Assembly (NCBI GenBank): GCA_964461785.1
Contig: CAYWWE010000002.1
Coordinates: forward strand, 3,609 to 67,608
DNA: 64,000 nucleotides
DNA from: an uncultured Bacteroides sp.
GTDB taxonomy: Bacteria > Bacteroidota > Bacteroidia > Bacteroidales > Muribaculaceae
Reading direction: 5' to 3'
How positions within the stretch are numbered: the first letter of the stretch is position 1; the number at the start of each line of letters is the position of its first letter. This document shows, in pieces, positions 1 through 64,000 of this stretch. The position numbers were made by a program, and so were the translations under genes. The notes under the pieces are model-generated. The model was not told where the DNA came from. It saw nothing but the letters and a program-made list of their open reading frames with translations, and ran no database searches.

Positions 1-1
1 T

Positions 2-1660
2 CGCGAAGTGACCGAGGGCACCGTGATTGCACTCAACAAGCGCGAGGCCGTTGTCAATATCGGCTACAAGAGCGACGGTATCATCCCCATCAACGAATTC
101 CGCTACAACCCCGACCTCAAGGTTGGCGACAAGGTAGAAGTCTATGTCGAGAATCCTGAGGACAAGAAGGGTCAGCTCGTTCTCTCCCACCGCAAGGCTC
201 GCGCAGCCAAATCATGGGAGCGCATCAATCAGGCTCTTGAAAACAACGAGATCATCAAGGGTCTTATCACCTCCCGCACCAAGGGCGGTATGATTGTCGA
301 CGTGTTCGGCATCGAGGCCTTCCTCCCCGGCTCGCAGATCGACGTTCGTCCGATCCGTGACTACGATATCTTCGTAGGCAAGACCATGGAGTTCAAGGTC
401 GTTAAGATCAATCAGGAATTCAAAAACGTGGTTGTCAGCCATAAGGCACTCATCGAGGCCGAGCTTGAGCAGCAGCGTCGCGAGATCATCTCCAAGCTGG
501 AGAAAGGTCAGGTTCTCGAAGGTACTGTCAAGAATATCACCAACTATGGTGTGTTCATCGATCTTGGCGGTGTTGACGGCCTCATCCATATCACCGATCT
601 CTCATGGGGCCGCGTAAGCCATCCCAGCGAGGTTGTGGAGCTCGATCAGAAGCTCAACGTCGTTATCCTCGAATTCGACAACGAGAAGAAGCGTATCGCT
701 CTCGGTCTCAAGCAGCTCATGCCCCATCCCTGGGATGCTCTCGATCCCGACCTCAAGGTTGGCGACAAGGTTCAGGGCCGCGTAGTTGTCATGGCCGAAT
801 ACGGCGCATTCGTAGAAGTTGCTCCCGGTGTAGAGGGTCTTATCCATGTAAGCGAAATGTCATGGAGCCAGCACCTCCGTTCGGCTCAGGACTTCATGAA
901 GGTTGGCGACGAGGTAGAGGCCGTGATCCTCACCCTCGACCGCGAGGACCGCAAGATGAGCCTCGGCATCAAGCAGCTCAAGAGCGATCCCTGGGAAAAT
1001 ATCGAGACCAAATATCCCGTTGGCTCACGCCACACCGCAAAGGTTCGCAACTTCACCAACTTCGGTGTATTCGTAGAGATCGAGGAAGGTGTCGACGGCC
1101 TCATCCATATTTCGGATCTCTCATGGACCAAGAAGGTTAAGCACCCGAGTGAATTTACTCAGATCGGTGCCGATATCGACGTTCAGGTTCTCGAGATCGA
1201 CAAGGACAACCGTCGCCTCTCGCTCGGCCACAAGCAGCTTGAGGAGAATCCCTGGGATGTGTTCGAGACAGTGTTCACTGTAGGTTCGATCCATGAAGGC
1301 ACAATCGTTGACCTCGTTGAGAAGGGTGCTGTTGTTGCTCTTCCCTACGGTGTCGAAGGCTTCGCTACTCCCAAGCACCTCGTTAAGGAAGACGGAAGCC
1401 AGGCCAAGGTTGACGAGAAGCTCAACTTCAAGGTCATCGAATTCAACAAGGACTCGAAGCGCATTATCCTCAGCCACTCACGCATCTTCGAAGATGAGGC
1501 TAAGAACGAGCGCAACGAAGCCCGCAAGGCCCGCAAGGCTGCTGCCGCCAACAAGCGTCAGTCAGAGGAGCCCGCACTTGCCGCTCCCGCCATCGAGAAG
1601 ACCACTCTCGGCGATCTCGCTGCACTTGCCGCTCTCAAGGAGAAGCTCTCTGAGAAGTAA
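2..1660 (+). CDS. rpsA: 30S ribosomal protein S1 (5'-truncated by window edge)
   Basis: Tandem S1 OB-fold repeats (YGVFIDLGGVDGLIHITDLSW, FGVFVEIEEGVDGLIHISDLSW); frame open to the window start. Confidence 0.98.
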   Translation, partial: REVTEGTVIALNKREAVVNIGYKSDGIIPINEFRYNPDLKVGDKVEVYVENPEDKKGQLVLSHRKARAAKSWERINQALENNEIIKGLITSRTKGGMIVDVFGIEAFLPGSQIDVRPIRDYDIFVGKTMEFKVVKINQEFKNVVVSHKALIEAELEQQRREIISKLEKGQVLEGTVKNITNYGVFIDLGGVDGLIHITDLSWGRVSHPSEVVELDQKLNVVILEFDNEKKRIALGLKQLMPHPWDALDPDLKVGDKVQGRVVVMAEYGAFVEVAPGVEGLIHVSEMSWSQHLRSAQDFMKVGDEVEAVILTLDREDRKMSLGIKQLKSDPWENIETKYPVGSRHTAKVRNFTNFGVFVEIEEGVDGLIHISDLSWTKKVKHPSEFTQIGADIDVQVLEIDKDNRRLSLGHKQLEENPWDVFETVFTVGSIHEGTIVDLVEKGAVVALPYGVEGFATPKHLVKEDGSQAKVDEKLNFKVIEFNKDSKRIILSHSRIFEDEAKNERNEARKARKAAAANKRQSEEPALAAPAIEKTTLGDLAALAALKEKLSEK

Positions 1661-1693
1661 GAATCCGCGTCAACAGTAAACGCACAATAAATC

Positions 1694-1735
1694 AAAGCCC
1701 GCACGGCCGAAGCAATTTCCGGCCATGCGGGCTTT
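1694..1735 (+). terminator. Intrinsic terminator of rpsA
   Basis: aaagcccgca...tgcgggcttt inverted repeat with inner ggcc/ggcc arms, T-rich end. Confidence 0.8.
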
Positions 1736-1766
1736 GCTTGTCACCGACTGTTTACGAAAAAATATG

Positions 1767-1774
1767 TATCTTTG
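1767..1774 (+). promoter_or_regulatory. Bacteroidetes -7 promoter element
   Basis: TATCTTTG matches TAnnTTTG, 31 nt upstream of ATG 1806. Confidence 0.65.
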
Positions 1775-1805
1775 CCGTAAATCACCGACATTAAGAAAAC
1801 GCAAT

Positions 1806-2012
1806 ATGGAACTTTACGAACTTCAAGCGATAATCCGTCAGCTTCGCGACGAAAAGGGTATGACACGAGACCAGATCAGACAGGAAATAGAACGAAGGAT
1901 AGAGGCGGAGACAGATGATGACGACTACGACGAGGTGGAGTGTGGCTACGACCGTCCGATAGCAGGTGTCCCTCTGCCCCCGATAGATATCATGATAGAT
2001 TCCTGCCTCTGA
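1806..2012 (+). CDS. Small hypothetical protein (68 aa, acidic tail)
   Basis: ATG after -7 element; MELYELQAIIRQLRDEKG...DDDDYDEVEC; the ORF-track start at 1725 runs through the terminator/promoter. Confidence 0.6.
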   Translation: MELYELQAIIRQLRDEKGMTRDQIRQEIERRIEAETDDDDYDEVECGYDRPIAGVPLPPIDIMIDSCL

Positions 2013-2114
2013 TGGAAGAGGCGGGCACGTGGAGTGATTGTGAAAATTTTTTTGATTTCTCACAAAAGTTTTCATAAATTTACGACCTGAAAACAGACCT
2101 TTAATCATACCAAT

Positions 2115-3221
2115 ATGAAAATCGGAATACCAAAAGAGATTAAGAACAACGAAAACCGTGTGGGAGCTACTCCATCGGGCGTGAAAGAGCTCGTGGCTCA
2201 CGGCCATGATGTGTATGTGCAGCACACAGCAGGCGAGGGCAGCGGATTTGCCGATGAAGAATATGTAGCTGCCGGGGCCAAGATCCTTCCTGCAATAGAA
2301 GATGTCTATGGCATAGCGGAGATGATAATAAAGGTGAAGGAGCCGATCGAGCCCGAATATCATCTGATCCGCAAAGGTCAGGTGCTTTTCACCTATTTCC
2401 ATTTCGCGTCTGACCGCGCGCTGCTTGACGCCATGCTCGCCTCCGGATCTATCTGCATAGCCTATGAGACAGTCACCGACCGCGACCATCGTCTGCCTCT
2501 GCTCATACCGATGAGCGAGGTTGCCGGAAGGATGTCGATTCAGGAAGGCGCGCGATTCCTTGAGAAGCCTCAGGGTGGCCGCGGAATACTCCTCGGCGGC
2601 GTGCCCGGCGTCAAACCCGCCAAAGTGCTTGTGCTCGGTGCCGGTGTCGTTGGCCGCAATGCAGCCCTGATGGCTGCCGGCCTCGGTGCCGACGTTACGC
2701 TCACAGATATCTCGCTTCCCACTCTTCGCCACTGTGCCGAGGTGATGCCGCGCAATGTCAAGACGCTCTACTCCTCGCGCCACAACATCGAAAGCGAGCT
2801 CCCGACTACTGACCTCGTAATCGGATCGGTACTCGTTCCCGGTGCCAAGGCTCCTCATCTCGTGACGCGCGACATGATCAGCCTCATGCGTCCCGGCAGT
2901 GTGATGGTCGATGTTGCGATCGATCAGGGCGGATGTTTCGAGACCTCACACCCCACGACTCACTCTGAGCCCACATTTGAGATCGACGGAGTGATCCAGT
3001 ATGCTGTTGCAAATATTCCCGGCGCTGTGCCCTACACATCGACCCTCGCTCTGACCAATGCCACGATGCCCTACGCCCTCCGTCTTGCCGACAAGGGCTG
3101 GAAAGCTGCCTGCGCTGCTGATCCCGGTCTGGCCCAGGGTGTCAATGTCGTTGATGGCAAGATCACATTCAAGGCTGTTGCCGAGGCTTTTGACCTTGAA
3201 TATACTCCGCTGAGCCTCTAA
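2115..3221 (+). CDS. ald: Alanine dehydrogenase
   Basis: [22 protein letters not shown] Rossmann motif, [18 protein letters not shown]. Confidence 0.97.
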
Positions 3222-3251
3222 TCGGCCCCGCACAATCGGGTAAAAAAAGAT

Positions 3252-3300
3252 TTCCGGCAGGACATCGCCCCCAATCATGAGGGAAAGTGTCCTGCCGGAA
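3252..3300. terminator. Bidirectional terminator between ald and prs
   Basis: ttccggcaggaca...tgtcctgccggaa 13-bp stem flanked by A- and T-tracts. Confidence 0.8.
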
Positions 3301-3327
3301 TAATTTTCTTTTAATGGATCAGTCCGT

Positions 3328-4272
3328 TTACTTGAAAAGGTACTGCGAAGAAATGGACTGGTTGTTGTGTACGCGCGAGATGGTGTCGGCAAACATGCGG
3401 GCCACTGAGAGAACAGTCACTTTCGGGCACTCCTTCTTGTAAGGGATCGAATTGGTGAAGATCATCTCGATCATGTCGGAGTTGTTGATGCGTTCGGTGG
3501 CGGGATCACTCATGATGGCGTGAGAGGCGAGTGCGCGGACCGACTTGGCGCCTTTGCTCATGAGGAGGTCGGCAGCCTTGGAGATGGTGCCTGCGGTGTC
3601 TACCATGTCATCGATGAGGATCACGTTCTTATCCTTGACGTCGCCGATTACGGTCATGTCAGCAACCACATTGGCGCGGGCACGCTGCTTGTGGCAGAGC
3701 ACGAGGGGGCAGTCAAGATATTTGGCATAGGAGTTGGCGCGCTTGGCTCCGCCTACGTCGGGTGTGGCGATGCAGAGGTCGGGAAGATTGAGCGACTTGA
3801 TATAGGGGATGAAGACCGACGAGGCGTAGAGATGATCAACAGGCACATCAAAGAAGCCCTGAATCTGATCGGCGTGGAGATCCATAGTGATGATGCGGTC
3901 TACACCGGCAGCGGTGAGGAGATTGGCAACGAGCTTGGCACCTATCGAAACACGGGGCTTGTCCTTGCGATCCTGACGTGCCCAGCCGAAGTAGGGCATG
4001 ACAGCTATGACGGAGTGGGCCGATGCGCGCTTGGCAGCGTCGATCATAAGGAGAAGCTCCATGAGATTGTCGCAGTTGGGGAATGTCGACTGGACAAGAT
4101 ATACTTCGCAGCCACGGATGGGCTCCTCGAAGGACACCTCAAATTCGCCGTCGGCGAAGTGGGTGATGTTCATTTTGCCGAGTTCGATACCGAGCTCGCG
4201 GCAAATCTCTTCGGCCATGTATTGTGACTTGCTGCCGGAGAAAATCTTGATAGGATGGATGATGGATTTCAT
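3328..4272 (-). CDS. prs: Ribose-phosphate pyrophosphokinase
   Basis: FADGE, PYFGWARQDRK, DLHADQIQGFFD, LIDDMVDTAGT. Confidence 0.98.
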   Translation of the reverse strand: MKSIIHPIKIFSGSKSQYMAEEICRELGIELGKMNITHFADGEFEVSFEEPIRGCEVYLVQSTFPNCDNLMELLLMIDAAKRASAHSVIAVMPYFGWARQDRKDKPRVSIGAKLVANLLTAAGVDRIITMDLHADQIQGFFDVPVDHLYASSVFIPYIKSLNLPDLCIATPDVGGAKRANSYAKYLDCPLVLCHKQRARANVVADMTVIGDVKDKNVILIDDMVDTAGTISKAADLLMSKGAKSVRALASHAIMSDPATERINNSDMIEMIFTNSIPYKKECPKVTVLSVARMFADTISRVHNNQSISSQYLFK

Positions 4273-4311
4273 ATCTCGGGAATGAATGAAAAATCAGGTT
4301 TGCAAGGTATA

Positions 4312-6033
4312 TTATCTGGACCCTTCGTTGGGAAATCGCCAGACAACAGCGTTGTATGGCCGGAGGAAAGTGTGGAAAGGGGTGTCGGGTGAGAACACTT
4401 TCTTTTCTTTCTCGCCGGTGATCAGTTCGGTGGCCAGGCAAGGAGTGTCGTCGGCCTTTATGCCAAGCACTTCAAATGCGTGCGCAGGGATATTGATGCG
4501 CAGGTCGGCCGACTCCGAGCCGAAATTGACGGCAACGAGGAGGGTCTCTGTAGACGAGGAGCGCAGGAAGGCATACTGCCGGTGAGGGTCAAACGATGGA
4601 TTTTCGTAGTTGACATACATAAGATCGAAGAAGCGGCCTTCCGTGATGGCTTTCTGCGATGCTGCTATCTGGAGTATGTTGATATACTGACCGCGGAGCC
4701 ATTGCTCGCGAGGGGTAAGATGCTCGGACGAGGGGCATCCGGGGCCATCTCCGGTGAGCCAGCGGCGTATCGTGCCGACGCTCCAGTAGTCGAAAATCGT
4801 TGTTCGCCCGTCGCGGCCCGAATATCCTTCCTCGTCGGTGCCTGACTCGCCTAATTCCTGTCCCATATATATCATCACGGGACCAGTGTTGATCATTGAC
4901 GAAACAACGAGAGAGGGAATGATCTTGGCAGGATCTCCGGCATACTGGGGTGAGGCAAAACGCTGCTCATCATGATTTTCAAGGAAGTTGAGCATGTGAT
5001 TGCCCAATCCCTCGGTCTGCTGCCAGCAAGATGTGAGTGCTGCTGCCGACACTGAGCCGGTCTGGATGGCACGCAGGGTATCATAGAGCCCCGACTTATC
5101 ATAGAGGTAGTCGAATCCGCCCACCGTTATGAACGGGCGGTAGAGATGCAGGTCATAGAGCTCGGCAATGAATATTATGCCGGGATATTCCGCCTTGATC
5201 TTGCCGATAGCCCAATGCCAGAACTCGAGGGGCACCATGTGGACCATATCGCAGCGGAATCCGTCGACACCCTTCGATGCCCAGAAACGCAGGATATGAT
5301 ACATCTTCTCCCATGTGGAGGGTATGGGGTCGAAATGGCGTGAGCCGTTGGCCGGGTCAACACCATAGTTGAGTTTGACGGTGTCATACCAGTCGTTGCG
5401 CGACGGGAATGCGTTGTAGCAATCATTGCCGGAGGCTTTGGCCGGAAATTCGACATAGGCTTTCTTGCCTTCGCCGAGATCTACATCATACGGGGCAAAG
5501 AGCTGCCGGGTGATGTAGTAGAAATTATTGGCGGGCGAGAAAAACATATCGGTGTTGTCGCCGGATCCGAGATCGCCGGGAGCGTCGGCAGGAGCCGAAT
5601 CCGAGGCATAGCGCCGGGCAACATGGTTGGGCACGAAATCGATTATGACTTTAAGGTCGGCCTGATGGGTGCGGGCAACCAGCTGCTCGAACTCCGACAT
5701 ACGCCCGGCCGGGTCGACTGCCAGATCGGGATCTATATCATAATAGTCACTTATGGCGTAGGGAGAGCCTGCCTGACCCTTGACGACGTATGGATTGTCA
5801 GGAGTGATGCCGAAGGCAGAGTAGTCGGGGCAATGGGCGTGTTCGATGACTCCGGTATACCAGACGTGACTGACCGAGAGCTCCTTGATTCCCTTAAGGA
5901 TCTCGGGAGTGATGTCGGCGAGTTTTCCGCAGCCGTTTTCCTCGATTGTTCCCGATGGTATGCATTCCTCGTTGTAGTTGGTAAACAGTCGGGGGATCAG
6001 TTGGTAGATGACTGGCTTGCGGGAATGATTCAT
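4312..6033 (-). CDS. GH13 alpha-amylase family glycosidase
   Basis: DFVPNH, GFRCDM (nucleophile), IAELY (acid/base), NHDE. Confidence 0.9.
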   Translation of the reverse strand: MNHSRKPVIYQLIPRLFTNYNEECIPSGTIEENGCGKLADITPEILKGIKELSVSHVWYTGVIEHAHCPDYSAFGITPDNPYVVKGQAGSPYAISDYYDIDPDLAVDPAGRMSEFEQLVARTHQADLKVIIDFVPNHVARRYASDSAPADAPGDLGSGDNTDMFFSPANNFYYITRQLFAPYDVDLGEGKKAYVEFPAKASGNDCYNAFPSRNDWYDTVKLNYGVDPANGSRHFDPIPSTWEKMYHILRFWASKGVDGFRCDMVHMVPLEFWHWAIGKIKAEYPGIIFIAELYDLHLYRPFITVGGFDYLYDKSGLYDTLRAIQTGSVSAAALTSCWQQTEGLGNHMLNFLENHDEQRFASPQYAGDPAKIIPSLVVSSMINTGPVMIYMGQELGESGTDEEGYSGRDGRTTIFDYWSVGTIRRWLTGDGPGCPSSEHLTPREQWLRGQYINILQIAASQKAITEGRFFDLMYVNYENPSFDPHRQYAFLRSSSTETLLVAVNFGSESADLRINIPAHAFEVLGIKADDTPCLATELITGEKEKKVFSPDTPFHTFLRPYNAVVWRFPNEGSR

Positions 6034-6066
6034 AGTCGGTGTCAGGAATTATAAACGGGTTAAGGT

Positions 6067-6852
6067 TTACAGTTTCAGATTGGAGGAGCGGAGGGCTTTA
6101 ACTGCGGCGTCATAGCCGGCAGAGAATACATGTTCGGTCTGGGAGAGGTCAAAGACCTTATAATCGGCAATATCGTCAAAGGATATGACCATGTCGCAAA
6201 GCGCCATATCGGTCACGGCATTGCTCTTGGCAACGATGTTATACGATTGGATCGCGGTGTCGATGATGTTGTTGCGCGACTTGTCACGCGCCCGCATGGG
6301 TGAGCAATTGATTCCTATCAGGTACTTGCACTCCCTGCGGATGGCCCATGCCGGAAGATTGTGAGTAAGGCCGCCGTCGACATATTTGGAGCCGTTCATT
6401 TCGGCCGGCTGGAAAACGATAGGGATTGAGCAGGATGCTGCCACGATCTCAGGCACTGATCCCTTGCGAAATGACTCGGGCAGACCGGTATCGAAGTTGG
6501 TCACTCCCACCACCGTGGGGATCGGCATATCTTCGAGATTTCTCACGGGAATGGTTTCGGAGAGGAATTTCCTGAACCTGTCGAGACTGAAAAATCCTCC
6601 GTGAGGGACAGTAAATTCGGTGAGATCATTGAACTTGGCATTATCAAATGATTCAAGGATCTCCCGGGGATGCAAGCCCGCCGAATACATGGCGGCAACA
6701 ACTGAGCCGGCAGATACTCCGGCAATGATGTCGGGGCGGATTCCGGCCTGCTCAAGAGCCATAAGAGCTCCTGCGTGGGCAAATCCTCGCGCACCGCCCC
6801 CTGATAGGGCGATACCGATCCTGTGGGTAGATTTGGTAAACAGGCTTAGCAT
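6067..6852 (-). CDS. Patatin-like phospholipase
   Basis: GGGARG, GVSAG, DGG motifs; start moved to ATG 6852 downstream of TAATTTTG at 6879-6886. Confidence 0.92.
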   Translation of the reverse strand: MLSLFTKSTHRIGIALSGGGARGFAHAGALMALEQAGIRPDIIAGVSAGSVVAAMYSAGLHPREILESFDNAKFNDLTEFTVPHGGFFSLDRFRKFLSETIPVRNLEDMPIPTVVGVTNFDTGLPESFRKGSVPEIVAASCSIPIVFQPAEMNGSKYVDGGLTHNLPAWAIRRECKYLIGINCSPMRARDKSRNNIIDTAIQSYNIVAKSNAVTDMALCDMVISFDDIADYKVFDLSQTEHVFSAGYDAAVKALRSSNLKL

Positions 6853-6940
6853 TGAAGGGCCGAAATGTTTTATGACTGCAAAATTACAAAAGTTTCCCGA
6901 CATAACGCAATATGTCATGGATTAAGCGCAGTCGGCGAGA

Positions 6941-7330
6941 TCACTTATGTGAGAAGCGCCCCAGAATCCACGCGCCTGAGGCGGCAGCCACACCAATGGC
7001 ATCGGCATAGAAATCGGCTCTTTCAGCCTGGCGGCCAAGTCCCATTCCCCGCTGCAGGATCTCGATCAGGGCTCCTGAGCCCATTCCGGCACAGATGATA
7101 AGGACGAGCAGGAAGAAATTGAGGCGTCGCCGTCTGAACGCATCCGACAGCACTACAACGGTCATCCCGCCAAACATAAGTGCATGGGCCATCTTGTCGG
7201 CTCCAACCCAGAAAGTCCATTTATTTGAGGGCATGGGGTCGGGCGAAAGGGTAAGCCATGCAAGCAGTGCAATCGCGATAAATGAGGGCAGATAGCGGAG
7301 CGGTCCCGAAAATAGTGATTCTACTGTCAT
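6941..7330 (-). CDS. VanZ-like membrane protein
   Basis: ADKMAHALMFG, IEILQ, DFYADAIG motifs; hydrophobic helices. Confidence 0.85.
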   Translation of the reverse strand: MTVESLFSGPLRYLPSFIAIALLAWLTLSPDPMPSNKWTFWVGADKMAHALMFGGMTVVVLSDAFRRRRLNFFLLVLIICAGMGSGALIEILQRGMGLGRQAERADFYADAIGVAAASGAWILGRFSHK

Positions 7331-7349
7331 TGATGCTGAGCGTTGGAAA

Positions 7350-8429
7350 TCAATATATTTTTGCGGCTTCGGCTTTCATGGCAGAGTCAACCTTGGTCTC
7401 GGTGTGTCTGTTCGTTGCCCCGGCAGTTGTATCGGATTCCGCGTTGTGGGTGTTGAAATGATGGCGCGGAAGGGTGACATACGGACGCAGGGCCATTCTC
7501 ATTGCAGGGAAATCAATCAGTAGATCCTGGGTGAAGACATTGAGGGGATTGAGGGCGTATGGTTCCTCTCCGTTGTCGCTGTAGAATGCTTTCTGCGAGC
7601 CTGCGCGGTTGCCTACTTCTACCCACACGTTGTCTGATTTTGCGGGGAATGTGCCCAACGGCGAAATGAGTGAATCATCCGACAGTCGACGGCGCGAAAG
7701 CCCGGCGCGCGACATAGGGAGTTTTACGGCGATGTTGCGCAGTCCTGTGTCGATGAAATATGCATCGGTGACATTGTCAACTTCCAGATCAAGGTAGAAG
7801 CGCTTGCCTGGCCAGATAAAGTGGGAGGGCCAGAAAGAGGGGTGGAAACTGGCAAAGTCCTGATATCCGTCGGGACGCGAAGCGTGAAGTCGGATAAGCT
7901 GATCGGCATAGAGATATTCTACCATAAAATTCTGAAGTATATCTATTCCGATGGTCGAAGGGACTTCTTTGTCATCGACGAGCACAAACTCTGCTCCGGT
8001 AAGGATATTGTCTTGTCCGGGAATCCGTCGGTTGGTGTATCCCGATCCGGTGGAATCCGGGGTGGTGGTGACAAATTCAAGCGGCAGATCAATTACATAG
8101 CGCGTTGACGATACTGCCATATCGCCAACAGCGTTGCGGCCTATGACCGGAAGATTTTTTTCAGTTATTTTTACGCCATGCGATCTCAGTTTCTCCAGAT
8201 CTTCAGGGGAGATACAGGAGATGTCGCTTCCGGTGTCGAGCTTGAATATGATTCCGTCTGCAACTTCGACCTGTAGAGGCGATGTGGCAACAACCGGGAG
8301 CGACGCAATTATGTCGGTTTCATGAGCAGGCGCGATATCGCTTTGGGTGTCGAGTGAATGTAATGCGAACACAAGCGCTGTCACGACCCCCAGAAGACAC
8401 AATATCGTTACTTTAATCTTCCGTTTCAT
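7350..8429 (-). CDS. Putative secreted/anchored aspartyl protease with two retropepsin-like domains
   Basis: N-terminal hydrophobic segment; FKLDTGS and YFIDTG motifs; IGIDILQ after first domain; ATG 8429 downstream of TATCTTTG (8439-8446). Confidence 0.6.
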   Translation of the reverse strand: MKRKIKVTILCLLGVVTALVFALHSLDTQSDIAPAHETDIIASLPVVATSPLQVEVADGIIFKLDTGSDISCISPEDLEKLRSHGVKITEKNLPVIGRNAVGDMAVSSTRYVIDLPLEFVTTTPDSTGSGYTNRRIPGQDNILTGAEFVLVDDKEVPSTIGIDILQNFMVEYLYADQLIRLHASRPDGYQDFASFHPSFWPSHFIWPGKRFYLDLEVDNVTDAYFIDTGLRNIAVKLPMSRAGLSRRRLSDDSLISPLGTFPAKSDNVWVEVGNRAGSQKAFYSDNGEEPYALNPLNVFTQDLLIDFPAMRMALRPYVTLPRHHFNTHNAESDTTAGATNRHTETKVDSAMKAEAAKIY

Positions 8430-8599
8430 AATGTGATACAAAGATATGTATCATTGATGAAACGACAAAATATGATGCAATTTTGTAATAAAATTGACAA
8501 ATTATTATAGGAGATCATGCCATCGTGGGCGGAACAAAAGAGAGTCCGGAGCTGTTGTACTATAATCGAATGTTTAATCTAATAAAACACACCGAAGAA

Positions 8600-8851
8600 A
8601 TGACACATCCTGAAACAAGCGACCGTCTGAGCTATGAGGAAAAGAAAGAGTTGCCCGACAGCGTGTTCGGACTCCCCGAGCGACGTGAATACCCTATGCC
8701 CGATGCGGCTCATGTGAGGGCTGCCGAGGCTTATTTCCGTTATTGTCCCGAGGATCTTAAGCCGCGTCTGGCAAGGGCAATACTCCAGCGAGCAAAGCAG
8801 TTCGGGGTCGATGTTGAAAGCCCCACCATTCTTTCATACGCCTCCGAGTAA
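8600..8851 (+). CDS. Small hypothetical protein (83 aa)
   Basis: ATG in A-rich context; LSYEEKKELPDSVFGLPERREYPMPDAAHVRAA motif. Confidence 0.7.
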   Translation: MTHPETSDRLSYEEKKELPDSVFGLPERREYPMPDAAHVRAAEAYFRYCPEDLKPRLARAILQRAKQFGVDVESPTILSYASE

Positions 8852-8935
8852 GTCTCTTTTTGAAGAAAGATATGACAAAGGCTGCCGACCGCAATCGCGG
8901 GGCAGCCTTTGTCAATGTCATGGTGTGTGGAGAAA

Positions 8936-11900
8936 TCAATATTCATCCCACGCCTTGATCTCTATGTCGCTTTCCTTTAGGGTGGTGAAGGCATTGATGA
9001 AAGCCGATGCGAGACGCGCGTTGGTCAGCAAGGGTATGTTGAGATCAATGGATGCACGGCGGATCTTACGGCCGTTTGAGAGTTCGACCGGCGTAAGGTT
9101 CTTGGGCACGTTGACCACCAGGTCGATCTCGTGATCGTGGAGCAGCTGGAGAGCCTGGGGCTGCATATCGGGCTGCGACGGCCAGTAGACATGGATTGCC
9201 GGGATTCCGTTATCGTTGAGGAAGCGGTGGGTACCTCCTGTGGCGTAGATGCGGTAACCGGCATTGTGGAGCTTGTGGGCCGACTCGAGGAGATCGGCTT
9301 TCTGCTTGGGTGTGCCGGTCGACATCAGTATGCCCTTATCCTTCGATGGAACGCGCATTCCGACCGAGAGCATCGCTTTGAGGAGCGCCTCGGAGGTTGA
9401 ATCGCCGATACATCCTACCTCGCCTGTAGAGCTCATGTCCACTCCCAGTACCGGATCGGCTCCCTGAAGTCGAGAGAAGCTGAATTGCGAGGCCTTGATG
9501 CCTACATAGTCGAGATCGAAGGCATTCTTGGCAGGCTGCTCCACGGGCAATCCGAGCATAACCTTGGTGGCAAGGTCGATAAAGTTGATCTTCAGCACCT
9601 TGCTCACGAACGGGAACGAACGCGATGCGCGCAGGTTACATTCAATTACCTTGATGTCGTTGTTCTTGGCCAGGAACTGGATGTTGAACGGACCCGAGAT
9701 GTTGAGCGCTTTGGCAATCTGTGACGAAACCTTTTTGATGCGCCTCATGGTCTCGACATAGAGTTTCTGAGGCGGGAACTGGATGGTGGCATCGCCGGAA
9801 TGGACGCCGGCAAACTCTATATGCTCCGAGATGGCGTAGACCTTGATCTCGCCTTCCTGAGCCACGGCATCCATCTCTATCTCTTTGGCAAACTGGATAA
9901 ACTCGCTCACTACCACGGGGTGATCCTGCGATACTTTGGCGGCAAGCCTGAGGAAGCGTTCGAGCTCCTCCGGATTGGAGCATACATTCATCGCAGCTCC
10001 CGAAAGGACGTAGGACGGGCGCACGAGCACCGGGAAGCCTACTTCATCAATAAAGCTGTTGATATCGGCAAGGCTTGTCAGCTCACGCCATCTGGGTTGG
10101 TCGATTCCGAGACGGTCGAGCATGGCCGAAAATTTGTTACGGTCTTCGGCGTTGTCGATCGATCGGGCTCCGGTTCCGAGGATATTCACTCCGGCTGCAT
10201 CCAGACTCGTTGCGAGATTGTTCGGGATCTGACCGCCCACCGAGAGTATCACGCCATGGGGCTGCTCAAGATCGAGGATGTCCATCACTCTCTCGTATGT
10301 GAGCTCGTCGAAATAAAGGCGGTCACACATATCGTAGTCGGTCGAGACGGTCTCCGGGTTGTAGTTAATCATCACGGAGCGCCATCCTTCTTTCTTGACG
10401 GTGAGAAGGGCATTGACCGAACACCAGTCAAATTCAACTGATGATCCTATACGGTAGGCTCCCGATCCGAGCACTACAATAGAGCGATGGTCATGGAGAT
10501 AGTCTACATCGTTGGTCGAGCCGTTGTAGGTGAGATAGAGGTAGTTGGTCTGGGCGGGATATTCGGCTGCGAGGGTGTCGATCTGCTTCACTACGGGAGT
10601 GATGCCCAGACTCTTGCGGAGTGCCCGGACATCGGCCATCGAGTTGCGGGTTGCCTTGTCGCCCAACACTGCCCTTGAAATCTGGAAGTCGCTGAATCCT
10701 TGCTCTTTTGCCTGGCGCAGAAGCTCGACCGGCAGCTGAGCGAGCGATTCGTTTTCAGCCAGCTCGCGCTGAGTGTCTATGATATTTTGCAGGCGGTAGA
10801 GAAACCACTTGTCTATCTTTGTGAGATCGTGGATCCGGTCTACGGAATATCCCTCCGACATGGCCTGGGAGATAACGAAGATACGCTTGTCGGTAGGATC
10901 GGCAAGTGCCTTGTCTATTCCGTCGGGGACGGGAACGGGTCGGTTGCCGACAAACCCGTGCATACCCTGGCCGATCATGCGGAGGCCTTTCTGGATCACT
11001 TCCTCGAAAGTGCGGCCTATGGCCATCACTTCACCCACGGATTTCATCGACGAGCCTATCTCGCGGCGGACTCCATGAAACTTGCCGAGATCCCAGCGGG
11101 GTATCTTGCAGACAATGTAGTCGAGAGCCGGTTCAAAGAAGGCGGAAGTGTCTTTGGTGACGGAGTTGGAGAGCTCGAACAGACCGTAGCCGAGGCCAAG
11201 TTTGGCAGCCACGAACGCAAGGGGATAACCGGTTGCTTTCGACGCAAGAGCCGACGAGCGCGAGAGGCGTGCGTTTACCTCGATGACACGGTAGTCCATG
11301 GATGCGGGATCGAAAGCATACTGCACGTTACACTCGCCAACGATACCGATATGACGGATGATCTTTATAGCCAGTTTGCGAAGATAGTGATAGTCTTCGT
11401 TTGTAAGGGTCTGCGATGGTGCCACAACGATGCTCTCGCCGGTGTGGATGCCGAGAGGATCGAAGTTTTCCATGTTGCAGACGGTTATACAGTTGTCGAA
11501 TCGGTCGCGGACAACCTCATATTCGACCTCTTTCCATCCCTTGAGGCTCTTCTCGATAAGCACCTGGGGAGCGAAAGCGAGGGCTTTCTCAGTGAGCGAG
11601 GTAAGTTCCTCCTCATTGTCGCAGAAGCCTGATCCGAGACCTCCGAGAGCGTAGGCGGCGCGGACAATCACCGGGTAGCCGAGCTCGGCGGCTGCCTTGA
11701 TCGCATCAGGCACCGAGTCGACAGCCTGGCTCTTGATGGTCCGGACGTCGATCTCATCGAGTTTGCGGACAAACAGCTCGCGGTCTTCCGTGTCCATGAT
11801 TGCCTGGACCGGAGTGCCGAGGACTTTCACTCCATATTTCTCAAGGATGCCCGAGCGATAGAGCTCCACGCCGCAGTTGAGGGCGGTCTGGCCGCCGAAT

Positions 11901-12175
11901 GCGAGCAGAATACCGTCGGGGCGTTCTTTTTCGATCACTTTCTCCACAAACACGGGGGTGACAGGGAGGAAGTATATCTTGTCGGCAAAGCCGTCGGAGG
12001 TCTGGACAGTGGCGATGTTAGGATTGATCAGGACTGTCTCGATTCCTTCCTCCTTCATTGCTTTGAGAGCCTGTGATCCGGAGTAGTCAAACTCTCCGGC
12101 CTCGCCTATCTTGAGGGCGCCGCTGCCAAGAAGAAGGACTTTCTTAATATTAGGGTCGATATTGGGAGATTTCAT
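8936..12175 (-). CDS. carB: Carbamoyl-phosphate synthase large subunit
   Basis: GSGALKIGEAGEFDYSG, duplicated ATP-grasp halves, MGS domain. Confidence 0.99.
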   Translation of the reverse strand: MKSPNIDPNIKKVLLLGSGALKIGEAGEFDYSGSQALKAMKEEGIETVLINPNIATVQTSDGFADKIYFLPVTPVFVEKVIEKERPDGILLAFGGQTALNCGVELYRSGILEKYGVKVLGTPVQAIMDTEDRELFVRKLDEIDVRTIKSQAVDSVPDAIKAAAELGYPVIVRAAYALGGLGSGFCDNEEELTSLTEKALAFAPQVLIEKSLKGWKEVEYEVVRDRFDNCITVCNMENFDPLGIHTGESIVVAPSQTLTNEDYHYLRKLAIKIIRHIGIVGECNVQYAFDPASMDYRVIEVNARLSRSSALASKATGYPLAFVAAKLGLGYGLFELSNSVTKDTSAFFEPALDYIVCKIPRWDLGKFHGVRREIGSSMKSVGEVMAIGRTFEEVIQKGLRMIGQGMHGFVGNRPVPVPDGIDKALADPTDKRIFVISQAMSEGYSVDRIHDLTKIDKWFLYRLQNIIDTQRELAENESLAQLPVELLRQAKEQGFSDFQISRAVLGDKATRNSMADVRALRKSLGITPVVKQIDTLAAEYPAQTNYLYLTYNGSTNDVDYLHDHRSIVVLGSGAYRIGSSVEFDWCSVNALLTVKKEGWRSVMINYNPETVSTDYDMCDRLYFDELTYERVMDILDLEQPHGVILSVGGQIPNNLATSLDAAGVNILGTGARSIDNAEDRNKFSAMLDRLGIDQPRWRELTSLADINSFIDEVGFPVLVRPSYVLSGAAMNVCSNPEELERFLRLAAKVSQDHPVVVSEFIQFAKEIEMDAVAQEGEIKVYAISEHIEFAGVHSGDATIQFPPQKLYVETMRRIKKVSSQIAKALNISGPFNIQFLAKNNDIKVIECNLRASRSFPFVSKVLKINFIDLATKVMLGLPVEQPAKNAFDLDYVGIKASQFSFSRLQGADPVLGVDMSSTGEVGCIGDSTSEALLKAMLSVGMRVPSKDKGILMSTGTPKQKADLLESAHKLHNAGYRIYATGGTHRFLNDNGIPAIHVYWPSQPDMQPQALQLLHDHEIDLVVNVPKNLTPVELSNGRKIRRASIDLNIPLLTNARLASAFINAFTTLKESDIEIKAWDEY

Positions 12176-12189
12176 GGGGCGGAAAGGGG

Positions 12190-13269
12190 TCAGAGAAGTT
12201 TGATAAATTCGTCGAACAGAAATTCTGTGTCTTTTGGGCCTGAGCTTGCTTCGGGGTGGAACTGGGCCGAGAAGAAGGGTTTGGTCTTGTGACGGATGCC
12301 TTCGTTAGTGCCGTCGTTCATGTTGACGAAGAGCGGTTCCCAATCTTCGGGGAGTGAGTCGGAGTCGACGGCAAAGCCATGGTTCTGAGAGGTGACATAA
12401 CACTCGTTTGTCCCGACGCGGCGCACCGGCTGGTTGTGGCTTCGGTGGCCGTATTTGAGTTTATAGGTCTTAGCTCCGGCTGCGAGCGACAGTAGCTGAT
12501 TGCCCATGCAGATGCCGCAGATGGGTTTCCCTGTCTCCATTGCCTTGCGGATATTCTCAACGGTGGCTTGGGCCATATCCGGATTGCCGGGGCCGTTGGA
12601 GATAAAGAGGCCGTCGTAGGGAATGGTGTTGAAGTCATAGTCCCAGGGCACGAGGATGACCTTGACACCGCGACGTGTGAGGCAACGGATGATATTGTGT
12701 TTCACTCCGCAGTCAACGAGCACTACTGTTTTGTCACCTTCGCCGTGGACAGAAACCTCTTTGGTCGATACTTTGGCCACGAGGTTCTCGACATTCGGAT
12801 CATACCAGGCCACTTCGTCTTCCGTTTCCGACCCCTCAATTATAATTTTGCCAAGCATTGATCCGCGTTCGCGGAGATGCTTGGTCAACGCACGGGTATC
12901 GATACCGTAGATTCCGGGAATTTTCTCTTCCTGGAGCCACTGGGCCAGTGAGCGGGTGGCCTGCCAGTGGGAGTGGTTGTAGGAATAATCCTGAGCTATG
13001 ATGGCACGGGGATGGATCCGGTCGCTCTCGAGATACTCACTCACTCCGTCGAGCCGACGGCGGGGAGGAACACCGTAATTTCCCAGGATAGGATAGGTGG
13101 TGACGAGAATCTGTCCCTCGTAGGAGGGGTCTGTAAGGCTTTCAGGATAGCCGGTCATGGCGGTGTTGAATACCACTTCGCCGGAGGTGGAAGCCGGGTA
13201 TCCGAACGACTTCCCCTCAAACCGGGTGCCATCTTCAAGGATGAGGGTGGCGCGCTTTGGTTCTCTCAT
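12190..13269 (-). CDS. carA: Carbamoyl-phosphate synthase small subunit
   Basis: GEVVFNTAMTGY, GICMGNQ, QFHPE. Confidence 0.99.
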   Translation of the reverse strand: MREPKRATLILEDGTRFEGKSFGYPASTSGEVVFNTAMTGYPESLTDPSYEGQILVTTYPILGNYGVPPRRRLDGVSEYLESDRIHPRAIIAQDYSYNHSHWQATRSLAQWLQEEKIPGIYGIDTRALTKHLRERGSMLGKIIIEGSETEDEVAWYDPNVENLVAKVSTKEVSVHGEGDKTVVLVDCGVKHNIIRCLTRRGVKVILVPWDYDFNTIPYDGLFISNGPGNPDMAQATVENIRKAMETGKPICGICMGNQLLSLAAGAKTYKLKYGHRSHNQPVRRVGTNECYVTSQNHGFAVDSDSLPEDWEPLFVNMNDGTNEGIRHKTKPFFSAQFHPEASSGPKDTEFLFDEFIKLL

Positions 13270-13335
13270 GTGTTTGCGTTAAGCTGGAAGATATGATAGA
13301 TACGGCCTTAAGGACTATGGATCCGAAAAACCTTG

Positions 13336-13343
13336 CAAAGGTA
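13336..13343 (-). promoter_or_regulatory. -7 promoter element of carAB
   Basis: TACCTTTG on minus strand. Confidence 0.6.
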
Positions 13344-13443
13344 ATCATTTTCCGCCGGATTTTGTGTCATACTGATATAAAAAGGACAGCATCGCCGAAA
13401 AAGTGTGTTCCGGAGATGCTGCGCCAAATATTGTTATGAGATC

Positions 13444-14193
13444 TTATCGTAGGCAGTCAAAGCCCTGTCGCTTCAGTGCTTCGAGGATACGGTAGCCCAT
13501 TGCCTCGCGGTAGTAGCTCACGATGTGGTCTACCCAGTCGTTGGTTGTCTGAGATCCTGAGCGGGTCTGATTGTAGAGTGAAATCTGATCGTCGTAGGCC
13601 TGGAGCATGGGCAGCATTTCATGATCCGACGGATAGCGGTCCTGGTGGATAGCCAGTCGGAGGGGCTGCTTGGGCTTCATGTCAGGCAGCTCGCGGGGGA
13701 TGCCTATTGCCAGACCGCATACTACAAATGTAAGCTGCGGCAGCCCGAGGACTTTGCTGACTCTCTCTGGATCGGCGGTGCGGGCGTAGCCTATGCAGCA
13801 GGTTGCGAGCCCGCAGGACTCAGCTGCCGTAAGGGCGCTCATCATGGCCAAAGCGGCGTCTACCACTCCTACTATCACGCCGTCGGCGGTATGGGTGAAG
13901 TCAGGCATCTCGACTCCTTTGGCCTTTGCGGCAACGGCTATCTTGTGATAGTCAGCCAGAAAGACGAGAAAATGATTGCAGGTCTTGATCTGTTTCTGCC
14001 CTATGATCTCGTAGAGTTTTTCCTTTGTCTCCTGATCCGATACATCGATCACTGAAAATTGCTGTCCGTTGTAGCTTGTAGGAGTATTTCGTATTGCCTG
14101 ATAGATGAATTCCATGGTGGAATCGTCGATGGCCTGACGCTCGTAGCGGCGGATCGAGCGGCGTTCGAGCAGTGTTGACTTAACTGTTTTCAT
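13444..14193 (-). CDS. Nitroreductase, NfsA/FRP-like
   Basis: RRSIRRY, TPTSYNGQQFSVI, KPKQP. Confidence 0.9.
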   Translation of the reverse strand: MKTVKSTLLERRSIRRYERQAIDDSTMEFIYQAIRNTPTSYNGQQFSVIDVSDQETKEKLYEIIGQKQIKTCNHFLVFLADYHKIAVAAKAKGVEMPDFTHTADGVIVGVVDAALAMMSALTAAESCGLATCCIGYARTADPERVSKVLGLPQLTFVVCGLAIGIPRELPDMKPKQPLRLAIHQDRYPSDHEMLPMLQAYDDQISLYNQTRSGSQTTNDWVDHIVSYYREAMGYRILEALKRQGFDCLR

Positions 14194-14275
14194 TGGAGGG
14201 GGGATGTAAAGTGTCCGGACCTTTTCCGGCTACTTATCTAACAATCATCCCGCTCCTAATGTTTGTAGGCCGCGG

Positions 14276-15427
14276 CTATCGGTAGGCATGGATCGACGGC
14301 AGATAGCGTACTCCTATATATGTCATGACAATACAGAGGAACGAACACACCAGGAATACGGCAAGCCGGCGCGGAGTCATCCTGAAATGCAGCGGAATGA
14401 CATATACCATCAGGGTGATCAGTGCCCATGTTTCTTTCGGATCCCAGGCCCAGTATCGTCCCCATGCTTCTCCGGCCCAGACTGATCCGGTTGCTATCCC
14501 CGCAGAGAGCAGACATAAAGCGGGATAAAGAATGATAAGGCTCAATGCCGAATATTTTTCTGTCGGATGTGAGATGGAGGCAACGGAGAGGATAAAAGTG
14601 ATGCAAAGCAGGAAATAGGAGGTGAATATCAGACCGAAATGAATGACGAGCCAGTGGGAGGACAGGATCGGCCTTACGGGTGCACCTGAGCCGTAAGGAG
14701 AGATAAACCAGAAAATTGCGGTTGCAATGAGACAGACCGACATTATCAGCCCGGCACTTTTGTGACGGTGGCCAAGCAATTGCCGGAACTGTCCGCGGGG
14801 ATTGATGATGACAATAAGGAAGCCGGTGATCAACATCACGAAAGCTATGTAACAAATCGTCATTCCTCCGGCTGGATCATGGTTTACGGTGATGAGCGTG
14901 GCGCCCGTCCCATCGTATGATGCCTGATAAAAGCGGTATGAGCCGATTGTCAGTGGACGGTTTGCGCCGATAGTCTCGTGCTCTCCGTTTGCCAGGGTTA
15001 TGTGGCTAATATAGTCGGAGGGGAGGTCAGACGAGGCGTGTGTCTTGACTACGAAGGAGTCGAGCGACATTGAGACAGGCAATCGTCGCGGAGCCCCATC
15101 GGCATCGTCAATCCATGACCCGATGCTCACGCCCCCGGGTGGCAGCAACAGCTTGCCGGATTCTCCCCGGCAGGCCGTCAACAATCCTCCCGCGATGAGC
15201 AGGATAAAAGCGGTATGAATAAACAATGACCCGACGTTGCGCCACATCCTCGTTTTTATAATGGCTCCGGCTAACCCGGCTGCCATAAGGATCCAAACAG
15301 CCTTGAACCATGTGGACGAATAACTGAATGTGGCAGTGAAAAAGGTTGAGAAGGCGAGAAGCGTAATTACGGCCAACCATGCTGTCAGCCCTAATGTACG
15401 GATCCTTTTGCTTTCAGAACGGGGCAT
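14276..15427 (-). CDS. ccsA: Cytochrome c biogenesis protein, compact CcsB-CcsA fusion
   Basis: FIHTAF (ResB-like His), [17 protein letters not shown] domain [14 protein letters not shown]-terminal SIHAY. Confidence 0.88.
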
Positions 15428-16583
15428 AGCAAGGCATTGACGTAGGGACTATGGCCATACACTCCATCTCTATGAGCCATCCGGGACGGCACACCGGAGC
15501 CTCGACAATGATCCGCGGTGCTGAACAAGCCTCGGGAAATTGCTGCTCCATAAGGCGGTCGACAGCAGGGCGGTGGGCCGGATCGCGGAGATAGATGATT
15601 ATGTAGGCTACATCCGACCACGTTGCTTTACCGTTGCGGAGGAGGGCATTGACATTCTCGATCATGCGTCGGGTCTGGCCGCATATATCGCCGGGTGACA
15701 CGATTCTTCCTTCGTAGTCGATAGACGCTGTGCCTGAAATGATCAGGTGGCGGCGGTCGGCATAGTCGATAGCAGTGGCTCGCTCGAACGCTACACCGTA
15801 TTCATGAGTGGGATTGAGGTAGTCGGGAGCCTTGATATAGGTAATCTGATCATCGACCAGCCCTGACACCGCCCATGCATCCATATTGACCGTCACTTCC
15901 GGGTTTCCGGGATTGCCTTCGATTCCGGTCGATGCGATGAAATGTGTGTCGGGAGTGAGGCCGAGGTCAGCAAACACTTCGTTGCGGCCCGTTACCATCC
16001 CTTTGTAGAAGTAGTCGATGTCGCGGACAAAAAACCATGTGCGGACGCATCCGGAGGCGAGCGAAGATTGTCGGCCGGTCAGGAGCCGGTTATAGTCCCT
16101 CAGCAAAGCAGTAGTAGCTTTGTGGGAGTCAAGGCCGCTGATAGATGCGGAGCCGGTAAAGATATGGCTACGACCTCTACGGCTTGCGGCGACCGAATAA
16201 TCATCGATCCGCTCAACCTTGTCGGTTGCCATGAAATAGAGCCAAAGAGCACAGTGGGTGTAGTTGAGCGGCGCCTGACCGATAACTGATGTAGCGACAG
16301 GCCCGCACGTCAGCCCGGGAAGAAGGGGAGCGAGATTGGCGGCATCTGAAAGAAGCCAGCGCGCCATTATGGGGCGGAGGCCAGCCGGCTCAAGCTCCGT
16401 AATGAGTGAGTCGGCAGCGCGGGCGATACGGCCTATCTGCGCTTCAGGCTGCTCGCCCGAATCCTGGTCGGGGAGGGATATTATGGCGTGAACCTCAGAG
16501 GCTTTGGTGCCATCGGCTGCAAAACGACTGATGGCGACCCGTGCGCCAGATCCTGCGTAATTGCTTGAAAGGATATATTCCAT
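15414..16583 (-). CDS. Rid/YjgF-fold protein of FkbO/Hyg5-like type
   Basis: [40 protein letters not shown]; start moved to ATG 16583, just after the maf stop. Confidence 0.75.
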
Positions 16584-16590
16584 GCTTGGC

Positions 16591-17181
16591 TCAGAATGAA
16601 TCGCGCAAGAGGGTATAGAGCCGGTGGATGGGGAGGCCCATGACATTGTAGAAACTGCCGTCGATGCGCGCCACGGCAGCTGCGCCGATCCATTCCTGAA
16701 TTCCGTAAGCTCCTGCCTTGTCAAACGGCTTGAAGCGGTCGATATAAAAGCTGATTTCCTCATCCGATAGAGGGGCGAATGTTACTTCGGTCGAGCAGGT
16801 GACCATCTCGCGTCGCTCCGGTGTGGCAACAACCACTCCTGTGACAACCGTATGGGGGGCACCGGCAAGACGGCGCAACATGAGGCGCGCGTCGGATGAG
16901 CCGCGGGGTTTGCCGAGCACCATCCCGTCGGGTGCGACAACAACAGTGTCGGCCGTTATGATCATCTGATTGTCGGTCGGAGTATAGGCTTTGCTCTTGA
17001 GCATGGCGAGATAGGGTGCCACTTCGGTCGACGGAAGATCGGTAGGGTAGCTCTCTTCGATGTCGAGCGGCGGAGCGATGGTGAACGGGAGCTCAAGCAT
17101 GGAGAGCAACTCGCGTCGGCGCGGCGAAGCACTCGCGAGCATTATGTCATATTTTTCGAGATGCGACAGCGGATTATTCAT
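16591..17181 (-). CDS. maf: Maf family nucleoside-triphosphate pyrophosphatase
   Basis: LASASPRRRELL, ITADTVV, DKAGAYGIQ, NVMGLP. Confidence 0.97.
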   Translation of the reverse strand: MNNPLSHLEKYDIMLASASPRRRELLSMLELPFTIAPPLDIEESYPTDLPSTEVAPYLAMLKSKAYTPTDNQMIITADTVVVAPDGMVLGKPRGSSDARLMLRRLAGAPHTVVTGVVVATPERREMVTCSTEVTFAPLSDEEISFYIDRFKPFDKAGAYGIQEWIGAAAVARIDGSFYNVMGLPIHRLYTLLRDSF

Positions 17182-17206
17182 AGCGAGAATTGTATTAAAC
17201 ATTAGA

Positions 17207-17731
17207 TTACCAGCCGAAGGCCTTGGCATCGGTCAGCCACAGTCCTTTGGCGCGAAGAATCTGCTCGAGAATATCGCGCCCCACTCCATAGCCCCCCGTG
17301 ACGGGTGATATGTAGCGCGCCACTGCTTTTACGTCGGAACAGGCATCGGCCGGACAAGCCGGGAGACCAACCTCGCACATTGCCTTAATATCAGGCACAT
17401 CGTCGCCAACGTATGCAACTTCGGAGGGCTGGAGCCCGTTGGCTGCCATCCACTGATGGAGGATGGGCACCTTATGGGCTACCTTGGTGAAGACATCGGT
17501 TATGCCGAGCCCGCGATAGCGGACTTCAACCGCCTTTGAGTCTGCACCGGTGATTATTGCTATCTTGAGCCCGAGTTTCACGGCGAGCTGCAGGGCGAAT
17601 CCGTCGCGGACATTGACCATGCGCAGTGGGGTTCCGTCGGCAGCCATAGGGATTGTGGCAGGTGACAGAACGCCGTCGATGTCAAACGCGATGCCGCGCA
17701 GTTGTGTCAGATCGTAGTCAATCTTGCTCAT
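17207..17731 (-). CDS. kdsC: KDO 8-phosphate phosphatase (HAD)
   Basis: FDIDGVL, RDGFA, AIITG, YVGDDVPD, GGYGVGRD. Confidence 0.9.
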   Translation of the reverse strand: MSKIDYDLTQLRGIAFDIDGVLSPATIPMAADGTPLRMVNVRDGFALQLAVKLGLKIAIITGADSKAVEVRYRGLGITDVFTKVAHKVPILHQWMAANGLQPSEVAYVGDDVPDIKAMCEVGLPACPADACSDVKAVARYISPVTGGYGVGRDILEQILRAKGLWLTDAKAFGW

Positions 17732-18506
17732 AAGCGTTTGCGATAGAGGTTGAGAGAAGTCGGTATATTTCCCGGGTAAGCGGGGTGAGCATGGCCTCAT
17801 GGGCTTTCATCACACCATCGGCTCCGCGGCGGGCGGGGCCTGTCTGGCCGGCGTACGGACCGATTGATTTGGCCTTGCGCAGGGTCTCGTCAATTAGAGG
17901 CATGAAGTCGTCGATGGTAGCTCCGGCTTCCCGGGCTATTCCGTCGGCTATGCTCCAGAGATGGTTGGTGAAATTGCAGGCGAAGACGGCCGCACAATGA
18001 AGCCTTCGACGGGCATTGCTGTCGGCCTCCCTCACGTTGGAGGATACTGATAGTGCTATCTCCCTGAGCGTTTCGAGCAGGGCCGGAGAGGACGCTTCGA
18101 TGAATAGAGGCGCTCCGGAGAGATCAACAGGCACTCCGCGGGTAAAGGTCTGCATCGGGTAGACTACGCCATAATTTTCTGAGGCAGATGCAAGAACCGA
18201 TGCATCCACGCTGCCTGAGGTATGGATCCATACGGCTCCGGAGCCTGGGCAGGCGGAAGCGATGGGTGCTATTGCATCGTCAGAAGCAGCCACGATGACA
18301 AGATCGACATCCTTGTCGGCACCGTAAGGATTGCATGATGCCTCAACATTGGAGCCGATTGTCGAAGCCAATGCCTGAGCGCTCTCTTTAGAGCGGGCTA
18401 TCACGCGACAGATCTTGACCATGCCCCCTTTTTCGAGGGCCGGGGCCAGACCCCATGCCACATTTCCTGCTCCTACGATGGTCGCTCTGATCGGGCAGTC
18501 CATCAT
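17718..18506 (-). CDS. Rossmann-like and DUF2520 domain protein
   Basis: GAGNVA, HTSGS, YPMQTF, LHCAAVFACNFTNH, QTGPARRG. Confidence 0.9.
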   Translation of the reverse strand: MMDCPIRATIVGAGNVAWGLAPALEKGGMVKICRVIARSKESAQALASTIGSNVEASCNPYGADKDVDLVIVAASDDAIAPIASACPGSGAVWIHTSGSVDASVLASASENYGVVYPMQTFTRGVPVDLSGAPLFIEASSPALLETLREIALSVSSNVREADSNARRRLHCAAVFACNFTNHLWSIADGIAREAGATIDDFMPLIDETLRKAKSIGPYAGQTGPARRGADGVMKAHEAMLTPLTREIYRLLSTSIANAYEQD

Positions 18507-19048
18507 TCAGCCTGATCCGGATGCCATCCGCCGAGGTGCACGCTCTCCCAGGTCAGTTTCTCAAGATTCTGAGGCTTGCGTTGCTCGGCCGGATGGCCTA
18601 TAGTGATGATACATAGCACAGGGAGTGTTTCGGGCATACCGAGGAGTGAGGTCACGAACTCATCCGACGGCGTACCGTCGGCTGTCTGACGGCCATGGAT
18701 CTGGACCCAGCAGGTGCCGAGACCGAGATCGGCAGCCTGAAGCTGCATATAGGTTGCGGCGATCGAGGCATCTTCAATCCAGGGATCAGACTGCATCGGG
18801 TCGGCGGTCACAACTATTGCCAGAGGGCAGCTTTGAAGCGAGACGGCTCCTGCCGGTTTGCAGTCGGCGAGTCGCGCAAGAATATCGGGGCTGTCGATGC
18901 ACACGAACTTCCAGCTGCGGGTGCTCTTTGATGTAGGGGCCATCAGGGCTGCCTCGAGAATGAGGCGGACATCGTCGGAATCGACAGGTTCAGACGTGTA
19001 ACGACGTATGCTGCGGCGCTCTGTTATGAGGTCGTGGAAACTTTTCAT
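18503..19048 (-). CDS. Nitroreductase family protein
   Basis: RRSIRRY, APTSK, LGLGTCWVQI; start moved to ATG 19048. Confidence 0.9.
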   Translation of the reverse strand: MKSFHDLITERRSIRRYTSEPVDSDDVRLILEAALMAPTSKSTRSWKFVCIDSPDILARLADCKPAGAVSLQSCPLAIVVTADPMQSDPWIEDASIAATYMQLQAADLGLGTCWVQIHGRQTADGTPSDEFVTSLLGMPETLPVLCIITIGHPAEQRKPQNLEKLTWESVHLGGWHPDQAE

Positions 19049-19085
19049 GCTCGGATGATTAACTTGTGAAGGGGAATAAAAAGGA

Positions 19086-20030
19086 TCAGCGACGGCGGTA
19101 GACCCATGCCTCAGGATTCTGACGGGCAAATTCCGGGTCTGATTTGAGCCTGAATGCTTCTTCAATCGATGACCCGGTGGCGGCATACACTCTGTAGCGA
19201 CCGTGGCGCTCTACTATGCCTTTGGCATATTCAGGATGGCGCGCCATCCATTTTTCAGCTTCTTCATTGCTGTTGAGAGATCCGATTATCAGATAATAAT
19301 CAGCTTCATGGAATGGAGTGGCAACCGGCTTTGGCGATACAGGGGCAACAGCATCAGCAGAGTCAGGGAGGGCAAGGATAAACCGGTAGCCGGCGGGAAT
19401 GGAATAAGATTCTTCCTGCTGGTGGCGTGGAGCCTGCCCTACAGAAGCAAAATCAGGTGTCCGGTCAAGATTGACTGAGATGGGTGTTGAGAGCGTCAGG
19501 GCAAGCCCGAGAAGAATTGCGACGAAAGCGGCAACCCTGAGTATGCGCCGTCCGAGACTCTCGTGCGGCATGATATGGATCTCATCGGCTGAGGATTCTG
19601 AAGATCCGGATGTCGCGGCAGTGGAGGGGAGGGACAAGGGGGAAAGAGCTGCAAAACGCGCTGCACCGATACCTGAGGGGTCGACATCAAACTTCATCGT
19701 CGAATCAGGCAGCCGACGGAAAGTGCCGATGCGTGGCAGAATAGCGATTCCGTTATTATCGAATGAGTTGCGCATTGCCGACACTTCACCTGCTATTGCC
19801 TCCCGGGCGTTATCGTAGGATATTCCTTCACGTCGGCAAATAGATGAAGCGAGCAGGCCGTCGTCGTGGGTGAGCGACGGGTTGAAAACGAGAGTGCGCG
19901 AAGGCGGGTAAAAATTATTTCCTTCGACATAAGCCGGGATCGAAGAGGCTATAAAGCCTCCCCAACCGGGGATGATCACGCAGTCGGACGTGGCTACGAG
20001 ATATTGGATATGTCGCTGAACATTGGTCAT
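19086..20030 (-). CDS. HU-like (CCDC81-type) / SPOR domain protein
   Basis: DCVIIPGWGGF, FNPSLTHDDGLL, central TM helix, C-terminal YYLIIGSL...AWVY. Confidence 0.8.
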   Translation of the reverse strand: MTNVQRHIQYLVATSDCVIIPGWGGFIASSIPAYVEGNNFYPPSRTLVFNPSLTHDDGLLASSICRREGISYDNAREAIAGEVSAMRNSFDNNGIAILPRIGTFRRLPDSTMKFDVDPSGIGAARFAALSPLSLPSTAATSGSSESSADEIHIMPHESLGRRILRVAAFVAILLGLALTLSTPISVNLDRTPDFASVGQAPRHQQEESYSIPAGYRFILALPDSADAVAPVSPKPVATPFHEADYYLIIGSLNSNEEAEKWMARHPEYAKGIVERHGRYRVYAATGSSIEEAFRLKSDPEFARQNPEAWVYRRR

Positions 20031-20125
20031 TTCGCGTACTGGCGCTTTTTGCAACGGCAAAGTTAACGTTTTTTAGCCGCGATTGCAAATAAAAATTTGG
20101 CTCGGCCTCTTCTGCAGGCTATCGT

Positions 20126-21157
20126 TCACTCGGAGTAGTAGAACCATTCACCCCATGTCATGAGGCTGTTGGGGATCGGGAAATCCTCGAGTTTGTTGTA
20201 TGACAGCCAGTAGGGTTCGCGGTGATCGATGGTGTGGTGTCCGAGCTCATTTTCATGGCCGGTGAGCACGACTTTAGCCTTGAAAGACTGACACATCTCC
20301 GGCAATTTGGCTGCCCAGCATATTGGCATGAGAACATCGACAGGCGGAATTTTTCCGTCGAGGCTGAGCATCATCTCGAGATCATCCTTAAGCCATTGAT
20401 CGCCGGTGGAGCAAACGGTGTATCCTTCGGGTGTCGTCACAACGTAGATGTTGTTTTGCAGGTGGTCCTGATGCCCGGGGATTATCGTTGTGGCGAGCGA
20501 CGCACCGTTTGCTGCCGTGAAGCTCCCGTTGCCGATCGTATCCTTCCTGATATGGGTTATCCCGGAATTATCGGGCATGATCTCGTCGGGGGCAATGACT
20601 GGTTTGCCCTTAGAGGTGAAGCGGTCAATAATAAACGGATCGACATGATCGCCGTGATTATGGGTGAGAAACATTATGTCGCAGGCATCGGCCAGGGCAG
20701 CCGCGATGGTGTCGCTCATCAGGCGTCGGTCGGTGTCGCTTATTTTCCGCCCGCGGTATATGTCCCATCCTATTGTCACTCCGGGTGTGCGGACGATCCA
20801 GCCGTCATTGTATAGTTTATAGATTTTCATTCCGCTATCGAGAGGCTGCTCCAAATCGGAGAGAACTTTCATCATGCGCCGGTCAAGGAACTCACCGGTA
20901 TAAGGAGAGTTGTCAAGGCGGGTGTCGTGAAAAATCTGATCGAGCAGATAGAGGGCGGCTTTGCGCGCCTGCGATGGCGGCTCGGTTGAAGGCGGATCGT
21001 TGTCGATAATTTCGTTGACAAGCTCAAATGTAAGCTCGGTCTGAGCATTTATGATTCCGTCTTTGTCCTGCCAGAAGTGAGTGAGATCCTTTCGGGCTTC
21101 AACGGAGAGCCACGCTATGGCAGCGAAAGAGAGTAACAATATGATGCGTCGAAACAT
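20126..21157 (-). CDS. Secreted MBL-fold metallo-hydrolase
   Basis: Signal peptide; THNHGDH, GH, TGD, GHENE motifs. Confidence 0.8.
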   Translation of the reverse strand: MFRRIILLLSFAAIAWLSVEARKDLTHFWQDKDGIINAQTELTFELVNEIIDNDPPSTEPPSQARKAALYLLDQIFHDTRLDNSPYTGEFLDRRMMKVLSDLEQPLDSGMKIYKLYNDGWIVRTPGVTIGWDIYRGRKISDTDRRLMSDTIAAALADACDIMFLTHNHGDHVDPFIIDRFTSKGKPVIAPDEIMPDNSGITHIRKDTIGNGSFTAANGASLATTIIPGHQDHLQNNIYVVTTPEGYTVCSTGDQWLKDDLEMMLSLDGKIPPVDVLMPICWAAKLPEMCQSFKAKVVLTGHENELGHHTIDHREPYWLSYNKLEDFPIPNSLMTWGEWFYYSE

Positions 21158-21211
21158 TAGAGAGGGAGTGTTGAGTTTATATTTTCTGGGGACATAACTG
21201 TTCGCGCGATT

Positions 21212-22000
21212 TCAGGCCGGCGAGACTCCGAGTCCGAAGAGGGCAAAATCGTAGATGACAGGATCGTCGGGCCGAAATTCAGCGAGAGCAGATGTGATGA
21301 TTTCGGCAGATTTGCGGTCGTCGCTCGCACGGCTGAGAAGACCAAGGTCGCGCGAAGTGCGGCTTACATGCACGTCGAGTGGAATGAGAAGACGTGATGG
21401 GGAAAGGACTGAGGAATCCCATACGCCCATGTCGACGATGCCGTCCTGTCTGACGAGCCATCGCAATGCCATGTTGAGGCGTTTGAGCGGTGTGGTGGCG
21501 AGATTGACCGGAAGACAACGTGAATCGTTTGCTCCGCCGTTGGCCTCCGCGAGCGCTTGGCCAAGATATCGAGCAAGAGTAAAAGACGGACAATCCGTCG
21601 ACCCTATGTCGTGATGTCTGGCAAAATCGGCAAGTGATCCGAAGCGGCTATAGATGGCCCGGAGCCCACGCAGATAGTATCTGAGATTTTTTGAGAAGAA
21701 AGTGCGGTGGATGTTGAAATCCGGCAAGCTCTCGAAGTCGCCGGACATGACGTAGTCGTAGGGTCGGTCGGAGAGCACGTCAGTAAAGAGCCGGTTACAG
21801 TCGCGGCATATCATGTCGCGTCGACCCCAGGCGATGGTCGAGGCAAGCAGTGAGGCGATCTCTATATCCTGAAGTGAGGTGTAGCGGCGTGGAAACTGCA
21901 CCGGATCTTTGCCGATAAAATCCGGCGTATTGATCCGGGCAACATGAAAGTCGAGGAGCTGACGAAGCTCGTCGCGCGACAGGTCGATGGGCTGATCCAT
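21212..22000 (-). CDS. TIGR02757/DUF2400 family (HhH-GPD-like) protein
   Basis: DPVQFPRRY, AWGRR, KRLNMALRWLVR, IPLDVHV, DPVIYDFALFG. Confidence 0.9.
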   Translation of the reverse strand: MDQPIDLSRDELRQLLDFHVARINTPDFIGKDPVQFPRRYTSLQDIEIASLLASTIAWGRRDMICRDCNRLFTDVLSDRPYDYVMSGDFESLPDFNIHRTFFSKNLRYYLRGLRAIYSRFGSLADFARHHDIGSTDCPSFTLARYLGQALAEANGGANDSRCLPVNLATTPLKRLNMALRWLVRQDGIVDMGVWDSSVLSPSRLLIPLDVHVSRTSRDLGLLSRASDDRKSAEIITSALAEFRPDDPVIYDFALFGLGVSPA

Positions 22001-22022
22001 AATTGAGGTGTTATAAAAAGAA

Positions 22023-22055
22023 GCAGTGCGATACCCTCAACGGGCCGCGCACTGC
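22023..22055 (-). terminator. Terminator of the tRNA-rpsT-tRNA unit
   Basis: gcagtgcg...cgcactgc stem followed by ttcttttt on minus strand. Confidence 0.65.
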
Positions 22056-22101
22056 ACAAGCTCTTTTCGCAAAGTAACAAAAATAAACATAAAAAAGTAT
22101 G

Positions 22102-22173
22102 TAGCCCATAGGAGAGTCGAACTCCTCTTTCAAGAATGAAAATCTTGCGTCCTAACCGATAGACGAATGGGCC
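22102..22173 (-). tRNA. tRNA-Glu(TTC)
   Basis: Cloverleaf: GGCCCAT/ATGGGCT acceptor, anticodon arm CAAGA-TTTTCAT-TCTTG, GTTCGA T-loop; CCA not encoded. Confidence 0.97.
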
Positions 22174-22267
22174 GTCAATGAGGGGATGACCACAAGGCAG
22201 GAGTGGCCTTTACCCTCAGACAATTTATCAACAGCTGTCTGCTCTCGCGTAGAGAAGATGCTCAATA

Positions 22268-22525
22268 TCAAGCGCCGAGGCGATTGATGTGGAGGGCGAG
22301 CTTGCTCTTGAGGTTGGAAGCCTTGTTTTTAGAGATGGTCTTCTTTGAAGCAAGGCGGTCGAGCATGGCTGTAACCTTAACGTAAGCAGCCTGAGCTTCA
22401 GCCTTATCAGTCATAGCGCGCAGCTTACGCACGGAAGCGCGGGCGGCTTTGGCGTAGTAGCGGTTGCGGAGGCGACGGCTCTCGGTCTGACGAATTCTCT
22501 TGATTGAGGATTTATGGTTTGCCAT
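22268..22525 (-). CDS. rpsT: 30S ribosomal protein S20
   Basis: [13 protein letters not shown]...[11 protein letters not shown]. Confidence 0.98.
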
Positions 22526-22572
22526 TATGTTTTGATTGATTTAACGTCGTTGTGGGTTAAATTGATTGATTG

Positions 22573-22644
22573 TAGCCCATAGGAGAGTCGAACTCCTCTT
22601 TCAAGAATGAAAATCTTGCGTCCTAACCGATAGACGAATGGGCC
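22573..22644 (-). tRNA. tRNA-Glu(TTC)
   Basis: Identical copy of 22102..22173. Confidence 0.97.
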
Positions 22645-22684
22645 TCGCAGCCTTGGCAGACGGGGATCTGTCTCAAAGCGACGG

Positions 22685-22715
22685 CAAAGGTATGAAGAAA
22701 TCCTGATATGACAAA
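22685..22715 (-). promoter_or_regulatory. Promoter of tRNA-Glu/rpsT/tRNA-Glu
   Basis: TTTG (22712-22715), 19-nt spacer, TACCTTTG (22685-22692) on minus strand. Confidence 0.75.
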
Positions 22716-22767
22716 ATCTTATCAAGAAAAATCATCAAGGTTTGCTAAAAAAAGCTACTTTTGCGCT

Positions 22768-23493
22768 GTGAAACAGAAGGTGAGACTCATATTGCTCCGC
22801 ACAACCCGCTATAGCGACCGCAACGACATCGCGCTTGGCCTGACCCGAGAGGCCGGCGTGGTGAGCTTTCTTATGAGTGCTTCACGCGGACGATCGGCAT
22901 CGCGCCAGAGAGCACTCCTTATGCCGATGAGTGTGGTGGAAGGTGAGCTCAATGTCCAGCCGGGCCGATCGATCGGATCGTTGAGGGATGTCAGTATGTC
23001 GATGCCGCTCCACGGGGTTTATTCCAATCCTGTCAAGTCGTCGATAGCCATGTTTATGGCCGATCTGATGGCGGTTGTGGTGAGAGAGGGCACCGGCGAT
23101 GCGGTGCTGTGGGATTTTACAGCCGCAAGCATGGAGGCGCTCAATACACTTCCGACAGCTCACACCGCCAATTTTCCTCTGATTTTTGTGATGACGCTCG
23201 CTGACATGCTCGGCATTGCCCCCGACAGCGCGTCATATTCGCGAGGGCGTATTCTCGATCTGCGCGACGGTGTCTACAGAGCCATGTTTCCTCTCCACAG
23301 TGATGTGGCCAATGCCGAGGAGAGCCGTCTGATTGCTCTCTTGTCAAAACTCGACTACAGCAATATGCACCGTGTCAGACTCAATCGTGATACCCGCAAT
23401 CAGATCCTCGACGGTATGTTGCGGTTCATAAGCATGCACTATATCCGGGTCGACGCGCTGAAATCGTTGCCGGTGCTTAGGACGCTCTTCTGA
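22768..23493 (+). CDS. recO: DNA repair protein RecO
   Basis: ILLRTTRYSD, TREAGVVSFL, KSSIAMF, LKSLPVLRTLF; GTG start inferred. Confidence 0.88.
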   Translation: MKQKVRLILLRTTRYSDRNDIALGLTREAGVVSFLMSASRGRSASRQRALLMPMSVVEGELNVQPGRSIGSLRDVSMSMPLHGVYSNPVKSSIAMFMADLMAVVVREGTGDAVLWDFTAASMEALNTLPTAHTANFPLIFVMTLADMLGIAPDSASYSRGRILDLRDGVYRAMFPLHSDVANAEESRLIALLSKLDYSNMHRVRLNRDTRNQILDGMLRFISMHYIRVDALKSLPVLRTLF

Positions 23494-23501
23494 TCGGTTG
23501 G

Positions 23502-23882
23502 TCAGAGTTCGATCGTTATGTCGATTCCGCCCCAACGGCTGGCGATCAGATTGCGTGAGCGCGCCAGTGCCTGAAGATCGCTGATGTCGATAGGATGGCA
23601 TTGCGCCCCGGTTGTCTGCGCAAGCAGATTTCCGGCTTTGGAGTCGATATCGGTAAATGCGACCTTGCATCCGGAGGAACACAGCAGTTTGATCAGCGCA
23701 ACCGCGCGCTCGGATCCGGAGGCCGACGGAGTGATCAGAAACACTCTTGATCCGGAAAGCGCCTTGGTGCTGTCGGGGTCGGGAATGATATTGCGGACAT
23801 TCGAGCTGTTGATGTGACGCCGGATCGACAGTCTGCCGTTCCGGTAGTCGTCCATACGTTTTTCGAGATAGTTGTCTGCCAC
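23502..23882 (-). CDS. Truncated SDR-like protein (N-terminal Rossmann half only)
   Basis: MADNYLEK leader, RVFLIT, KVAFTDID, WGGIDI then stop; no YxxxK. Confidence 0.55.
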   Translation of the reverse strand: MADNYLEKRMDDYRNGRLSIRRHINSSNVRNIIPDPDSTKALSGSRVFLITPSASGSERAVALIKLLCSSGCKVAFTDIDSKAGNLLAQTTGAQCHPIDISDLQALARSRNLIASRWGGIDITIEL

Positions 23883-23897
23883 GATGAGCCTCCGGGA

Positions 23898-24869
23898 TCA
23901 GATTTTCACGTTTGCGGATGTGGGACTTGCAGGAGCAGCGGATGCTTTATTCGTCGACTCGTGATGGTGGGGAGTCTTGACTTTGAGCTTGAGTGTGTCG
24001 AATCCGCGTCCATAGACACCATTGACATTTCCTTGAGAGATGAATGCATCCGGGTCTATGCTCTTGGTGATACGGAATATCGTGATCGCTTCAATCTTGC
24101 GGCAGAAGACCATAAGAATCTTGACCGAATGGCGGGTGTACCAGCCTGTGCCGTCAATTACCGTGCAACCGCGTTTGGCATCGTTGTTGATCGCGGCAGC
24201 TATCTCGTCCCAGTGGCTTGAGATGATAGTGAACTGGACGGCCTGGCGGTTGGTGTTGATCACCATGTCGCAGACATAAGACATAATGACGAGCACCACA
24301 AAGCCGTAGACAACCTTATCGACCTGACCGAAGAGGATGAGCGACGAAGATATGATGCACATATCCACATATAGCATCGTGCGGCCTATGGTGACATTGC
24401 TCTTCTTCGCTACCATAGCGGCAATGATGTCCGTGCCGCCCGATGATCCGTTGTGGACAAAGACTATGCCTATGCCGAATCCGCAGCAGATCGCGCCAAT
24501 TATCGCGCTCATGAAAGGCTGACCTACAATCAGCGGCTGGGGAAAGAGCGGGGTGAGGACACCGATGCCGATTGACAATATCGTGGCACCGAAAATCGTT
24601 CGCCACACAAAGAGTTTCCCGACTGTCCGGCTTGCAAAGGCAAGAAGAATGAGGTTGGCGACGTAGGATGTGACGGCAACCGGGATTCCGTAGCCAAACA
24701 AGCGTTGGGTGACGAAAAATATTACCGTGCCGAAGCCGGCCATGCCTCCTATGACTATCTTCTCAGGGAATATGAAGGCAGAGAATCCAAACGAATACAT
24801 CATGATGCCGAAGACGATCATGAAATAGTCGCGTGTGGAGGTCCAGACATTCTTTCGGGATAACTTCAT
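23898..24869 (-). CDS. YitT family membrane protein
   Basis: GGMAG, NGSSGGTDIIA, RGCTVIDGTGWYT, DPDAFI. Confidence 0.93.
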   Translation of the reverse strand: MKLSRKNVWTSTRDYFMIVFGIMMYSFGFSAFIFPEKIVIGGMAGFGTVIFFVTQRLFGYGIPVAVTSYVANLILLAFASRTVGKLFVWRTIFGATILSIGIGVLTPLFPQPLIVGQPFMSAIIGAICCGFGIGIVFVHNGSSGGTDIIAAMVAKKSNVTIGRTMLYVDMCIISSSLILFGQVDKVVYGFVVLVIMSYVCDMVINTNRQAVQFTIISSHWDEIAAAINNDAKRGCTVIDGTGWYTRHSVKILMVFCRKIEAITIFRITKSIDPDAFISQGNVNGVYGRGFDTLKLKVKTPHHHESTNKASAAPASPTSANVKI

Positions 24870-24992
24870 GGTTTGTGGGGTGATTAAGGTTGTTTTATGC
24901 CGTATGGCACAGTTGTAATCGGTATTTGCAGCCACAAAGTTACGGCTGACTCGTGTTATTTCAAAATATTTTAGCTAATTTCGCTCACCCAA

Positions 24993-25787
24993 ATGCAAAC
25001 ATCACTTAATAACTCCATACAACCCGATATGAGACACATGAGCGTAATGGCAGGACTGCTGATGACAATCCTTGTTGCTTTCGGCGCCTCAGCCCAAAGT
25101 TTTGTTGATTATGGTCCGGCACCGAGATTTCTTGAACTTGAGATTCATGGCATAGCCGGCAATTCGCGCATCACTGAAAACTATGTGGGATGTTTCCCGA
25201 TGATAAGCCAGATGAACACATCGCCAGGCACGTCGTTGGGTGTAGGTGTGGCTGCTGTTTTCGGACTCCGCAACTGGCTCGGACTTGGAACAGAGGCAAA
25301 TATCCTAAGGGGTAACTACAGGATGGATCTGGCCGTGTCGGCAGAAGACGGTTCGTCGATGAGCAACATCTTCCTGCGTAATGGCATGACCTATCTTGAA
25401 ATACCGCTTTATCTTCAGTTCAGGTTCAACATTGCAAGAAATGTCAGGTGGCGTGTTAATGGCGGTGTTTATTATGCATACGGACTTGCCGGACATCAGA
25501 GTCAGGACATATACAATGCCCAGGTCAATCAGCTCGGACAACTTGTGTCGACTTCTATCTCGATCAAGCCGTCATATTTCTGCAATGGTTCGACTTTTAT
25601 CAATGCCTTCCGGCGCAGCGATATAGGTATTCATCTCGCGACAAGCCTGCTTTTCGGCCGGGTGTCGATCGGCGGACGCCTCGGAATCGGCTTGAAGAAT
25701 ATCGCATACATACCCGGAGGCCGCGGCATCGTGACTCCCAACATCCATAATATCAACTATACGCTCACTGTAGGCTACAGGCTCTGA
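24993..25787 (+). CDS. Outer-membrane beta-barrel (porin family) protein
   Basis: Signal peptide, YLEIPL motif, alternating strands, C-terminal LTVGYRL. Confidence 0.8.
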   Translation: MQTSLNNSIQPDMRHMSVMAGLLMTILVAFGASAQSFVDYGPAPRFLELEIHGIAGNSRITENYVGCFPMISQMNTSPGTSLGVGVAAVFGLRNWLGLGTEANILRGNYRMDLAVSAEDGSSMSNIFLRNGMTYLEIPLYLQFRFNIARNVRWRVNGGVYYAYGLAGHQSQDIYNAQVNQLGQLVSTSISIKPSYFCNGSTFINAFRRSDIGIHLATSLLFGRVSIGGRLGIGLKNIAYIPGGRGIVTPNIHNINYTLTVGYRL

Positions 25788-25807
25788 CCATTCTACTGAT
25801 AAGAAAG

Positions 25808-25870
25808 AACAGTTCCGGCATCTGCAGATATGAGTCCGATAGGGTTCATACGGCAGATGCCGGAATTGTT
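25808..25870. terminator. Bidirectional terminator between porin gene and trxB
   Basis: aacagttccggcatctgc...gcagatgccggaattgtt long stem with inner tatga/tcata arm. Confidence 0.75.
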
Positions 25871-25889
25871 TATGGGTGGATAATTGGGA

Positions 25890-26831
25890 TCAGAGAGGAT
25901 TGGCCATCAGGAAGCGCTCGACATCGAGAGCGGCGCGGCAGCCTGAGCCGGCAGCTGTGATGGCCTGACGGTAGATGGGATCGGCCACATCACCGGCTGC
26001 AAACACGCCGGGAATATTTGTGGCGGTGGTGGGAAGGGCAGTGACGATATAACCCTGCTCGTCGGTGTGAATGTCCGGGAAAAGCTGGGTGTTTGGGTGA
26101 TGACCGATTGCAAGGAAGAAGCCGTTGATCGGAATGTCGATGTGCTGCTCGTTTTCTTCTCCTTTGTTTTCTACGAGATGTGCGCCTTCTACAAATTCGT
26201 CACCGTAAAGACCCGTGGTGTTGGTATTGAAGAGCACCTTGATCTTAGGATTGTCGAGCACGCGCTGCTGCATCACTTTCGACGCACGCAGATAGGGCTT
26301 GCGGACAATGAGGAACACCTCGGAGGCGAGACCGGCAAGGTAGAGAGCCTCTTCGCAAGCGGTGTCGCCGCCGCCTACCACTGCTACTCGCTTGTTGCGG
26401 TAGAAGAATCCGTCGCAGGTGGCGCAAGCGCTTACGCCCATGCCCTGATATTTCTTCTCGTCGGGGATGCCGAGATACTTGGCTGAGGCGCCGGTCGAGA
26501 TTATGATGGTCTCGGCAGTGATCTCGGTGCCATCGACGGCTACGGCCTTGAACGGACGCTGCGAGAGATCTACACTCTTGATCAGGCCCGGACGGATGTC
26601 GGCGCCGAAGCGCTCGGCCTGCTTGCGCAGATCGGTCATGAGCTGCGGACCCTGGATCCCTTCGGGGTAACCGGGAAAGTTTTCTACTTCGGTGGTGGTG
26701 GTGAGCTGTCCTCCGGGCTGATTGCCCTCGTAGAGCAGGGGAGCGATATTGGCTCTCGATGCATAAATGGCGGCTGTGAAGCCGGCGGGGCCGGAGCCGA
26801 TGATGAGGCAGCGGGTATGTACGGGTGTCAT
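25890..26831 (-). CDS. trxB: Thioredoxin reductase
   Basis: GSGPAG, GGQL, CATCDG, GGGDTA, AAGDV. Confidence 0.98.
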   Translation of the reverse strand: MTPVHTRCLIIGSGPAGFTAAIYASRANIAPLLYEGNQPGGQLTTTTEVENFPGYPEGIQGPQLMTDLRKQAERFGADIRPGLIKSVDLSQRPFKAVAVDGTEITAETIIISTGASAKYLGIPDEKKYQGMGVSACATCDGFFYRNKRVAVVGGGDTACEEALYLAGLASEVFLIVRKPYLRASKVMQQRVLDNPKIKVLFNTNTTGLYGDEFVEGAHLVENKGEENEQHIDIPINGFFLAIGHHPNTQLFPDIHTDEQGYIVTALPTTATNIPGVFAAGDVADPIYRQAITAAGSGCRAALDVERFLMANPL

Positions 26832-26874
26832 ATATACTTGTATACTTGGGTTAAATTTTGATTATTCCGGATGG

Positions 26875-27510
26875 TCAGCGCAGATCTATGATCTCTGCTC
26901 CTGGAACTTTGGCCGGTGTGAACCGGAATGTAGAGACAGGAAGATCGTTGCCGGGGGTTACAGACGTTATATTGATCGTAATATTTTCGCCCGAGGATGT
27001 CCGCAGTTTCATGAGCGATGGATAGCCATTGGCTGCGAAGGTGATCACGGCATGAAGGATGGGCGGATCAGGCATTGAGGGGGTGAGCACTACAGTGCGT
27101 GCCGATGGTTGACCCTGATAGCGCGCTTTGTATCGTGACCGCAACGAACAGAGGATGGCGTAGGGGTTGACCTGAGCCACTTCTTCTATGGTCGGTTCGG
27201 TGATGTTCACCTCTTCTCCATCTGCAGTCCATGCCCATTGAGTTTTTCCGTCATACCATACTTTGGCCTCGGGTGAATCAATTACGAAGCGGTCTCCGGC
27301 AATGGTGAAAAGGCCTTTGGAGATCTGTCCCTCCTGCGATCCGGTGGCAGTGAAACCGATAGTCACTGATTTGGCAGAGCGCAGTTTGGTGGCGGCTTCG
27401 TCTATCAGCTCGGAAGCGGTGGGCGCGGCGGCGCTCACCGAGGGGAGTGTCAGCAACAGAGTGAGAAGGGTCAATATGGAGCGGAGTCTGTTCATTTGGA
27501 AGTAGAACAA
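26875..27510 (-). CDS. lolA: LolA-like lipoprotein carrier
   Basis: Signal peptide, WYDGKTQW, EVNITEP; conserved ftsK-lolA-trxB order. Confidence 0.85.
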   Translation of the reverse strand: MFYFQMNRLRSILTLLTLLLTLPSVSAAAPTASELIDEAATKLRSAKSVTIGFTATGSQEGQISKGLFTIAGDRFVIDSPEAKVWYDGKTQWAWTADGEEVNITEPTIEEVAQVNPYAILCSLRSRYKARYQGQPSARTVVLTPSMPDPPILHAVITFAANGYPSLMKLRTSSGENITINITSVTPGNDLPVSTFRFTPAKVPGAEIIDLR

Positions 27511-27540
27511 TTATAGGAAAAGAGTGGTTCAGGATGAGGC

Positions 27541-30477
27541 TCAGTCGCCATTGAGCGGGGTGTATTGGGTTGTGCCGGTGCTTGAAAGCCATTGGTCGAA
27601 GTCCATGTGAGTCATGAGCACCTTGCGCGGTTTGCCACCCTGCGCGGGGCCTACAACTCCGGCCCTTTCGAGCTGATCCATGATCTTTCCGGCTCGCGGA
27701 TATCCTATTTCAAACCTGCGCTGCAGGAGGGTGGTGGAGCCGACATTCTGATCGAGAACCTCGCGTGCGGCCGCCTCGAAGAGCGGATCGCGATCAACTG
27801 ATACACCGTTGCGTCCGGCATCGCCGCCTTCGGCAGTCGGGGGCACATATTCGGGTAATTCGTAGGCCATTGGAAATCCTGCCTGCCGCCCTATGGCGTC
27901 GCATATAGCCTCAACCTCGTGGGTGTCGATAAAGGCGCATTGCACGCGCTCAACGATGCCGTCGCGGGAGAAAAGCATATCGCCGCGGCCTATGAGCTGA
28001 TTGGCACCCGGACGGTCGAGAATGATGCGGCTCTCGAGCTGCTGGGTCACGCGGAATGCAATGCGGCCCGGGAAGTTGGCTCGGATCACGCCGGTGATGA
28101 TATTTGCCGACGGGCGCTGTGTGGCAAGAATCACATGGATGCCCACGGCGCGGGCTTTCTGTGCTATGCGGGCTATCGGGGTCTCTACCTCTTTGCCGGC
28201 GGTCATGATAAGATCGGCAAACTCATCTATCACCACCACGATGTAGGGGAGATAGCGGTGACCCTGGGTCGGGTTGAGTTTCATGTTGACGATCTTGTCG
28301 TTATATTCCTTGATGGAGCGCACATTGGCTTTCTTGAGCAGCTCATAGCGATTGTCCATCTCGATACATAGCGAGAGCAGCGTGGGCACCACCTTGTCGG
28401 TGTTGGTTATGATCGGCTCGTCTTCGCCGGGCAGCTTGGCAAGGTAGTGGCGCTCGATCTTGTTGTAGAGCGAGAACTCGACCATCTTGGGGTCGATAAG
28501 GACGAATTTGACTTCGGCCGGATGTTTCTTGTATAGGATCGACGCTATGATGGTGTTGAGGCCCACCGACTTACCCATACCGGTTGAGCCGGCAACGAGA
28601 AGGTGAGGCATTTTGGTCAGATCGGCTATATAGACATCGTTGGAGATGGTAGCTCCCATGGCCATCGGGAGCTCGGCAGTGCTTTCCTGATATTTCTTAG
28701 ACGCAAGGATGGAGCGGATGGAAACAATCTGGGGCTTCTTGTTGGGCACCTCGATACCGATTGTTCCCTTTCCCGGCATCGGGGCTATGATGCGGATGCC
28801 GAGGGCTGAGAGAGAGAGGGCAATGTCGTCTTCGAGCGAGCGGATCTTGTTGATCCTGATTCCCTCGGCCGGGACGATTTCGTAGAGGGTGACGGTCGGT
28901 CCGACGACGGCCTCGATCCTGGCTATCTCGATACCGAAGTTTGACAATACGCGGCGTATGTTGTTGATATTCTCGGTCTGCTCCTGTTCGTTACGCTCGG
29001 ATGCCGACACCGGGTGATCATCAAGAAGATCAAGCGAGGGCTTGCGGAAAAGGGAAAGCTCGGCAGTGGGATCGAAGAAATTCTGCGATGATGCGGTGTC
29101 GGAAGCCTGTTCGATCGGGGCCGCATCGGTAATGGTGTCGACAGGCTGTCCGGGAGCGGTTTCCTCGGCCGGGGTAGGCTCTTCGTCGGGAGTTGTGTGG
29201 CCGGGGAAAGGAGTGATTTCCGTCGGTTCGGGAACGGCAGGCTCGATAACCGGGGCGGTAGATATGACTATATTTCCCGAATCTATGGTGAGGGGTTGGA
29301 GATGATCGGGGTCAGAGAGGGGAGTGGGTTCTTCGAGCACTTCGAGAGGATCGGGCTGATCAGGTTCGGCATGAGGGTCAAACGCGAGGGGTTCGGGCTC
29401 TGGCTCGGGTGACGTTTCATCCTGGGTCTCCTCAACCAGTATTTCGGGGGTGAAGTCGGAGTCAGGGCGGAACTCAGAGTCGGGAGCTCCATCCTCGGGT
29501 CCGGTGTCGGAGTTGGCCGGAGGCTCCTGCTCGGCAGCTTGCCGTGCAGCCTGTTCAGCTGCCAGCTGGGCGGCTTCCTCTGCGGCCTGACGCTTGGCGG
29601 CGATAGCGTCGCGTCGACGTTTGATCATTCTCGAAATGGAGGCTCCGATGTCTGTGATCTGCTTAAGGAATATCATTGCGACAGATGCTACGAGGATGAC
29701 GCTCACACCGATCATGCCCCATATCCCTGTGGTCTGCTTCAGGAGCATATTGATGTCGTGGCCGTGCCTGCCACCCCAATAGAATGTCGTAGTCATATTG
29801 AATGTTATCATGCCTACAACAATCGAGAGGGCAATCATCGAGAGAAGTGATTTGGCCGTGGTGCTCCAGAATCGGCAATGTATGAGCCCTACAAGAGAGA
29901 GCCCGAGCAGACATAAATAATAGGGGATGACTAATGCGCCGAGACCCAGACCGTTGGAAATCAGGGTTTCCGACAACCATGCTCCGAGAGGGCCTGCCGT
30001 GTTGACAACATTGTCGGTTGCGGCAATGGCTCCGTTGAGGCCACCCGTATGAAGGATACTCTGATCGGCGGCTCCCGCTGTGGCGAAGAAGCTGATAAAC
30101 GACACGATCATATAGATGGCAGCGACAAGACACACTATGCCTGTGAAGATAGCCGGACGCTTGTCGGCTTTGAGTCTGGTAAAGAATCCCGGGCCCTTGA
30201 CTTTAGGAACGGTGGGGGCTTTCTTTCTAACTGCTGGCTCGGGCGTGGGCCGCGATTGGGTGGCGTGGGGCTGCTGGTGCTGAGGCTCAGAGTGACTGGC
30301 TTTGAAAGCATCGGGTGCAACGGATACCGGTGGAGCAGCCGGAGCGGGTTCGGCTGCCGGAGCAGGTGCCGGATCAACCATAGCGCGCCGACGCTGTCGC
30401 CGGGGGCGCGAAGGCAGTTCTTCCGATTCAAACGGGGTGTTGGACGAGGTGTCTCGATCCTGATATATTCGATCCAT
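27541..30477 (-). CDS. ftsK: DNA translocase FtsK
   Basis: 4TM N-terminus, Pro/Glu-rich linker, AGSTGMGKS, IDEFAD, ATQRP, gamma domain IGYPRAGKI. Confidence 0.98.
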   Translation of the reverse strand: MDRIYQDRDTSSNTPFESEELPSRPRRQRRRAMVDPAPAPAAEPAPAAPPVSVAPDAFKASHSEPQHQQPHATQSRPTPEPAVRKKAPTVPKVKGPGFFTRLKADKRPAIFTGIVCLVAAIYMIVSFISFFATAGAADQSILHTGGLNGAIAATDNVVNTAGPLGAWLSETLISNGLGLGALVIPYYLCLLGLSLVGLIHCRFWSTTAKSLLSMIALSIVVGMITFNMTTTFYWGGRHGHDINMLLKQTTGIWGMIGVSVILVASVAMIFLKQITDIGASISRMIKRRRDAIAAKRQAAEEAAQLAAEQAARQAAEQEPPANSDTGPEDGAPDSEFRPDSDFTPEILVEETQDETSPEPEPEPLAFDPHAEPDQPDPLEVLEEPTPLSDPDHLQPLTIDSGNIVISTAPVIEPAVPEPTEITPFPGHTTPDEEPTPAEETAPGQPVDTITDAAPIEQASDTASSQNFFDPTAELSLFRKPSLDLLDDHPVSASERNEQEQTENINNIRRVLSNFGIEIARIEAVVGPTVTLYEIVPAEGIRINKIRSLEDDIALSLSALGIRIIAPMPGKGTIGIEVPNKKPQIVSIRSILASKKYQESTAELPMAMGATISNDVYIADLTKMPHLLVAGSTGMGKSVGLNTIIASILYKKHPAEVKFVLIDPKMVEFSLYNKIERHYLAKLPGEDEPIITNTDKVVPTLLSLCIEMDNRYELLKKANVRSIKEYNDKIVNMKLNPTQGHRYLPYIVVVIDEFADLIMTAGKEVETPIARIAQKARAVGIHVILATQRPSANIITGVIRANFPGRIAFRVTQQLESRIILDRPGANQLIGRGDMLFSRDGIVERVQCAFIDTHEVEAICDAIGRQAGFPMAYELPEYVPPTAEGGDAGRNGVSVDRDPLFEAAAREVLDQNVGSTTLLQRRFEIGYPRAGKIMDQLERAGVVGPAQGGKPRKVLMTHMDFDQWLSSTGTTQYTPLNGD

Positions 30478-30511
30478 TAAGTGATGTGCAGAAGGATAAA
30501 TGATAAGGTTG

Positions 30512-30519
30512 CAAAATTA
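30512..30519 (-). promoter_or_regulatory. -7 promoter element of ftsK
   Basis: TAATTTTG on minus strand. Confidence 0.6.
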
Positions 30520-30570
30520 CAAAAAAACGGCTGAACAGTAGCGGCTGGTTTCTCAAAAATATATAAAAAT

Positions 30571-30600
30571 CAGCGTCGGAAAAATGGAAGTCCGACGCTG
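30571..30600 (-). terminator. Terminator after rpe
   Basis: cagcgtcgga...tccgacgctg 10-bp stem followed by attttt on minus strand. Confidence 0.8.
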
Positions 30601-30630
30601 ACGTGTATGATGTAGAACGCAGGGCGAGGA

Positions 30631-31278
30631 TCAGAGGGCCGCCAGTCCGGCTATGGCTTCTTTCGGATCTGGGGCCGAGAAGACATAATTGCCGGCTACA
30701 AGGATGTCGGCACCGGCCTCGACGAGCGACTTACCGGTCTCGAGATTGACGCCTCCGTCCACTTCGATGAGAGCTTTGGAGGAGGAGTTGGCGATCATCT
30801 TGCGCAGACGCGCAGTGCGGTCGATGGCACGGTGGATGAATTTCTGACCGCCGAATCCGGGATTGACGCTCATTATCAATACCATATCGAGCTCGTCAAG
30901 AATGTCGGACAGAAGCTCAACAGGGGTAGCCGGATTTACAGTGACGCCGGCTTTCATTCCGGCCTGATGGATGTGTTGCACGACGCGGTCGAGATGAGTG
31001 CACGCTTCGTAGTGGACATTCATGATCTCGGCGCCGCAGTCGCGGACCTGATTGACATACCTGTCGGGATCAACTATCATGAGATGGACATCCAGGGGCT
31101 TTGCGGCGATCTTGCTTATTGCCTTGATGACAGGAAAGCCAAAGGAGATGTTGGGAACAAACACACCGTCCATCACATCGAGATGGATCATTGATGCTTC
31201 GGAGGCGTTGAGCATCTCCAGATCGCGGTGAAGATGGCAGAAGTCGGCGCTCAGGAGCGAGGGTGAGACTTGGGTCAT
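30631..31278 (-). CDS. rpe: Ribulose-phosphate 3-epimerase
   Basis: SPSLLSADF, HLDVMDG, MSVNPGFGGQ, EVDGG. Confidence 0.98.
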   Translation of the reverse strand: MTQVSPSLLSADFCHLHRDLEMLNASEASMIHLDVMDGVFVPNISFGFPVIKAISKIAAKPLDVHLMIVDPDRYVNQVRDCGAEIMNVHYEACTHLDRVVQHIHQAGMKAGVTVNPATPVELLSDILDELDMVLIMSVNPGFGGQKFIHRAIDRTARLRKMIANSSSKALIEVDGGVNLETGKSLVEAGADILVAGNYVFSAPDPKEAIAGLAAL

Positions 31279-31288
31279 TTGGTGGTGA

Positions 31289-32002
31289 TTATGATTGGGT
31301 ACGCCTGGGTCGGAAGGCGTTGAAAAGAATTATTGCGAGACATACCAGTCCGATTGCCAGACCGATGTATGTGAGGTAGCTGTTGTATTTCTCAACCTGA
31401 ACAAACAGATCGTCGATAGAGACATGAAGGCCGAGCCAGTAGCCCAATCCGGCAAGGACACCATTCCACAAACAGGCACCGAGAGCAGTGTAGAGGCAGA
31501 ATTTTCCGATGTTCATGCGGGCGAGACCGGCCGGAATGGATATGAGCTGGCGCACTGCGGGAATGAGACGGCCTACGAATGTTGACACTGCACCGTGCTT
31601 GTCAAAATATGCTTCGGCTTTGTCTACTTTAGCCCGGTCTATGAGACATGCGTGGCCTATCCTGGAGTCGGCAAAGCGATAGACGAGCGGCCGGCCGATC
31701 CACACTGACAGCCAGTAGTTGATGAGCGCTCCGACGAGCGCTCCGGCAGTGGCGACCAAGATGATGATCCATACGTTCATATCGGCCACGGCTATGGAGT
31801 GTCCCTGATATGTCAGGGTCCTGACGCTCTGAGAGGCAAGGAAAGCGGCGGGGGGCACGACAACTTCACTCGGGAAGGGGATAAAAGAGCTTTCCACCAC
31901 CATCAGCAGAAAAACCATGAGATAGGAAGCGTTTTCAACCACCCATTGGAAGATGGCAGAGGCATCAAGGCCGGCAAAGAGGGTAATGAGACAGTCGGTC
32001 AT
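31289..32002 (-). CDS. DedA family membrane protein
   Basis: ESSFIPFPSEVV, GRLIPAVRQLISIPAG. Confidence 0.95.
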   Translation of the reverse strand: MTDCLITLFAGLDASAIFQWVVENASYLMVFLLMVVESSFIPFPSEVVVPPAAFLASQSVRTLTYQGHSIAVADMNVWIIILVATAGALVGALINYWLSVWIGRPLVYRFADSRIGHACLIDRAKVDKAEAYFDKHGAVSTFVGRLIPAVRQLISIPAGLARMNIGKFCLYTALGACLWNGVLAGLGYWLGLHVSIDDLFVQVEKYNSYLTYIGLAIGLVCLAIILFNAFRPRRTQS

Positions 32003-32027
32003 GAAGTCGGGCTAAGAGTTATGCGGT

Positions 32028-32714
32028 TCAGAGTAAGTCGATGGATTGAAAAAGGGATTTGTAGGCCTCGGCCTTGCGAGCGAGGGGCAGAGGATAAGCG
32101 CGCGACGTCGATGGCATCCGCCACAACCGGATTGGGCGGCCATGAGAGTTGAGGAGATCCGCGGCCTCCACAGAGTTGCCGATAGCGGGAACGGCGGTAG
32201 AGGTGAGGCCGGCAATCACTTCGGCGGCAAGGGTGCCGGTCGTTGCGATAGCGCGGCATTCGGGCATCAGCGGAAGCATAGCCTGAAGATCTACTGCCTC
32301 AACAATCTGGAGATAAGCGTCGGAGGCATTGTTGCGGAGGCGTTTTACCTTACGCCCGGTGTCGCTCAGTGCTATCCCTCGCTCTGTGAGGAATGAGGTG
32401 ATATCGTCAAGACGGAATGTCTTGGAGAGATTGTCGTAGAATCTGTCGGGATTGTTGTAGAATACCAGTCCCATCACCCTCCAGAAGTCGTTTATCCGGT
32501 TGGGATAGTAAAATGGCATTGACCATCGCTCAGGCGACGGCGGGAAAGTACCCATAATCAGCACCCGGGTGCGGTCGGGAATGAAAGGCTGCCAGGGATG
32601 CGACTCTACAGGGATGGAATCGGGGGCGAAAGATACGTTGCTTTTCATATCCGTATAACGGCCTTGCAGGGCGTATTGTTGAGCGTCGGAGCTGGAATGG
32701 GTATAAAAGTACAC
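32028..32714 (-). CDS. Uracil-DNA glycosylase-like family protein
   Basis: LIMGTFPP, FYYPN...NDFW, MPSTS. Confidence 0.85.
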   Translation of the reverse strand: MYFYTHSSSDAQQYALQGRYTDMKSNVSFAPDSIPVESHPWQPFIPDRTRVLIMGTFPPSPERWSMPFYYPNRINDFWRVMGLVFYNNPDRFYDNLSKTFRLDDITSFLTERGIALSDTGRKVKRLRNNASDAYLQIVEAVDLQAMLPLMPECRAIATTGTLAAEVIAGLTSTAVPAIGNSVEAADLLNSHGRPIRLWRMPSTSRAYPLPLARKAEAYKSLFQSIDLL

Positions 32715-32761
32715 TCCCCCGTCTGGCGAAATGCCTGACGAGGGAGCGAATGGGATCGGGA

Positions 32762-33328
32762 TTACTGTTTGATGCGCTCAACGTAGCTTCCGTCGCGGGT
32801 ATCGACGCGGATCTTGTCGCCGATATTGATGAAGAGAGGCACGCGGACTTCGGCACCTGTCTCGACGGTGGCGGGCTTGAGGGTGTTTGTGGCGGTGTCG
32901 CCCTTGATGCCGGGTTCGGTGTAGGTCACTTCGAGAACAACAGAAGTGGGCATCTCGCAGGTGAGTATGGTATCGGTAGCGGCATGTACCTGAGCCTCGC
33001 AGATGTCACCTTCCTTCAGGAACTGTACACCCTCGATGCTTTCGCCGGGGATCGCAACCTGTTCGAATGTCTCGGTGTGCATGAAGTTGTAGCCCATGTC
33101 GTCCTTGTAGAGATACTGGTAGGGACGACGCTCGATGCGTACTTCCTCCACTTTCACGCCGGAGTTCCAGGTCTTGTCGAGAATACGACCGGTCTTGACG
33201 TTTTTGAGCTTGGTGCGGACGAAGGCAGGGCCTTTGCCGGGCTTAACGTGGAGGAACTCCACGATGAAGTAGTATTGGCCGTCGATATCGAGGCACATAC
33301 CGTTCTTGAAGTCTGCAGTTGTTGCCAT
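32762..33328 (-). CDS. efp: Elongation factor P
   Basis: KPGKG, PGIKGDT, VPLFI. Confidence 0.99.
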
Positions 33329-33369
33329 ATATTTTGTTAAGTCTGTTATTCGTTTTGTTATCGGGTCTG

Positions 33370-33377
33370 CAAAGTTA
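33370..33377 (-). promoter_or_regulatory. -7 promoter element of efp
   Basis: TAACTTTG on minus strand. Confidence 0.6.
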
Positions 33378-33433
33378 GTAATAATCCTGCAATATTTTCA
33401 GTTATGGGCGGAAAAAAGAGCCGCACGCCGGAT

Positions 33434-34615
33434 TTACTTGCATGTAAAGGTAAGATGGCTCTGGGCGCGGTCGGCTTTGGCGCGGGCGTCTTCGATATCT
33501 TTGCCGGTTGCCAGGACAACAGCCATGCGGCGATGACCCTTGACCTCCGGTTTGCCGAAGATGCGCATAGCTGTTCCGGGCTCTTCGAGGGCTTTTTCTA
33601 TCCCGTCGATTATCATCTCGCGGGTGTCGCCTTCCACCACCACTGCGTGGGAGGCCGATGGCCCGTAGAAACGGATCTCGGGCACAGGAAGTCCGAGCAC
33701 TGCGCGGGCATGGAGTGCAAACTCGCTGAGATCCTGAGAGATCATCGTCACCATACCGGTGTCGTGAGGGCGGGGAGATACTTCGCTGAAGATGACCTCG
33801 TCGCCCTTGACAAAAAGCTCTACGCCGAAAATGCCGTAGCCTCCGAGGGCGTCGGTGATAGAACGTGCAATCGAGCGGGCGCTCTCTTTCGCCTTGTCGG
33901 TCATGGGCTGCGGCTGCCAGCTCTGGCGATAGTCGCCGTTTACCTGATGATGGCCTACGGGCTCGCAAAACTTTGTCCCGCTGACGGAGCGCACTGTAAG
34001 CATGGTGATCTCATAGTCGAAGTCAATGAATCCTTCTACGATCACTCTGCCGGCGCCGGCACGGCCACCCTCCTGAGCTTCATGCCAGGCAGCATCTATA
34101 TCAGCCTCAGATCGCACTACGCTCTGGCCATGTCCGCTTGAGCTCATGACCGGTTTTACCACACAAGGGAAGCCAATCTCCCTGACAGCCGAGACAAATT
34201 CTTCCTTGTCGGATGCGAAGAGGTAGGGCGATGTCGGGAGTCCGAGCTCTTCGGCTGCCAGACGGCGTATGCCCTCGCGATTCATCGTGAGGAATGTGGC
34301 GCGGGCGGTGGGGGTGACATTGTAGCCTTCCTTTTCAAGCTCGACGAGGGCAGAGGTGGCGATGGCCTCGACTTCGGGTATTATGTGATCCGGGTGTTCA
34401 AGCTCAATGACATGTCTGAGCTCATCGGGATCAAGCATATTGATGACGTAGCTGCGATGGGCAACTTGCATGGCCGGAGCGCCGGGATAACGGTCTACGG
34501 CGATTACTTCAACACCATAGCGCTGAAGCTCTATCGCAACCTCCTTGCCGAGCTCTCCGCTGCCAAGCAGAAGAGCCTTCACGGCCGAGGGAGTGGCGGG
34601 TGTTCCGATTTTCAT
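33434..34615 (-). CDS. purT: Formate-dependent phosphoribosylglycinamide formyltransferase
   Basis: [38 protein letters not shown]. Confidence 0.98.
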
Positions 34616-34832
34616 ATTACTTAGGTGATGGCACCCCTGACGGTGCGCTGTGTTTATCTGTTTCGGGCTGCAAAGTTAGCTATTATCCCTGATATAGCCA
34701 AGGGGAGCCGGTCGGACTGAAAAAAGCTCTTTTCGCCGCGTTCATGATTGCGTCGGATTTAATGACTAATCCGATTATTTAGTATATTTGCAAAGTATTA
34801 GTGGGGGCCAAGAGCCTCCGGCCTGATTAGAA

Positions 34833-35765
34833 ATGGAAATTGCAGAGGTAGACGGTAAAGACTACGGCAAGATTTTCAGCCGCCCGACGGTAGTCTATAA
34901 CTCGGTATCCTTCACCACTCTGAATGAATATAAGGTGGAGGAGGTGAGACGTATGATAATTTCTGAAGGCGGGAAGCCGCGTTTCGGCCTCACGGTAGGC
35001 CTGCGTAGCGACGGCAGCTTTGCAGCTCCGTTTTCGGCTCCTTTTGCCTGCTTCGATCTCAACCGTCATCAGAGTGCTCCGACAGTTGTCAGGGCCGTGG
35101 AGTCGTTGAGCCGAAAGTTTACCGATCTGACCATTATCCTGCCTCCGTCATTTTATTCTCCGGATCTGATATCCAAGATGGAGTTGGCGCTGATTCAGAC
35201 CGGGAGCCGGCTGTGTCATGCCGATTGGAATTGCCATATCGACCTTACACAGTTTGACGATTATAAGCAGATACTGCCTTCGTATGAGCGGAATCTGCTC
35301 GGGAGGGCCAGGCAGGAGGGCTTCGGGTTGGTGAATGTCAACGATGATCCGGCGCGGGCATACGCTGTCGTGGTAAAGAACCACCTCCACAAAGGCTACC
35401 CTGTAAGGATGACTCTCGAGCAACTGACCGCTACAGCGTCCGGACCGTCGCGTGTTGTCGATGGATATTTCTTCGTGCTGACAAACGGTCGTGAGGATGT
35501 TGCGTCGGCTATTGTCTATGATGTGACTCCCGATATAGTGCAGGTGATCTACTGGGGCGATGTGCCAGGCACGTCTTGCCGCTATCCAATGAATCTCCTT
35601 GCCTACTGTCTGGTCGATTTTTTCAAGCAGGCCGGTAAAAGGATTCTTGATATCGGGCCATCTTCCGAGTCAGGCCAATTATCAGAGGGGCTGTGCTCAT
35701 TTAAGGAGAGAATCGGATGCTCCGTCTCCCCTAAGTTTACCTTTCAACTCGGGAGGAGGATTTAA
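34833..35765 (+). CDS. GNAT/FemAB-like acyltransferase
   Basis: APFSAPF, VQVIYWG, YPMNLLAY, LDIGPSS, GLCSFKERIG. Confidence 0.7.
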   Translation: MEIAEVDGKDYGKIFSRPTVVYNSVSFTTLNEYKVEEVRRMIISEGGKPRFGLTVGLRSDGSFAAPFSAPFACFDLNRHQSAPTVVRAVESLSRKFTDLTIILPPSFYSPDLISKMELALIQTGSRLCHADWNCHIDLTQFDDYKQILPSYERNLLGRARQEGFGLVNVNDDPARAYAVVVKNHLHKGYPVRMTLEQLTATASGPSRVVDGYFFVLTNGREDVASAIVYDVTPDIVQVIYWGDVPGTSCRYPMNLLAYCLVDFFKQAGKRILDIGPSSESGQLSEGLCSFKERIGCSVSPKFTFQLGRRI

Positions 35766-35879
35766 TTTTTTTTGAAAAAATAGGGCGGCAGATTGCCTGC
35801 GAGTGGAAATGTATAAGTATTTTTGCAGGAAATATGGCTCAGAAACGTTTCAACCAATCATTATAAATCCAATACCGAA

Positions 35880-37043
35880 ATGCTGACGCAGATAATTAAT
35901 GCTAAGATACTCACACCGTCGGGCTGGCTCAACGATGGCTCGGTCCTTATCCGCGATAATAAGATCCTTGAAGTGACCAATTGCGATCTGGCCGTTGTCG
36001 GCGCCGATCTTGTAGATGCCAAAGGAATGTATGTTGTGCCCGGCGGCGTGGAGATCCACTGCCACGGAGGCGGCGGCAGAGACTTCATGGAGGGCACCGA
36101 AGATGCTTTCCGCCAAGCCGTCAAGACACACATGAAGCATGGCACCACCAGTATTTTCCCGACCCTATCGTCATCGTCTGTGCCGATGATCAATGCTGCG
36201 GCCGAGACCTGCACAAAACTGATGGCCGAGCCCAACAGTCCGGTGCTCGGTCTTCATCTCGAGGGCCACTATCTCAACCAGAAGATGGCGGGAGGCCAGA
36301 TGCCTGAATATATCAAGGATCCGGATCCGAAAGAATATATTCCTATCGTGGAGACATGGGACTGCATCAAGCGCTGGGATGCCGCCCCGGAACTTCCGGG
36401 AGCCATGCAGTTCGGCAAATATATCCACAGCAAGGGTATCCTGGCATCAGTGGCACACACTCAGGCTGAATTCGAGGATATTCGCTCGGCATGGGAGGCT
36501 GGCTATACCCACGCCACACACTTCTACAATGCTATGCCCGGCTTCCACAAACGTCGCGAATATAAGTACGAGGGCACTGTTGAAAGCATCTACCTCATCG
36601 ACGATATGACAGTAGAGGTTGTGGCAGACGGCATCCACGTTCCTCCCACCATTCTCCGTCTCGTCTACAAGATCAAGGGCCCGGAACGTGCGTGTGTAGT
36701 GACTGATGCCCTTGCCTGCGCCTGCTCAGAAAATGCCGAGGCTTTTGATCCTCGCGTGATCATTGAAGACGGTGTTTGCAAGCTCTCCGACCGTTCGGCG
36801 CTTGCCGGCAGTGTGGCTACTATGGACCGTCTGATCCGCACACTCGTTCACGGTGCGGAGATCCCTCTTGACGATGCCATTAGGATGGCTTCCGAGACAC
36901 CCGCCAAGATAATGGGTGTCTACGACCGCAAGGGTTCGCTTGCACGTGGCAAAGATGCCGACATACTCATTCTCGACAAGGATCTCAACCTCCGTTCAGT
37001 CTGGGCGATGGGCAAACTGGTTGAAGGCACAAATACCCTCTGA
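35880..37043 (+). CDS. nagA: N-acetylglucosamine-6-phosphate deacetylase
   Basis: PGGVEIHCHG, HLEG, APE, THFYNAM, DGIH, VTDA, LAGS; ATG 35880 after TATTTTTG (35818-35825). Confidence 0.93.
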   Translation: MLTQIINAKILTPSGWLNDGSVLIRDNKILEVTNCDLAVVGADLVDAKGMYVVPGGVEIHCHGGGGRDFMEGTEDAFRQAVKTHMKHGTTSIFPTLSSSSVPMINAAAETCTKLMAEPNSPVLGLHLEGHYLNQKMAGGQMPEYIKDPDPKEYIPIVETWDCIKRWDAAPELPGAMQFGKYIHSKGILASVAHTQAEFEDIRSAWEAGYTHATHFYNAMPGFHKRREYKYEGTVESIYLIDDMTVEVVADGIHVPPTILRLVYKIKGPERACVVTDALACACSENAEAFDPRVIIEDGVCKLSDRSALAGSVATMDRLIRTLVHGAEIPLDDAIRMASETPAKIMGVYDRKGSLARGKDADILILDKDLNLRSVWAMGKLVEGTNTL

Positions 37044-37062
37044 GATCTCCTTTTACTCGAGC

Positions 37063-37116
37063 TTATACACTCTCAGCCCGCTGTAGCTTGATGCACAGCG
37101 GGCTGAGAGTGTATAA
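37063..37116. terminator. Long perfect hairpin after nagA
   Basis: 22-bp perfect inverted repeat ttatacactctcagcccgctgt / acagcgggctgagagtgtataa, 10-nt loop. Confidence 0.6.
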
Positions 37117-37146
37117 CGCAGAAAGCTGCAATTCCCTTTCGGAGGA

Positions 37147-37178
37147 TTTGATCTTCTCAAGAAAATGTGTTAACTTTG
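37147..37178 (+). promoter_or_regulatory. Canonical Bacteroidetes promoter
   Basis: TTTG (37147-37150), 20-nt spacer, TAACTTTG (37171-37178). Confidence 0.8.
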
Positions 37179-37380
37179 CGGCGCAAATCCGATGGAGGAT
37201 TGAGACATATATAAAGTTTAGAGAAACTTTTGTTAACGCTTGATATGCCCATGGCAGAATCAATAATTTATTAACTGTAAGCCATCAGTGTACCCTTACG
37301 CCAAGGCTTATGTTGATAATAACATTGATATTCTGAATGGACAACCGGAGGTACTTCTCCGGCAGCAATAATCAAGTTTT

Positions 37381-37434
37381 GCTGATTGCGACGGTCAAAT
37401 GTCCACGACCGCATGGCAGTCGGCTTTTGTTTTC
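37381..37434 (+). terminator. Leader terminator (attenuator-like) upstream of orphan ORF
   Basis: gctgattgc/gcagtcggc stem plus cggtc/gaccg inner stem, followed by ttttgttttc, 17 nt before ATG 37452. Confidence 0.6.
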
Positions 37435-37451
37435 TTTAAACTTTTAATAAC

Positions 37452-38045
37452 ATGAAGAAAAATCTCAGTCTCAAATCCGCTCTCTCACTCCGTGCACTCG
37501 AAGCTATGGCTATAAAGGCCTCGGCTATGTCGGAGGTCCGTAAGCATCTGGAATCAGCTGTTTCTTCGAAGAAAAAGAGAAATATCTCCCATCCGGCTCC
37601 CTCTCGCCGAAACATCCCTCAAATCGAGCGAGATGTTCGTTCGATCATCCGGTCGCTTTCATCACAGACCGGCAAGGGTATGACCATGGCGGCTTCCCAA
37701 CTCGGTCAGGGATTGTCGGCAAGATGGTCTGCCTCAGCCTTCCGTCTTGACGATCTTCGTCGCCAAAAAGAAGAGGAGGCTTACTACCGCGAGCAGTTGA
37801 GGCTCGGATCAGATCGCCGGTCCATTAAAAAACCTTTCAAGGCAAACCCGGTGGTGATGTATGTGTTCTATCCTGATACAAACCATCCGGATCGACTCGG
37901 ATCTGTCGCTGTTTATAGTGATGACGCACCTCTTCGCAAAGCAGCGATCGACCGTAAGGGAAGCCTCTTCGGCCTAAAAGTTGTAAGCACCTCTCTGGAA
38001 AAGGGGCGTCGGCTATTTGTCGACGTGAAATTTGCAGTCTTATAA
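37452..38045 (+). CDS. Hypothetical basic protein (197 aa)
   Basis: Long ORF with A-rich start context, upstream promoter and downstream terminator; no family recognised. Confidence 0.65.
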   Translation: MKKNLSLKSALSLRALEAMAIKASAMSEVRKHLESAVSSKKKRNISHPAPSRRNIPQIERDVRSIIRSLSSQTGKGMTMAASQLGQGLSARWSASAFRLDDLRRQKEEEAYYREQLRLGSDRRSIKKPFKANPVVMYVFYPDTNHPDRLGSVAVYSDDAPLRKAAIDRKGSLFGLKVVSTSLEKGRRLFVDVKFAVL

Positions 38046-38080
38046 ATCGGAAACGAAAAAACTTTATAGATGTGTCTGAG

Positions 38081-38112
38081 GAGGCCGTCTGAAAATGAAG
38101 TCGGACGGCCTC
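38081..38112. terminator. Terminator between orphan ORF and GH32 gene
   Basis: gaggccgtctga...tcggacggcctc stem. Confidence 0.7.
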
Positions 38113-38153
38113 CCACAGCCTCTGAGTAGAATTTAGGGAAGTATCAAATCTTT

Positions 38154-39629
38154 TCAGGGCCAGATAGACTTCATGGGATAAGCGGTAAGGGAGACGTTAG
38201 ATCCGCCCCGCTGTGAGAATAATTCTATTGCCGTCTGATCGGGAGCAGCGTAGGTGAGCAGGGTCATGACTTTTTTGCCTTGGTCGGCAAAAACCTCGAT
38301 TGATGACTTATCAACCAATATTCTCAGGTTTGGTGAGTCTGAGATCCGGGTATAAGCCACACGACTGAACTTAGGAATGTCTGTAGCCGCAGAATTGGTG
38401 CGGTCAACCGTAAGGAAGCCGGAAGAGGCATCGTAGCTGATAGCGACCTTGCGTCCCGATCCGCAGCATAGATTCAGCCCTACGACATCGTTTTCAGATG
38501 GATCAATGCTTACTTCAAGCTCATATTGGTTTGACATCGATGTGACCTCGGGAAGGGGGACAATACCGGGTCGGAGTTTACGTTTCAATGAATAGGGAGT
38601 GCCACGGAGTTGAGTTAACTGGTCGGCAGGGAGCTGGCGCAGGCGCAGACCTGCGGGAGTGTCATAGAGAGACAGCTTGCGCGGAACAGACCATAACCCT
38701 TTGCCCCATTCCGACGGAGCCTGTTGGGCATAGTCCCATGTATTGACCCATCCGATGGAATAAACCTCAGAGGTGTCGCCGTCGTAGTTCTGAAAGGTGC
38801 GGGAGGCATAATAATCGAGTCCGTCATCGACATAGAGCGGCTCGGCATAAGGGTGATCGGGGATGAATTGCTTACCGTCAAATTCGCCAACAAAATATTG
38901 TTCCCTTGCCCAGTTGACCGAAACTAACAGGACCCATTTCTTTTCATCAGAGCCTTCGATCTCCAGTTGAAAGAGATCGGGGCACTCCCATGATTTCTCA
39001 TTGTCGCCCATCGGACCGAAGTCGCTCAACCACACCCAGTTCTTCAAATCTCCGGATTCATAGAACGCTACTTTCTTTTCCAGAGCTTTGGCCACAGCCA
39101 TTACCCACTTACCTGTAGGCTCATATCTGATGACCGTCGGATCGCGAAACTCGGTGCTCCAAATGTCGATTACGGGGTTGAGATCATAGTATTGAAAAGT
39201 GTGGCCTCCATCATGGCTGAAGGCTACAGACTGAGATTGCTTTCGCGACTCTTCGTCGAAAGAGGTGAATGCTGCCACGAGTGTATTTTCGCCCCAGCCC
39301 GCAGTATTATTCTTGTCGACAACGACACTTCCGGTGAACGGGGCCGTTTTTGGTGGAAGTCCTTTTATTGCATCTCTGTTGATTTCGGTCCAGTGCACGA
39401 GATCGGATGACTCAGCGGCTCCCCAGCTGTAGGCAAGAAACTTACCGCCATATTTGACAAGCCCACAAGGATCACCAATCCAGCGGTGGGCCGGAGTGAA
39501 ATGATATTGCGGCCTGTATGGCTCGTGGTAGAGGACTGTGTCAACGGCTACCGGGGCGGCTACCGGCATGGAAACGGCGTGGCCGGATGCAAACAAAAGC
39601 AGGATGGATACAAGAGTCTTGGCTGTCAT
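38154..39629 (-). CDS. GH32 beta-fructosidase/levanase
   Basis: Signal peptide; RPQYHFTP, WIGDP, FTGS, FRDP, WECPD; C-terminal LVDKSSIEVF. Confidence 0.93.
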   Translation of the reverse strand: MTAKTLVSILLLFASGHAVSMPVAAPVAVDTVLYHEPYRPQYHFTPAHRWIGDPCGLVKYGGKFLAYSWGAAESSDLVHWTEINRDAIKGLPPKTAPFTGSVVVDKNNTAGWGENTLVAAFTSFDEESRKQSQSVAFSHDGGHTFQYYDLNPVIDIWSTEFRDPTVIRYEPTGKWVMAVAKALEKKVAFYESGDLKNWVWLSDFGPMGDNEKSWECPDLFQLEIEGSDEKKWVLLVSVNWAREQYFVGEFDGKQFIPDHPYAEPLYVDDGLDYYASRTFQNYDGDTSEVYSIGWVNTWDYAQQAPSEWGKGLWSVPRKLSLYDTPAGLRLRQLPADQLTQLRGTPYSLKRKLRPGIVPLPEVTSMSNQYELEVSIDPSENDVVGLNLCCGSGRKVAISYDASSGFLTVDRTNSAATDIPKFSRVAYTRISDSPNLRILVDKSSIEVFADQGKKVMTLLTYAAPDQTAIELFSQRGGSNVSLTAYPMKSIWP

Positions 39630-39732
39630 TTTGGGAATGGGATTTCGGATGCAAAGTTACGGTGAATCCCATTGCCACGCTGTCAATCCTGTTGCAGATG
39701 CTATCGTAAATGAGGATAGCCGGTGATTTTTT

Positions 39733-40620
39733 TCAGCGTAGGAACCTGTTTGTCAGTCCTGAATAGGCGTCTATGCGGCGGTCGCGAAGAAACGGCCACC
39801 AGCGGCGTACATTTTCCGACCGGTCCATATTTATGTCAACTACCTCCACGGCCTCTTTGTCGTCGGGCGCGAGATAGAGAAGCTCGCCCTGAGGCCCCGC
39901 TACGAAGCTCGATCCCCAGAACTGTATGCCTCGGGTTGCCCCTGACGGATCCGGTTCATGACCAACGCGGTTGACGGTCACTACAGGGATTCCGTTGGCA
40001 ACCGCATGAGCTCGCTGGACTATCATCCATGCCTGACGCTGACGCTCTTTTTCGGCCTCTGTGTCGGAACTTTCCCATCCGATGGCGGTGGGATAGACAA
40101 GGATCTCAGCACCCGCGAGCGCCATGAGCCGGGCGGCTTCGGGATACCACTGATCCCAGCATACGAGGACACCTATGCGGCCTATGGATGTGTCGATAGG
40201 CTGGAAGCCGAGATCGCCGGGAGTGAAGTAGAATTTCTCGTAGTAAGCAGGATCGTCGGGAATGTGCATCTTGCGGTAGATGCCGGCTATGGATCCGTCG
40301 GCCTCAAACACAACGGCAGTGTTGTGGTAGAGTCCCGGGGCTCTCCGCTCAAAAAATGAGCCGACAATCACCGTTGAGGTCTCCCGGGCAATGGAAGCAT
40401 AGAAATCTGTTGCATCCGACGGTATGCCGACAGATAGATCAAAAAGATCAACATTTTCGGTCTGACAGAAATACAGCGAGTCATGTAGCTCCTGATTGAC
40501 GATGAGACGTGCGCCCTTGGATGCGGCTTCACGGATTGCTTGGCCGAGGCGCTGTCTGTTCTGGTCTACGTCATCTGTCTTTGACAGTTGGATCAGTGCT
40601 GTTGGGATTATTCTTGTCAT
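39733..40620 (-). CDS. aguB: N-carbamoylputrescine amidohydrolase (nitrilase superfamily)
   Basis: QELH, YRKMHIPDDP, YYEKFYFTPGD, VCWDQWYPE; coupled to agmatine deiminase. Confidence 0.93.
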   Translation of the reverse strand: MTRIIPTALIQLSKTDDVDQNRQRLGQAIREAASKGARLIVNQELHDSLYFCQTENVDLFDLSVGIPSDATDFYASIARETSTVIVGSFFERRAPGLYHNTAVVFEADGSIAGIYRKMHIPDDPAYYEKFYFTPGDLGFQPIDTSIGRIGVLVCWDQWYPEAARLMALAGAEILVYPTAIGWESSDTEAEKERQRQAWMIVQRAHAVANGIPVVTVNRVGHEPDPSGATRGIQFWGSSFVAGPQGELLYLAPDDKEAVEVVDINMDRSENVRRWWPFLRDRRIDAYSGLTNRFLR

Positions 40621-41681
40621 ATTGCGTGGTGATGTGGCGGGGTGAGGATCTTTGAGGGTATCTGCATTGTCATGCAATGGAGCGACCCATGCTGCCTGAC
40701 CAGGACTCTGCAATCGATCTCTATGACCGGACGGGCGAAGGTCTTGCTTAAGATCGAGGCAGCGCGCCTGTCGGCTTCGGGCTGGCCATAGGTGGGCATA
40801 AGTATTGCTTCGGGCAGCGCGAGAAAATTGGCGTATGTGGCCGGAAGCTGATGACCGTCTTCCGGATCGAAAACGGGGTCGGGGAGTGGCAGGGCAACCG
40901 GGGTGAGACCCAATTGAGGGGCTAATGTCATGATCTCATTTTCCATTCGGCAGATGGCGTCATAGTTGGCATCCGTCGGATTGAGACATGAGCAATAGAT
41001 AAGTCGGTTGTCGGGGGCGAAGCGCGCCAGAGTGTCGATGTGTGAGTCGGTGTCGTCGCCGAGCAGGGCTCCATTCTCGAGCCAGATGATTCGGTTGGCT
41101 CCAAGGGTCGATTTCAGATAAGTGTCAATCTCTTCTTTGGGAGTGGAGCCATTGCGGTTGGGCGATAGCAGACATTCGGATGTTGTGATGATCGTGCCTT
41201 TGCCGTCGGAGTCAACCGATCCGCCTTCAAGGATAAAGCTACGGCGATTTTCAAGCGGGGTGTTCAGGATCCCTACCCGTTGGAGCGCTGAAGAAGCGAG
41301 ATTGTCGCGGTCGGCGGCAAATTTCAAGCCCCAGCCGTTGAATTGGAAATCAATAGGTATGAGAGATCCGTCGGGACCGATGATGGTGATGGGCCCGAAA
41401 TCGCGGGCCCAGGTATCGTTGGTAGTATATTCTACAACAGTGATCAGCTCAGGCGTTGACTTTTTGCCAAGGGTGCTCAATGTTGCCTCGGGCTCGGGGG
41501 TGAGGATAATCACCCTTCGCCCGAGCGAGGTGACGGCACCGGCAATGTCGGCAACACATTCCTGAGCCTGATCGAGAATGGGAGCCCAGTCGGTATCGGC
41601 ATGAGGCCAGGCAAGCAACACGGCGGGATCATTTTCCCACTCCGCGCCCATGAGACGTCCCGGATTATTCTTCGTTGTCAT
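40617..41681 (-). CDS. aguA: Agmatine deiminase
   Basis: LLAWPH, NDTWARD, LEGGS, DTDSHIDT, YANF, GSLHCMT. Confidence 0.95.
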   Translation of the reverse strand: MTTKNNPGRLMGAEWENDPAVLLAWPHADTDWAPILDQAQECVADIAGAVTSLGRRVIILTPEPEATLSTLGKKSTPELITVVEYTTNDTWARDFGPITIIGPDGSLIPIDFQFNGWGLKFAADRDNLASSALQRVGILNTPLENRRSFILEGGSVDSDGKGTIITTSECLLSPNRNGSTPKEEIDTYLKSTLGANRIIWLENGALLGDDTDSHIDTLARFAPDNRLIYCSCLNPTDANYDAICRMENEIMTLAPQLGLTPVALPLPDPVFDPEDGHQLPATYANFLALPEAILMPTYGQPEADRRAASILSKTFARPVIEIDCRVLVRQHGSLHCMTMQIPSKILTPPHHHAI

Positions 41682-41913
41682 AGTCGTTGAGCGAGTCCCA
41701 TACCTCATTCTGTCGGTCGAGGTATTCTTCGCAATAGTCGGTAAATCCCTGTTTCTCTGAAGAGCCTACTTCATGGCACCACTCTTTGTAGGCAGCGCGG
41801 AGGTCGGGATTCTCGCTCAAATCGTGTTTGAACGCGCTCTCGGCTATGTCCACGCTCTTGTGAGCGGCGAGATAGGAGTTGAAAATTTCAGTGATATCGG
41901 CGTCTTTGTACAT
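41665..41913 (-). CDS. Small acidic hypothetical protein (82 aa)
   Basis: ORF downstream of TACCTTTG (41956-41963); overlaps the aguA start by 17 nt. Confidence 0.75.
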   Translation of the reverse strand: MYKDADITEIFNSYLAAHKSVDIAESAFKHDLSENPDLRAAYKEWCHEVGSSEKQGFTDYCEEYLDRQNEVWDSLNDYDNEE

Positions 41914-42003
41914 GATGATGTGTGAGGCTTACAGCGCAACAGCGCTATAAGCCTCCAAAGGTATGAATAAAAAGCAAATCCACCAAATATTATGGTAGGA
42001 TTC

Positions 42004-43326
42004 TCAAGATCTGCATCTGCGCTGTCCGTAGAGTGCTATGACGATGAAGCAGATCATCGGCAGGACAAATGATACGTTGACGGCGGGCATGGTTCCTACT
42101 GTGCCGCAATCTATGATGGCGGCCTGCACCGGAGGAAGGACCGAACCGCCGAGGATGGCCATTATGAGGCCGGCGGCTCCGAATTTGGCGTCGTCGCCCA
42201 TACCTTCAAGTGCGATGCCATAGATCGTGGGGAACATGAGCGACATACATCCCGAAACCCCGACCAGACAATAGAGACCATAGATGTCCTGGAAGAAGAT
42301 CACTCCGAGGGTGAGTAAAACAGCTACGATAGAGAGTGTGCGCAGAAGTGCCCCCGGCCGGAAATATTTCAGGAGGAATGTGCAGAAAAAGCGGCTTGTG
42401 CAGAAGATGATCATTGCGGCGATATTGTACTTCTGTGAGAGCACTTCGGCTGCCTTCTCGGCCATACCCTGTTCCATAAAGATCCTTGTGCCATACTGGA
42501 TGATGAATGTCCAGCACATGATCTGAGCGCCGACATAGAAGAACTGGGCTATCACCCCTTCCCTGTAGTGGCGGACGGCGAATATGCGGCGGATGGTGGT
42601 AAGGAACGATCCGCCCAGCTGCTTATCGCCGTTGCGCGGCATCCTGACTACCTTGATCAGGAGCATCATCAGCAAGACAACGGCACCGATGGCCAGATAG
42701 GGCTTGACGAGGATCCACAGATCGGAGTCGCGCACGGCGGCAAATGCTTCGGGCGAGAGCTCGGCGCGCTGCGCGGTGTCCATCGGGTCAAGCATGTTCT
42801 GGATAAAGTTCATGGCCACATACATACCCAGCAGCGACCCCAGTGGATTGAAGCACTGGGCAAGATTGAGGCGGCGTGTGGCGGTGTCTTCCGGTCCCAT
42901 CGTCAGGATATACGGATTGCAGCTCGTCTCGAGAAATGACAGGCCGCAGGTGAGGATAAAGTAGGCGATCAGAAACGGGAAGTATGCACCCGTCAGCATG
43001 GCCGGGTAGAAAAGGAAGGCGCCGAGGCCGTAAAGCCCGAGTCCGAGGAGCACTCCGGCTTTGTAGGAATAACGGCGTATGAACATGGCAGCAGGAAAGG
43101 CCATGACGAAATATCCTCCGTAGAAGGCAACCTGAATGAGTGTGCCGTCGGTCACGCTCATCCTGAAGATCTTGGAGAAAGCCTTGACCATCGGGTTGGT
43201 GATGTCGTTGGCAAAGCCCCACAGAGCGAAGCAGCTCGTGATCAGGATGAATGGTATGAGATAGTTGACTCCGTTGGCGGATAGTATGGATGATTGCCGG
43301 TCGGGCCGACTGGTACTGTTTGACAT
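42004..43326 (-). CDS. fucP: L-fucose:H+ symporter
   Basis: LWGFANDITNP, FLETSCNPY, RRLNLAQCFNPLG, QFFYVGAQI, MFPTIYG. Confidence 0.96.
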   Translation of the reverse strand: MSNSTSRPDRQSSILSANGVNYLIPFILITSCFALWGFANDITNPMVKAFSKIFRMSVTDGTLIQVAFYGGYFVMAFPAAMFIRRYSYKAGVLLGLGLYGLGAFLFYPAMLTGAYFPFLIAYFILTCGLSFLETSCNPYILTMGPEDTATRRLNLAQCFNPLGSLLGMYVAMNFIQNMLDPMDTAQRAELSPEAFAAVRDSDLWILVKPYLAIGAVVLLMMLLIKVVRMPRNGDKQLGGSFLTTIRRIFAVRHYREGVIAQFFYVGAQIMCWTFIIQYGTRIFMEQGMAEKAAEVLSQKYNIAAMIIFCTSRFFCTFLLKYFRPGALLRTLSIVAVLLTLGVIFFQDIYGLYCLVGVSGCMSLMFPTIYGIALEGMGDDAKFGAAGLIMAILGGSVLPPVQAAIIDCGTVGTMPAVNVSFVLPMICFIVIALYGQRRCRS

Positions 43327-43379
43327 GGTATCTTGTTTGGTTGATTCAGGAATAAATGCTTGGGGACACGGAGGCTGAT

Positions 43380-43727
43380 CTATTCATAAAGATGGAATAT
43401 CTGCTCCATGTCCTGCCACTTGTCGGCCGACGATGCCCCCGGTTCTGAGTTCTGAAACACTGACATGAAGTCTTCCCATTCCTGCTGACGCGGAAGGGTG
43501 GCCAGACGAGTCATTGCATCGTCAAGATCGACAGTGGCGGGCACCTCGAGTATCATCACGAGGCGGGTGCCGAGCAGAAAAATGTCCATTCGGGTGATTC
43601 CAACCTCGCGTATTCCGGCAATTATCTCCGGCCATACGGCTCCTTCGGCATGACGGCGGCGATATTCGGCAATCAGCTCGGGATCATCACGCAGATCCAT
43701 TGTCCGGACATATCTTTTTGTTTCCAT
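43380..43727 (-). CDS. L-rhamnose/L-fucose mutarotase
   Basis: LIAEYRRRH, VWPEI, QQEWE, W..MEQIF; position in fuc operon; start moved to ATG 43727. Confidence 0.88.
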   Translation of the reverse strand: METKRYVRTMDLRDDPELIAEYRRRHAEGAVWPEIIAGIREVGITRMDIFLLGTRLVMILEVPATVDLDDAMTRLATLPRQQEWEDFMSVFQNSEPGASSADKWQDMEQIFHLYE

Positions 43728-43734
43728 AATCTGG

Positions 43735-45117
43735 TCAGTTGAGATTGCGAAGGGTTTCAAACTGGAGTGTAATGCTACCTATTGCCGTGGCTTCGACCGG
43801 TCCGGCGATAACTGGCAGCCCGGTCTCCTCTTCGGTCAGGCGGTTGAGATATTGGTTGCGGCTTCCGCCCCCAACGATGTTGATGGCTTCCGGCCGGTCG
43901 CTTTCGGGTAAGATAGCGATGAGGCCTTCGATGGCCTTGCGGTAGCGGCGGGCAAGCGAGCGGATGGCTACACGGGCATAATCGGCCGGGGTCACGGGGA
44001 TGTCCAGGCTGTGGTCGATGCAATAGGTAGTGATGGCCGATGCCATATTGACAGGAGCAACGAAAGCCGGATCGTCGACGTCGATTATCGTGTCGATCGC
44101 AGATTCCTGAGCCGAGGCTATGAGGTTGTCATATCCCTCGAAGATTCCGGCGGCTGTCCATCCGGCAACAAGCTGCTGGAGGATCCACATTCCCGGTATG
44201 TTCTGAAGAATACGTATGGTGCCTCCTACAGCTCCTTCGTTGGTATATCCGCAGTCAAATGCGTCGGGTGTGCATACGGGTTCGGGAATCTCCTGACCGA
44301 ACAGGCTCCATGTGCCTGAGCTGATGAAGGCCTGTCGCCGGCCATCCGACTGCTTGCGCGATGCGTAGACTGCGCAGGCAGTGTCATGGCCTCCTGAAGC
44401 TATGACGGGAACGTCATAGTCTATGCCCAGCGCGGAGGCAACCGACGGCAGGATATATCCCTTTATGCTCCCGGAGTCGATCAGCCTGCCGAACAGCCTT
44501 TCGGGCAACCCGAGTTGACGGATAAGCTGCCAGTTCCAGTCCTCTCCTCCGGCGGTGAGGAGCTCGGAAGTCGATGCTATGGTGCGTTCACACGATGCTA
44601 CGCCCGTGAGGAAGAATGAGAACAGATCGGGCATAAATAGCAGCGATCCGGCTATCTCGACCATCTCAGGCTCGCGCTCACGCAGGGCTGCGAGTTGATA
44701 GAGGGAGTTGATGTTGATCGGGAAGATCCCTGAGTCGCGGAAATGATGGAGCTTCTCCTCCGTCGTGGGCCACATACGTTCGGGAAGCCCTGCGGTGTGG
44801 GAGTCTCGATAGCAAAGAGGATTGGAGAGCAGACGGCCCGAGGGGGTGATCAGACCGAAGTCCACCCCCCAGGTGTCAATGCCTACCGACAGGATGTGGA
44901 ATCCCATGGCCGATGCCAGACGGATGCCTTCAAGCATCTCGGAATAGAGAGCGGGGAAATCCCAGTAGAGAGAATCGCCGAGACGCACCTGACGATTGGC
45001 GAAGCGATGGATTTCGGTGAGCTCGATCAGACCGTCGGGAAGCATCTCGCCGGCTATGACACGTCCGCTGCCGGCTCCGAAGTCTATTGCCAGACAGGCG
45101 TTGCGCTGACTGTCCAT
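43735..45117 (-). CDS. fucK: L-fuculokinase (rhamnulokinase/FGGY family)
   Basis: AIDFGAGSGR, GIDTWGVDF, GGHDTA, SSGTWSL, GGGSRN, GPVEAT. Confidence 0.9.
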   Translation of the reverse strand: MDSQRNACLAIDFGAGSGRVIAGEMLPDGLIELTEIHRFANRQVRLGDSLYWDFPALYSEMLEGIRLASAMGFHILSVGIDTWGVDFGLITPSGRLLSNPLCYRDSHTAGLPERMWPTTEEKLHHFRDSGIFPININSLYQLAALREREPEMVEIAGSLLFMPDLFSFFLTGVASCERTIASTSELLTAGGEDWNWQLIRQLGLPERLFGRLIDSGSIKGYILPSVASALGIDYDVPVIASGGHDTACAVYASRKQSDGRRQAFISSGTWSLFGQEIPEPVCTPDAFDCGYTNEGAVGGTIRILQNIPGMWILQQLVAGWTAAGIFEGYDNLIASAQESAIDTIIDVDDPAFVAPVNMASAITTYCIDHSLDIPVTPADYARVAIRSLARRYRKAIEGLIAILPESDRPEAINIVGGGSRNQYLNRLTEEETGLPVIAGPVEATAIGSITLQFETLRNLN

Positions 45118-45120
45118 TGC

Positions 45121-45753
45121 TCAGTGTTTACCGGTGAGCACACGGAGAGCGGCAAGGTCAGCGGCAGACATTACGCTCGTGTTTCCCTGAGTCAGCACGG
45201 CGAGGCGGCAACCCATTTCAAAGAATACCGCTTTCTGGAATGCATCGGCAAGAGACGATCCGGCAACGACCTCGCCATGGTTGGCAAGGAAGCAGCTGTC
45301 GCTCGTCTTCATGGCATCGATCACAGCTTCGGCCAGTTCAAGAGAACCAGGCATGAGATAGGGCACAACCGGAATCTCCTCGCCGACATAGATGGGTATC
45401 TCAGCGGTGAGATTGATGCTTGCGGGGGGATTTTTCATGCAGGCGATGGTCGTGGCATAGGTTGACTGGAAATGGAGGATGGCCTTCACTTCCGGACGCA
45501 TCCTGAAGATGCCGAGATGAAAGCGGGCCTCGCGCGAGGGTTTGACACCATTGAGGACGGTCTCGTCGGAGAGGCGGCAAACCGACACATCTTCAGGCCG
45601 GAGATCGCTGAGCCATGATCCGGTTGCCGACACGAGTACCTCATCGTCGGATATGCGCCATGACAGATTGCCGCTTGAGCAGAGACTGAGCTGTTCGGCT
45701 CCTGCCCGATGGGCCCATTTTATAAATTCCTGTATCTGGGATTCTGTAGCCAT
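45121..45753 (-). CDS. fucA: L-fuculose-1-phosphate aldolase (class II)
   Basis: SSGNLS, PSRE..FH, LHFQS, LANHG. Confidence 0.9.
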   Translation of the reverse strand: MATESQIQEFIKWAHRAGAEQLSLCSSGNLSWRISDDEVLVSATGSWLSDLRPEDVSVCRLSDETVLNGVKPSREARFHLGIFRMRPEVKAILHFQSTYATTIACMKNPPASINLTAEIPIYVGEEIPVVPYLMPGSLELAEAVIDAMKTSDSCFLANHGEVVAGSSLADAFQKAVFFEMGCRLAVLTQGNTSVMSAADLAALRVLTGKH

Positions 45754-45786
45754 TGTGGTAGAGTGAATGATAGATGGTAAAAAACA

Positions 45787-45837
45787 GGTGAAGATGTCGC
45801 AGGAAGGCAGGTCGGTTTCCGTGCTGACATCTTCACC
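45787..45837. terminator. Internal stem-loop between fucI and fucA
   Basis: ggtgaagatgtc...gacatcttcacc 12-bp stem. Confidence 0.6.
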
Positions 45838-45891
45838 CGGAGTATGATAGTTAGCTGTCAGTTGTTATGACATTTCCTTTGAAAAGGCAGA

Positions 45892-47682
45892 TCAGCGGCC
45901 GCAGGTCTTCTTGTAGATAGGACCGTAGTTGGAGCAGGCGCGATAGTCGGCACCCTCCTTGTCCATGCCGAAGGCATTCCACGCGGCAGGACGGAAGATC
46001 TCGGTGTCGGGAATATTGTGCATGCAGACGGGGATGCGGAGTATCGAGGCCAGAGTGATCAGATCTTTGCCGATATGGCCGTAGGAGAGAGCGCCGTGGT
46101 TGGCTCCCCAGTTGTTCATCACTGAGTATACATCCTTGAAAGCATCGCGCTCAGGCATAAGGCGGGGCACAAACCAGGTGGTGGGCCATGTGGGATCGGT
46201 ACGCTCGTCGAGGATGTGATGAACCTCGGGATCAAGCTCGGCTGTCCATCCCTCGGCGATCTGAAGCACGGGGCCGAGACCCTTGACGAGGTTGAGGCGG
46301 GTCATGGTGACAGGCATGCCACCCTTGGTGAGGAAGTTGCTCGAGAAGCCGCCGCCACGGAAATAGTCGCGGTTGGCAGGACACCAGTTGGTGGCCGAAA
46401 GACACTTCTCAACCTCCTCTTCGGTGAGATCCCAGTGCTGCTTCATCTCGGGTGTGCCGTCGGCAGCTGTGGCGCGGGCAGTGGAGTCGAGGGTGGTTGC
46501 GCCGGAGTTGATGAGGTGGATGATACCGTTTGAAGCCAAACCGGTGAGCTCCTTGCCGGTGACGCGCTTCACTGCCTCGGGACTCCAGTAGGTGCGGACA
46601 TCCGAGAACTGCTGGGCGCGGTTGGTGAGGAGATGGCCGAAGAGCATCGCAACTCCGTTGCAGGCATCGTTTTCGGTGGCGAGCACGAAGGCTTCGCGTA
46701 TGCCGTTCCAGTCAAACGAGGTGTTGAGGAGCGATTCGGTGAAGTCGCCGTTGGGATAGAAGTCGGTCCACTGGCGCTGACCCTGGAATCCGCCGGCAAT
46801 GGCGTTGTGGCCGAGACTCTCTTCCTTAAATCCCATTTCGCGGAGCTTGGGATTGCCGGTCATGAGATCGCGGGCAATGATGGTCATCTTAACCACAAAC
46901 TCCCAGTCGGCATCTTTCTGTTCGCGAGTCTTGGCCTTTGCGGGGATGTTGCGGTCGGCAGCTTCGTTGACCTTGCAGTATTTTTCGGTCCAGGCCATGG
47001 CCTTCTCGTATTCGTCGTGATCATAGATCCCCTCTTCCATGCGGCGGATGATCTCTGTGAGGTCAACCGACTCGCAGCGCATACCGAGATAATCCTCGAA
47101 GAAGTCGGGGCTCACGATCGATCCGGCAATGCCCATGCACACCGAGCCCATCGAGAGATAGCTCTTGCCGCGCATTGTTGCAACGGCCTGAGCCGAGCGG
47201 GCGAAGCGGAGAATCTTTTCAGCCACATCGGCGGGGATGGTGTTGTCGTCGAGATCCTGGACATCGTGTCCGTAGATGCCGAAAGCGGGGAGCCCCTTCT
47301 GAGCGTGGGCTGCGAGAACGGCAGCAAGATATACGGCTCCCGGACGCTCGGTGCCGTTAAAACCCCACACGGCTTTGGGGTATTCGGGATTCATATCCAT
47401 GGTCTCCGAGCCGTAGCACCAGCAGGAGGTGACGGTGATAGTCGATCCTACACCCTCGCGCTCAAATTTTTCGGCGCAGGCAGCGGCTTCGGCCACGCGG
47501 CCTATTGTTGAATCGGCGATGACGCACTCTACGGGCGATCCATCGCCATTGCGGAGATTAGCTGAAATGAGGTCGGCCACAGCCTTGGCCAGATTCATGG
47601 TCTTCTCTTCAAGGCTCTCACGCACACCACCTTGACGGCCGTCGATAGTGGGGCGAATGCCTATTTTGGGATATTTCTTCAT
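45892..47682 (-). CDS. fucI: L-fucose isomerase
   Basis: [41 protein letters not shown]. Confidence 0.98.
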
Positions 47683-47726
47683 GGTTTGGTTTATCACGTA
47701 AGATTAAGTGATTTCGTTTCAGACCA

Positions 47727-47734
47727 CAAATTTA
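47727..47734 (-). promoter_or_regulatory. -7 promoter element of fuc operon
   Basis: TAAATTTG on minus strand, about 45 nt upstream of fucI. Confidence 0.6.
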
Positions 47735-47821
47735 ATATCAAAAAGCGGGGCATCCCACCTGCCAAGAGTTAAAGCGTGTTAATTATTTGCCGAGTCAATC
47801 TGACGATATTCGTGATACATG

Positions 47822-47857
47822 AAAAAAGAGAGGGGGCCTCACGGCTGCCTCTCTCTC
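47822..47857 (-). terminator. Terminator downstream of sod
   Basis: gagagaggc...ccctctc stem followed by tttttt on minus strand. Confidence 0.7.
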
Positions 47858-47962
47858 CATTCATCACATTATGCTTATTCAGTTGACTATGTTAGGAATT
47901 GATAGCTTTTGTTTTTTCAACGGTGCTATCTCCGTTGTGTATGTGTCGTTGTCAAGACGGGA

Positions 47963-48538
47963 TCAATAGCGGCTTTCAACCACATCCCAGTCTACGATGT
48001 TCCATAGAGCCTTGAGGGCATCTGCTCGACGATTCTGGAAATCAAGATAGTAGGCATGTTCCCAGACATCAAAGGTGAGCAGGGGTGTGAGACCATCGCG
48101 GAGAGGGTTCTCGGCGTTGCGTCCCTGGGTGATAAAGAGCTTTCCGTTGTCGTCTTTTGATAACCAGACCCAGCCTGAACCGAAGAGCGAGACACCTGCT
48201 TCGACAAACTCGCGTTTGAAGTCGTCGAAAGAGCCGAAATCGCGGTCGATCGCGCGGCGAAGATCGCCTGAGGGCTCACCACCGCCGTCGGGCGAGAAGG
48301 TGAAGAAATAGAAGATATGATTCCACGCCTGCGATGCATTGTTGAAAAGCGGGCCGTCGGCCTGACGGATGATATCCTCAAGAGGCATATCGGAATATAT
48401 GGTGTCGCGGATAAGACGGTTGAGATTGTCGATATAAGCCTTCTCGTGACGGCCATAGTGGAAGTCGATTGTACGGGCCGAGATGGCGGGTTCGAGTGCG
48501 TCGTTGTCGTAGGGGAGCTGGGGCTGGGTATATTCCAT
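47963..48538 (-). CDS. sod: Fe/Mn superoxide dismutase
   Basis: LPYDNDALEP, HYGRH, NNASQAWNH, FGSGW, DVWEHAYY. Confidence 0.98.
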   Translation of the reverse strand: MEYTQPQLPYDNDALEPAISARTIDFHYGRHEKAYIDNLNRLIRDTIYSDMPLEDIIRQADGPLFNNASQAWNHIFYFFTFSPDGGGEPSGDLRRAIDRDFGSFDDFKREFVEAGVSLFGSGWVWLSKDDNGKLFITQGRNAENPLRDGLTPLLTFDVWEHAYYLDFQNRRADALKALWNIVDWDVVESRY

Positions 48539-48651
48539 ATCGAGATTAAGAGTTTCTTTTGTTATAAATCTTGATGTATCATTTATTTTGATTACGTAAA
48601 GAAAACGGTTGAGGGGCCGCGATGGTTCGCCGGAGCAGGCACGTTAACATT

Positions 48652-49695
48652 TCAACCGTTGTTTTTAACATAACTCTCATCTTCCTGACCGATCCAGCGG
48701 AATAGGAAGCGGTAGAGGGGACGCACAACGTCGGGGGCCGAGAGAAAGAGATCATGGAGTCCGCCGACCACAACAACATCTGTGGCGCCATCGGCTGGAA
48801 GCGTAATGCCGATCTTCCGTATGGCTTGAGGATTGAGCACTGCGTCGGCGCTGTTGGCTGCCGGGCTCCATTCAGATCCCGAATAACCACGCTGTGAAGT
48901 CATGAGAAGGACAGGAACCTTTATACAACTCGGGTGTGAACGCAGATAATTCTGTGCACGGGTAATGGAGCGAATCCAGCCCGCTGTGACATCAGGAGAG
49001 TGGAGTGCTTTCCAGTTGGTGTTGTAGGTCCACCGGCCATTATATTGTTTCAGGAGTGAGTGGGAATAGGCGTTGCTGTCGCCTTGTTTGAATTTCATTC
49101 CGGGGATAACGGCACCTAAGGCGCTCACCAGCGGAATGGCCTTGTTGAGTTTCCCGAGATTCCAGGCAAGGAAAGGGGAGTTGAGCACGAGATTTGCAAC
49201 CGGGGCATCTGGACGCCTGGCAAGATAGTAGGCCGATGTAAGTCCTCCGGTTGAGTGGCCCATTAGGGTTATGGTCGAAACCCCGTTGCGCTTCATCACT
49301 GCAAGAGCGGAGTCGAGAGCCGGGAAATATTCCTCAAGACCGTGGCGGGCGTCGCAGTGCACCTGCCCGGGTCGGAGCGAGCGGCCATAACGCTGAAGAT
49401 CGACAGCATAAAAAGCATAGCCATGGGCCACAAAACTGTCGGCCATCTCCGCCTGAAAGAAGTAATCGTTGAAACCGTGGACATAAAGGACACCCTCGGA
49501 GCTTCTTCTAAGAGTATCTGCTGCCGGACGAATCACGGTGCAGGGGATATCCTTATCTGAGGGAAGGGATATGGTGAGAGTCTGGAATGATGATCCGAGA
49601 GCTGCTGAGTCGGGGAGCCAGCGGTCGAAAGCCGAGGCTGCCGGGGCAAGGACAATGCCTAATAAAATAGCTGCTGTTCCGAAGATGGATTTCAT
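48652..49695 (-). CDS. Secreted alpha/beta hydrolase (lysophospholipase-like)
   Basis: Signal peptide, YVHGFNDY, DLQRYGRS, GHSTGG, GLHD. Confidence 0.88.
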   Translation of the reverse strand: MKSIFGTAAILLGIVLAPAASAFDRWLPDSAALGSSFQTLTISLPSDKDIPCTVIRPAADTLRRSSEGVLYVHGFNDYFFQAEMADSFVAHGYAFYAVDLQRYGRSLRPGQVHCDARHGLEEYFPALDSALAVMKRNGVSTITLMGHSTGGLTSAYYLARRPDAPVANLVLNSPFLAWNLGKLNKAIPLVSALGAVIPGMKFKQGDSNAYSHSLLKQYNGRWTYNTNWKALHSPDVTAGWIRSITRAQNYLRSHPSCIKVPVLLMTSQRGYSGSEWSPAANSADAVLNPQAIRKIGITLPADGATDVVVVGGLHDLFLSAPDVVRPLYRFLFRWIGQEDESYVKNNG

Positions 49696-49835
49696 GAGTG
49701 ATAAGGGAGATGTGATGAGTTGAAAAAACTGTTTGAATGATCAACGAGTGCGCGCCAGTAAATGTTTTGTCAGTCCTGTGATAGAAAACGGTTGGAGCAC
49801 ACGGTTTATTTAATTACCTTTGCGCTCTCTAATTC

Positions 49836-51008
49836 ATGGATATGTCAGAAGCAAAGAAAAAAGTTTTCGTGTCGGGCTGCTACGATATGCTCCACTCGGG
49901 TCATGTGGCTTTCTTCAAGGAGGCATCTAAGTTTGGCGACCTCTATGTAGGCATAGGGTCGGATGCTACTGTTGCCGAACTCAAACACCGGCAGACGGTC
50001 TGTTCCGAAAACGAACGCCTTTACATGGTCAAGGCCATCCGCTATGTTACCGACGCTTATATCAACCGCGGAAGCGGAATGCTTGATTTTCTCGATACTC
50101 TTGATATCGTGAAACCAGACATATTTGTGGTTAACACCGACGGCGGAAGCGACGCTAAACGCAAGCTATGTGAGGATCGCGGTATAGAATATATAGAGCT
50201 TCAACGGATGCCGGATGCCGGGCTTGAGGCGCGGTCTACAACTTCGCTCCGCGCCGGCGCGAAGTCCAACATTCCTTACAGAATAGATATTGCGGGGACA
50301 TGGATCGATCAGCCATACGTGTCCAGACTCGGGGCCGGATGGGCCATTACGGCGTCGGTAGAGCCAACGATTGAGTTTAACGAGCGCAGCGGCATGTCGA
50401 CCTCCACCCGCAATGCAGCCCGGAAGATATGGCCCTACCAGCTCCCCGACTACCATGAGGAGCAGCTCGCCAAACTTCTTTTCTGTCTGGAAAACGATCC
50501 GGAGAACGACGGACATGTATCAGGCGCGCAGGATGCCATAGGAATATGTGTGGCAGGTCTCAGCCGACATTATTATAACGGCCACTACTGGCCCGAGAAG
50601 ATCGAGAGCTGCAACGACGAGGATGTACTGTCGTGGCTCGAGAGCCATATATGTCTCGTCGAGATGTTTCCCCGCCGAGAGGGATGCAACGTGACCGAGG
50701 GGATGGATCTGACAGCAGAAAAGGTAGCGGCCCTGACGGACGCAGCCGACCGCTGCTGGGATGCCATAATGGATAGAGATCTTGACCGCTTTGCAGCTGC
50801 GTTCCGCGACTCCTACGAGGCACAGACAGCTATGTTTCCCGCAATGATACAGCCCGGAGTGGAGGAGCATATCGCGCACTGGCGCGACAAAGCCCTCGCG
50901 TGGAAGATGCTCGGAGCAGGCGGCGGAGGCTATCTGGCTCTTGTCGTAGACCGGATCCCTGATGAGGGCGTGATTCCTATCAGGATCCGCCGCAAGGGGA
51001 TGTGTTGA
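49836..51008 (+). CDS. HxGH nucleotidyltransferase fused to GHMP-kinase-like domain
   Basis: GCYDMLHSGH, RSTT; then PYRIDIAG, SGMSTS, GAQDAIG, KMLGAGGGGY; TACCTTTG at 49815-49822. Confidence 0.85.
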   Translation: MDMSEAKKKVFVSGCYDMLHSGHVAFFKEASKFGDLYVGIGSDATVAELKHRQTVCSENERLYMVKAIRYVTDAYINRGSGMLDFLDTLDIVKPDIFVVNTDGGSDAKRKLCEDRGIEYIELQRMPDAGLEARSTTSLRAGAKSNIPYRIDIAGTWIDQPYVSRLGAGWAITASVEPTIEFNERSGMSTSTRNAARKIWPYQLPDYHEEQLAKLLFCLENDPENDGHVSGAQDAIGICVAGLSRHYYNGHYWPEKIESCNDEDVLSWLESHICLVEMFPRREGCNVTEGMDLTAEKVAALTDAADRCWDAIMDRDLDRFAAAFRDSYEAQTAMFPAMIQPGVEEHIAHWRDKALAWKMLGAGGGGYLALVVDRIPDEGVIPIRIRRKGMC

Positions 51009-51030
51009 CTCCGGCCCGAAGGTTTGGCCG

Positions 51031-51999
51031 TCACACTGTGACGACTATTTTGCCTATCTCTCCACGCTGCTCTGCCAGTTCGTGGGCGGCGGCTATATCT
51101 TCAAGCCTGAATGTGCGGGCAATGATGGGATGTATCCGTGCGCGGTCGATCAGATCCATCATGTCGGTGATTTCTTTCTGTGTCGGGGAATTGCTGTAGA
51201 ATCCGGTGAGATATACCCCGGAAGGAATTTCCTTGATCGGATCAAAATCTTTCATGCCGAATATGCCTCCGAGCAGGCCGGTGTGACATACGATTCCGTG
51301 CAACGATGTAAGCCGCAGCGACTCAAGCAGGGTAGCGGCACCGATCAGTTCGAGCACTTTAGTTGCACCATAGGGGTATTTATCGAGAAATTGCTGTCTT
51401 AGATCGGGCCCTTCGATCATGGCGTCGTCTGCTCCATATTGTCTCAGAAGACTGCACTTTTGTGTGCTGCGGGTGGTGGAAACGACTGTGGCTCCGATTG
51501 CCTTGGCAAGCTGCAGGGCTGCCAACCCCACCGTGGAGGTGCCACCACGGATAAGCAGAAGATCGCCTGACTTCAGCTGCAACGATCCTACGAGCGAGCC
51601 GTAGGCCGTGTAAAAGGTCTCCGGAATAGCGGCAAGTTCCTGCCAGTCAAGACTACTGTTGACAACAAACAGATGGCTTGCCGGCAAAAGGGCGTATTCC
51701 GAGTAGCTTCCGTCGAAACTGCGGCCCATTCCACCCATCAGGGCAATCACGCGATCGCCCTTCCTGAATCGGGTGTCGGAGGGATCTTCAACCACACCTA
51801 CACATTCGATGCCGGGTATGATCGGTTTCCGGATATATGGCCGGGCTATCTCAAACTGACGGAGAAGTATCTCGGAATGATTGATGCCGAAGGCTTTGAC
51901 TTTGACAAGCACCCATCCTGGGCGCACCGTAGGGATGGCTCTTTCGGTTAATTTCATTTCTCCGGCCTTGCAAGGCTCGGTGAGTACAACAGCTTTCAT
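51031..51999 (-). CDS. Zn-independent MDR-family (quinone) oxidoreductase
   Basis: VLVKVKAFGINHSE, PGIECVG, DGSYSEY, RGGTSTVG, GKIVV; no catalytic Zn Cys/His set; ATG overlaps the rSAM stop. Confidence 0.88.
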   Translation of the reverse strand: MKAVVLTEPCKAGEMKLTERAIPTVRPGWVLVKVKAFGINHSEILLRQFEIARPYIRKPIIPGIECVGVVEDPSDTRFRKGDRVIALMGGMGRSFDGSYSEYALLPASHLFVVNSSLDWQELAAIPETFYTAYGSLVGSLQLKSGDLLLIRGGTSTVGLAALQLAKAIGATVVSTTRSTQKCSLLRQYGADDAMIEGPDLRQQFLDKYPYGATKVLELIGAATLLESLRLTSLHGIVCHTGLLGGIFGMKDFDPIKEIPSGVYLTGFYSNSPTQKEITDMMDLIDRARIHPIIARTFRLEDIAAAHELAEQRGEIGKIVVTV

Positions 52000-53015
52000 A
52001 CTTCCTTCCAGCATTGGGGGTCAGGTGCATAAAACGAGCGGTGGTAGCCGTATGCCACAGCCGGGCATCCTCGGCAGAAGCGGAGCAATTCGCATCGCGA
52101 GCATTTCTCAAATTTCTCATGCTGACGATAGGCCTCCATTTCTTTTCCGGTCCAGAGATCATGAATTGGAGTGTGGAAAAGATTGCCTACTACGCTATCA
52201 AAGCGGCGGCAGGCCATGACACTGCCGTCGGGCTGAATGGTGAAATGGCAGTCGCCGCAGTGACATCCGTCGTAGATAGCCTCAGGATCGCTGTTGGCCG
52301 GAATCTGAAACAGCCCTTTCTCATAAAGATACAGGGTCCACAGATGATCCTTGAGGTTGAAGACGGTCGACGAATCCTTATGCTGCTCAAACTTTTTCCA
52401 GATGCGGTCGAGGAAGTCGCGGTATTCAAGCGGCGAGATATGAGTAGATTTTTCTTCGGAGGTGGGGCAATAACGTCCGAAGGCAAACAGGTCGACCCCT
52501 TTGTCAACTACCAGGTCAATAATGTCGGGGATCTCGCTGATATTTGTACCGGAGACGGTTGTCATTACCGCAACCCGTATACCGGCTTTTTTCAGGACGT
52601 CAATCTTGTCGATGGTAGTGTCGAACGATCCGGGCTTTCGAATGGAGTCGTGGGTGTCTCTCATTCCGTCGAGCGACAACTGATATTTGGCGCATCCCAT
52701 GTCTTTCAGGCGGATGCACACCTCATGGGTGAGATGAAAAGGATTGCCAAGGATCGTGAATGGAATATCACGCTCCTTAAGGAGTGAGAGAATCTCCCAA
52801 AAGTGTCGGTGAAGGATGGGATCGCCACCTGTTATATAAAAATATGGTAGGCGGTGTATCTTCCGGCACATCTCCTCACATTGAGCGACAACCTCCTTCG
52901 CCCTTTCGAGTGATATCTCGATCAGGTGTGGATGTCCTTCCGAGAAAATGTAGCAGTGTTCGCAGCGCTGATCGCAGCTATCGGTTATGTGCCACTGGAA
53001 AGCAAAATATTCCAT
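51996..53015 (-). CDS. Radical SAM/SPASM peptide maturase (ACGX-system type)
   Basis: QWHITDSCDQRCEHCY (CxxxCxxC), ITGGDP, SLDG; SPASM Cys array GCHCGDC, MAC, CSRCELLRFCRGC, DPQC. Confidence 0.92.
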   Translation of the reverse strand: MEYFAFQWHITDSCDQRCEHCYIFSEGHPHLIEISLERAKEVVAQCEEMCRKIHRLPYFYITGGDPILHRHFWEILSLLKERDIPFTILGNPFHLTHEVCIRLKDMGCAKYQLSLDGMRDTHDSIRKPGSFDTTIDKIDVLKKAGIRVAVMTTVSGTNISEIPDIIDLVVDKGVDLFAFGRYCPTSEEKSTHISPLEYRDFLDRIWKKFEQHKDSSTVFNLKDHLWTLYLYEKGLFQIPANSDPEAIYDGCHCGDCHFTIQPDGSVMACRRFDSVVGNLFHTPIHDLWTGKEMEAYRQHEKFEKCSRCELLRFCRGCPAVAYGYHRSFYAPDPQCWKEV

Positions 53016-53141
53016 ATCATAGATTTATGTTCCGTATTTAATGGTTTCTCGCCATGGGGCGAGCCGTGATAAAACGACAGACTCCGACAGAAAGGCGGGT
53101 TGCTCAGCTGCCGGAGTTGTCGGGGAGGGTACTGGACGGAG

Positions 53142-53315
53142 TTATTTTTCTCCTGCACCGCAAGCCGAGCCACATGCTGCGGGCTTGGGTTCGGGTTTTT
53201 CCTCGCCGGCTCCGCAGGCAGAGCCGCATGCGCCTGAGGGTGTTTCGGTTGCGGCCTGAGCACAGAGATATGCCTGTGCGGTGTGCTTTACGGCACTATT
53301 GGCAATACGCTTCAT
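53142..53315 (-). CDS. ACGX-repeat RiPP precursor peptide, 57 aa (not in ORF track)
   Basis: Hand translation MKRIANSAVKHTAQAYLCAQAATETPSGACGSACGAGEEKPEPKPAACGSACGAGEK*; directly upstream of and co-oriented with the rSAM/SPASM gene. Confidence 0.88.
   Translation of the reverse strand: MKRIANSAVKHTAQAYLCAQAATETPSGACGSACGAGEEKPEPKPAACGSACGAGEK
53148..53231 (-). repeat. Two 30-nt direct repeats encoding ACGSACGAGE (53202-53231 and 53148-53177)
   Basis: gcatgcggctctgcctgcggagccggcgag vs gcatgtggctcggcttgcggtgcaggagaa; 7 differences, all at third codon positions. Confidence 0.95.
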
Positions 53316-53360
53316 AATCGGATGGGGTTGATTAGAGGGTTAAACATATTTTTTCAATGA

Positions 53361-53368
53361 CAAAATTA
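53361..53368 (-). promoter_or_regulatory. -7 promoter element of peptide-rSAM-oxidoreductase operon
   Basis: TAATTTTG on minus strand, 45 nt upstream of the peptide ATG. Confidence 0.65.
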
Positions 53369-53394
53369 ATCTGTTATGGTCTATTGATCAAGAG

Positions 53395-53430
53395 CTTACG
53401 AAAGGGTAACCAAGTAATATATTTGTTACT
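53395..53430. promoter_or_regulatory. Candidate HxlR-family operator
   Basis: CTTAC-N6-GTAAC, AGTAA-N8-TTACT and GTAAC-N14-GTTAC inverted half-sites between divergent promoters. Confidence 0.45.
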
Positions 53431-53518
53431 AATAATGATTTTCAGATGTTTGCATGAGATAAAATTTTTATAAAAAATTATTATTTGCCAGAGGGTTGCA
53501 ACTGTCTGCAAGATGGAG

Positions 53519-53526
53519 TAACTTTG
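53519..53526 (+). promoter_or_regulatory. -7 promoter element of hxlR-like gene
   Basis: TAACTTTG, 19 nt before ATG 53546. Confidence 0.7.
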
Positions 53527-53545
53527 CGGATAAACAGCAAAGAGA

Positions 53546-53917
53546 ATGAGAAGAAAAGAGCAGCTTAATTCCATCATAGAGATCTGTCCGGTCAGAAATG
53601 TTGTGGCCCGTTTCGGCAATAAATGGGCTTTGCTTGTCATACTGGTCCTGAGCGAGAATGACCCGATCCGGTTCAATGATCTGGGACGTAAGATACCTGA
53701 CATTTCATCGCGGGTGCTATCGTCGACACTGAGGACTCTTGAAGCCGACGGGCTTGTCAGCCGCGAATACTTTCAGGAGGTTCCTCCGAGAGTGGAATAT
53801 TCGCTTACCGACACAGGGCGATCACTGGTGCCGATCATTGTGCAACTCACTGAGTGGGCTCAAAAAAACATGAAGACCATTATCGAGCATCGACGTCTCA
53901 GCACTCCTGAAAGCTGA
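53546..53917 (+). CDS. HxlR/DUF24 winged-helix transcriptional regulator
   Basis: CPV...GNKW, RFNDL, ISSRVLSSTLRTLEADGLV, VPPRVEYSLT. Confidence 0.95.
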   Translation: MRRKEQLNSIIEICPVRNVVARFGNKWALLVILVLSENDPIRFNDLGRKIPDISSRVLSSTLRTLEADGLVSREYFQEVPPRVEYSLTDTGRSLVPIIVQLTEWAQKNMKTIIEHRRLSTPES

Positions 53918-53988
53918 GTGGAGACCACGGCATGAGCAGCGAACAAGTCGACGGACGCTATTGTTTCAACAGAAAATCTAAAGAATAA

Positions 53989-55233
53989 ATGGCATCCGAT
54001 TCATCTGTAAAGCCGGCACAGACCACTACCGCCGACTTATCTTCTGCTCCCAAACATTATGGCCTCTTTGTGGTGTTCATTGCCATAATAGGCGCATTCT
54101 CCTCGCTCGTCAACGATATGTACCTCCCGACAATTCCTTCGATGATGAAGGAGTTTCACACTACGCCTTCGATGACCCAGATGGGCATATCGATGGCTAT
54201 GATCGGAATGGGTCTCGGCTCGGTATTATGGGGCTCGGCAAGCGACCACTACGGGCGCAAACCGATTTTGATCGGGTCGCTGATAATATTTGTGATAGCA
54301 ACTGCGCTCTCACTGTTTTCGCGCAATATAACTTTCTTCATAATCTGCCGTCTGTTTCAGGGGCTTGGAGCCGGTGGAGCAATGGTGCTATCCACCTCTA
54401 TCCCGGCCGATGTCTATATGGGGCGTCAACTTGCCAAACTCATGGCTATTGTAGGTGCCATCAACGGTGTGGCACCGGCTCTCGGGCCTGTTGTCGGTGG
54501 TTTCATGGCCGATTGGGTCGGATGGCATGGAATATTTGTTGTTCTCCTCGTGGTAGGGGTTGTAATGACTTTCTGGACCACACATTATACTGAGACGCTC
54601 CCTCCGGCGCGCCGTCTTAAGGCACAGAGTCTCAAGGGCTACGTCAAAGCCTACCGATCGCTGTTTGCCAACGGTCGCTTCATGCTCTATGTCACGATCA
54701 AAGCTGTTGCGATTGGTCTGCTGTATGCCTATATATCGTCTGCGCCCTTTATCATACAGACACACTATGGATTCAGCGCCATGACTTTCGGACTGATTTT
54801 CGGAGGAAACGCACTTGCCATGAGCATAGGTTCATCGCTCGCACTGAAATTTAAGGTGATGAAGCAGGCTATGGTCGTCGGTTGTTTCGGTATGTTTGTG
54901 TTCGCCGTAGCAGAAGCGTTCGTGATGTGGCATGAAACACCGTTTATCTATTATGAACTATGCGCCATACCGATGCTTCTGTTCTCAGGCATGATCTTCT
55001 CAAGTGCCAACACACTTTCGATGGAGGTAGGACGTGATGAGGCCGGTACAGCTTCGGCTATCCTCAGTGTGGTGAAGTATGCTTTCGCTGCCGTTGTGTC
55101 GCCTCTCGTAGGTCTCGGAAATATCTTCCACTCCACGGCAATAGCATACGTTGCCGTGACCTCGGTAGCGGTAGTGCTCGCATGGCGCGCCATACGCCTC
55201 GCTCCTTTAGCCGATATGGAGAGAACTAAATAA
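53989..55233 (+). CDS. Bcr/CflA family MFS efflux transporter
   Basis: DMYLPTIP, SDHYGRKP, RLFQGLGAG, PALGPVVGG; about 12 TM. Confidence 0.92.
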   Translation: MASDSSVKPAQTTTADLSSAPKHYGLFVVFIAIIGAFSSLVNDMYLPTIPSMMKEFHTTPSMTQMGISMAMIGMGLGSVLWGSASDHYGRKPILIGSLIIFVIATALSLFSRNITFFIICRLFQGLGAGGAMVLSTSIPADVYMGRQLAKLMAIVGAINGVAPALGPVVGGFMADWVGWHGIFVVLLVVGVVMTFWTTHYTETLPPARRLKAQSLKGYVKAYRSLFANGRFMLYVTIKAVAIGLLYAYISSAPFIIQTHYGFSAMTFGLIFGGNALAMSIGSSLALKFKVMKQAMVVGCFGMFVFAVAEAFVMWHETPFIYYELCAIPMLLFSGMIFSSANTLSMEVGRDEAGTASAILSVVKYAFAAVVSPLVGLGNIFHSTAIAYVAVTSVAVVLAWRAIRLAPLADMERTK

Positions 55234-55318
55234 ATATTCAATCTTTGTCTGAAATTCTTTCAGGAATAATCTGTCTTTTTCTTAATTTTGTGGCACAGAA
55301 CTCTAATCTGCCTCAGAA

Positions 55319-55879
55319 ATGGAAAAGACAGAAAAGGATAAGATGCTCGCCGGCGAGATCTATGATGCGGGTTATGACCCTCAACTTATAGAGGAACGCC
55401 TGAGGTGTAAGGAATTGTGTCGCGACTACAACGATCTGCGCCCAAGGGATACACCAGCCCGTGAGAATCTTCTCTCGCGGATTCTCGGAAGCATAGGTGG
55501 CGCGATACTGATTGAGCAGCCATTCTACTGCGATTACGGCTATAATGTCTCCGTCGGTCAAAACTTCTACGCAAATTATAATCTGGTGATCCTCGATGAG
55601 GCTCCTGTCACATTCGGCGACAATGTCTTTATCGCTCCAAACTGTGGCTTCTACACAGCCGGACATCCTCTTGACCCGTCCGAGCGCAACAAAGGTCTCG
55701 AATATGCACGCCCCATTTCTGTGGGCAACAATGTTTGGATCGGTGCAAACGTGTGTGTACTGCCGGGAGTAACGATAGGGGATAACTGTGTCATCGGTGC
55801 CGGAAGCGTGGTGGTGAGGGATATTCCTGCAAATTCGGTAGCGGTGGGTAACCCGTGCAGGGTGGTGAAATCTATTTGA
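55319..55879 (+). CDS. Maltose/galactoside O-acetyltransferase family
   Basis: KMLAGEIY, PFYCDYGYN, hexapeptide repeats, AVGNPC; TAATTTTG at 55283-55290. Confidence 0.93.
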   Translation: MEKTEKDKMLAGEIYDAGYDPQLIEERLRCKELCRDYNDLRPRDTPARENLLSRILGSIGGAILIEQPFYCDYGYNVSVGQNFYANYNLVILDEAPVTFGDNVFIAPNCGFYTAGHPLDPSERNKGLEYARPISVGNNVWIGANVCVLPGVTIGDNCVIGAGSVVVRDIPANSVAVGNPCRVVKSI

Positions 55880-55907
55880 ATAAATCTATCAGTTATAGAG
55901 AGACTAT

Positions 55908-56561
55908 ATGAATAGGAACTTTTTGATGGCGATCATGCTGGTCATGACTTCGTTTTGCGGGACGGCTCAGACTCTGGAAAAAATGAACTGGTTTAACGAG
56001 CCGCAGCAATGGAGCATCGCCGACGGTAAGCTGACAATGGATGTGACGCCCAAGAGCGACTACTGGCGGATATCGCACTACGGGTTTACGGTCGATGACG
56101 CGCCTTTTTATTACGCCGAATATGGAGGCGAGTTTGAGGCCAAGGTTAAGGTGTCGGGCGACTATAAGGTGCGTTTCGATCAAGCCGGCATGATGATCCG
56201 CATTGATCATGAGAACTATATCAAGACCGGCATTGAATATGTCGACGGTAAGTATAATCTCAGCACAGTTGTGACCCATCACACTTCCGACTGGAGCGTT
56301 ATCGCTCTCGACCGTCCGGTTGAGGCAATCTGGATCAAGGCTGTGCGCCGCCTCGATGCGATTGAGATTTTCTACTCCTTCGACGATAAGGAATATGTGA
56401 TGATGCGCAATGCATGGATGGAGGCCAACCGCCCGGTGAAGATCGGGATGATGGCTGCCTGTCCCGACGGTGATGGGTTTAAGGTGACATTCTCAGACTT
56501 CAAGGTAACGCATCTTCCGGACAAGGTCAGGACCGAATGGCTCCGCAACAATGCGGAATGA
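55908..56561 (+). CDS. DUF1349 (concanavalin-like) protein
   Basis: Signal peptide, WFNEP, DYWRISHYGF, FDQAG, DWS. Confidence 0.88.
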   Translation: MNRNFLMAIMLVMTSFCGTAQTLEKMNWFNEPQQWSIADGKLTMDVTPKSDYWRISHYGFTVDDAPFYYAEYGGEFEAKVKVSGDYKVRFDQAGMMIRIDHENYIKTGIEYVDGKYNLSTVVTHHTSDWSVIALDRPVEAIWIKAVRRLDAIEIFYSFDDKEYVMMRNAWMEANRPVKIGMMAACPDGDGFKVTFSDFKVTHLPDKVRTEWLRNNAE

Positions 56562-56639
56562 ATCATACCGTAACGATCTATAATGATACTGTTTAGCTTC
56601 CATGCTCAGGCGGAGGAGTGTTATTAGACAAAGCAGAAT

Positions 56640-57986
56640 ATGAGAAAAAGCATCATTTCATTTCTTTTTGTATTCAGTCTTTCAGTGATGATTCCATGCG
56701 CAAAGGCTGATACCACTCCAGAGGAGAGAGTTTACATCCTTTCAACGGTCTGGAGAAATGTGCGGGACAACTTTGCGTTTCCTCAACATTTTGAGCAGGC
56801 ACCGCCCGACAGCTTGTATCAGGCTTTTTTGCCTAAGGTGATGAATGCCGACAGCGAACAAGTGTTTTCTCGCCTAATGACTGAATTTCTCGCTAAATTC
56901 GGTGATGCCCATACTCGTTTCATTGCCGACACCCCTACAGCATCCGTGCCGATTCAATTTATTGGACTCAATAATATAATCTATGTCAAGAATATCGGCA
57001 AACAATTTGCTAACAGGATACATGTTGGCAGTCAACTCGTGAAGATTGATGATGTGCCGGTTGCAGATTTCCTTGAAGCGAATATCTACCCATATATTTC
57101 AGCATCCAACGCTGATTGGAAATTTCGTAAGTCATTGGATTCATTTCTCAATGGAGAGATCGGCACAGAAGTTAGTCTGGAATTTTTCACGCCTGAACAC
57201 AAGTCGGAGCTTGTTACTTTCAACCGCATAGATGCTCAGAGTATGGAGCCCGATGAATGGTACACTCCAGTAGATGGAAGGGTTGCCTATGTTGAAGAGC
57301 TTCCGGGTAATATCGCATATATGCGAATGTCGGATTTCACTAAGCCGGCTGAAGTCAATCAGGTTTTCAACGAGCATTTGTCTAAGTTTCGCGAGGCAAG
57401 GGGTGTAATTTTTGATATAAGAGGCAACCGCGGAGGAACAGATGAGAGTTGGAATCCTACATTTATTGAATACATTGCTCCTGCTGATAAAGACCTGAAT
57501 AAAGCCCTCATTATAAAATGTCGGGTTGCCAACGCAGCTTTTGAGGAATATGGCAGTCAGATTCCTCAGCTTAAAGATTATGCAAGCGAGACCGCAATGG
57601 AAGTTGTGCGCACAGGCAGCAGTTATTTCAGTCAAACGCCCGATTCTCTGAAAATCAAAAGCCCGGTTGTGGTGTTGATCGATGGTTATACCGGTTCTGC
57701 AGCCGAAGATTTTGCTGTAACAATGAAAAATCTGGGATTAGCTACATTGGTAGGCACTCATACTGTTGGCGTAATCTCACATCCTCGGGTCTATCAGTTG
57801 CCTCATGGCTATAAGTATATTTTATCCACCTGGGCTTTCTTAAATCCGGATAATACTAATATCATAGAGACAGGTATAATTCCGGATGTAGAGGTCGAAT
57901 ACACCGTCAGGGACTTGATCAGTGGTAAGGACTCTCAACTGATTGGAGCCGTAGAGACATTGCAGCAACACAAAAGTAGGAGATAA
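56640..57986 (+). CDS. Secreted S41 family peptidase
   Basis: Signal peptide, GDAHT, PDZ-like segment, DIRGNRGG, TGSAAEDF (Ser), GIIPDVEV. Confidence 0.9.
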   Translation: MRKSIISFLFVFSLSVMIPCAKADTTPEERVYILSTVWRNVRDNFAFPQHFEQAPPDSLYQAFLPKVMNADSEQVFSRLMTEFLAKFGDAHTRFIADTPTASVPIQFIGLNNIIYVKNIGKQFANRIHVGSQLVKIDDVPVADFLEANIYPYISASNADWKFRKSLDSFLNGEIGTEVSLEFFTPEHKSELVTFNRIDAQSMEPDEWYTPVDGRVAYVEELPGNIAYMRMSDFTKPAEVNQVFNEHLSKFREARGVIFDIRGNRGGTDESWNPTFIEYIAPADKDLNKALIIKCRVANAAFEEYGSQIPQLKDYASETAMEVVRTGSSYFSQTPDSLKIKSPVVVLIDGYTGSAAEDFAVTMKNLGLATLVGTHTVGVISHPRVYQLPHGYKYILSTWAFLNPDNTNIIETGIIPDVEVEYTVRDLISGKDSQLIGAVETLQQHKSRR

Positions 57987-58040
57987 ACACCTGCTAACAG
58001 GGTTTACCTCCTACTTCAATAGGATCGTAAGAAAAAGAGG

Positions 58041-58370
58041 TCAGAGAGCGAGGAGCTTCTCTACATTGGTGCGGAGGGTATCGATGTTCTGCGAGCCGGC
58101 GAGGCGGAGATCCTTAACCTGCTTGCCGTTTTTGAAGAAGAGGAAAGCGGGGATCGACATGATGCGGCACTCGGTGGCGAGCTCGCTCTGCTCGTCGATG
58201 TTATACTTGCCGATCACAATATCTTTATCGGCATATTCATCGGCGAGCTGACTGAAGATGGGTGACATGCCCATGCAGGGGCCACACCAGGTGGCCCAGA
58301 AGTCGATCACAACGGCTTTGCCTGATTCGATGGCCTCCTTGACGGTGGCGTCGGTAAATTCTATTGCCAT
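58041..58370 (-). CDS. trxA: Thioredoxin
   Basis: DFWATWCGPC, SIPAFLFFKNG. Confidence 0.95.
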   Translation of the reverse strand: MAIEFTDATVKEAIESGKAVVIDFWATWCGPCMGMSPIFSQLADEYADKDIVIGKYNIDEQSELATECRIMSIPAFLFFKNGKQVKDLRLAGSQNIDTLRTNVEKLLAL

Positions 58371-58411
58371 GATTGTCTTTTGGATTATGGTATTTAGGTT
58401 TGGTTAGTTAG

Positions 58412-61400
58412 TCATAGGGTATTGGTGTCGATTGAGTATTCGACATCCATCTCTTTGAGGGTCTCTGTAAGCTGGCGGGAAAGGACAACTCTCTGCTGGC
58501 TGGTGAGAGTGAGCCAGCGACGGCTACGCGGTTCGAGCAGCTTGAGTGTAAGTGTCCCGATGGGGTTTTCTATCGAGTTGTCGTCGGTGCGCTGGCCGGT
58601 GCGCTTAATTGCATCGGCAATGATTCCATGGAGCGTGTCGTCGATCTGGTCGGGCGCGAGGCGGATGGTGATTCCCGTACACAGTTTGCCCCTCACATCC
58701 TCAAGAGGCTGGATTGAGCTGATATTGAAGCGAAGCTCCTGTGAGTTGAATCGGCGGCCGTAGCTGCCGCGGATGAGGAGCTTGGTGCCGACTTCACAGT
58801 ATGGAGAGTAGGTGTAGAAGTCGCGACCGAAGAGTGCAAATTCATGTACGCCTGTAAAGTCCTCGACCTTGATGCGTCCGAACGGTTCGCCTTTGCGTGT
58901 AGTGGCTTTTTCAAATTTGACCACCATTCCGCCAAATGCCATCGGAACACCTTCGGCCTGCACTGCATCCTCGTCGCTGAAATGTTTTAGTGGCAGACAA
59001 CCGAAGTTCAGGTCCATATAATATGGATCCAGAGGATGAGCCGAGAGATAGAGACCGACGAGATCACGCTCCTGATCGAGGCGGTAAGCATCGGTCCAGG
59101 GTGTGGAGATCGGTATCTGCGGTCGGCCCGCTGTTGAGCTGAAAGTATCGTCGTCGCCGAAAAGGCTCATGCTCTGGGCCTGACGGTCTGACTGGAACAG
59201 TTGTCCGTAGCGGATGATTGCCTCAGTGAAGGTCTCGCCTTTGGGCATGGGTGTGAAGAATGTCTCACGCCTTATATCGGGGCTGAAACAGTCAAAAGCG
59301 CCAGCCAGTGCAAGGGCCTCGAATATGCGTCGGTTGAGAGTGCCGGCCGGGATTCTTTCTACAAAATCATAGATCGAGGTAAACGGCCCGCCTTGGTCGC
59401 GAACTTTGATGATCTCGTTGACCACGCTTTCGCCTACTCCTTTTATAGCTGCCAGTCCGAAACGGATGTCACCCTTGCTGTTTACGCCGAATGAGACAAA
59501 CGATTCGTTGACATCCGGACCCTTGACGGGAATACGCATTTTCTTGCACTCTTCCATGAAGCCGGTGAGTTTGGTGGTGTCGCCCATATTGCGGGTTAGG
59601 ACGGCAGCCATGTATTCGGCTGGATAGTTGGCCTTTAGATACGCAGTCTGGTAGGCTACCCAAGAGTAGCAGGTGGCATGGCTCTTGTTGAAGGCATAGG
59701 AGGCAAACTTCTCCCAGTCGGCCCATATCTTTTCGAGCACCTTCGGGTCGTGGCCGTTGGCCTGACCGCCGCTGAGAAATTTTGCCTTCAGGGCCTGCAT
59801 CTTATCGATGAGTTTCTTACCCATTGCCTTACGGAGGGTATCGCTCTCGCCTCGTGTGAAATTGGCCAGCAGACGCGACAGCAGCATGACCTGCTCCTGA
59901 TAAACGGTCACTCCGTATGTGTCCTTCAGATAGGTCTCCATCTCCGGGATGTCATAGACTATAGGACTTCGGCCATGCTTGCGGGCAATGAAGTCGGGGA
60001 TATAGTCCATAGGCCCGGGACGATAGAGGGCGTTCATCGCGATGAGGTCCTCGAAGGTGGAGGGCTGCAACTCGCGGAGATATTTCTGCATTCCGGCCGA
60101 CTCAAACTGGAATGTGCCGGTGGTGCGTCCTTCGCAGTAAAGCCGATAGGTGGCCTTATCATCGATGGGAATTGTGTCAGTGTCGATGTCGATGCCCCGG
60201 GTCCGCTTGATGTTTGCTACGGCTTCCTTCAGGATCGACAATGTTTTCAGACCGAGAAAGTCCATCTTGATCAGTCCGGTCTCCTCGATCACTGATCCCT
60301 CATATTGGGTAACGATAATCTTGTCTTTATCGCCTGAGGCTTTGTCGATGGCTGTTGAAACGGGCACCCAATCGGTTATGGCATCGCGGCAGATTATGAC
60401 TCCGCAGGCATGGACGCCGGTGTTGCGCATGTTGCCTTCGAGCTCTTTGGCATATTTAAGGGTCTCACGGATGAGAGGATTGCTGCTCTTGAGCTCCGCG
60501 TCAAATTCGGGAACGTATTGGTAGATATTGCTCAGTGTCGGCTTGAGTTCTTTACCGTTGACCTGAGGCATTCGCTTGGGAATGAGCTTGGTCAGGCGAT
60601 CGCTCTCGCTGAGGGGAAGCTGCTCTACGCGCGCCACATCCTTGATGGCGCTTTTGGCGGCCATCGTGCCGTAGGTGATGATGTGGGCCACCTTTTCCTC
60701 GCCGTATTTCTGAGTGACATAGCGCAGGACGATGGCGCGGCCATCGTCGTCGAAGTCAATGTCAATATCTGGCAGGGAGATGCGGTCGGGGTTCAGGAAG
60801 CGCTCGAAAAGAAGATCATATTTGATGGGGTCGATCTGCGTGATGCCGAGACAGTAGGCAACGCAGCTGCCGGCTGCCGATCCACGACCCGGGCCGACAC
60901 TGACACCGAGCTGGTGGCGGGCTGCATTGATGAAGTCCTGCACAATCAGGAAGTAGCCGGGGAAACCCATTGTCTTCATGATGTGGAGCTCAAACTTGAT
61001 CCGCTCCTGAAGCTCGGGTGTTAGTGGGTTGCCGTAACGCCTTTCCGCTCCTTCGTAGGCCAGTTTTGACAGATAGTCGGCCTCAAACTTTATGCGGTAG
61101 AGCTTATCGTAGCCACCGAGCTTATCGATTTTCTTGCGGGCATCTTCTTCGCTCATCACCACATTGCCGTTTTCGTCGCGCGTAAATTCGTTGAAAAGAT
61201 CTTCTTCGGTGAAGCGCTTGCGATATTCTTCTTCCGAACCGAATTCGGCAGGGATCTCGAAAAACGGCATTATCGGACCGTGGTCAATCGAGTAGGTCTC
61301 TACTTTATCAAGGATTTCAAGCGTGTTGGAGAGAGCTTCGGGGATGTCAGAGAAAATCTCGTTCATCTCGGCAGTGGTCTTCATCCATTCCTGCTTGGTA

Positions 61401-62257
61401 TAGTGCATACGCTTCTCGTCGGTGAAGTATGAGCCGGTGGAGATGCAGATGAGGCGGTCGTGAGCTTCGGCATCCTCTGCATTGACAAAGTGTACGTCGT
61501 TGGTGGCTATCAGCTTGATGTCCAGCTCGCGGGCTATGCGGATGAGCTCGGCGTTCACAATCTTCTGTGTCTCATACACGTCTCGCGGGCCGAGAGGATC
61601 GGTGCAGCGGTGGCGTTGGAGCTCGATGTAATAGTCGTCGCCGAAGGTTTCTTTCCACCATCGCGCCGATTCCATAGCAGCTTCGATATTGCCCGAAGCG
61701 ATTAGGCGCGGCAATTCACCGCCCAGACAAGCCGAAGCGATGATCAGGCCCTCGCGGTGGGCGGCCAGCTGCTGCTTGTCTGTGCGGGGATGCGAGTAAA
61801 AACCTTCGGTAAAGGCTTGGCTGACAAGTTTTATAAGATTTTTGTAGCCTGTCTGATTCTTTGCAAGGACAATGAGGTGGCGGCCTGTGTCGCGCTTGTC
61901 CGTCTGCTCGTGAAGATCTTTATTTGCCACATACATCTCGCAGCCGAATATGGGCTTGAATATTTTTTTTCGGAGCGCATCGGCTTCAGCCTCGGCGGCT
62001 GTGGCTGCTTCCGTGTCACCGGCTGAGCGGGCTTCGGAGGCGCGGGCTTCGGCATCTTTTATGGCACCCTTTGTCTTACCGTTCTTCTTGTTGACTGTGT
62101 TGAAAAACTCTTTTATGCCAAACATATTGCCGTGGTCGGTTATGGCAAGACCCGGCATTCCGTCGGCCATGGCTTTGTCTATCAGATTTGATATGGATGC
62201 CTGGCCGTCGAGCAGAGAGTATTGAGTATGTACGTGGAGATGAACAAATGGTGTCAT
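58412..62257 (-). CDS. dnaE: DNA polymerase III alpha subunit
   Basis: FVHLHVHTQYSLLDG, GRGSAAGS, PDIDIDF, KMDFLGL, FNKSHA. Confidence 0.99.
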   Translation of the reverse strand: MTPFVHLHVHTQYSLLDGQASISNLIDKAMADGMPGLAITDHGNMFGIKEFFNTVNKKNGKTKGAIKDAEARASEARSAGDTEAATAAEAEADALRKKIFKPIFGCEMYVANKDLHEQTDKRDTGRHLIVLAKNQTGYKNLIKLVSQAFTEGFYSHPRTDKQQLAAHREGLIIASACLGGELPRLIASGNIEAAMESARWWKETFGDDYYIELQRHRCTDPLGPRDVYETQKIVNAELIRIARELDIKLIATNDVHFVNAEDAEAHDRLICISTGSYFTDEKRMHYTKQEWMKTTAEMNEIFSDIPEALSNTLEILDKVETYSIDHGPIMPFFEIPAEFGSEEEYRKRFTEEDLFNEFTRDENGNVVMSEEDARKKIDKLGGYDKLYRIKFEADYLSKLAYEGAERRYGNPLTPELQERIKFELHIMKTMGFPGYFLIVQDFINAARHQLGVSVGPGRGSAAGSCVAYCLGITQIDPIKYDLLFERFLNPDRISLPDIDIDFDDDGRAIVLRYVTQKYGEEKVAHIITYGTMAAKSAIKDVARVEQLPLSESDRLTKLIPKRMPQVNGKELKPTLSNIYQYVPEFDAELKSSNPLIRETLKYAKELEGNMRNTGVHACGVIICRDAITDWVPVSTAIDKASGDKDKIIVTQYEGSVIEETGLIKMDFLGLKTLSILKEAVANIKRTRGIDIDTDTIPIDDKATYRLYCEGRTTGTFQFESAGMQKYLRELQPSTFEDLIAMNALYRPGPMDYIPDFIARKHGRSPIVYDIPEMETYLKDTYGVTVYQEQVMLLSRLLANFTRGESDTLRKAMGKKLIDKMQALKAKFLSGGQANGHDPKVLEKIWADWEKFASYAFNKSHATCYSWVAYQTAYLKANYPAEYMAAVLTRNMGDTTKLTGFMEECKKMRIPVKGPDVNESFVSFGVNSKGDIRFGLAAIKGVGESVVNEIIKVRDQGGPFTSIYDFVERIPAGTLNRRIFEALALAGAFDCFSPDIRRETFFTPMPKGETFTEAIIRYGQLFQSDRQAQSMSLFGDDDTFSSTAGRPQIPISTPWTDAYRLDQERDLVGLYLSAHPLDPYYMDLNFGCLPLKHFSDEDAVQAEGVPMAFGGMVVKFEKATTRKGEPFGRIKVEDFTGVHEFALFGRDFYTYSPYCEVGTKLLIRGSYGRRFNSQELRFNISSIQPLEDVRGKLCTGITIRLAPDQIDDTLHGIIADAIKRTGQRTDDNSIENPIGTLTLKLLEPRSRRWLTLTSQQRVVLSRQLTETLKEMDVEYSIDTNTL

Positions 62258-62274
62258 TGCGGGGGGAGATAAAA

Positions 62275-62311
62275 GGGGTCGGTCAACGCAGCCTGTGCGT
62301 TAGCCGACCCC
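62275..62311 (-). terminator. Terminator upstream of dnaE
   Basis: ggggtcgg...ccgacccc stem with inner aacgca/tgcgtt, tttt tail. Confidence 0.7.
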
Positions 62312-62358
62312 AAAATTACTAAAAATTTCCGTCCGCCGCGTTTTTTTAACTCCTCTTA

Positions 62359-63246
62359 TCAATAGAAGAGGATCAGGCCGGTCGAGAGGCTTTTGAAATC
62401 AGGCTGCCCGACACCTCTCAGGACGCTGAGCGGCTGATAGCGGACATAGACCCCGACTTTGCTCGAGACTCCCAGAATACCTATCAGTTCGCATGTCCAC
62501 CGGCGGTGGCCTATTTTATTGTCAGTTACTCTGACCCTGCGCCCTGACTCATCTGTCCACCGGGTAAGGACTGAGCCATGGGGCGAATAGCCGAGTGAGG
62601 CTCCAACGGCGATCCACTGCCGCTCTCCGTAGAGCCTGAATGGCATCCTCTGTCTAATCATAAGTGGGAGCGAGAGGGTGAAGGTCTTTATTCGGGAGTA
62701 GCGGGGAGTGACGTCGGCGGTGTAGGGGAGTGTTTCGATTCCTCCGTTGCCGTTGGGTGAAAAGTAGTAGTCGGGCGTCGTGATTTTGTAGTTTTTCCAG
62801 TCCATTCCGATGCCGATGGAGACCGAAGTGAGGCGGGAGAAATCGTATCGGGCGCCTGCGATCTGAAACCAGCCGATTTCCCATGATTTGCCTGCCTCGA
62901 CCGGAGCTGAATGTCCATGCCCTGGAGCAAAATTCCAACCGATATTTAGGGCGCCGGTCTCAAAGTGCCATTTCTGTGATGAGTTAGAATAGGTTTTGGT
63001 GTAATTTGTAACGTGTTCCGACCGGTTTGAATTTATGATGATGGTGCGGTTGCTCACGGGATTAAGTTTTGTGATCGTTGTGTCGCCATCGGTGTCCGTC
63101 AGTTCAAGCAGGGTTGTTCCGTCGGGCATCTCTTTGATTATGATCTTGTCGGACTTTTTGCTAAGCGTTGTATCCTGTTTTTCTTGGCCGTGGCAGGTGA
63201 GGGCAATCAGGATGGAGCAGAAGATAGATAATATATAACGTGTCAT
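62359..63246 (-). CDS. Putative outer-membrane beta-barrel protein
   Basis: Signal peptide, WEIG, FTLSLPL, C-terminal TGLILFY. Confidence 0.7.
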   Translation of the reverse strand: MTRYILSIFCSILIALTCHGQEKQDTTLSKKSDKIIIKEMPDGTTLLELTDTDGDTTITKLNPVSNRTIIINSNRSEHVTNYTKTYSNSSQKWHFETGALNIGWNFAPGHGHSAPVEAGKSWEIGWFQIAGARYDFSRLTSVSIGIGMDWKNYKITTPDYYFSPNGNGGIETLPYTADVTPRYSRIKTFTLSLPLMIRQRMPFRLYGERQWIAVGASLGYSPHGSVLTRWTDESGRRVRVTDNKIGHRRWTCELIGILGVSSKVGVYVRYQPLSVLRGVGQPDFKSLSTGLILFY

Positions 63247-63276
63247 AATGATTCATTTTGTCGTTTGAGAGTCGGT

Positions 63277-64000
63277 TCAGAGCGGTATGGTAGCGCCAAC
63301 GGAGAGGGTCTTGTATTCGGGACCATATCCATCTATCCATTTTTTCATAGGAGAGTAGTTGACATAGACGCCAATGCTGTTGAACCATCCGAGAGCAGCC
63401 TTCATGTCGATAGTTGCAATCCGCTGATGGAGTCCTTTGATGGAATTGCTCACTTTATTGCCATTCTCCATTCTCCAGGATGATGAGGCAGTTGTGTAGG
63501 TGTTGAGGTGCAATTCGCCCGTGAGGGTGAGGCCGAAACTCCGGCTCATGGGCAGCTTCAGGGAGAGCGGCACTGTGAAATGGAAGTTTTTTATGCGGCT
63601 CTTGATCTTTCGGCTACCTTCGGGAGCGGGGACAACCATCAATCTTCCATACATCTTTTCGAGTATGCAGCCACGATCCATATTCAGGATCTCCCATCCA
63701 AATCCGGCTCCGATACTGACCGAGGGATATTTGCTACCGGCGCTCCATTCGCCTCTTACGAAGTTGCTCAGCCCGATTTCCCATCCGGTTTTGACCGGTG
63801 AGTTGCTGCCGAGCGGGATGATGCCTCCGGCATAGAATCCTCTGAAATATTCGGTGTTGACATAGCTTCGACGGTAGCGCCTCGTGTTTGTCGACAACAA
63901 TCGGTTGAGGTTCCATCGTTTCGGCTGGGTGAAGTCGAAGAAGGAGGGGATCGATGAGGCATCGGTGCTCATATCCGACATATCATCATTGTCGATCACT
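63277..64000 (-). CDS. Putative outer-membrane beta-barrel protein, paralogue of neighbour (5'-truncated by window edge)
   Basis: WEIG, FTVPLSL, GVYVNYSP, C-terminal SVGATIPL. Confidence 0.65.
   Translation of the reverse strand, partial: VIDNDDMSDMSTDASSIPSFFDFTQPKRWNLNRLLSTNTRRYRRSYVNTEYFRGFYAGGIIPLGSNSPVKTGWEIGLSNFVRGEWSAGSKYPSVSIGAGFGWEILNMDRGCILEKMYGRLMVVPAPEGSRKIKSRIKNFHFTVPLSLKLPMSRSFGLTLTGELHLNTYTTASSSWRMENGNKVSNSIKGLHQRIATIDMKAALGWFNSIGVYVNYSPMKKWIDGYGPEYKTLSVGATIPL

Follow-up and report, generated by a model that had tools for sequence, protein, structure and literature searches.

The window, by which we mean the whole 64,000-nucleotide stretch of DNA that was analyzed, carries at 49836..51008 on the + strand a single intact ORF with an ATG start (as given in the ORF listing), whose 390-aa product, P0001, consists of an HxGH nucleotidyltransferase domain followed by a mini-GHMP fucokinase-like domain. 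Every motif quoted in the first-pass annotation of this DNA is present in the translation: GCYDMLHSGH at residues 14-23, EARSTT at 131-136, RIDIAG at 149-154, SGMSTS at 185-190, GAQD at 230-233, and GAGGGG at 360-365. The gene is monocistronic, lying between an alpha/beta hydrolase gene upstream (48652-49695), which is divergent from it, and a reductase gene downstream (51031-52014), which is convergent with it. A promoter-like sequence read from the + strand, TACCTTTG, is located at 49815-49822, 13 nt 5' of the ATG, and matches the -7 box TAnnTTTG, which we take to be the Bacteroidetes-type promoter consensus. The orientation of the flanking genes and this putative box fit the annotation's description of the gene as standing alone with its own promoter.

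A fucose catabolic operon lies on the opposite strand and ends 2.1 kb upstream of the P0001 gene, and the start of its fucI gene (47697) is at the distance of about 2 kb that the annotation had given. The operon contains fucP (42004..43326, - strand), encoding an L-fucose:H+ symporter (TIGR00885, 622.6 bits; cut-off, 280.4), and fucK (43735-45117, -; Pfam FGGY), fucA (45121-45753, -; Pfam Aldolase_II), and fucI (45892-47697, -; Pfam Fucose_iso). Between fucP and fucK there is a gene for a 109-aa RhaM-family mutarotase (43389..43715, -; PF05336, 100.8 bits), which reaches 31.8 bits against a cut-off of 99.6 for the rhamnose mutarotase equivalog and whose probable substrate, judged by the operon it belongs to, is L-fucose. 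FucP is the probable supplier of L-fucose as substrate to P0001, and fucK, fucA, and fucI constitute a catabolic branch that is a rival for the same imported fucose. Within the window, the P0001 gene shares an operon with no fucose gene.

We considered other genes in the window as partners of P0001 and rejected them. The MFS gene at 53989-55233 is unrelated to the FucP genes that precede homologues of P0001, and the region downstream of the closest homologue, in G209, lacks the convergent reductase and radical-SAM genes (51031-53015). The group at 51031-53917, which consists of the reductase, a radical-SAM/SPASM enzyme, a small Cys-repeat peptide, and an HxlR regulator, appears to be unrelated to the P0001 gene, being absent downstream in G209.

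Domain architecture and the putative fucose site

Residues 1-141 (49836..50258, + strand) form a domain with a cytidylyltransferase-like Rossmann fold, whose features include the motifs HSGH (residues 20-23; nt 49893-49904, +) and RSTT (residues 133-136; nt 50232-50243, +) as well as Lys50. PF01467 (CTP_transf_like), the sole Pfam domain found in P0001, matched residues 12-137 with 47.6 bits (cut-off, 21), and TIGR00125 scored 47.5 bits (cut-off, 27.7), which together with HSGH and RSTT places the domain in the cytidylyltransferase-like superfamily. The best NCBIfam match of the domain, rfaE_dom_II (TIGR02199), reached 51.7 bits against a cut-off of 181.5, and the HldE (NF008454) and TagD (TIGR01518) models gave 35.8 and 33.2 bits against cut-offs of 521 and 165.4, respectively.

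An AlphaFold model of P0001 built on an alignment of 42 diverse homologues (A1) had a pLDDT of 93 and replaced a single-sequence model with a pLDDT of 35. Exhaustive structural comparison matched residues 6-126 to 3glv (Z 16.9), the Fom1 CyTase 5x3d (Z 16.3), TagD 2b7l (Z 16.0), HldC 5x9q (Z 15.3), and ECT 4xsv (Z 15.0), and a profile search matched the domain to ECT 3elb with an E value of 2.5e-28. The nearest sequence relatives of the domain use CTP (ECT, TagD, Fom1) or ATP (HldC), and we know of no GTP-using enzyme with the cytidylyltransferase-like fold. The HldE/HldC group (RfaE domain II) acts on a beta-configured sugar-1-phosphate and so provides a precedent for the making of an NDP-sugar by the HxGH fold. 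HldE also combines this fold with its pathway's kinase in one protein, although that kinase is of the PfkB type and that of P0001 is of the GHMP type.

The C-terminal domain (residues 142-390; 50259..51005, +) is a shortened GHMP kinase. In the A1-based model, the closest solved structure to residues 142-387 by exhaustive comparison was 9iip, the fucokinase part of Bacteroides fragilis Fkp crystallized with beta-L-fucose-1-phosphate (Z 22.2, rmsd 2.8 Å over 229 residues, 23% identity). GHMP kinases other than 9iip were 9-20% identical, with galactokinases and mevalonate kinases next (9-17%), and the best Foldseek match of P0001 was the heptokinase WcbL. Z scores of 18-22 to many GHMP kinases, together with motifs I and III, identify the fold as GHMP, motif II being divergent. 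At the sequence level this part of the protein matches Fkp and HddA weakly: the Fkp model NF009948 scored 24.6 bits (cut-off, 721) over residues 308-371 only, and the HddA model NF049969 scored 11.3 bits (cut-off, 600). The Pfam GHMP models, including GHMP_kinases_N, gave no score on P0001; PF08544 matches its relatives P0140 and P0145.

According to PMC11982464, Asp762 of Fkp serves as the general base, Arg592 stabilizes the leaving group, and fucose is contacted by Trp599, which stacks on its C4-C6, by Asp601 and Thr602 at O3/O4, and by Gln761 at O4; loop 712-720 binds the phosphates. We paired residues through an HMM alignment to 9iip and a profile-profile alignment to Muribaculaceae Fkp kinases, in which R592, W599, D601, G759, Q761, and D762 of Fkp correspond to R149, W156, D158, G230, Q232, and D233 of P0001. 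Five of the six fucose-contacting side chains of Fkp are kept, the sixth, Thr602, corresponding to Gln159, and most paired active-site positions are invariant or nearly so across the P0001 family. The combination by which we would recognize an Fkp-type fucokinase, namely a GHMP domain with the equivalents of Arg592, Trp599, Asp601, Gln761, and Asp762, is present in P0001. On the + strand, motif I and the fucose site (R149-Q159, placed by the HMM alignment to 9iip) occupy nt 50280-50312, the phosphate loop SGMSTSTR (residues 185-192) nt 50388-50411, the GAQD sequence with the putative general base D233 (residues 230-233, aligned by hhalign with GWQD of Fkp) nt 50523-50534, and motif III, GAGGGG (residues 360-365), nt 50913-50930.

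Adenine binding in Fkp has been proposed for Asp644, Met645, Pro666, and Ile669 (PMC11982464). Between motif I and the phosphate loop, P0001 has ~36 residues and Fkp ~120, leaving ~84 missing, and because this stretch is shortened, D644, M645, P666, and I669 have no counterpart. The phosphate loop is also atypical, with SGMSTSTR in place of GSGLGSS. Kinase activity is not assured, since the residues proposed to hold the adenine in Fkp lack equivalents in P0001.

Relatives, gene neighborhoods, and distribution against Fkp

Relatives of P0001 fall into >8,000 clusters at 90% identity; at 50% identity, 238 clusters have E values of <1e-30. Named members come from Muribaculaceae, Prevotella, Dysgonomonas, Paludibacteraceae, Chloroflexi, and Planctomycetota, with one chytrid record; the planctomycete member (P0163, 37% identity) extends the family to the PVC group. 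The general base Asp, the Arg, a Ser/Thr-rich phosphate loop, and GAGGGG are conserved across phyla. The chytrid record is a 419-aa homologue (P0187, 36% identical to P0001 in A1) on a 120-kb contig of Batrachochytrium salamandrivorans, and represents either contamination or a eukaryotic member.

We examined gene neighborhoods at 80 species-level loci whose homologues, found with a 10-sequence alignment (A2), are 60-79% identical to P0001, calling neighbor genes by tblastn within 6 kb on contigs many of which are cut short. FucP was found in 31 of these 80 loci, Fcl in ~24, Gmd in ~22, and a mutarotase of the fucose-operon (RhaM) type in 22, so that 53 of the 80 have at least one of the four, mostly directly beside the homologue and in the same orientation. 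Curated models applied to the neighbor genes gave 413 bits for FucP (cut-off, 280), 574 for Gmd (415), and 477-504 for Fcl (500). The gene order is gmd-mutarotase-fucP-homologue-fcl on one small contig (G218) and, at another locus (L013), a Gmd-like SDR identified by Pfam only, then fucP, the homologue, and fcl. Many homologues lie inside capsule loci, and the closest relative (83% identity; G209) occupies the same position beside fucPKAI-sodB-hydrolase as the gene in the window. No heptose genes were present in the loci whose genes were annotated. Two contigs with 74-78% identical homologues (L037 and L043), labeled as Lachnoclostridium and Eggerthellaceae MAGs, are probably mis-binned, given such identity to Muribaculaceae genes. 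A 449-aa paralogue (32% identity) is encoded among cation antiporter genes in G034 (L017:9235-10584, - strand); its scores of 110 bits (HddA-like) and 86 bits (rfaE_dom_II) are much above those of P0001, and it may activate a different sugar.

Several relatives are fused to further domains. One combines a RhaM mutarotase with the HxGH and kinase domains (P0126), one a nucleoside phosphorylase (PNP_UDP_1) with the same pair (P0145), one Gmd with the kinase part (P0147), and two a GT2 or GT32-like glycosyltransferase with the kinase part (P0180 and P0207); some of these five may be gene-calling artefacts. In three other 90% clusters (P0262, P0274, and P0275, with the example L023:233-3931), the HxGH domain is fused ahead of a full-size Fkp-like protein, for a total of 1,160-1,260 aa. 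The pyrophosphorylase-like part of P0262 and P0274 keeps 32 of 131 Fkp-invariant positions (24%), vs. 86-89 of 172 (50%) in the kinase part, and the positions that match Lys89 and His272 by offset, an approximate mapping, are lost. On first view, proteins with both domains would speak against the HxGH domain as a stand-in for the pyrophosphorylase. By these counts, however, the pyrophosphorylase-like part looks degenerate. Because it is poorly kept in P0262 and P0274, the HxGH-Fkp fusions fit replacement of a decayed pyrophosphorylase, and the three clusters may represent an intermediate in that replacement.

Among 151 Muribaculaceae genomes sampled, 30 have a P0001-type gene and 12 have the Fkp pyrophosphorylase domain, and no genome has both. 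In the genus of the window, where 54 of 69 genomes have Fkp and nine have a P0001-type gene, two genomes (G023 and G218) have both, 52 have Fkp only, seven have the P0001-type gene only, and eight have neither. Seven of the nine carriers therefore lack Fkp, while 52 of the 60 non-carriers have it (Fisher p 1.7e-4, which is overstated, since related genomes are not independent). Seven of the eight genomes with neither gene are <90% complete. The gene occurs in at least four different contexts among the carriers of this genus, which speaks for several independent gains. Fkp and the P0001-type gene appear interchangeable in genomes.

The genome to which the window belongs is 97% complete, and in it we found no Fkp and neither Gmd nor Fcl above cut-off. 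GalK and IspE are the sole canonical GHMP kinases that it encodes. Five GH29 fucosidases are encoded in this genome; a Pfam search for GT10/GT11 fucosyltransferases gave no match in it, the controls being silent in the same searches.

Candidate function and competing explanations

We consider it likely that P0001 is an L-fucose 1-kinase and fucose-1-phosphate nucleotidyltransferase in one, with GDP-L-fucose as the most probable product, and that it displaces Fkp although the two are not orthologues. The simplest account of the data is a compact, non-orthologous substitute for Fkp. L-fucose is indicated as the sugar by the kept residues of the Fkp fucose site, the fucP, gmd, fcl, and mutarotase neighbors, and the anticorrelation with Fkp, and GDP-L-fucose is favored as the product because gmd and fcl are interleaved with the gene in relatives and because Fkp is replaced in sister species. 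The same three lines of evidence argue for the suggestion in the first-pass annotation of an Fkp-analogous, one-protein salvage enzyme that would make an NDP-sugar. The annotation had added that the motifs alone could not identify the substrate; residues, neighborhoods, and distribution now allow L-fucose to be named.

Both enzymatic activities, the order of the steps, and the nucleotide are what we infer from the observed fold, kept residues, neighborhoods, and distribution. Free L-fucose would be released by the GH29 fucosidases, imported by FucP, and probably converted to the beta anomer by the RhaM-type mutarotase. Phosphorylation at O1 would follow in the C-terminal mini-GHMP domain, where Asp233 would act as the general base, the phosphates would be held by Arg149 and the SGMSTSTR loop, and the sugar by Trp156, Asp158, and Gln232. 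In the next step, the N-terminal HxGH domain would couple the resulting beta-L-fucose-1-phosphate to an NTP, yielding a nucleotide-fucose for surface glycans. A more specific proposal, which we regard as tentative, is that the HxGH domain represents the first guanylyltransferase with the cytidylyltransferase fold, or else makes a nucleotide-fucose not described before (CDP- or ADP-L-fucose), and that it is joined to a mini-GHMP kinase which has no canonical adenine pocket and perhaps borrows the nucleotide binding of the fused domain. If this is true, a 390-aa enzyme would perform salvage of the GDP-fucose type by chemistry that is novel for either fold.

The same two-step activation of fucose could instead end in CDP- or ADP-L-fucose for use by dedicated transferases, as might be expected from the CTP or ATP dependence of the best relatives of the N-terminal domain (ECT at E 2.5e-28, TagD, HldC) and from the fusion of HxGH to Fkp-like proteins that still have a pyrophosphorylase-like domain. 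We think such a product unlikely, however, given that the GDP-fucose-forming genes gmd and fcl are interleaved with the P0001-type gene, that this gene replaces Fkp within genera, and that the pyrophosphorylase-like part of those fusions looks degenerate; in addition, GDP-beta-L-fucose is described in PMC11982464 as the donor of all L-fucosyltransferases. It is also conceivable, although we rate it as quite improbable, that the C-terminal domain binds a sugar or sugar phosphate without acting as a kinase, making P0001 a plain fucose-1-phosphate nucleotidyltransferase, which is how a paper on Akkermansia words the function (PMC13313206). The loss of ~84 residues including the adenine pocket of Fkp, the atypical phosphate loop, and the failure of Pfam GHMP_kinases_N to detect the domain would all suit a binding module. 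Against it, the general base Asp, the Arg, the phosphate loop, and GAGGGG have been conserved across phyla, and the genome of the window has neither Fkp nor another candidate fucose 1-kinase, only GalK and IspE.

A different sugar or alcohol activated for capsule decoration, such as NDP-heptose, D-arabinose, L-galactose, or a CDP-alditol, seems to us highly improbable. Such a role could be read from the many homologues in capsule loci, from rfaE_dom_II and WcbL as the best NCBIfam and Foldseek matches, and from the apparent acceptance of D-arabinose by the Akkermansia protein Amuc_1591 (PMC13313206), but the fucose-contacting residues are kept and FucP, above its curated cut-off, is the commonest neighbor. 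NDP-heptose, an ALPK1-type agonist, had been raised as one possible product in the first-pass annotation, which proposed a search for gmhA. That search found no match in the 97%-complete genome; rfaE_dom_II (51.7 bits vs. 181.5) and the HldE, HddA, and TagD models fall far short of their cut-offs, P0001 has the Trp that stacks on the sugar in fucokinase, and the annotated loci contain no heptose genes. We rejected P0001 as an NDP-heptose synthase on these grounds; the CDP-alcohol and NDP-heptose readings are poorly supported.

Like Fkp of B. fragilis (949 aa; structures 5yys, 9iip, and 9iit), P0001 would take free fucose to a nucleotide-fucose within one polypeptide. Its kinase domain is homologous to that of Fkp, and the two share the fucose-site residues Arg, Trp, Asp, Gln, and Asp. 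As the annotation had said, the fold joined to the kinase in Fkp is a different one: Fkp has the PF07959 pyrophosphorylase domain, whereas P0001 lacks PF07959 and has the unrelated HxGH Rossmann domain in its place. The transferase of P0001 is N-terminal and directly abuts the kinase, the kinase is shorter, lacking ~84 residues of the stretch that joins motif I to the phosphate loop, and the whole protein has 390 aa vs. ~950. To our knowledge, Fkp is the only bacterial fucose salvage route studied until now, and surface fucose of bacteria shapes how the host perceives gut Bacteroidales. P0001-type enzymes are very common, with >8,000 clusters at 90% identity and carriers in 30 of 151 Muribaculaceae genomes vs. 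12 with Fkp. Since the P0001-type gene seems to take the place of Fkp, reconstructions that use only Fkp, Gmd, and Fcl would mis-score genomes, including that of the window, as non-fucosylating. If it activates fucose, a 390-aa one-pot enzyme would also be a handy biocatalyst.

The function proposed here is not new, as the same design was proposed in 2026 for Amuc_1591, and P0001 is a further member of that recently proposed family; we found no GHMP-cytidylyltransferase fusion described in the literature in capsule or Bacteroides contexts. What is new is the within-genus exchange with Fkp, the finding of no detectable alternative GDP-fucose route in the genome of the window, the placement of the missing adenine-pocket segment, and the interpretation of the HxGH-Fkp fusions. 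Amuc_1591 of Akkermansia muciniphila was reported, without biochemistry, as a "putative fucose-nucleotidyltransferase" (Gut Microbes, June 2026; PMC13313206), the nucleotide being unnamed and kinase activity unclaimed; it was mutated in all twelve D-arabinose-resistant mutants, and L-fucose rescues. Compared by that paper's description, both proteins have an N-terminal adenylyl/cytidylyltransferase and a C-terminal compact sugar-kinase-like domain, and P0001 has the make-up described for Amuc_1591, an HxGH domain with a compact Fkp-like sugar domain in ~380 aa. The two carry the same NCBI name, "adenylyltransferase/cytidyltransferase family protein," and the C-terminal domain of Amuc_1591 superposes on Fkp 9IIP with the fucose-1-phosphate contacts kept (PMC13313206), as in P0001. 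The structural neighbors listed in the supplement of PMC13313206, 5x9q (HldC; Z 16.1) and 5yys (Z 15.9), are shared with P0001, 5x9q matching its N-terminal domain and 5yys being, like 9iip, a structure of B. fragilis Fkp. The settings differ, in that Amuc_1591 forms one transcription unit with murJ (PMC13313206), whereas the P0001 gene is monocistronic beside a fucose catabolic operon. The numbering of two Amuc_1591 point mutations is slightly inconsistent in that paper: they are placed 459 nt (153 codons) apart in supplement S1 of PMC13313206 and appear as V176G/G326E (150 apart) in its text.

Follow-up and report, generated by a model that had tools for sequence, protein, structure and literature searches.

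The DNA analysed here is a stretch of 64,000 nucleotides from an uncultured Bacteroides sp. (GCA_964461785.1 CAYWWE010000002.1:3609-67608), which is called the window. A four-gene cassette was found in it, consisting of an HxlR regulator, a Cys-repeat peptide, a radical SAM (rSAM) enzyme and an NAD(P)H reductase (Table 1). The HxlR gene is divergent from the peptide operon. An earlier note on this DNA had listed a peptide, stem-loops, an rSAM/SPASM enzyme, an MDR oxidoreductase and a promoter at 53361-53368, all on the minus strand, with a single-Cys HxlR regulator divergent from them. These observations were confirmed, every feature being real and lying where it had been placed. The interpretation as a whole was partly supported.

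Table 1. Genes and control elements of the cassette, in window positions
Feature	Position	Strand	Basis
MDR NAD(P)H oxidoreductase, quinone-oxidoreductase/zeta-crystallin type, 322 aa	51031..51999	-	PF08240, PF00107, PF13602
Radical SAM/SPASM enzyme, 339 aa, no N-terminal RRE domain	51996..53015	-	TIGR04340, PF04055, PF13186
Two stem-loops in the peptide-enzyme spacer	53043..53122	-	folding
ACGX-repeat precursor peptide, 57 aa, MKRIANSAVKHTAQAYLCAQAATETPSGACGSACGAGEEKPEPKPAACGSACGAGEK	53142..53315	-	TIGR04341, codon statistics, repeat motif
Bacteroidetes-type peptide-operon promoter, -33 TTG (53391-53389), -7 TAATTTTG (53368-53361)	53361..53391	-	intergenic alignment
Candidate HxlR operator ATTAC-N14-GTAAG (53418-53395)	53395..53430 (region)		family inverted repeat
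Likely -7 box of the HxlR promoter, TAACTTTG, 20 nt upstream of the ATG	53519..53526	+	conserved block
HxlR/DUF24 winged-helix regulator, 123 aa, single Cys (C14)	53546..53917	+	PF01638, 101.3 bits

Membership in the ACGX family and the precursor peptide

The locus is a further member of the ACGX family, which is defined and catalogued in databases and for which no published study of its product and role was found. The system is defined in NCBIfam/TIGRFAMs by TIGR04340 (rSAM_ACGX) and TIGR04341 (target_ACGX), and the peptide is PF27855 (Target_ACGX) in newer Pfam releases. Against TIGR04340, the enzyme scored 573.8 bits (cut-off 400) in a full-length alignment, with residues 2-339 on profile positions 1-341. 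The 57-aa peptide scored 29.8 bits against TIGR04341, which was marginally above the cut-off of 28, and its orthologues at other loci scored 33-79 bits. The score is marginal because the leader is short and there are just two units. The window peptide had no match in the Pfam release used. The pair had previously been read as an ACGX-type peptide with its rSAM/SPASM enzyme, and this reading was borne out by the HMM search, in which both exceeded the curated cut-offs. The statement that the family is chemically uncharacterised agreed with the literature search, which gave no paper on the ACGX family, nor on HxlR combined with radical SAM and SPASM. The peptide gene adjoins the enzyme gene upstream on the same strand (peptide end 53142, enzyme start 53015), and the related loci with an identified peptide kept the same order. 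The ACG-repeat core, the Cys pattern and the position directly upstream of the enzyme were all as in the ACGX definition, with no defining difference. The locus represents the minimal Bacteroidales/Muribaculaceae form, with a short leader, two double units and an MDR reductase.

The peptide consists of a leader with the motif KHTAQAYLC, followed by two ACGSACGAGE units with an EKPEPKP linker between them. The leader is short and keeps only the 'RSAQxY'-type motif. The ORF contained no in-frame stop (no selenocysteine UGA), and all Cys codons were TGT or TGC. In the core codons of 44 distinct 57-codon homologues, 14118 differences were synonymous and 1792 were non-synonymous. This synonymous excess showed that the small ORF is not a chance ORF and that purifying selection on the peptide is strong. 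Over 654 core Cys, position -1 was Ala, Ser or Gly in 99%, position +2 was Ala, Ser or Thr in 99%, and position +3 was Gly, Ala or Ser in 96%. These small flanking residues would fit a backbone chemistry around each Cys. The number of core Cys ranged from 2 to 8 across relatives. Single-Cys units were common, and each Cys is therefore a self-contained site. At +4 of the unit-final Cys, D or E was found in 347 of 376 units (92%), and the window peptide carries CGAGE twice. The first Cys of a double unit is followed at +4 by another Cys instead of an acid. CX3[D/E] was rejected as a universal acceptor motif because it was found in 92% of units only and a whole clade (ACGAAK..., ...ACGAK) was without it.

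Promoters, hairpins and the HxlR regulator

The -7 box of the peptide operon, TAATTTTG, fits the Bacteroidetes consensus TAnnTTTG, and the -33 TTG lies 20 nt upstream of it. The promoter is conserved. Among 66 aligned Muribaculaceae intergenic regions, the TA and TTTG columns of the -7 box were kept in at least 90%, and the columns of the -33 element in at least 70-90%. The likely -7 box of the HxlR promoter was seen in the intergenic alignment as the conserved block CAAAGTTA. The 126-nt spacer between peptide and enzyme folds into hairpin 1 (53122-53075), which is followed by GUUUUAU, and hairpin 2 (53065-53043). Its MFE was -40.3 kcal/mol (z = -3.76), and 0 of 200 shuffles folded as well. 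The folding is also conserved: the spacers of 78 related loci gave a median z of -4.0 against mononucleotide shuffles, and 91% of them folded strongly despite differing sequence and length.

The best PDB matches of the HxlR protein were YybR (85 bits) and HxlR (77 bits) of B. subtilis, and YodB and QsrR were weaker. The protein has exactly one Cys, as had been observed before. This residue, at position 14, corresponds to the conserved N-terminal sensing Cys of HxlR/DUF24 regulators. It was invariant in all 133 distinct ACGX-linked HxlRs and was the sole Cys in 96 of them. The window HxlR has no second Cys for an intersubunit disulfide of the HypR/YodB mode. From the single Cys, we infer a one-Cys mode, by alkylation or thiolation.

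A conserved inverted repeat was found between the divergent genes. GTTAC-N14-GTAAC with up to one mismatch was present in 41 of 66 relatives, compared with 2.2 in shuffles. The spacer was 14 nt in 37 of these 41, and the -33 TTG followed 3 nt later in 36. In the window, each half-site has one mismatch to this family consensus. The window repeat stops 3 nt short of the -33 element and overlaps a perfect repeat, AGTAA-N8-TTACT (53430-53413), which was unique in the 64-kb window (0.02 expected by chance). The perfect repeat was rejected as the family operator since it occurred in only 7 of 133 divergent loci, and its shorter core, GTAA-N8-TTAC, in only 11 of 133. We propose GTTAC-N14-GTAAC, which is conserved in Muribaculaceae, as the candidate operator in its place.

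Conservation of the module and its reductase

The longest ORF of the MDR spans 51031-52014. The protein scored 182.8 bits against TIGR02824, below the PIG3 subfamily cut-off of 296.8. Since this alignment begins at residue 6, the start is likely to be the ATG at 51999-51997. This ATG overlaps the TGA stop of the rSAM gene (51998-51996), which is the ATGA coupling described in the earlier note. The description as a quinone-reductase-type MDR was also supported. The best PDB match was the quinone oxidoreductase 4dup (E 7e-36), and all best PDB matches were quinone oxidoreductases. MDRs encoded in the ACGX operons of three further lineages shared 51-58% identity with it. ADH_N and ADH_zinc_N domains are present, but the catalytic-zinc ligands are absent. 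Zinc ADHs carry Cys-His and Gly-His-Glu at the corresponding positions, whereas by inspection the window MDR reads GINHSE and PGIECVG.

The module is conserved beyond the window. An MDR or a nitroreductase lay within 4 kb downstream of the enzyme in all 88 loci with enough flank (37/37 metagenome, 51/51 genome), and the two were never both absent. On a tree of 159 enzymes, the reductase type was switched at least nine times, and at least six of the switches were forced by supported branches. The type showed no link to peptide subtype, each reductase being found with every leader and core subtype. An HxlR gene was present within 2.5 kb upstream in all 102 loci with enough flank (42/42 metagenome, 60/60 genome). 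In addition, the loci of Treponema, Erysipelotrichaceae and Caldicellulosiruptoraceae all had HxlR, peptide, rSAM and MDR, with cross-lineage identities of 66-70% for rSAM, 49-65% for MDR and 42-73% for HxlR. Thus, in Bacteroidota, Spirochaetota and Firmicutes alike, ACGX loci have HxlR and a reductase as fixed components. The earlier note had described the ACGX pair as embedded in a separate HxlR/quinone-reductase module; the neighbourhoods indicated instead that both are the family norm. It had also placed the family mostly in Firmicutes, which was not upheld by the scan of species-representative genomes, where 343 stretches encoded relatives. More than 536 such stretches were found in metagenomes, and the enzyme relatives formed 3304 protein clusters (E ≤ 1e-20). 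Among the sampled genomes, only 3 of 37 in the host genus and 19 of 301 in the host's gut family (6% of the sampled species) carried the cassette.

The genes flanking the cassette differed between relatives. The locus had no GC anomaly, and recent horizontal acquisition was rejected on base composition. The MFS efflux gene that follows HxlR (53989-55233) was rejected as an exporter because it was absent beside all related cassettes. When all ORFs from 162 loci were clustered, no protease or leader peptidase, transporter, immunity gene or metal-sensing regulator recurred. No GshA-type ligase was found in the host genome (97% complete). The best explanation is a compact ACGX cassette whose four parts are inherited and transferred together. 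Since the same four parts occur together across phyla, internal stress protection looks likelier than a secreted antibiotic.

Proposed enzyme chemistry and function

The enzyme begins 13 residues ahead of the CX3CX2C motif. Its invariant Cys are C14, C18 and C21 together with C251, C253, C269, C305, C308, C314, C317 and C335, and they suffice for two fully ligated auxiliary clusters. The AlphaFold model had a pLDDT of 85. Its best Foldseek matches were the SPASM enzymes SkfB, SuiB (TMq 0.74) and anSME, with PqqE also among the matches, and SkfB was the best sequence match in the PDB. Both searches gave generic SPASM enzymes only and did not discriminate the chemistry. In the case of the family profiles, SbtM (TIGR04082) was second-best at 189.2 bits, and the next family gave 141 bits. 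The SbtM profile was also second-best for 8 of 10 relatives scanned, including all 7 closest. The enzyme scored below the cut-offs for ranthipeptide and sactipeptide maturases (PapB, NF047865, 58 bits against 340; SkfB, TIGR04403, 60 bits against 300), and the mycofactocin maturase profile gave 91 bits. The nearest characterised family is SbtM, a heterocycle maker and not a thioether maker. The likeness is below the cut-off of that family (189 against 350 bits), a distance at which predictions of rSAM chemistry are poor.

We propose, giving it an even chance, that the cassette produces an electrophile- or oxidant-induced, non-exported peptide with oxidatively modified Ala-Cys-Gly Cys, which acts together with a quinone-type reductase. 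The one-Cys HxlR would bind the inverted repeat beside the -33 element. Its N-terminal Cys would be alkylated or oxidised under quinone, aldehyde, hypochlorite or disulfide-type stress, and the resulting change of state would turn on the peptide-rSAM-MDR operon. The hairpin after the peptide gene may keep the peptide transcript more abundant than the enzyme transcripts. The RRE-less enzyme would recognise the leader (K-H-T-A-Q-A-Y-L) and modify every Ala-Cys-Gly Cys. Most likely, the enzyme would first abstract the C-beta hydrogen of the Cys in the manner of SbtM and anSME, and the likeliest product would be a 5-thiooxazole that incorporates the carbonyl of the Ala ahead of the Cys. Uncleaved and unexported, the modified peptide would remain in the cytoplasm as a chain of reactive sulfur groups carried by a Pro/Lys/Glu-rich spacer and might buffer electrophiles, oxidants or soft metals. 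We infer this cytoplasmic retention because export genes and a signal-like leader are both missing. The obligatory NAD(P)H reductase would reduce quinone-type stressors, or recycle or finish the modified peptide. The size and RRE-less build of the enzyme, which match anSME, supported the proposal. The position of SbtM as nearest characterised family, the core motif, the invariance of the sensing Cys and the missing GshA-type ligase were also counted in support, as were the family membership, the module shared across phyla with its exchanged but never missing reductase, the lack of recurrent export or processing genes and the common single-Cys units. HxlR-type regulators often adjoin such reductases without any peptide, which counts against a link between reductase and peptide. 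The SbtM score below that family's cut-off and the mismatch in each of the window's operator half-sites also count against the proposal. We consider it rather doubtful that ACGX peptides are rSAM-matured poly-thiol redox buffers in the full sense, with each Ala-Cys-Gly converted to an aromatic thiol (5-thiooxazole), a dedicated reductase keeping it reduced or finishing it and the electrophile-sensing one-Cys HxlR as the switch.

The frequent acid at +4 counts against our proposal, as it also fits PapB-type Cys-to-Asp/Glu thioethers. It is possible, though at a clearly lower level, that the enzyme forms thioether crosslinks of the sactipeptide or ranthipeptide type, for example from the unit-final Cys to this acid, giving small rings in place of free sulfur groups, whose role is perhaps intracellular. 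PapB forms thioethers at CX3D, and both CGAGE motifs of the window peptide have the acid. Detectable homologues included SPASM enzymes that form thioethers, among them PapB and SkfB, the latter being the best PDB sequence match. However, PapB gave 58 bits against 189 for SbtM, one clade had no acid, and the first Cys of double units is followed at +4 by Cys. The +4 acid may simply begin the charged linker. In addition, the enzyme is without an RRE domain, whereas to our knowledge all sacti- and ranthipeptide synthases have one.

The conservation data also bear on an unlikely explanation, that the modified peptide is a catalytic redox cofactor or electron carrier like mycofactocin or PQQ, charged with NAD(P)H by the MDR or nitroreductase, and not a stoichiometric scavenger. 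The reductase was universal and was replaced rather than lost, which suggested that the link is mechanistic rather than merely co-regulated. Mycofactocin and PQQ are also made by SPASM enzymes, and makers of such peptide-derived cofactors were among the homologues (mycofactocin maturase by profile, PqqE by fold). However, no peptidase to free a small cofactor recurred in the 162 loci, and 2-8 core Cys with a hairpin proposed to boost the peptide transcript fit a stoichiometric product. The MDR and the nitroreductase differ in hydride chemistry, yet they interchange with every peptide subtype. A secreted antimicrobial RiPP (bacteriocin) cluster with HxlR and reductase as incidental neighbours is very improbable. 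The classical precursor-plus-rSAM layout, the hairpin after the precursor gene and the MFS gene of the host genome would suit it, but a transporter, leader peptidase or immunity gene did not recur in the 162 loci, and the MFS gene was absent from related loci. HxlR and a reductase were missing from none of the loci with enough flank. The acidic/basic, Pro-rich core is repetitive and varies in copy number, and we know of no bacteriocin core like it.

The obligatory regulator and the interchangeable reductase, with no export or processing genes, pointed to an rSAM-modified peptide for intracellular stress protection in anaerobes. Few RiPP-like systems that work inside the cell for stress protection are known. 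The ACGX family is widespread and named by annotation pipelines, and no report of its product or role was found. If the poly-thiol buffer reading is true, strict anaerobes without glutathione would have a gene-encoded, inducible equivalent of glutathione, phytochelatin or ergothioneine. If the thiooxazole chemistry holds, SbtM-type chemistry would no longer be confined to a small selenoprotein niche and would reach thousands of anaerobes of gut and sediment.

The proposal can be compared with four known systems. The work on SbtM/SbtMa is that of Lewis et al. 2021, as summarised in PMC9204691 and PMC11002830. According to the summary in PMC9204691, SbtM turns Cys or Sec following Gly into a thio(seleno)oxazole. 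The window enzyme matched the SbtM profile across the whole catalytic and SPASM region. In both cases, the substrate Cys lies between small residues, and in the summaries the SbtM reaction is likewise proposed to start with Cys C-beta hydrogen abstraction. However, the score of 189.2 bits is below the TIGR04082 cut-off of 350. The alignment runs over profile positions 198-504 of 516, and the window enzyme lacks the N-terminal extension, about 195 aa long, that precedes the rSAM core in SbtM. The window peptide has no selenocysteine codon, and its site is Ala-Cys-Gly, not Gly-Cys/Sec. The anSME structures (PDB 4K36-4K39) are close to the window enzyme in length and have the same SPASM build without an RRE domain (TMq 0.69-0.72, TMt 0.64-0.68). 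anSME acts on the Cys C-beta hydrogen, and the window enzyme resembles it in the Cys set for two auxiliary clusters. In contrast, only about 16-18% of the residues are identical, the ACGX target is a repeat peptide that lacks the C-x-P/A-x-R sulfatase motif, and no sulfatase gene was found near the cassette.

In the YodB, QsrR, HypR and HxlR regulators of Firmicutes, an N-terminal Cys senses quinones, diamide, hypochlorite or formaldehyde, and the regulators control nitroreductases, azoreductases and quinone reductases. The cassette shares the regulator family, the N-terminal Cys and the divergent layout beside a quinone-type reductase or nitroreductase. However, HypR and YodB use a second Cys for intersubunit disulfides, which the window HxlR does not have, and we know of no rSAM enzyme or repeat peptide in those regulons.

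In bufferins and related thiooxazole metallophores, MNIO enzymes convert Cys to 5-thiooxazoles, and the products protect the producer from copper stress and do not kill competitors (PMC11626156, PMC12668002). The bufferin enzymes (MNIO/DUF692, oxygen-dependent) are unrelated in class to the window rSAM enzyme. Bufferin precursors carry export signals. The two systems also differ in that no metal-sensing regulator recurs in ACGX loci. They are alike in that both use ribosomal Cys-containing peptides, and the ACGX product, like bufferins, would protect its producer from stress.

Cassette organization and the precursor peptide

All elements that the earlier note had listed for this locus were found with unchanged coordinates. 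The profile alignment of the MDR reductase started at the ATG overlapping the TGA stop of the enzyme gene, which indicated ATGA coupling. Downstream of HxlR and on its strand, 71 nt from the stop codon, began a gene for an MFS efflux protein of the Bcr/CflA family. Regulator and efflux gene may thus be co-transcribed in this genome; none of the related cassettes had the efflux gene beside it. A gene for a 390-aa protein was convergent with the operon end at a distance of 22 nt. In its product, a cytidylyltransferase-like domain at the N-terminus was followed by a C-terminal part with weak likeness to fucokinase/GHMP kinases, and the gene was not conserved next to related cassettes.

Features of the ACGX cassette and adjacent genes in the window
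Feature	Position or length	Strand	Remark
ACGX operon, promoter-like element to MDR	51031-53391	minus	order: promoter, peptide, spacer, rSAM/SPASM, MDR
-7 box	53368-53361		TAATTTTG
Operator candidate	53418-53395		ATTAC-N14-GTAAG
57-aa Cys-rich peptide	53315-53142	minus	ORF
Peptide-enzyme spacer	126 nt	minus	between peptide and rSAM/SPASM genes
rSAM/SPASM gene, 339 aa	53015-51996	minus	ORF
ATGA coupling	51999-51996	minus	overlap of rSAM/SPASM stop and MDR start
HxlR gene	53546-53917	divergent from operon	ORF; single Cys at position 14
MFS efflux gene	53989-55233	plus	Bcr/CflA family
390-aa protein gene	49836-51008	plus	cytidylyltransferase-like

HMM searches bore out the proposed ACGX peptide/maturase pair. 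The enzyme scored 573.8 bits on TIGR04340 (cut-off 400) and the peptide 29.8 bits on TIGR04341 (cut-off 28), where peptides of related loci scored 33-79 bits. Close homologues of the enzyme were publicly annotated as 'radical SAM/SPASM domain protein, ACGX system'. In 44 distinct homologues of 57 codons, each invariant core residue was encoded by 2-4 different codons, and pairwise comparison of the core gave 14118 synonymous versus 1792 non-synonymous codon differences. This synonymous excess, with the varied codons at invariant residues, indicated that the ORF is translated and that purifying selection acts on the peptide.

Peptide anatomy was tabulated over 139 distinct peptides containing 654 core cysteines, with 2-8 core cysteines per peptide. 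The repeat unit was [S/A/G]-[A]-C-G-[A/S]-[G/A], after which came either another Cys, giving the double unit ACGSACGAG, or Asp/Glu, and the linkers between units were rich in Lys, Pro and Glu. The residue preceding the core Cys was Ala, Ser or Gly in 99% of cases. Each leader carried one or both of the motifs 'LNxLNGW' and 'RSAQxY[LF]'. In the case of Muribaculaceae, only the latter was retained, in the form KHTAQAYLC.

Enzyme family and the conserved module

The enzyme had no N-terminal recognition domain, and its CX3CX2C motif began at residue 14. Twelve Cys were invariant among 30 diverse members: three in the SAM cluster, eight in the SPASM region and C108. The eight SPASM-region Cys would suffice to ligate two auxiliary clusters completely. 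The AlphaFold model (pLDDT 85) resembled SuiB (TMq 0.74), anSME (0.69-0.72), SkfB and PqqE; anSME shares the RRE-less size of the ACGX enzyme. By profile, the closest characterized family was SbtM, with 189 bits versus 141 for the next family. Among ten scanned relatives, SbtM also came second in eight, with the seven closest among them; for enzyme P0121 it ranked lower, and for enzyme P0143 it fell under the reporting threshold. SbtM forms a thio(seleno)oxazole by taking four hydrogens from a Cys or Sec located after Gly, in a reaction that begins by abstraction of a C-beta hydrogen (PMC9204691; PMC11002830). The small residues flanking every ACGX cysteine would fit such backbone chemistry. 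N-terminal extensions of 270-470 aa were seen on three related enzymes (P0127, P0132, P0161). A more distant rSAM at another locus (L175:540-1893) was still over the TIGR04340 cut-off with 429 bits; it was preceded by a different Cys-rich peptide (...NTQCNCGGDCNSECGEGECNDGGCNI) that gave no TIGR04341 match, and two methyltransferase genes adjoined it.

The HxlR/quinone-reductase context, which the earlier note did not recognise as described, turned out to be the rule in ACGX loci. We examined 80 loci from species genomes and 80 from metagenomes; these had been picked for their similarity to the query, and the counts are therefore not a census. In every locus with sufficient flank, HxlR was at most 2.5 kb upstream (60/60 and 42/42, respectively; 102/102 together), and an MDR or nitroreductase was no more than 4 kb downstream (51/51 and 37/37; 88/88 together). 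The two reductases were nearly mutually exclusive, each occurred with all peptide subtypes, and the type changed at least nine times on a tree of 159 enzymes. One genome each from Treponema, Erysipelotrichaceae and Caldicellulosiruptoraceae had the same arrangement of HxlR, peptide, rSAM and MDR, with extra genes sometimes interposed. Cross-lineage identities of 66-70% for the enzyme, 49-65% for the MDR and 42-73% for the regulator indicated that these three are orthologous parts of a single module.

The assembly (2.6 Mb, 97% complete) had Muribaculaceae MAGs as nearest relatives, several labelled rodent gut. The genome had one copy of the cassette, whose distribution was patchy: of 37 genomes sampled from the genus 3 carried it, and at family level it was present in 19 of 301 species and 12 of 35 genera. 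Its flanking genes varied between relatives, and no composition anomaly was found at the cassette. Several MAG records with Muribaculaceae-type cassettes (among L013-L060) were labelled 'uncultured Staphylococcus', 'Prevotella' or 'Alistipes', and such organism labels are clearly unreliable.

Besides the module's own genes, clustering of all ORFs of 162 loci gave as recurrent genes only SirTM-like sirtuin (28 loci), cupin (20), macrodomain (19), PNPOx-like (14) and DUF5131 (11). The 125-aa cupin_2 gene of about 20 loci lay after the MDR or between peptide and enzyme (L018, L019, L025, L027, L041, L052, L056, L057, L065, L071 and L076; L008:5617-5997 was also listed), and this insertion explained 'long spacers' of roughly 460 nt. 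Many ACGX operons, such as that at L088:6034-7682, contained a gene for a 281-aa protein without a Pfam match; this protein matched 5a3a, a Sir2-family protein of S. pyogenes that we take to be SirTM, with 194 bits. The gene was usually paired with the macrodomain gene, which suggests an ADP-ribosylation writer/eraser pair linked to the ACGX system. In the window's genome, the SirTM, macrodomain and flavin genes were located away from the cassette. Contig C132 (L178:2202-5559) carried a further HxlR gene (5146-5559), a paralogue with 48% identity to the regulator of the window and the same N-terminal Cys, and divergent from it was an operon encoding an NmrA-like NAD(P)H-binding protein, a PNPOx-like protein, a macrodomain and a SirTM-type sirtuin. 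This sirtuin was 53% identical to that inside a Treponema ACGX operon. The likeness and the operon make-up indicated that genes which other phyla have fused to ACGX operons form a separate HxlR-controlled locus here.

Regulator, promoter and reductase

By sequence, the best structural relatives of the regulator were B. subtilis YybR (HypR) and HxlR; YodB and QsrR were weaker. HypR and HxlR are activators. The N-terminal Cys was invariant in 133/133 ACGX-linked HxlR regulators and the sole Cys in 96, and we infer from this pattern a one-Cys switch working by alkylation or thiolation.

The -7 box matched TAnnTTTG, the Bacteroidetes -7 consensus. In 66 aligned intergenic regions, conservation covered the TA and TTTG columns of this box as well as a TTG lying 20 nt further upstream. 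GTTAC-N14-GTAAC, found in 41 of 66 relatives versus 2.2 in shuffles, was taken as an operator candidate. It ended 3 nt upstream of the -33 element, and this adjoining upstream position might, tentatively, suit HxlR acting as an activator. A perfect AGTAA-N8-TTACT repeat overlapping the window's copy occurred once in the 64 kb and was rejected as a family-wide element, as it was not conserved among relatives. The spacer formed two predicted hairpins (-40.3 kcal/mol, z -3.76). Spacers of 78 related loci varied in sequence and length, yet their median folding z was -4.0, from mononucleotide shuffles that are a somewhat lenient control.

Zinc-ligand motifs were absent from the MDR, whose top matches in the PDB were quinone oxidoreductases. 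No GshA-type ligase was found in the 97%-complete assembly, which agrees with a requirement for some other thiol buffer without proving one.

Readings of the module and known systems

We gave about even weight to the reading of the cassette as a cytoplasmic stress module. HxlR would switch it on and off, the rSAM enzyme would oxidatively modify each Ala-Cys-Gly cysteine, and the modified peptide would act in the cytoplasm alongside the obligatory quinone-type reductase. The most likely modification would be a thiooxazole, a proposal we held with somewhat less than even confidence. Asp or Glu stood at +4 of the unit-final Cys in 92% and was lacking in one clade. This frequent CX3[D/E] spacing keeps PapB-type thioether crosslinks in play as the enzyme product, an outcome we considered rather unlikely. 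That the modified peptide is a recycled redox cofactor appeared less likely still. No hydrophobic signal-like segment was visible in the leader and the clustering of 162 loci gave no recurrent protease or transporter. We considered a secreted bacteriocin very improbable.

In the literature searched, no papers mentioning the ACGX family were found. The locus belongs to the already known, bioinformatically defined ACGX kind, and what it adds is a Bacteroidales example of the minimal, four-gene form.

What the first reader, a model, noticed from the sequence alone, without database searches (positions are those of the whole stretch)
51031..52014. Oxidoreductase translationally coupled to the maturase
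Seen: the rSAM TGA and the oxidoreductase ATG overlap as ATGA (51996-51999). The enzyme lacks catalytic Zn ligands (zeta-crystallin/QOR-like). Inference, two alternatives: (a) a tailoring reductase or electron supplier for the rSAM [4Fe-4S] cycle; (b) the original HxlR target, with the peptide-rSAM cassette inserted upstream and captured into its regulon.
Basis: partly seen in the sequence, partly recalled or inferred. Interest (0 to 1): 0.62.

Follow-up and report, generated by a model that had tools for sequence, protein, structure and literature searches.

The report
Dedicated reductase of the ACGX peptide cassette
This gene encodes an ordinary-looking zinc-free NADPH reductase, but its particular lineage is found almost only fused into operons that make an uncharacterised cysteine-repeat ("ACGX") peptide, so it is probably a fixed working part of that stress-controlled system and not a chance neighbour.

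Summary
The radical SAM gene (51996-53015, minus strand) ends in TGA inside ATGA (51996-51999), and the conserved start of the reductase is the ATG at 51999. The ATG at 52014 only gives the longest ORF. The protein is a zinc-free quinone-oxidoreductase-like MDR enzyme.

Of 85 ACGX loci, 56 carry this reductase just downstream of the maturase on the same strand, 28 of them with the same 4-nt overlap. These include Firmicutes and a spirochaete. Another 22 carry a nitroreductase in that position, and only 3 carry no reductase. In searches starting from the reductase, the orthologue was found only beside ACGX maturases. No hxlR-reductase pair without the peptide and maturase was found. One genome that lost the maturase carries a pseudogenised reductase.

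Alternative (b), recent capture, is therefore not supported. Alternative (a) is supported as far as membership of the cluster goes. A role as electron donor to the maturase is chemically unlikely, and a tailoring role is unproven.

Best reading (about 0.45): an NAD(P)H-dependent reductase dedicated to the maturase's peptide product, switched on by the one-cysteine HxlR sensor. Main rival (about 0.35): a co-regulated small-molecule electrophile or quinone reductase.

The parts
51031..51999 (-). QOR-like MDR reductase gene (322 aa, stop TGA 51031-51033). The conserved start is the ATG at 51999.
   Evidence: Pfam ADH_N, ADH_zinc_N and ADH_zinc_N_2. TIGR02824 scores 182.9 bits, below its cut-off of 296.8. 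Orthologue alignment A2. AF2 model pLDDT 93.8 with QOR-type fold matches.
51996..51999 (-). ATGA: the maturase stop TGA overlaps the reductase start ATG.
   Evidence: Sequence. The same -4 spacing occurs in 28 of 56 QOR-bearing loci and.
52012..52014 (-). Alternative upstream in-frame ATG (longest ORF, 327 aa) inside the maturase's conserved QCW codons. It is probably not the main start.
   Evidence: One gene caller used the equivalent ATG in L123.
51996..53015 (-). Radical SAM/SPASM maturase of the ACGX system (339 aa).
   Evidence: TIGR04340 at 573.8 bits against a cut-off of 400. 62-85% identical across phyla.
53016..53141 (-). Peptide-maturase spacer that folds into two hairpins. The first is followed by GUUUUAU, so it may be an attenuator or partial terminator.
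   Evidence: strand folding: -40.3 kcal/mol, z = -3.27. Its function is inferred.
53142..53315 (-). ACGX-repeat precursor peptide (57 aa, two ACGSACGAGE cores).
   Evidence: TIGR04341 at 29.8 bits against a cut-off of 28. Orthologous peptides. Pfam Target_ACGX on relatives.
53361..53368 (-). Bacteroidota -7 promoter motif TAATTTTG, about 46 nt upstream of the peptide ATG. This is the only such motif on the minus strand between 50000 and 53400.
   Evidence: No match lies inside the maturase gene.
53546..53917 (+). Divergent HxlR/DUF24-type regulator with a single Cys (Cys14). A -7 motif TAACTTTG lies at 53519-53526.
   Evidence: PF01638 at 101.3 bits. Single Cys at position 14. Motif. An HxlR gene lies within 4.6 kb in 43 of 48 fully flanked loci.
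53989..55233 (+). Bcr/CflA-type MFS efflux gene downstream of hxlR. It is a local neighbour, not a conserved part of the cassette.
   Evidence: TIGR00710 at 232.5 bits. No orthologue in the other 84 loci; the only hit is a 30%-identical MFS gene in L062.

Best explanation
The gene encodes a zinc-free, NADPH-type reductase of the medium-chain dehydrogenase/reductase superfamily (quinone-oxidoreductase-like). It is a fixed member of a four-gene cassette: hxlR, ACGX peptide, radical SAM/SPASM maturase and reductase. It is transcribed from the promoter upstream of the peptide gene and translated by re-initiation at the ATGA overlap, which ties its output to that of the maturase. It most likely transfers a hydride from NAD(P)H to an electrophilic C=C, C=N or quinone-like group specific to this system. 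That group would be either on the maturase-modified cysteine-repeat peptide (a tailoring step) or on its oxidised form (a recycling step). The whole operon would be switched on by the one-cysteine HxlR thiol sensor under electrophile or oxidant stress. Shown here: the fold and cofactor type, the overlap, conservation of the gene in ACGX clusters, restriction of its lineage to those clusters, and decay together with the maturase. Inferred: co-transcription, the substrate, and the inducing signal.
For: Cluster membership: QOR lies downstream of the maturase on the same strand in 56 of 85 ACGX loci and in Caldicellulosiruptoraceae, Erysipelotrichaceae, Treponema and an unclassified metagenome contig.

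Restriction of the lineage: in the genus, orthologues occur only in ACGX genomes, plus one decayed cassette. In 401 Bacteroidales, hits of at least 50% identity occur only beside the maturase. Of 23 ACGX genomes without an adjacent QOR, 22 have none anywhere. Four of 4 QOR-anchored look-ups land in hxlR|peptide|rSAM|QOR.

Tight linkage to the maturase rather than to hxlR: QOR is always on the 3' side of the rSAM gene and co-directional, and it overlaps by 4 nt in 28 loci. HxlR, by contrast, is divergent upstream (49 loci), co-directional downstream (12), co-directional upstream (6) or absent.

Co-evolution: rSAM and QOR distance matrices correlate with Mantel r = 0.87, and 0 of 2000 permutations reached that value.

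Co-decay: G022 keeps only a 63-aa maturase remnant, and its QOR carries an in-frame TAG.

Substitution: a nitroreductase lineage that is also absent from non-ACGX Bacteroidales (best hit 40% identity in 401 genomes) occupies the same slot in 22 loci, three times with the same -4 overlap.

No promoter consensus lies inside the maturase gene.

Precedent for MDR-type reductases acting on modified ribosomal peptides: LanJA (PMC11519912).
Against: The reductase is not essential for the system: 22 loci use a nitroreductase and 3 have no reductase. One Erysipelotrichaceae cluster has both a nitroreductase and QOR, so the two are not simple equivalents. The peptide core (ACGSACGAG[DE]) does not differ between QOR-type and nitroreductase-type clusters, so nothing ties the type of reductase to the peptide. 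QOR and nitroreductase are exactly the enzyme types that DUF24/HxlR regulators control for small-molecule electrophile detoxification (PMC3351151). The chemistry of the ACGX maturase is unknown, so no reducible intermediate can be named. Many of the loci share ancestry, which inflates the counts.
Confidence: 0.45

Rival explanations
1. The reductase is a co-regulated detoxification enzyme. It acts on exogenous or metabolic small-molecule electrophiles (quinones, enones, diamide-like oxidants), as in the QorR-QorA, YodB-YodC/AzoR1 and HypR-HypO modules. It shares only the HxlR regulon and the operon with the peptide and maturase, and does not touch the peptide.
For: HxlR/DUF24 regulators with the conserved N-terminal Cys classically control a quinone oxidoreductase or a nitroreductase (PMC3351151). 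The window's HxlR has a single Cys at position 14. QOR and nitroreductase alternate in the same slot, and other typical stress genes recur in these clusters: cupin, PNPOx-ferredoxin, Sir2-like plus macro domain, tautomerase, ABM. The peptide core is the same whichever reductase is present. Three clusters lack any reductase. The fold is closest to generic QORs.
Against: A general detoxifier would be expected outside the cassette as well, but the orthologous lineage is confined to it and decays with the maturase. The invariant adjacency is to the maturase, not to hxlR. Loci without a nearby hxlR still keep the reductase next to the maturase (L042, L043, L062).
Confidence: 0.35
2. The reductase supplies electrons from NADPH to the maturase's [4Fe-4S] clusters.
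For: Translational coupling to the maturase. Radical SAM enzymes need a reductant for every turnover (established knowledge). Some clusters add a PNPOx-like FMN domain fused to a 2x[4Fe-4S] ferredoxin directly after the maturase.
Against: MDR/QOR enzymes have no flavin, iron-sulfur or other one-electron cofactor and transfer hydride (established knowledge of the family). No such cofactor motif is present: only four scattered Cys and a standard QOR fold. Where a plausible electron carrier (PNPOx-Fer4) exists, it occurs in addition to QOR or the nitroreductase, not in their place (8 QOR+PNPOx-Fer4 and 3 nitroreductase+PNPOx-Fer4 loci).
Confidence: 0.05
3. Recent local capture: hxlR and the reductase were an older divergent pair in this lineage, and the peptide-maturase pair was inserted between them.
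For: The HxlR-reductase pairing is a known module type (PMC3351151). A 64%-identical HxlR paralogue in a genus relative sits divergent from a cupin gene with no ACGX genes, which shows that such small modules exist nearby.
Against: No hxlR-QOR pair without the peptide and maturase was found in 37 genomes of the genus or in 401 of the order. The same four-gene order occurs in Firmicutes with the same 4-nt overlap. The flanking genes differ between loci while the four genes stay together. The nearest stand-alone paralogue family (about 43% identity, aerobic Bacteroidota) has neither hxlR nor rSAM nearby in 3 of 3 contexts.
Confidence: 0.04

Closest known systems
Zinc-free quinone oxidoreductases of the MDR superfamily (zeta-crystallin, E. 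coli QOR, PIG3, Rhizobium etli QOR 4dup)
   Same: Same two-domain fold (TM about 0.85). About 27-35% identity to 4dup and 1yb5. No catalytic or structural Zn ligands, and a GGTSxxG nucleotide-binding loop.
   Different: Scores below the cut-off of the nearest curated subfamily (TIGR02824: 182.9 against 296.8). It has its own invariant signature (ALMGGMGRSFxGSY, PGIEC, GIVCxTG). Its lineage is confined to ACGX operons and translationally coupled to a radical SAM gene.
DUF24/HxlR-controlled reductase modules: QorR-QorA (C. glutamicum), YodB-YodC/AzoR1 and HypR-HypO (B. subtilis)
   Same: An HxlR-family regulator with the conserved N-terminal Cys (Cys14) sits next to an operon that ends in a QOR or, in other loci, a nitroreductase.
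   Different: A ribosomal cysteine-repeat peptide gene and its radical SAM maturase lie between the regulator and the reductase. The reductase is overlapped with the maturase. The hosts are anaerobes of several phyla. Induction by electrophiles has not been tested.
LanJA dehydroalanine reductases of lanthipeptide clusters (LtnJA, NpnJA, RodJA)
   Same: MDR-type NADPH-dependent enzymes encoded in peptide-modification clusters that reduce a C=C installed by the main modifying enzyme (PMC11519912).
   Different: LanJA enzymes are described as zinc-dependent and act after LanM dehydratases. Here the Zn ligands are absent, there is no lanthipeptide synthetase, transporter or protease, and the upstream enzyme is a radical SAM/SPASM protein of unknown chemistry.
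Mycofactocin-type logic: a radical SAM/SPASM-matured peptide that serves dedicated dehydrogenases (from my own knowledge of Haft 2011, BMC Genomics)
   Same: A small peptide, a SPASM maturase and lineage-restricted nicotinamide-dependent oxidoreductases occur together. No export or leader-protease genes are present.
   Different: No MftB, MftD, MftE or MftF equivalents. TIGR03962 scores 90.9 against a cut-off of 265. The peptide is a Cys-Gly repeat rather than a C-terminal Val-Tyr. This is an analogy of logic only.

Membership tests
MDR superfamily, zinc-free QOR / zeta-crystallin-like branch | GroES-like N-terminal domain plus Rossmann-type C-terminal domain | tested here: met
   PF08240 at 56.5 bits, PF00107 at 55 bits, PF13602 at 47.8 bits. 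AF2 model pLDDT 93.8. Foldseek top hits are QORs at TM 0.82-0.89.
MDR superfamily, zinc-free QOR / zeta-crystallin-like branch | Absence of the catalytic Zn ligands (Cys, His, Cys) and of the four-Cys structural Zn loop | tested here: met
   GINHSE (Asn40) and PGIECVG (Ile64) stand at the ligand motifs. The protein has only four Cys in all: 10, 66, 182 and 238. The motif positions come from general knowledge of Zn-ADHs.
MDR superfamily, zinc-free QOR / zeta-crystallin-like branch | NADPH-dependent quinone (or enone) reduction | not testable with these tools
   Needs an enzyme assay.
PIG3-type putative NAD(P)H quinone oxidoreductases (TIGR02824) | Score at or above the curated cut-off | tested here: not met
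   182.9 bits against a cut-off of 296.8.
ACGX system (TIGR04340 maturase + TIGR04341 peptide) | Maturase and peptide above their cut-offs and adjacent | tested here: met
   573.8 against 400 and 29.8 against 28 bits. The genes are 126 nt apart on the same strand.
ACGX system (TIGR04340 maturase + TIGR04341 peptide) | The reductase as a recurrent component. This is not part of the curated definition; it is proposed here. | tested here: met
   QOR in 56 of 85 loci, nitroreductase in 22 of 85, no reductase in 3 of 85. The QOR lineage is absent outside ACGX clusters in the samples searched.
LanJA (lanthipeptide dehydroalanine reductases) | Zinc- and NADPH-dependent MDR enzyme encoded with a lanthipeptide synthetase | tested here: not met
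   Zn ligands are absent. No LanM/LanB/LanKC-type gene lies among the neighbours. The definition is taken from PMC11519912.
DUF24/HxlR-regulated reductase module (QorR-QorA type) | HxlR-family regulator with a conserved N-terminal redox Cys next to the reductase operon | tested here: met
   PF01638 at 101.3 bits. Single Cys14. HxlR is present in 43 of 48 fully flanked loci. The family description is in PMC3351151.
DUF24/HxlR-regulated reductase module (QorR-QorA type) | Derepression or activation by diamide, quinones or hypochlorite | not testable with these tools
Mycofactocin system | MftC-type maturase with MftB, MftD, MftE and MftF partners | tested here: not met
   TIGR03962 at 90.9 against 265 bits. 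No such partner genes occur in the window or in the 85 loci.

The most novel reading that the evidence does not exclude
The ACGX peptide is not an exported antibiotic. It is matured inside anaerobes into a peptide-derived redox-active molecule, either a thiol- or heterocycle-based antioxidant or electrophile trap, or a small cofactor. The cluster-restricted QOR and nitroreductase lineages (with the optional PNPOx-ferredoxin) would then be its dedicated NAD(P)H-linked recycling enzymes, all under a one-cysteine HxlR stress switch. This would follow mycofactocin-like logic in gut and rumen Bacteroidales, Firmicutes and spirochaetes.
Probability: 0.15. Interest if true: 0.8.

Novelty: new variant of a known kind. 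Interest (0 to 1): 0.45.

Why it matters
The ACGX system is catalogued (NCBIfam TIGR04340 and TIGR04341, Pfam Target_ACGX), but I found no paper on it in the library. This work shows that its real unit is four genes: regulator, peptide, maturase and a dedicated NAD(P)H reductase. It also shows that the reductase slot can be filled by a QOR or by a nitroreductase. That gives an experimenter a concrete reconstitution set and a hypothesis. The product is probably an intracellular, stress-induced redox peptide and not a bacteriocin. The cassette is common in Muribaculaceae of the mouse gut and in rumen Bacteroidales, organisms with no known low-molecular-weight thiol system, so a peptide-based redox buffer there would be of physiological interest. 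If the reductase proves to be a plain co-regulated quinone reductase, the finding is ordinary.

Tried and rejected
1. Literature. Searches for 'ACGX' with 'radical SAM', TIGR04340, TIGR04341 and 'ACGX-repeat' returned nothing relevant.

The sigma-70 scan is of little value for Bacteroidota.

3. Peptide motif against reductase type. The cores are the same in QOR-type and nitroreductase-type clusters, so this gave no discrimination.

4. QOR tree with non-ACGX paralogues. G106 and G109 group with a Neobacillus ACGX-genome QOR (support 99/99) on a long branch. The only outgroup is very distant and the root is unreliable. I therefore do not claim that the ACGX-linked QORs are monophyletic.

5. Strict mutual exclusion of QOR and nitroreductase. 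This held in the 85 loci but was broken by an Erysipelotrichaceae cluster that has both.

6. The MFS gene as part of the cassette. Rejected, because it is present only in this genome.

7. An apparent HxlR orthologue without ACGX in G017. This is a contig-end artefact: the contig starts inside the ACGX peptide gene.

8. Sampling limit. The 80 fetched loci are the best of at least 590 and are biased towards Bacteroidales. Four extra look-ups in other phyla only partly offset this.
Full report
**Anatomy**

On the minus strand the window carries three genes in a row:
- a 57-aa ACGX-repeat peptide gene (53142-53315; TIGR04341 29.8 bits, cut-off 28);
- a radical SAM/SPASM gene (51996-53015; TIGR04340 573.8 bits, cut-off 400);
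- a 322-aa MDR-family reductase gene (51031-51999).

A divergent HxlR-family regulator gene (53546-53917) faces the peptide gene and is followed by a Bcr/CflA MFS gene (53989-55233). The sequence GAA GTA TGA / ATG AAA confirms the ATGA overlap at 51996-51999. The finding's upper coordinate, 52014, is an in-frame ATG created by the maturase's conserved QCW codons. The N-termini of all 20 aligned orthologues start M(K/R)A(V/I)(V/I), and that includes genes lying 2-34 nt beyond the maturase stop, so 51999 is the conserved start.

**The enzyme**

Pfam finds ADH_N, ADH_zinc_N and ADH_zinc_N_2. The best curated model is the PIG3-type QOR family, but the score is below its cut-off (182.9 against 296.8). 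The closest solved relatives are zinc-free QORs: 4dup, and human zeta-crystallin 1yb5. A model of pLDDT 93.8 superposes on QOR, VAT-1, PIG3, Rv1454c and 2-haloacrylate reductase at TM about 0.85.

The zinc-ligand motifs read GINHSE (Asn40) and PGIECVG (Ile64). The protein has only four scattered cysteines. The nucleotide loop is GGTSTVG followed by VVSTTRS, which suggests NADPH. That last point is an inference from family knowledge.

**Is the reductase part of the ACGX system? Sampling anchored on the maturase**

A scan of species-representative genomes returned 80 loci with an ACGX maturase, the best of at least 590. Adding loci from whole-genome searches and the window gave 85. The tallies are as follows.
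- A QOR orthologue (51-75% identity) lies downstream of the maturase on the same strand in 56 loci.
- A nitroreductase-family gene (PF00881) takes that position in 22 loci.
- A fusion of a PNPOx-like FMN domain with a 2x[4Fe-4S] ferredoxin follows the maturase in 12 loci: 8 with QOR, 3 with the nitroreductase, 1 alone.
- Of the six loci first scored as having no reductase, one has QOR 4.5 kb upstream. One has a 39.7%-identical nitroreductase 2 nt after the maturase. One is cut by a contig end, with QOR on another contig end. That leaves three loci with none.

The distance from the maturase stop to the QOR start is -4 nt in 28 loci and -1 to +34 nt in 13. It is about 630-655 nt where the PNPOx-ferredoxin gene intervenes.

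Outside Bacteroidota:
- a Caldicellulosiruptoraceae genome has hxlR | peptide | rSAM | QOR with the same 4-nt overlap;
- Erysipelotrichaceae have peptide | rSAM | nitroreductase | DUF5131 | QOR | hxlR;
- a Treponema has hxlR | peptide | rSAM | Sir2-like | macro | QOR;
- an unclassified metagenome contig has hxlR | peptide | rSAM | QOR | tautomerase | ABM.

**Sampling anchored on the reductase**

In the genus (37 genomes) the maturase is found in three genomes. A fourth, G017, has the peptide gene and hxlR cut off by a contig end. QOR orthologues occur only in the three maturase genomes and in G022. In G022 only a 63-aa remnant of the maturase survives, a CDF transporter gene sits in between, and the QOR carries an in-frame TAG.

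In an even sample of 401 genomes of the order, hits of at least 50% identity lie only beside a maturase (G000, G113). Two hits of 43-44% identity belong to a different branch. Of 23 ACGX-positive genomes with no adjacent QOR, 22 have none anywhere. Four QOR homologues picked from the protein database because they lie on long contigs all sit in hxlR | Target_ACGX | rSAM | QOR. The nitroreductase lineage is likewise missing from the 401-genome sample, where the best hit is 40% identical.

The distance matrices of rSAM and QOR correlate with Mantel r = 0.87, and 0 of 2000 permutations reached that value. Shared species history contributes to this figure.

No hxlR-QOR pair without the peptide and maturase was found in the genus or the order. 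HxlR paralogues of 62-66% identity exist in relatives; the one examined is divergent from a cupin gene, not from a QOR.

The 43%-identical QOR branch is a large, slowly evolving, stand-alone family of aerobic Bacteroidota, including Algoriphagus, Ekhidna, Mangrovivirga and Flavilitoribacter. In three of three contexts it has neither hxlR nor rSAM nearby.

The genes flanking the cassette differ from locus to locus while the four genes stay together. The position of hxlR varies: divergent upstream in 49 loci, co-directional downstream in 12, co-directional upstream in 6, absent in a few. The reductase, in contrast, always follows the maturase. A recent local capture is therefore not supported.

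It remains true that DUF24/HxlR regulators classically control a QOR (QorR-QorA) or nitroreductases (YodB-YodC, HypR-HypO) (PMC3351151). The window's regulator also has the single conserved Cys14. The module may therefore descend, deep in time, from such a pair.

**Transcription**

The Bacteroidota -7 motif TAnnTTTG occurs once on the minus strand near the cluster, at 53361-53368, about 46 nt upstream of the peptide ATG. It occurs once on the plus strand just upstream of hxlR, at 53519-53526. None lies inside the maturase gene. The sigma-70-type scan finds nothing in the 3' part of the maturase gene and no minus-strand terminator between the genes. The peptide-maturase spacer folds into two hairpins (z = -3.27), the first followed by a short U run. 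This may be an attenuator that sets the ratio of peptide to enzymes.

**Mechanism**

MDR/QOR enzymes transfer hydride from NAD(P)H and have no one-electron cofactor. Feeding a low-potential [4Fe-4S] cluster is therefore unlikely. The PNPOx-ferredoxin fusion seen in some clusters is a better candidate for that job, and it occurs alongside QOR, not in its place. The remaining options are a reductase acting on the maturase's product or a co-regulated small-molecule electrophile reductase.

For the first option:
- the QOR and nitroreductase lineages are both restricted to ACGX cassettes;
- the linkage to the maturase is tight and often overlapping;
- the reductase decays together with the maturase;
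- LanJA reductases set a precedent (PMC11519912).

For the second option:
- the enzyme types match those of classical HxlR regulons;
- other stress-type genes recur in these clusters;
- the peptide core is the same whichever reductase is present;
- some clusters have no reductase.

I put the first at about 0.45 and the second at about 0.35.

The maturase's second-best family match is SbtM, the thio(seleno)oxazole maturase (TIGR04082, 189 bits). This hints at oxidative chemistry on cysteine but does not identify a reducible intermediate. None of the clusters carries a transporter or a leader protease, and the peptides have no signal sequence. Both points argue for an intracellular product.

**Verdict**

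Its substrate is unknown and it is not universal.

The enzyme itself is ordinary. The architecture appears undescribed: an HxlR-controlled operon in which a ribosomal cysteine-repeat peptide, its radical SAM maturase and a dedicated QOR or nitroreductase travel together across phyla. The evidence is comparative only. The loci are biased towards Bacteroidales, and many of them share ancestry.

Noticed in passing
window 53016-53141 (-): The spacer between the peptide and maturase genes folds into two stable hairpins (-40.3 kcal/mol, z = -3.27). The first is followed by GUUUUAU. This may be an attenuator or partial terminator that sets the peptide:enzyme ratio.
   Followed up: partly
L042, L030-L036, L039-L048 and others (22 loci), directly after the maturase: A nitroreductase-family gene (about 192 aa, PF00881) replaces QOR in the same slot, sometimes with the same 4-nt overlap. 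Its lineage is also absent from 401 non-ACGX Bacteroidales genomes (best hit 40% identity).
   Followed up: yes
L050, L060, L069-L072, L075-L077, L099 and others: A 204-aa fusion of a PNPOx-like FMN-binding domain with a 2x[4Fe-4S] ferredoxin sits directly after the ACGX maturase in 12 loci. It is a plausible electron carrier for the maturase.
   Followed up: partly
L051, L052, L062, L073, L081, L116: A Sir2-like protein of about 290 aa (no Pfam hit) together with a macro-domain protein, and often DUF5131, recurs inside ACGX clusters of non-Muribaculaceae lineages. This recalls SirTM/macrodomain stress operons; the comparison is from memory and untested.
   Followed up: no
L090 (G022:C61) 4114-6381: A decayed ACGX cassette in a genus relative. 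Only 63 C-terminal residues of the maturase remain, a His-rich CDF metal transporter gene lies where the junction should be, the QOR has an in-frame TAG, and a cupin gene follows.
   Followed up: partly
L009, L018, L029, L034 (between peptide and maturase); L004, L011, L121, L123 (after QOR): A small cupin (about 125 aa, PF07883) is another recurrent accessory of Muribaculaceae ACGX cassettes. A 64%-identical HxlR paralogue in G024 sits divergent from a cupin with no ACGX genes.
   Followed up: partly
window 53989-55233 (+): A Bcr/CflA-type MFS efflux gene lies 71 nt downstream of hxlR on the same strand. It is probably co-transcribed here but is not found in the other 84 ACGX loci.
   Followed up: partly
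L016, L020, L021, L023: Contigs whose ACGX cassettes are 80-83% identical to Muribaculaceae ones are labelled 'uncultured Staphylococcus sp.' in their records. These are probably mislabelled MAGs.
   Followed up: no
L066 (Methanosarcinaceae archaeon MAG) and L098 (G391): ACGX-type maturases (58-65% identical) with no reductase and no hxlR within 5-7 kb. L066 also has no ACGX peptide that I could detect. L098 has a different SCGSSCG-type peptide.
   Followed up: no
whole window: The Bacteroidota -7 promoter motif TAnnTTTG occurs 40 times against 18.8 expected (0 of 100 shuffles reach 40). This is consistent with a Bacteroidales genome.
   Followed up: no

Follow-up and report, generated by a model that had tools for sequence, protein, structure and literature searches.

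Several described systems resemble the locus studied here. The PapB/PapA (freyrasin) ranthipeptide system pairs a compact radical SAM (rSAM)/SPASM enzyme with a peptide that carries repeated Cys-X3-Asp/Glu motifs. As the preliminary description of this locus correctly presupposed, PapB links Cys to Asp in CX3D motifs and also accepts Glu; the sulfur is bonded to C-β of Asp or to C-γ of Glu (PMC9413430). SbtM (TIGR04082) oxidizes Cys or Sec residues flanked by small residues (GGUG motif) to a thio(seleno)oxazole, a product that is 4 Da lighter and retains its thiol (PMC9204691). A third system, termed ACGX, is catalogued in the form of curated models for a peptide with Ala-Cys-Gly-X repeats (TIGR04341 and Pfam PF27855) and for the rSAM/SPASM enzyme (TIGR04340) that is encoded downstream of it in the same orientation. 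Our literature searches on ACGX and radical SAM, on the TIGRFAM and Pfam models, and on HxlR together with SPASM returned no relevant paper, and it seems that this family is known from bioinformatic models only. On the side of gene regulation, regulators of the HypR/YodB/QsrR type sense oxidants and electrophiles through thiols and govern the expression of quinone, nitro, or azo reductases, as is known from Bacillus, Staphylococcus, and Corynebacterium.

The window analyzed here is a 64,000-nucleotide stretch of DNA from an uncultured Bacteroides sp. Its minus strand carries at 53142..53315 the gene for an ACGX-repeat precursor peptide of 57 amino acids. Translation of this ORF yields MKRIANSAVKHTAQAYLCAQAATETPSGACGSACGAGEEKPEPKPAACGSACGAGEK, identical to the sequence given in the preliminary description. 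The peptide is organized into a leader (residues 1–28, 53232–53315) that holds a conserved HTAQAYLC motif, a first core ACGSACGAGE (residues 29–38, 53202–53231), a linker EKPEPKPA (53178–53201), and a second, identical core (residues 47–56, 53148–53177), followed by Lys-57 and the stop codon (53142–53147), all on the minus strand. The two cores thus comprise four ACGX units (ACGS, ACGA, ACGS, and ACGA). The ORF contains no in-frame TGA and hence no selenocysteine codon.

The two copies of the core differ at 7 of 30 nucleotides, and all seven differences fall on third positions and are synonymous, exactly as had been claimed before (P = 5.9e-5 for seven randomly placed differences among 30 sites all hitting third positions). 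The caveat attached to that claim was a real one: a plus-strand ORF (53041..53259) exists that shares the same wobble register, so the synonymous pattern alone cannot fix the strand. The homologous genes do. Their antisense frame is interrupted by stops in 36 of the 38 gap-free sequences and their sense frame is open, which establishes the minus strand as the coding strand; the plus-strand ORF was rejected as a real gene on the same grounds. Across 39 homologous genes, the variable alignment columns are distributed 26/22/57 over the first, second, and third sense codon positions. The ORF is a genuine minus-strand gene that shares its orientation with the neighboring rSAM/SPASM gene, and its product is a precursor-type peptide dedicated to that enzyme.

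Against the NCBIfam model for ACGX-repeat peptides (TIGR04341), the peptide scores 29.8 bits (E 6.8e-7) and thus lies above the cut-off of 28, by a margin that is small because the model is short. A six-frame search of the genome with the same model gave 27.9 bits, or 28.9 bits when in-frame neighbors were included. This narrow pass is supported by 693 peptide homologues found in a collection of 5.8 billion proteins. Pfam PF27855 (Target_ACGX) is present in all but one of the 120 homologues listed. Among the matches listed, the nearest cluster representatives share 84–95% identity with the window peptide, and relatives at 64–86% identity are named “ACGX-repeat peptide” by NCBI or JGI; these named relatives are listed in Muribaculaceae, Paramuribaculum, Paraprevotella, and Phocaeicola. 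When a second leader type was used as the query, 1954 cluster-level homologues were retrieved. The searches with the two leader types together returned relatives from Muribaculaceae, Phocaeicola, Lachnotalea, Ruminococcus, Sporomusa, and Desulfovibrio, some of which are likewise named ACGX-repeat peptides in their source records.

Because the curated models for both peptide and enzyme are passed and relatives at 84–95% identity as well as named ones exist, the gene represents a catalogued family member and not an unrecognized gene type. Judged by its profile matches, the peptide is a member of the ACGX system as defined by TIGR04341, TIGR04340, and PF27855, and no new kind of object. Compared with that system, which likewise has Ala-Cys-Gly-X repeats and a peptide gene upstream of and co-oriented with the enzyme gene, nothing material differs; the window peptide, with its two cores and HTAQAYLC leader, represents the Muribaculaceae type. 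Position +4 is Glu in both of its cores, whereas in the first core of most relatives it is Asp.

The maturase gene (51996..53015, minus strand) encodes an rSAM/SPASM enzyme of 339 amino acids and starts 126 nt downstream of the peptide stop codon on the same strand. The protein scores 573.8 bits against TIGR04340 (radical SAM/SPASM, ACGX system; cut-off 400) over the full length of the model (positions 1–341), and it is the product of the only TIGR04340 gene in the genome. Pfam assigns a Radical_SAM and a SPASM domain. The CxxxCxxC motif comprises residues 14–21, and nine cysteines are found in the C-terminal SPASM region; there is no N-terminal RRE domain.

We compared the maturase with SbtM and PapB by bit scores against the curated family models. 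After TIGR04340, the best matches are SbtM (189.2 bits), followed by AhbD (141 bits) and NirJ-type enzymes, the SkfB family (60 bits), and PapB (NF047865, 58.3 bits). SbtM is therefore the nearest characterized family, as its score is the highest of these, but it lies well under the cut-off of 350, and the match is confined to profile positions 198–504 of 516, which span the whole catalytic domain; the ∼200-residue N-terminal region of SbtM is absent from the maturase. The PapB score falls far short of its cut-off of 340. The PapB profile nonetheless aligns along the full maturase (residues 7–322 to model positions 6–321 of 330). A sequence search of solved structures returned no close relative, the best matches being SkfB (68 bits), SuiB (57 bits), and CteB (42 bits). 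The AlphaFold model (pLDDT 82.9) assumes a generic RRE-less SPASM fold that resembles SkfB, SuiB, anSMEcpe, TigE, BlsE, and PqqE in a fold search. The best whole-length superposition was obtained with anSMEcpe, an RRE-less enzyme that oxidizes Cys (TM 0.77/0.73). The predicted fold as such does not discriminate between the candidate chemistries discussed below.

Peptide and maturase occur together. We assembled 80 loci from GTDB representative genomes in which the maturases are 75–86% identical; they belong to Muribaculaceae, Sangeribacter, and other Bacteroidales metagenome-assembled genomes. The preliminary description had named homologous maturases that lack such a peptide as an observation that would speak against it. 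The peptide lies within 600 nt upstream of the maturase in 76 of these 80 loci. One further locus has it ∼650 nt upstream, and the other three are too short upstream, so that the peptide accompanies the maturase in 77 of 77 informative loci. This outcome does not contradict the preliminary description and confirms the pairing. A minority of loci have a gap of 450–650 nt between peptide and maturase, and ∼15 of these contain a cupin gene inside the gap.

The distribution of the ACGX system is patchy. Within the same family (Muribaculaceae), the TIGR04340 enzyme is found in 14 of 201 sampled genomes, 13 of which have an ACGX peptide adjoining it. None of nine other genomes of the same genus has the enzyme, and in a phylum-wide sample of 401 genomes, the source genome alone scores above the TIGR04340 cut-off. 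At the same time, the maturase shares 57–65% identity with its counterparts from Sporomusa, Clostridia, and Desulfovibrio. This degree of identity across phyla, together with the patchy distribution, suggests that the system has spread horizontally under strong constraint. Two loci from another Bacteroidota family (L006 and L107) encode a distant cousin of the enzyme next to a different Cys-Gly peptide and a glycosyltransferase; neither an HxlR regulator nor a reductase is found at these two loci, which are therefore of little help for understanding the ACGX system.

Clustering of all ORFs from the 80 loci identified the conserved partners of the pair. Together they form a four-gene cassette in which an HxlR regulator gene diverges from the genes for peptide and rSAM/SPASM enzyme, and a gene for an NAD(P)H reductase overlaps the latter. 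The regulator and the NAD(P)H or flavin reductases go unmentioned in the preliminary description. The reductase of the window (51031..52014, minus strand) is a zeta-crystallin/PIG3-like NAD(P)H quinone oxidoreductase (QOR) of the MDR family, as judged by Pfam (ADH_N, ADH_zinc_N, and ADH_zinc_N_2) and by its nearest solved structures, the quinone oxidoreductases 4dup and 1yb5; against TIGR02824 it scores 183 bits, under the cut-off of that model. With the ATG at 52014 as start codon, its gene shares 19 nt with the end of the maturase gene; with the ATG at 51999, the overlap shrinks to 4 nt (ATGA). A QOR-like gene follows the maturase at a fixed offset of +1001 in 66 of the 80 loci, and a nitroreductase replaces it at the same place in another 12. 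The divergent HxlR gene is present in 69–70 of the 80 loci. On the HxlR side, the window further has genes for an MFS transporter, an acetyltransferase, and an S41 peptidase. These, like the genes that follow the reductase on the other side, were considered as parts of the system and rejected, since they are not conserved in the 80 related loci.

More distant loci preserve the same arrangement with varied reductases. A metagenome contig shows the order peptide, rSAM/SPASM enzyme, MDR reductase, nitroreductase. Sporomusa silvacetica has HxlR, peptide, rSAM/SPASM enzyme, and MDR reductase, followed by SIR2-like, DUF1848, and Macro genes. HxlR, peptide, and rSAM/SPASM enzyme are followed by a PNPOx-ferredoxin protein in a Lachnotalea-type contig and, with a cupin gene ahead of HxlR, by a nitroreductase in a Desulfovibrio contig. 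A Ruminococcus contig carries peptide, SPASM protein, nitroreductase, and PNPOx-ferredoxin protein. The family of the reductase thus varies between loci; its position does not. Rather than act as a tailoring enzyme, the reductase (QOR, nitroreductase, or PNPOx-ferredoxin) could have belonged to an HxlR stress regulon before the peptide–enzyme pair was inserted there. Neither a conserved exporter nor a conserved protease adjoins the system in the 85 loci inspected, although genes unlinked to the locus may serve these functions.

The divergent regulator (53546..53917, plus strand) is a protein of 123 amino acids of the HxlR/DUF24 family (winged-helix domain PF01638, E 2.7e-29) with a single N-terminal cysteine, Cys-14, in a CP motif (IEICPV). 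The solved structures nearest to it are YybR(HypR), HxlR, YodB, and QsrR. An HxlR gene also adjoins the ACGX genes in the Sporomusa, Lachnotalea-type, and Desulfovibrio loci. A single-Cys HxlR protein that diverges from an operon ending in a quinone reductase or nitroreductase is reminiscent of the DUF24 regulons of HypR, YodB, QsrR, and QorR. In contrast to these, a peptide and an rSAM enzyme are placed between regulator and reductase here, and the operator is a candidate.

Three elements in the noncoding DNA may serve the expression of the cassette. The sequence TAATTTTG (53361..53368, minus strand), located 45 nt upstream of the peptide ATG, corresponds to a Bacteroidota-type −7 box (TAnnTTTG) and constitutes a putative promoter; such a box occurs ahead of the peptide start codon in 53 of 54 loci, mostly at a distance of 35–43 nt. 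Further upstream, 97 nt from the peptide ATG, lies the palindrome AGTAAC-N6-TTACT (53413..53430), present as AGTAACAAATATATTACT. Across 55 aligned loci, no other part of the divergent intergenic region is as well conserved as this palindrome, which represents a candidate HxlR operator. The spacer that separates the peptide stop from the maturase start contains a stable 48-nt hairpin (53075..53122, minus strand) followed by UUUUA. The 136-nt peptide–maturase spacer folds at −40.3 kcal/mol (z = −3.27 versus shuffles), and for the spacers of 57 homologous loci, the median of the predicted folding energies is −0.31 kcal/mol per nt, a raw value without shuffle comparison. The hairpin may represent a partial terminator by which the peptide would be kept in excess over the enzyme.

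Taken together, we consider it likely that the locus encodes an ACGX substrate peptide that is modified by the adjacent rSAM/SPASM enzyme under HxlR control and that has an intracellular redox role. The ribosomally made peptide, whose two ACGSACGAGE cores each hold two Ala-Cys-Gly-X units, would be the substrate of the downstream enzyme. It would be transcribed from its own Bacteroidota-type promoter, probably under the control of the divergent single-Cys HxlR/DUF24 regulator resembling HypR, YodB, and QsrR; downstream of the peptide gene, the hairpin probably keeps read-through into the maturase gene and the overlapping quinone-reductase-like gene low. The matured peptide most likely stays inside the cell and may act in thiol, redox, or electrophile stress. 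We favor such an intracellular role because no conserved exporter or protease is linked to the system in the loci inspected and because a regulator of the electrophile/oxidant-sensing type and a reductase are near-constant companions. A secreted antibiotic role for the matured peptide appears unlikely.

The family-wide composition of the repeat units bears on the chemistry of the modification. The pooled set comprised 438 distinct family peptides, whose repeat regions hold 2157 cysteines. The residue preceding Cys is Ala in 92% and the residue following it is Gly in 98.5% of cases. At position +4 of the unit-terminal Cys, Asp is found in 75% and Glu in 18%, which together amount to 93% of units; among 140 representatives clustered at 50% identity, the values are 79% Asp and 7% Glu. 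Asp is thus the rule and Glu, as in both cores of the window peptide, the minority state. The linkers are rich in Pro, Lys, and Glu (Glu, 19.9% of residues), but Asp is scarce in them (1.9%), indicating that the carboxylate at +4 is selected in its own right. There are 154 single-Cys half units of the form ACG-x-x-D, which retain precisely the cysteine of the C-X3-D motif. A non-acidic +4 position (Gly, Lys, Asn, another residue, or none) occurs in ∼7% of all units and in ∼14% of those from the 50%-identity representatives. The first Cys of each core stands in the context Ala-Cys-Gly, followed by Ser/Thr (97%) and Ala (92%).

These patterns are consistent with Cys(i)-to-Asp/Glu(i+4) thioethers, here between Cys-34 and Glu-38 and between Cys-52 and Glu-56, as proposed in the preliminary description. 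The window peptide has C-X3-E at both sites, and the +4 acid pattern matches the motif that is cross-linked by PapB, which supports the proposal; the C-X3-[D/E] spacing holds family-wide, and the putative ring would enclose small residues only (Gly-Ala-Gly). What finds no support is an assignment of the maturase to the PapB family, since the enzyme scores far closer to SbtM than to PapB. We regard such thioethers as a plausible outcome, if somewhat short of an even chance, and they would leave Cys-30 and Cys-48 unexplained.

The ranthipeptide model in full, with PapB-like thioethers at Cys-34–Glu-38 and Cys-52–Glu-56, perhaps further rings at Cys-30 and Cys-48, cleavage of the linker, and secretion of the cores, is possible but appreciably more doubtful than not. 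It gains from the selective placement of Asp at +4, from the half units that keep exactly C-X3-D, from the known reactivity of PapB toward Cys-Asp and its tolerance of Glu, and from the compact maturase to which the PapB profile aligns in full. However, the PapB score is far under those of both SbtM and AhbD, and one Cys per core lacks an acidic partner yet is conserved like Cys-34 and Cys-52. A minority of family members even carry Lys or Gly at +4 in all of their units. The release of two separate cores by way of the Pro/Lys linker, as envisaged earlier, and their secretion find no support in the 85 loci with their lack of a conserved protease or exporter. The genetic context also departs from that of PapB/PapA, with HxlR and reductases here instead of the typical RiPP export set, and the cross-link here is a predicted one.

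Alternatively, the maturase might oxidize or heterocyclize the Cys of each Ala-Cys-Gly in the manner of SbtM or anSME, for instance to a thiol-keeping 5-thiooxazole, a chemistry to which we assign a rather low chance. Other or combined chemistry is about equally tentative. Spelled out as a complete explanation, in which abstraction of a C-β hydrogen leads to oxidation of Cys, e.g. to a 5-thiooxazole formed with the preceding carbonyl, and yields a reactive, aromatic-thiol-rich peptide, the SbtM/anSME-like route seems doubtful. It predicts that each modified Cys becomes 4 Da lighter, which may add up to 16 Da over all four core cysteines, and its product could bind metal or scavenge electrophiles. 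This route draws on the SbtM match across the whole catalytic domain, on the superposition with anSMEcpe, and on the common context of all four cysteines (Ala at −1 and Gly at +1), similar to the small-flanked Cys/Sec on which SbtM acts with retention of the thiol; a redox-stress gene context would suit a reactive-thiol product. Against it stand the sub-cut-off score and the missing N-terminal region, and similarity among SPASM sequences predicts chemistry weakly. The substrate differs as well: the window peptide belongs to a different family, has no selenocysteine, presents Cys in an Ala-Cys-Gly context instead of GGUG, and keeps Asp or Glu at +4, a site-specific Asp conservation that SbtM-like oxidation leaves unexplained.

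It is very improbable that the peptide remains unmodified and serves as a Cys-rich metal-binding or sacrificial-thiol peptide, with the rSAM enzyme acting on another substrate. Its Cys content, the CX3C spacing, and an operon that looks stress-regulated would be compatible with such a role, but the near one-to-one pairing of peptide and enzyme over several phyla, the fact that in most loci the peptide gene immediately precedes the enzyme gene on the same strand, and the existence of paired curated models for exactly these two proteins argue against it. That the ORF is no gene, the plus-strand ORF or nothing at all being real and the repeat noncoding, can practically be dismissed: the shared wobble register is all that speaks for it, and it conflicts with the stops that interrupt the antisense frame in 36 of 38 homologues, the sense frame being open, with a sense product above the TIGR04341 cut-off, and with a minus-strand promoter box at a conserved distance upstream of the ATG.

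Returning to the matured ACGX peptide as the product of the adjacent enzyme, the thioether and thiooxazole chemistries exclude each other in their predictions. A thioether would remove 2 Da per cross-link and abolish thiol reactivity, whereas a thiooxazole would remove 4 Da per Cys, keep thiol reactivity, and absorb near 304 nm.

As an object, the locus is already known: the curated models would label both genes automatically, and with near-identical peptides already named in public records, it adds little. The interest lies in the family, which is widespread in gut and other anaerobes (∼1954 clusters from one leader type) and whose maturase is strikingly conserved across phyla. A more specific and, in our estimate, unlikely proposal is that the rSAM-matured ACGX peptide is an intracellular sulfur redox agent or electrophile scavenger of strict anaerobes, induced by an HxlR thiol sensor and served by a dedicated NAD(P)H/flavin reductase. 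If true, a thioether-constrained or aromatic-thiol peptide would be the peptide counterpart of low-molecular-weight thiols or of a peptide-derived redox cofactor, and the maturase would perform an undescribed rSAM chemistry on Ala-Cys-Gly units. The physiological lead itself, a peptide that is probably HxlR-controlled, coupled to a reductase, and apparently not exported, departs from the common view of RiPPs as antibiotics.

The gene directly 3′ of the maturase varies among related loci. In 12 of the 80 Muribaculaceae-type maturase neighborhoods, this position is taken by a nitroreductase-family gene (for example, L030:5012–5587) instead of the quinone-oxidoreductase-like gene, and the clostridial ACGX loci carry a PNPOx–ferredoxin fusion in the reductase position. 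The reductase slot of the cassette seems to be occupied by non-orthologous enzymes.

The cassette may have a fifth, optional member, a cupin. Of the 80 Muribaculaceae loci, about 15 contain a gene for a cupin of ∼126 amino acids in the space that separates the ACGX peptide gene from the maturase gene; among them are L030, L031, L037, L039, L053, L064, L068, L069, L077, L083, and L088, with a peptide–maturase gap of about 450–520 nt. In the Desulfovibrio locus (L105), a Cupin_2 gene is located ahead of HxlR.

In the window, the HxlR gene is followed by genes for a Bcr/CflA-type MFS efflux transporter (53989–55233, plus strand) and an acetyltransferase-like protein (55319–55879, plus strand). 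Both were considered as parts of the ACGX system and excluded, because in the 80 related loci neither is a conserved neighbor of the cassette. In Sporomusa silvacetica (CP155573.1; L103:9621–12185), SIR2-like, DUF1848, and Macro-domain genes follow the ACGX peptide, radical SAM, and MDR reductase genes on the same strand, and could possibly constitute an ADP-ribosylation writer/eraser pair; none of the three is present in the Muribaculaceae cassette.

A distant cousin of the maturase was found in another Bacteroidota family (L107:4641–7210; G294:C30), where downstream of the radical SAM/SPASM enzyme (320 bits to TIGR04340, under the cut-off; 38% identity) come an 83-amino acid peptide and then a glycosyltransferase. 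The peptide features the clusters GCGGCNGCHGC and GCAGCGGCG, and there is no HxlR or reductase near the enzyme. This locus appears to belong to another Cys-Gly peptide system. The genome of the window itself encodes a second SPASM-type radical SAM protein (L002; G000:C36:16731–17678), which scores 104 bits to TIGR04340, well under the cut-off.

One Muribaculaceae genome contains a four-unit ACGX peptide (ACGSACGAGEKP... ×4) just upstream of positions 1501–2517 of L007 (G454:C73). Its short, MLKNLF-type leader resembles the MALxNL leaders of Firmicutes and its maturase shares only 59% identity with that of the window, which points to a second ACGX lineage within the Muribaculaceae, probably acquired horizontally.
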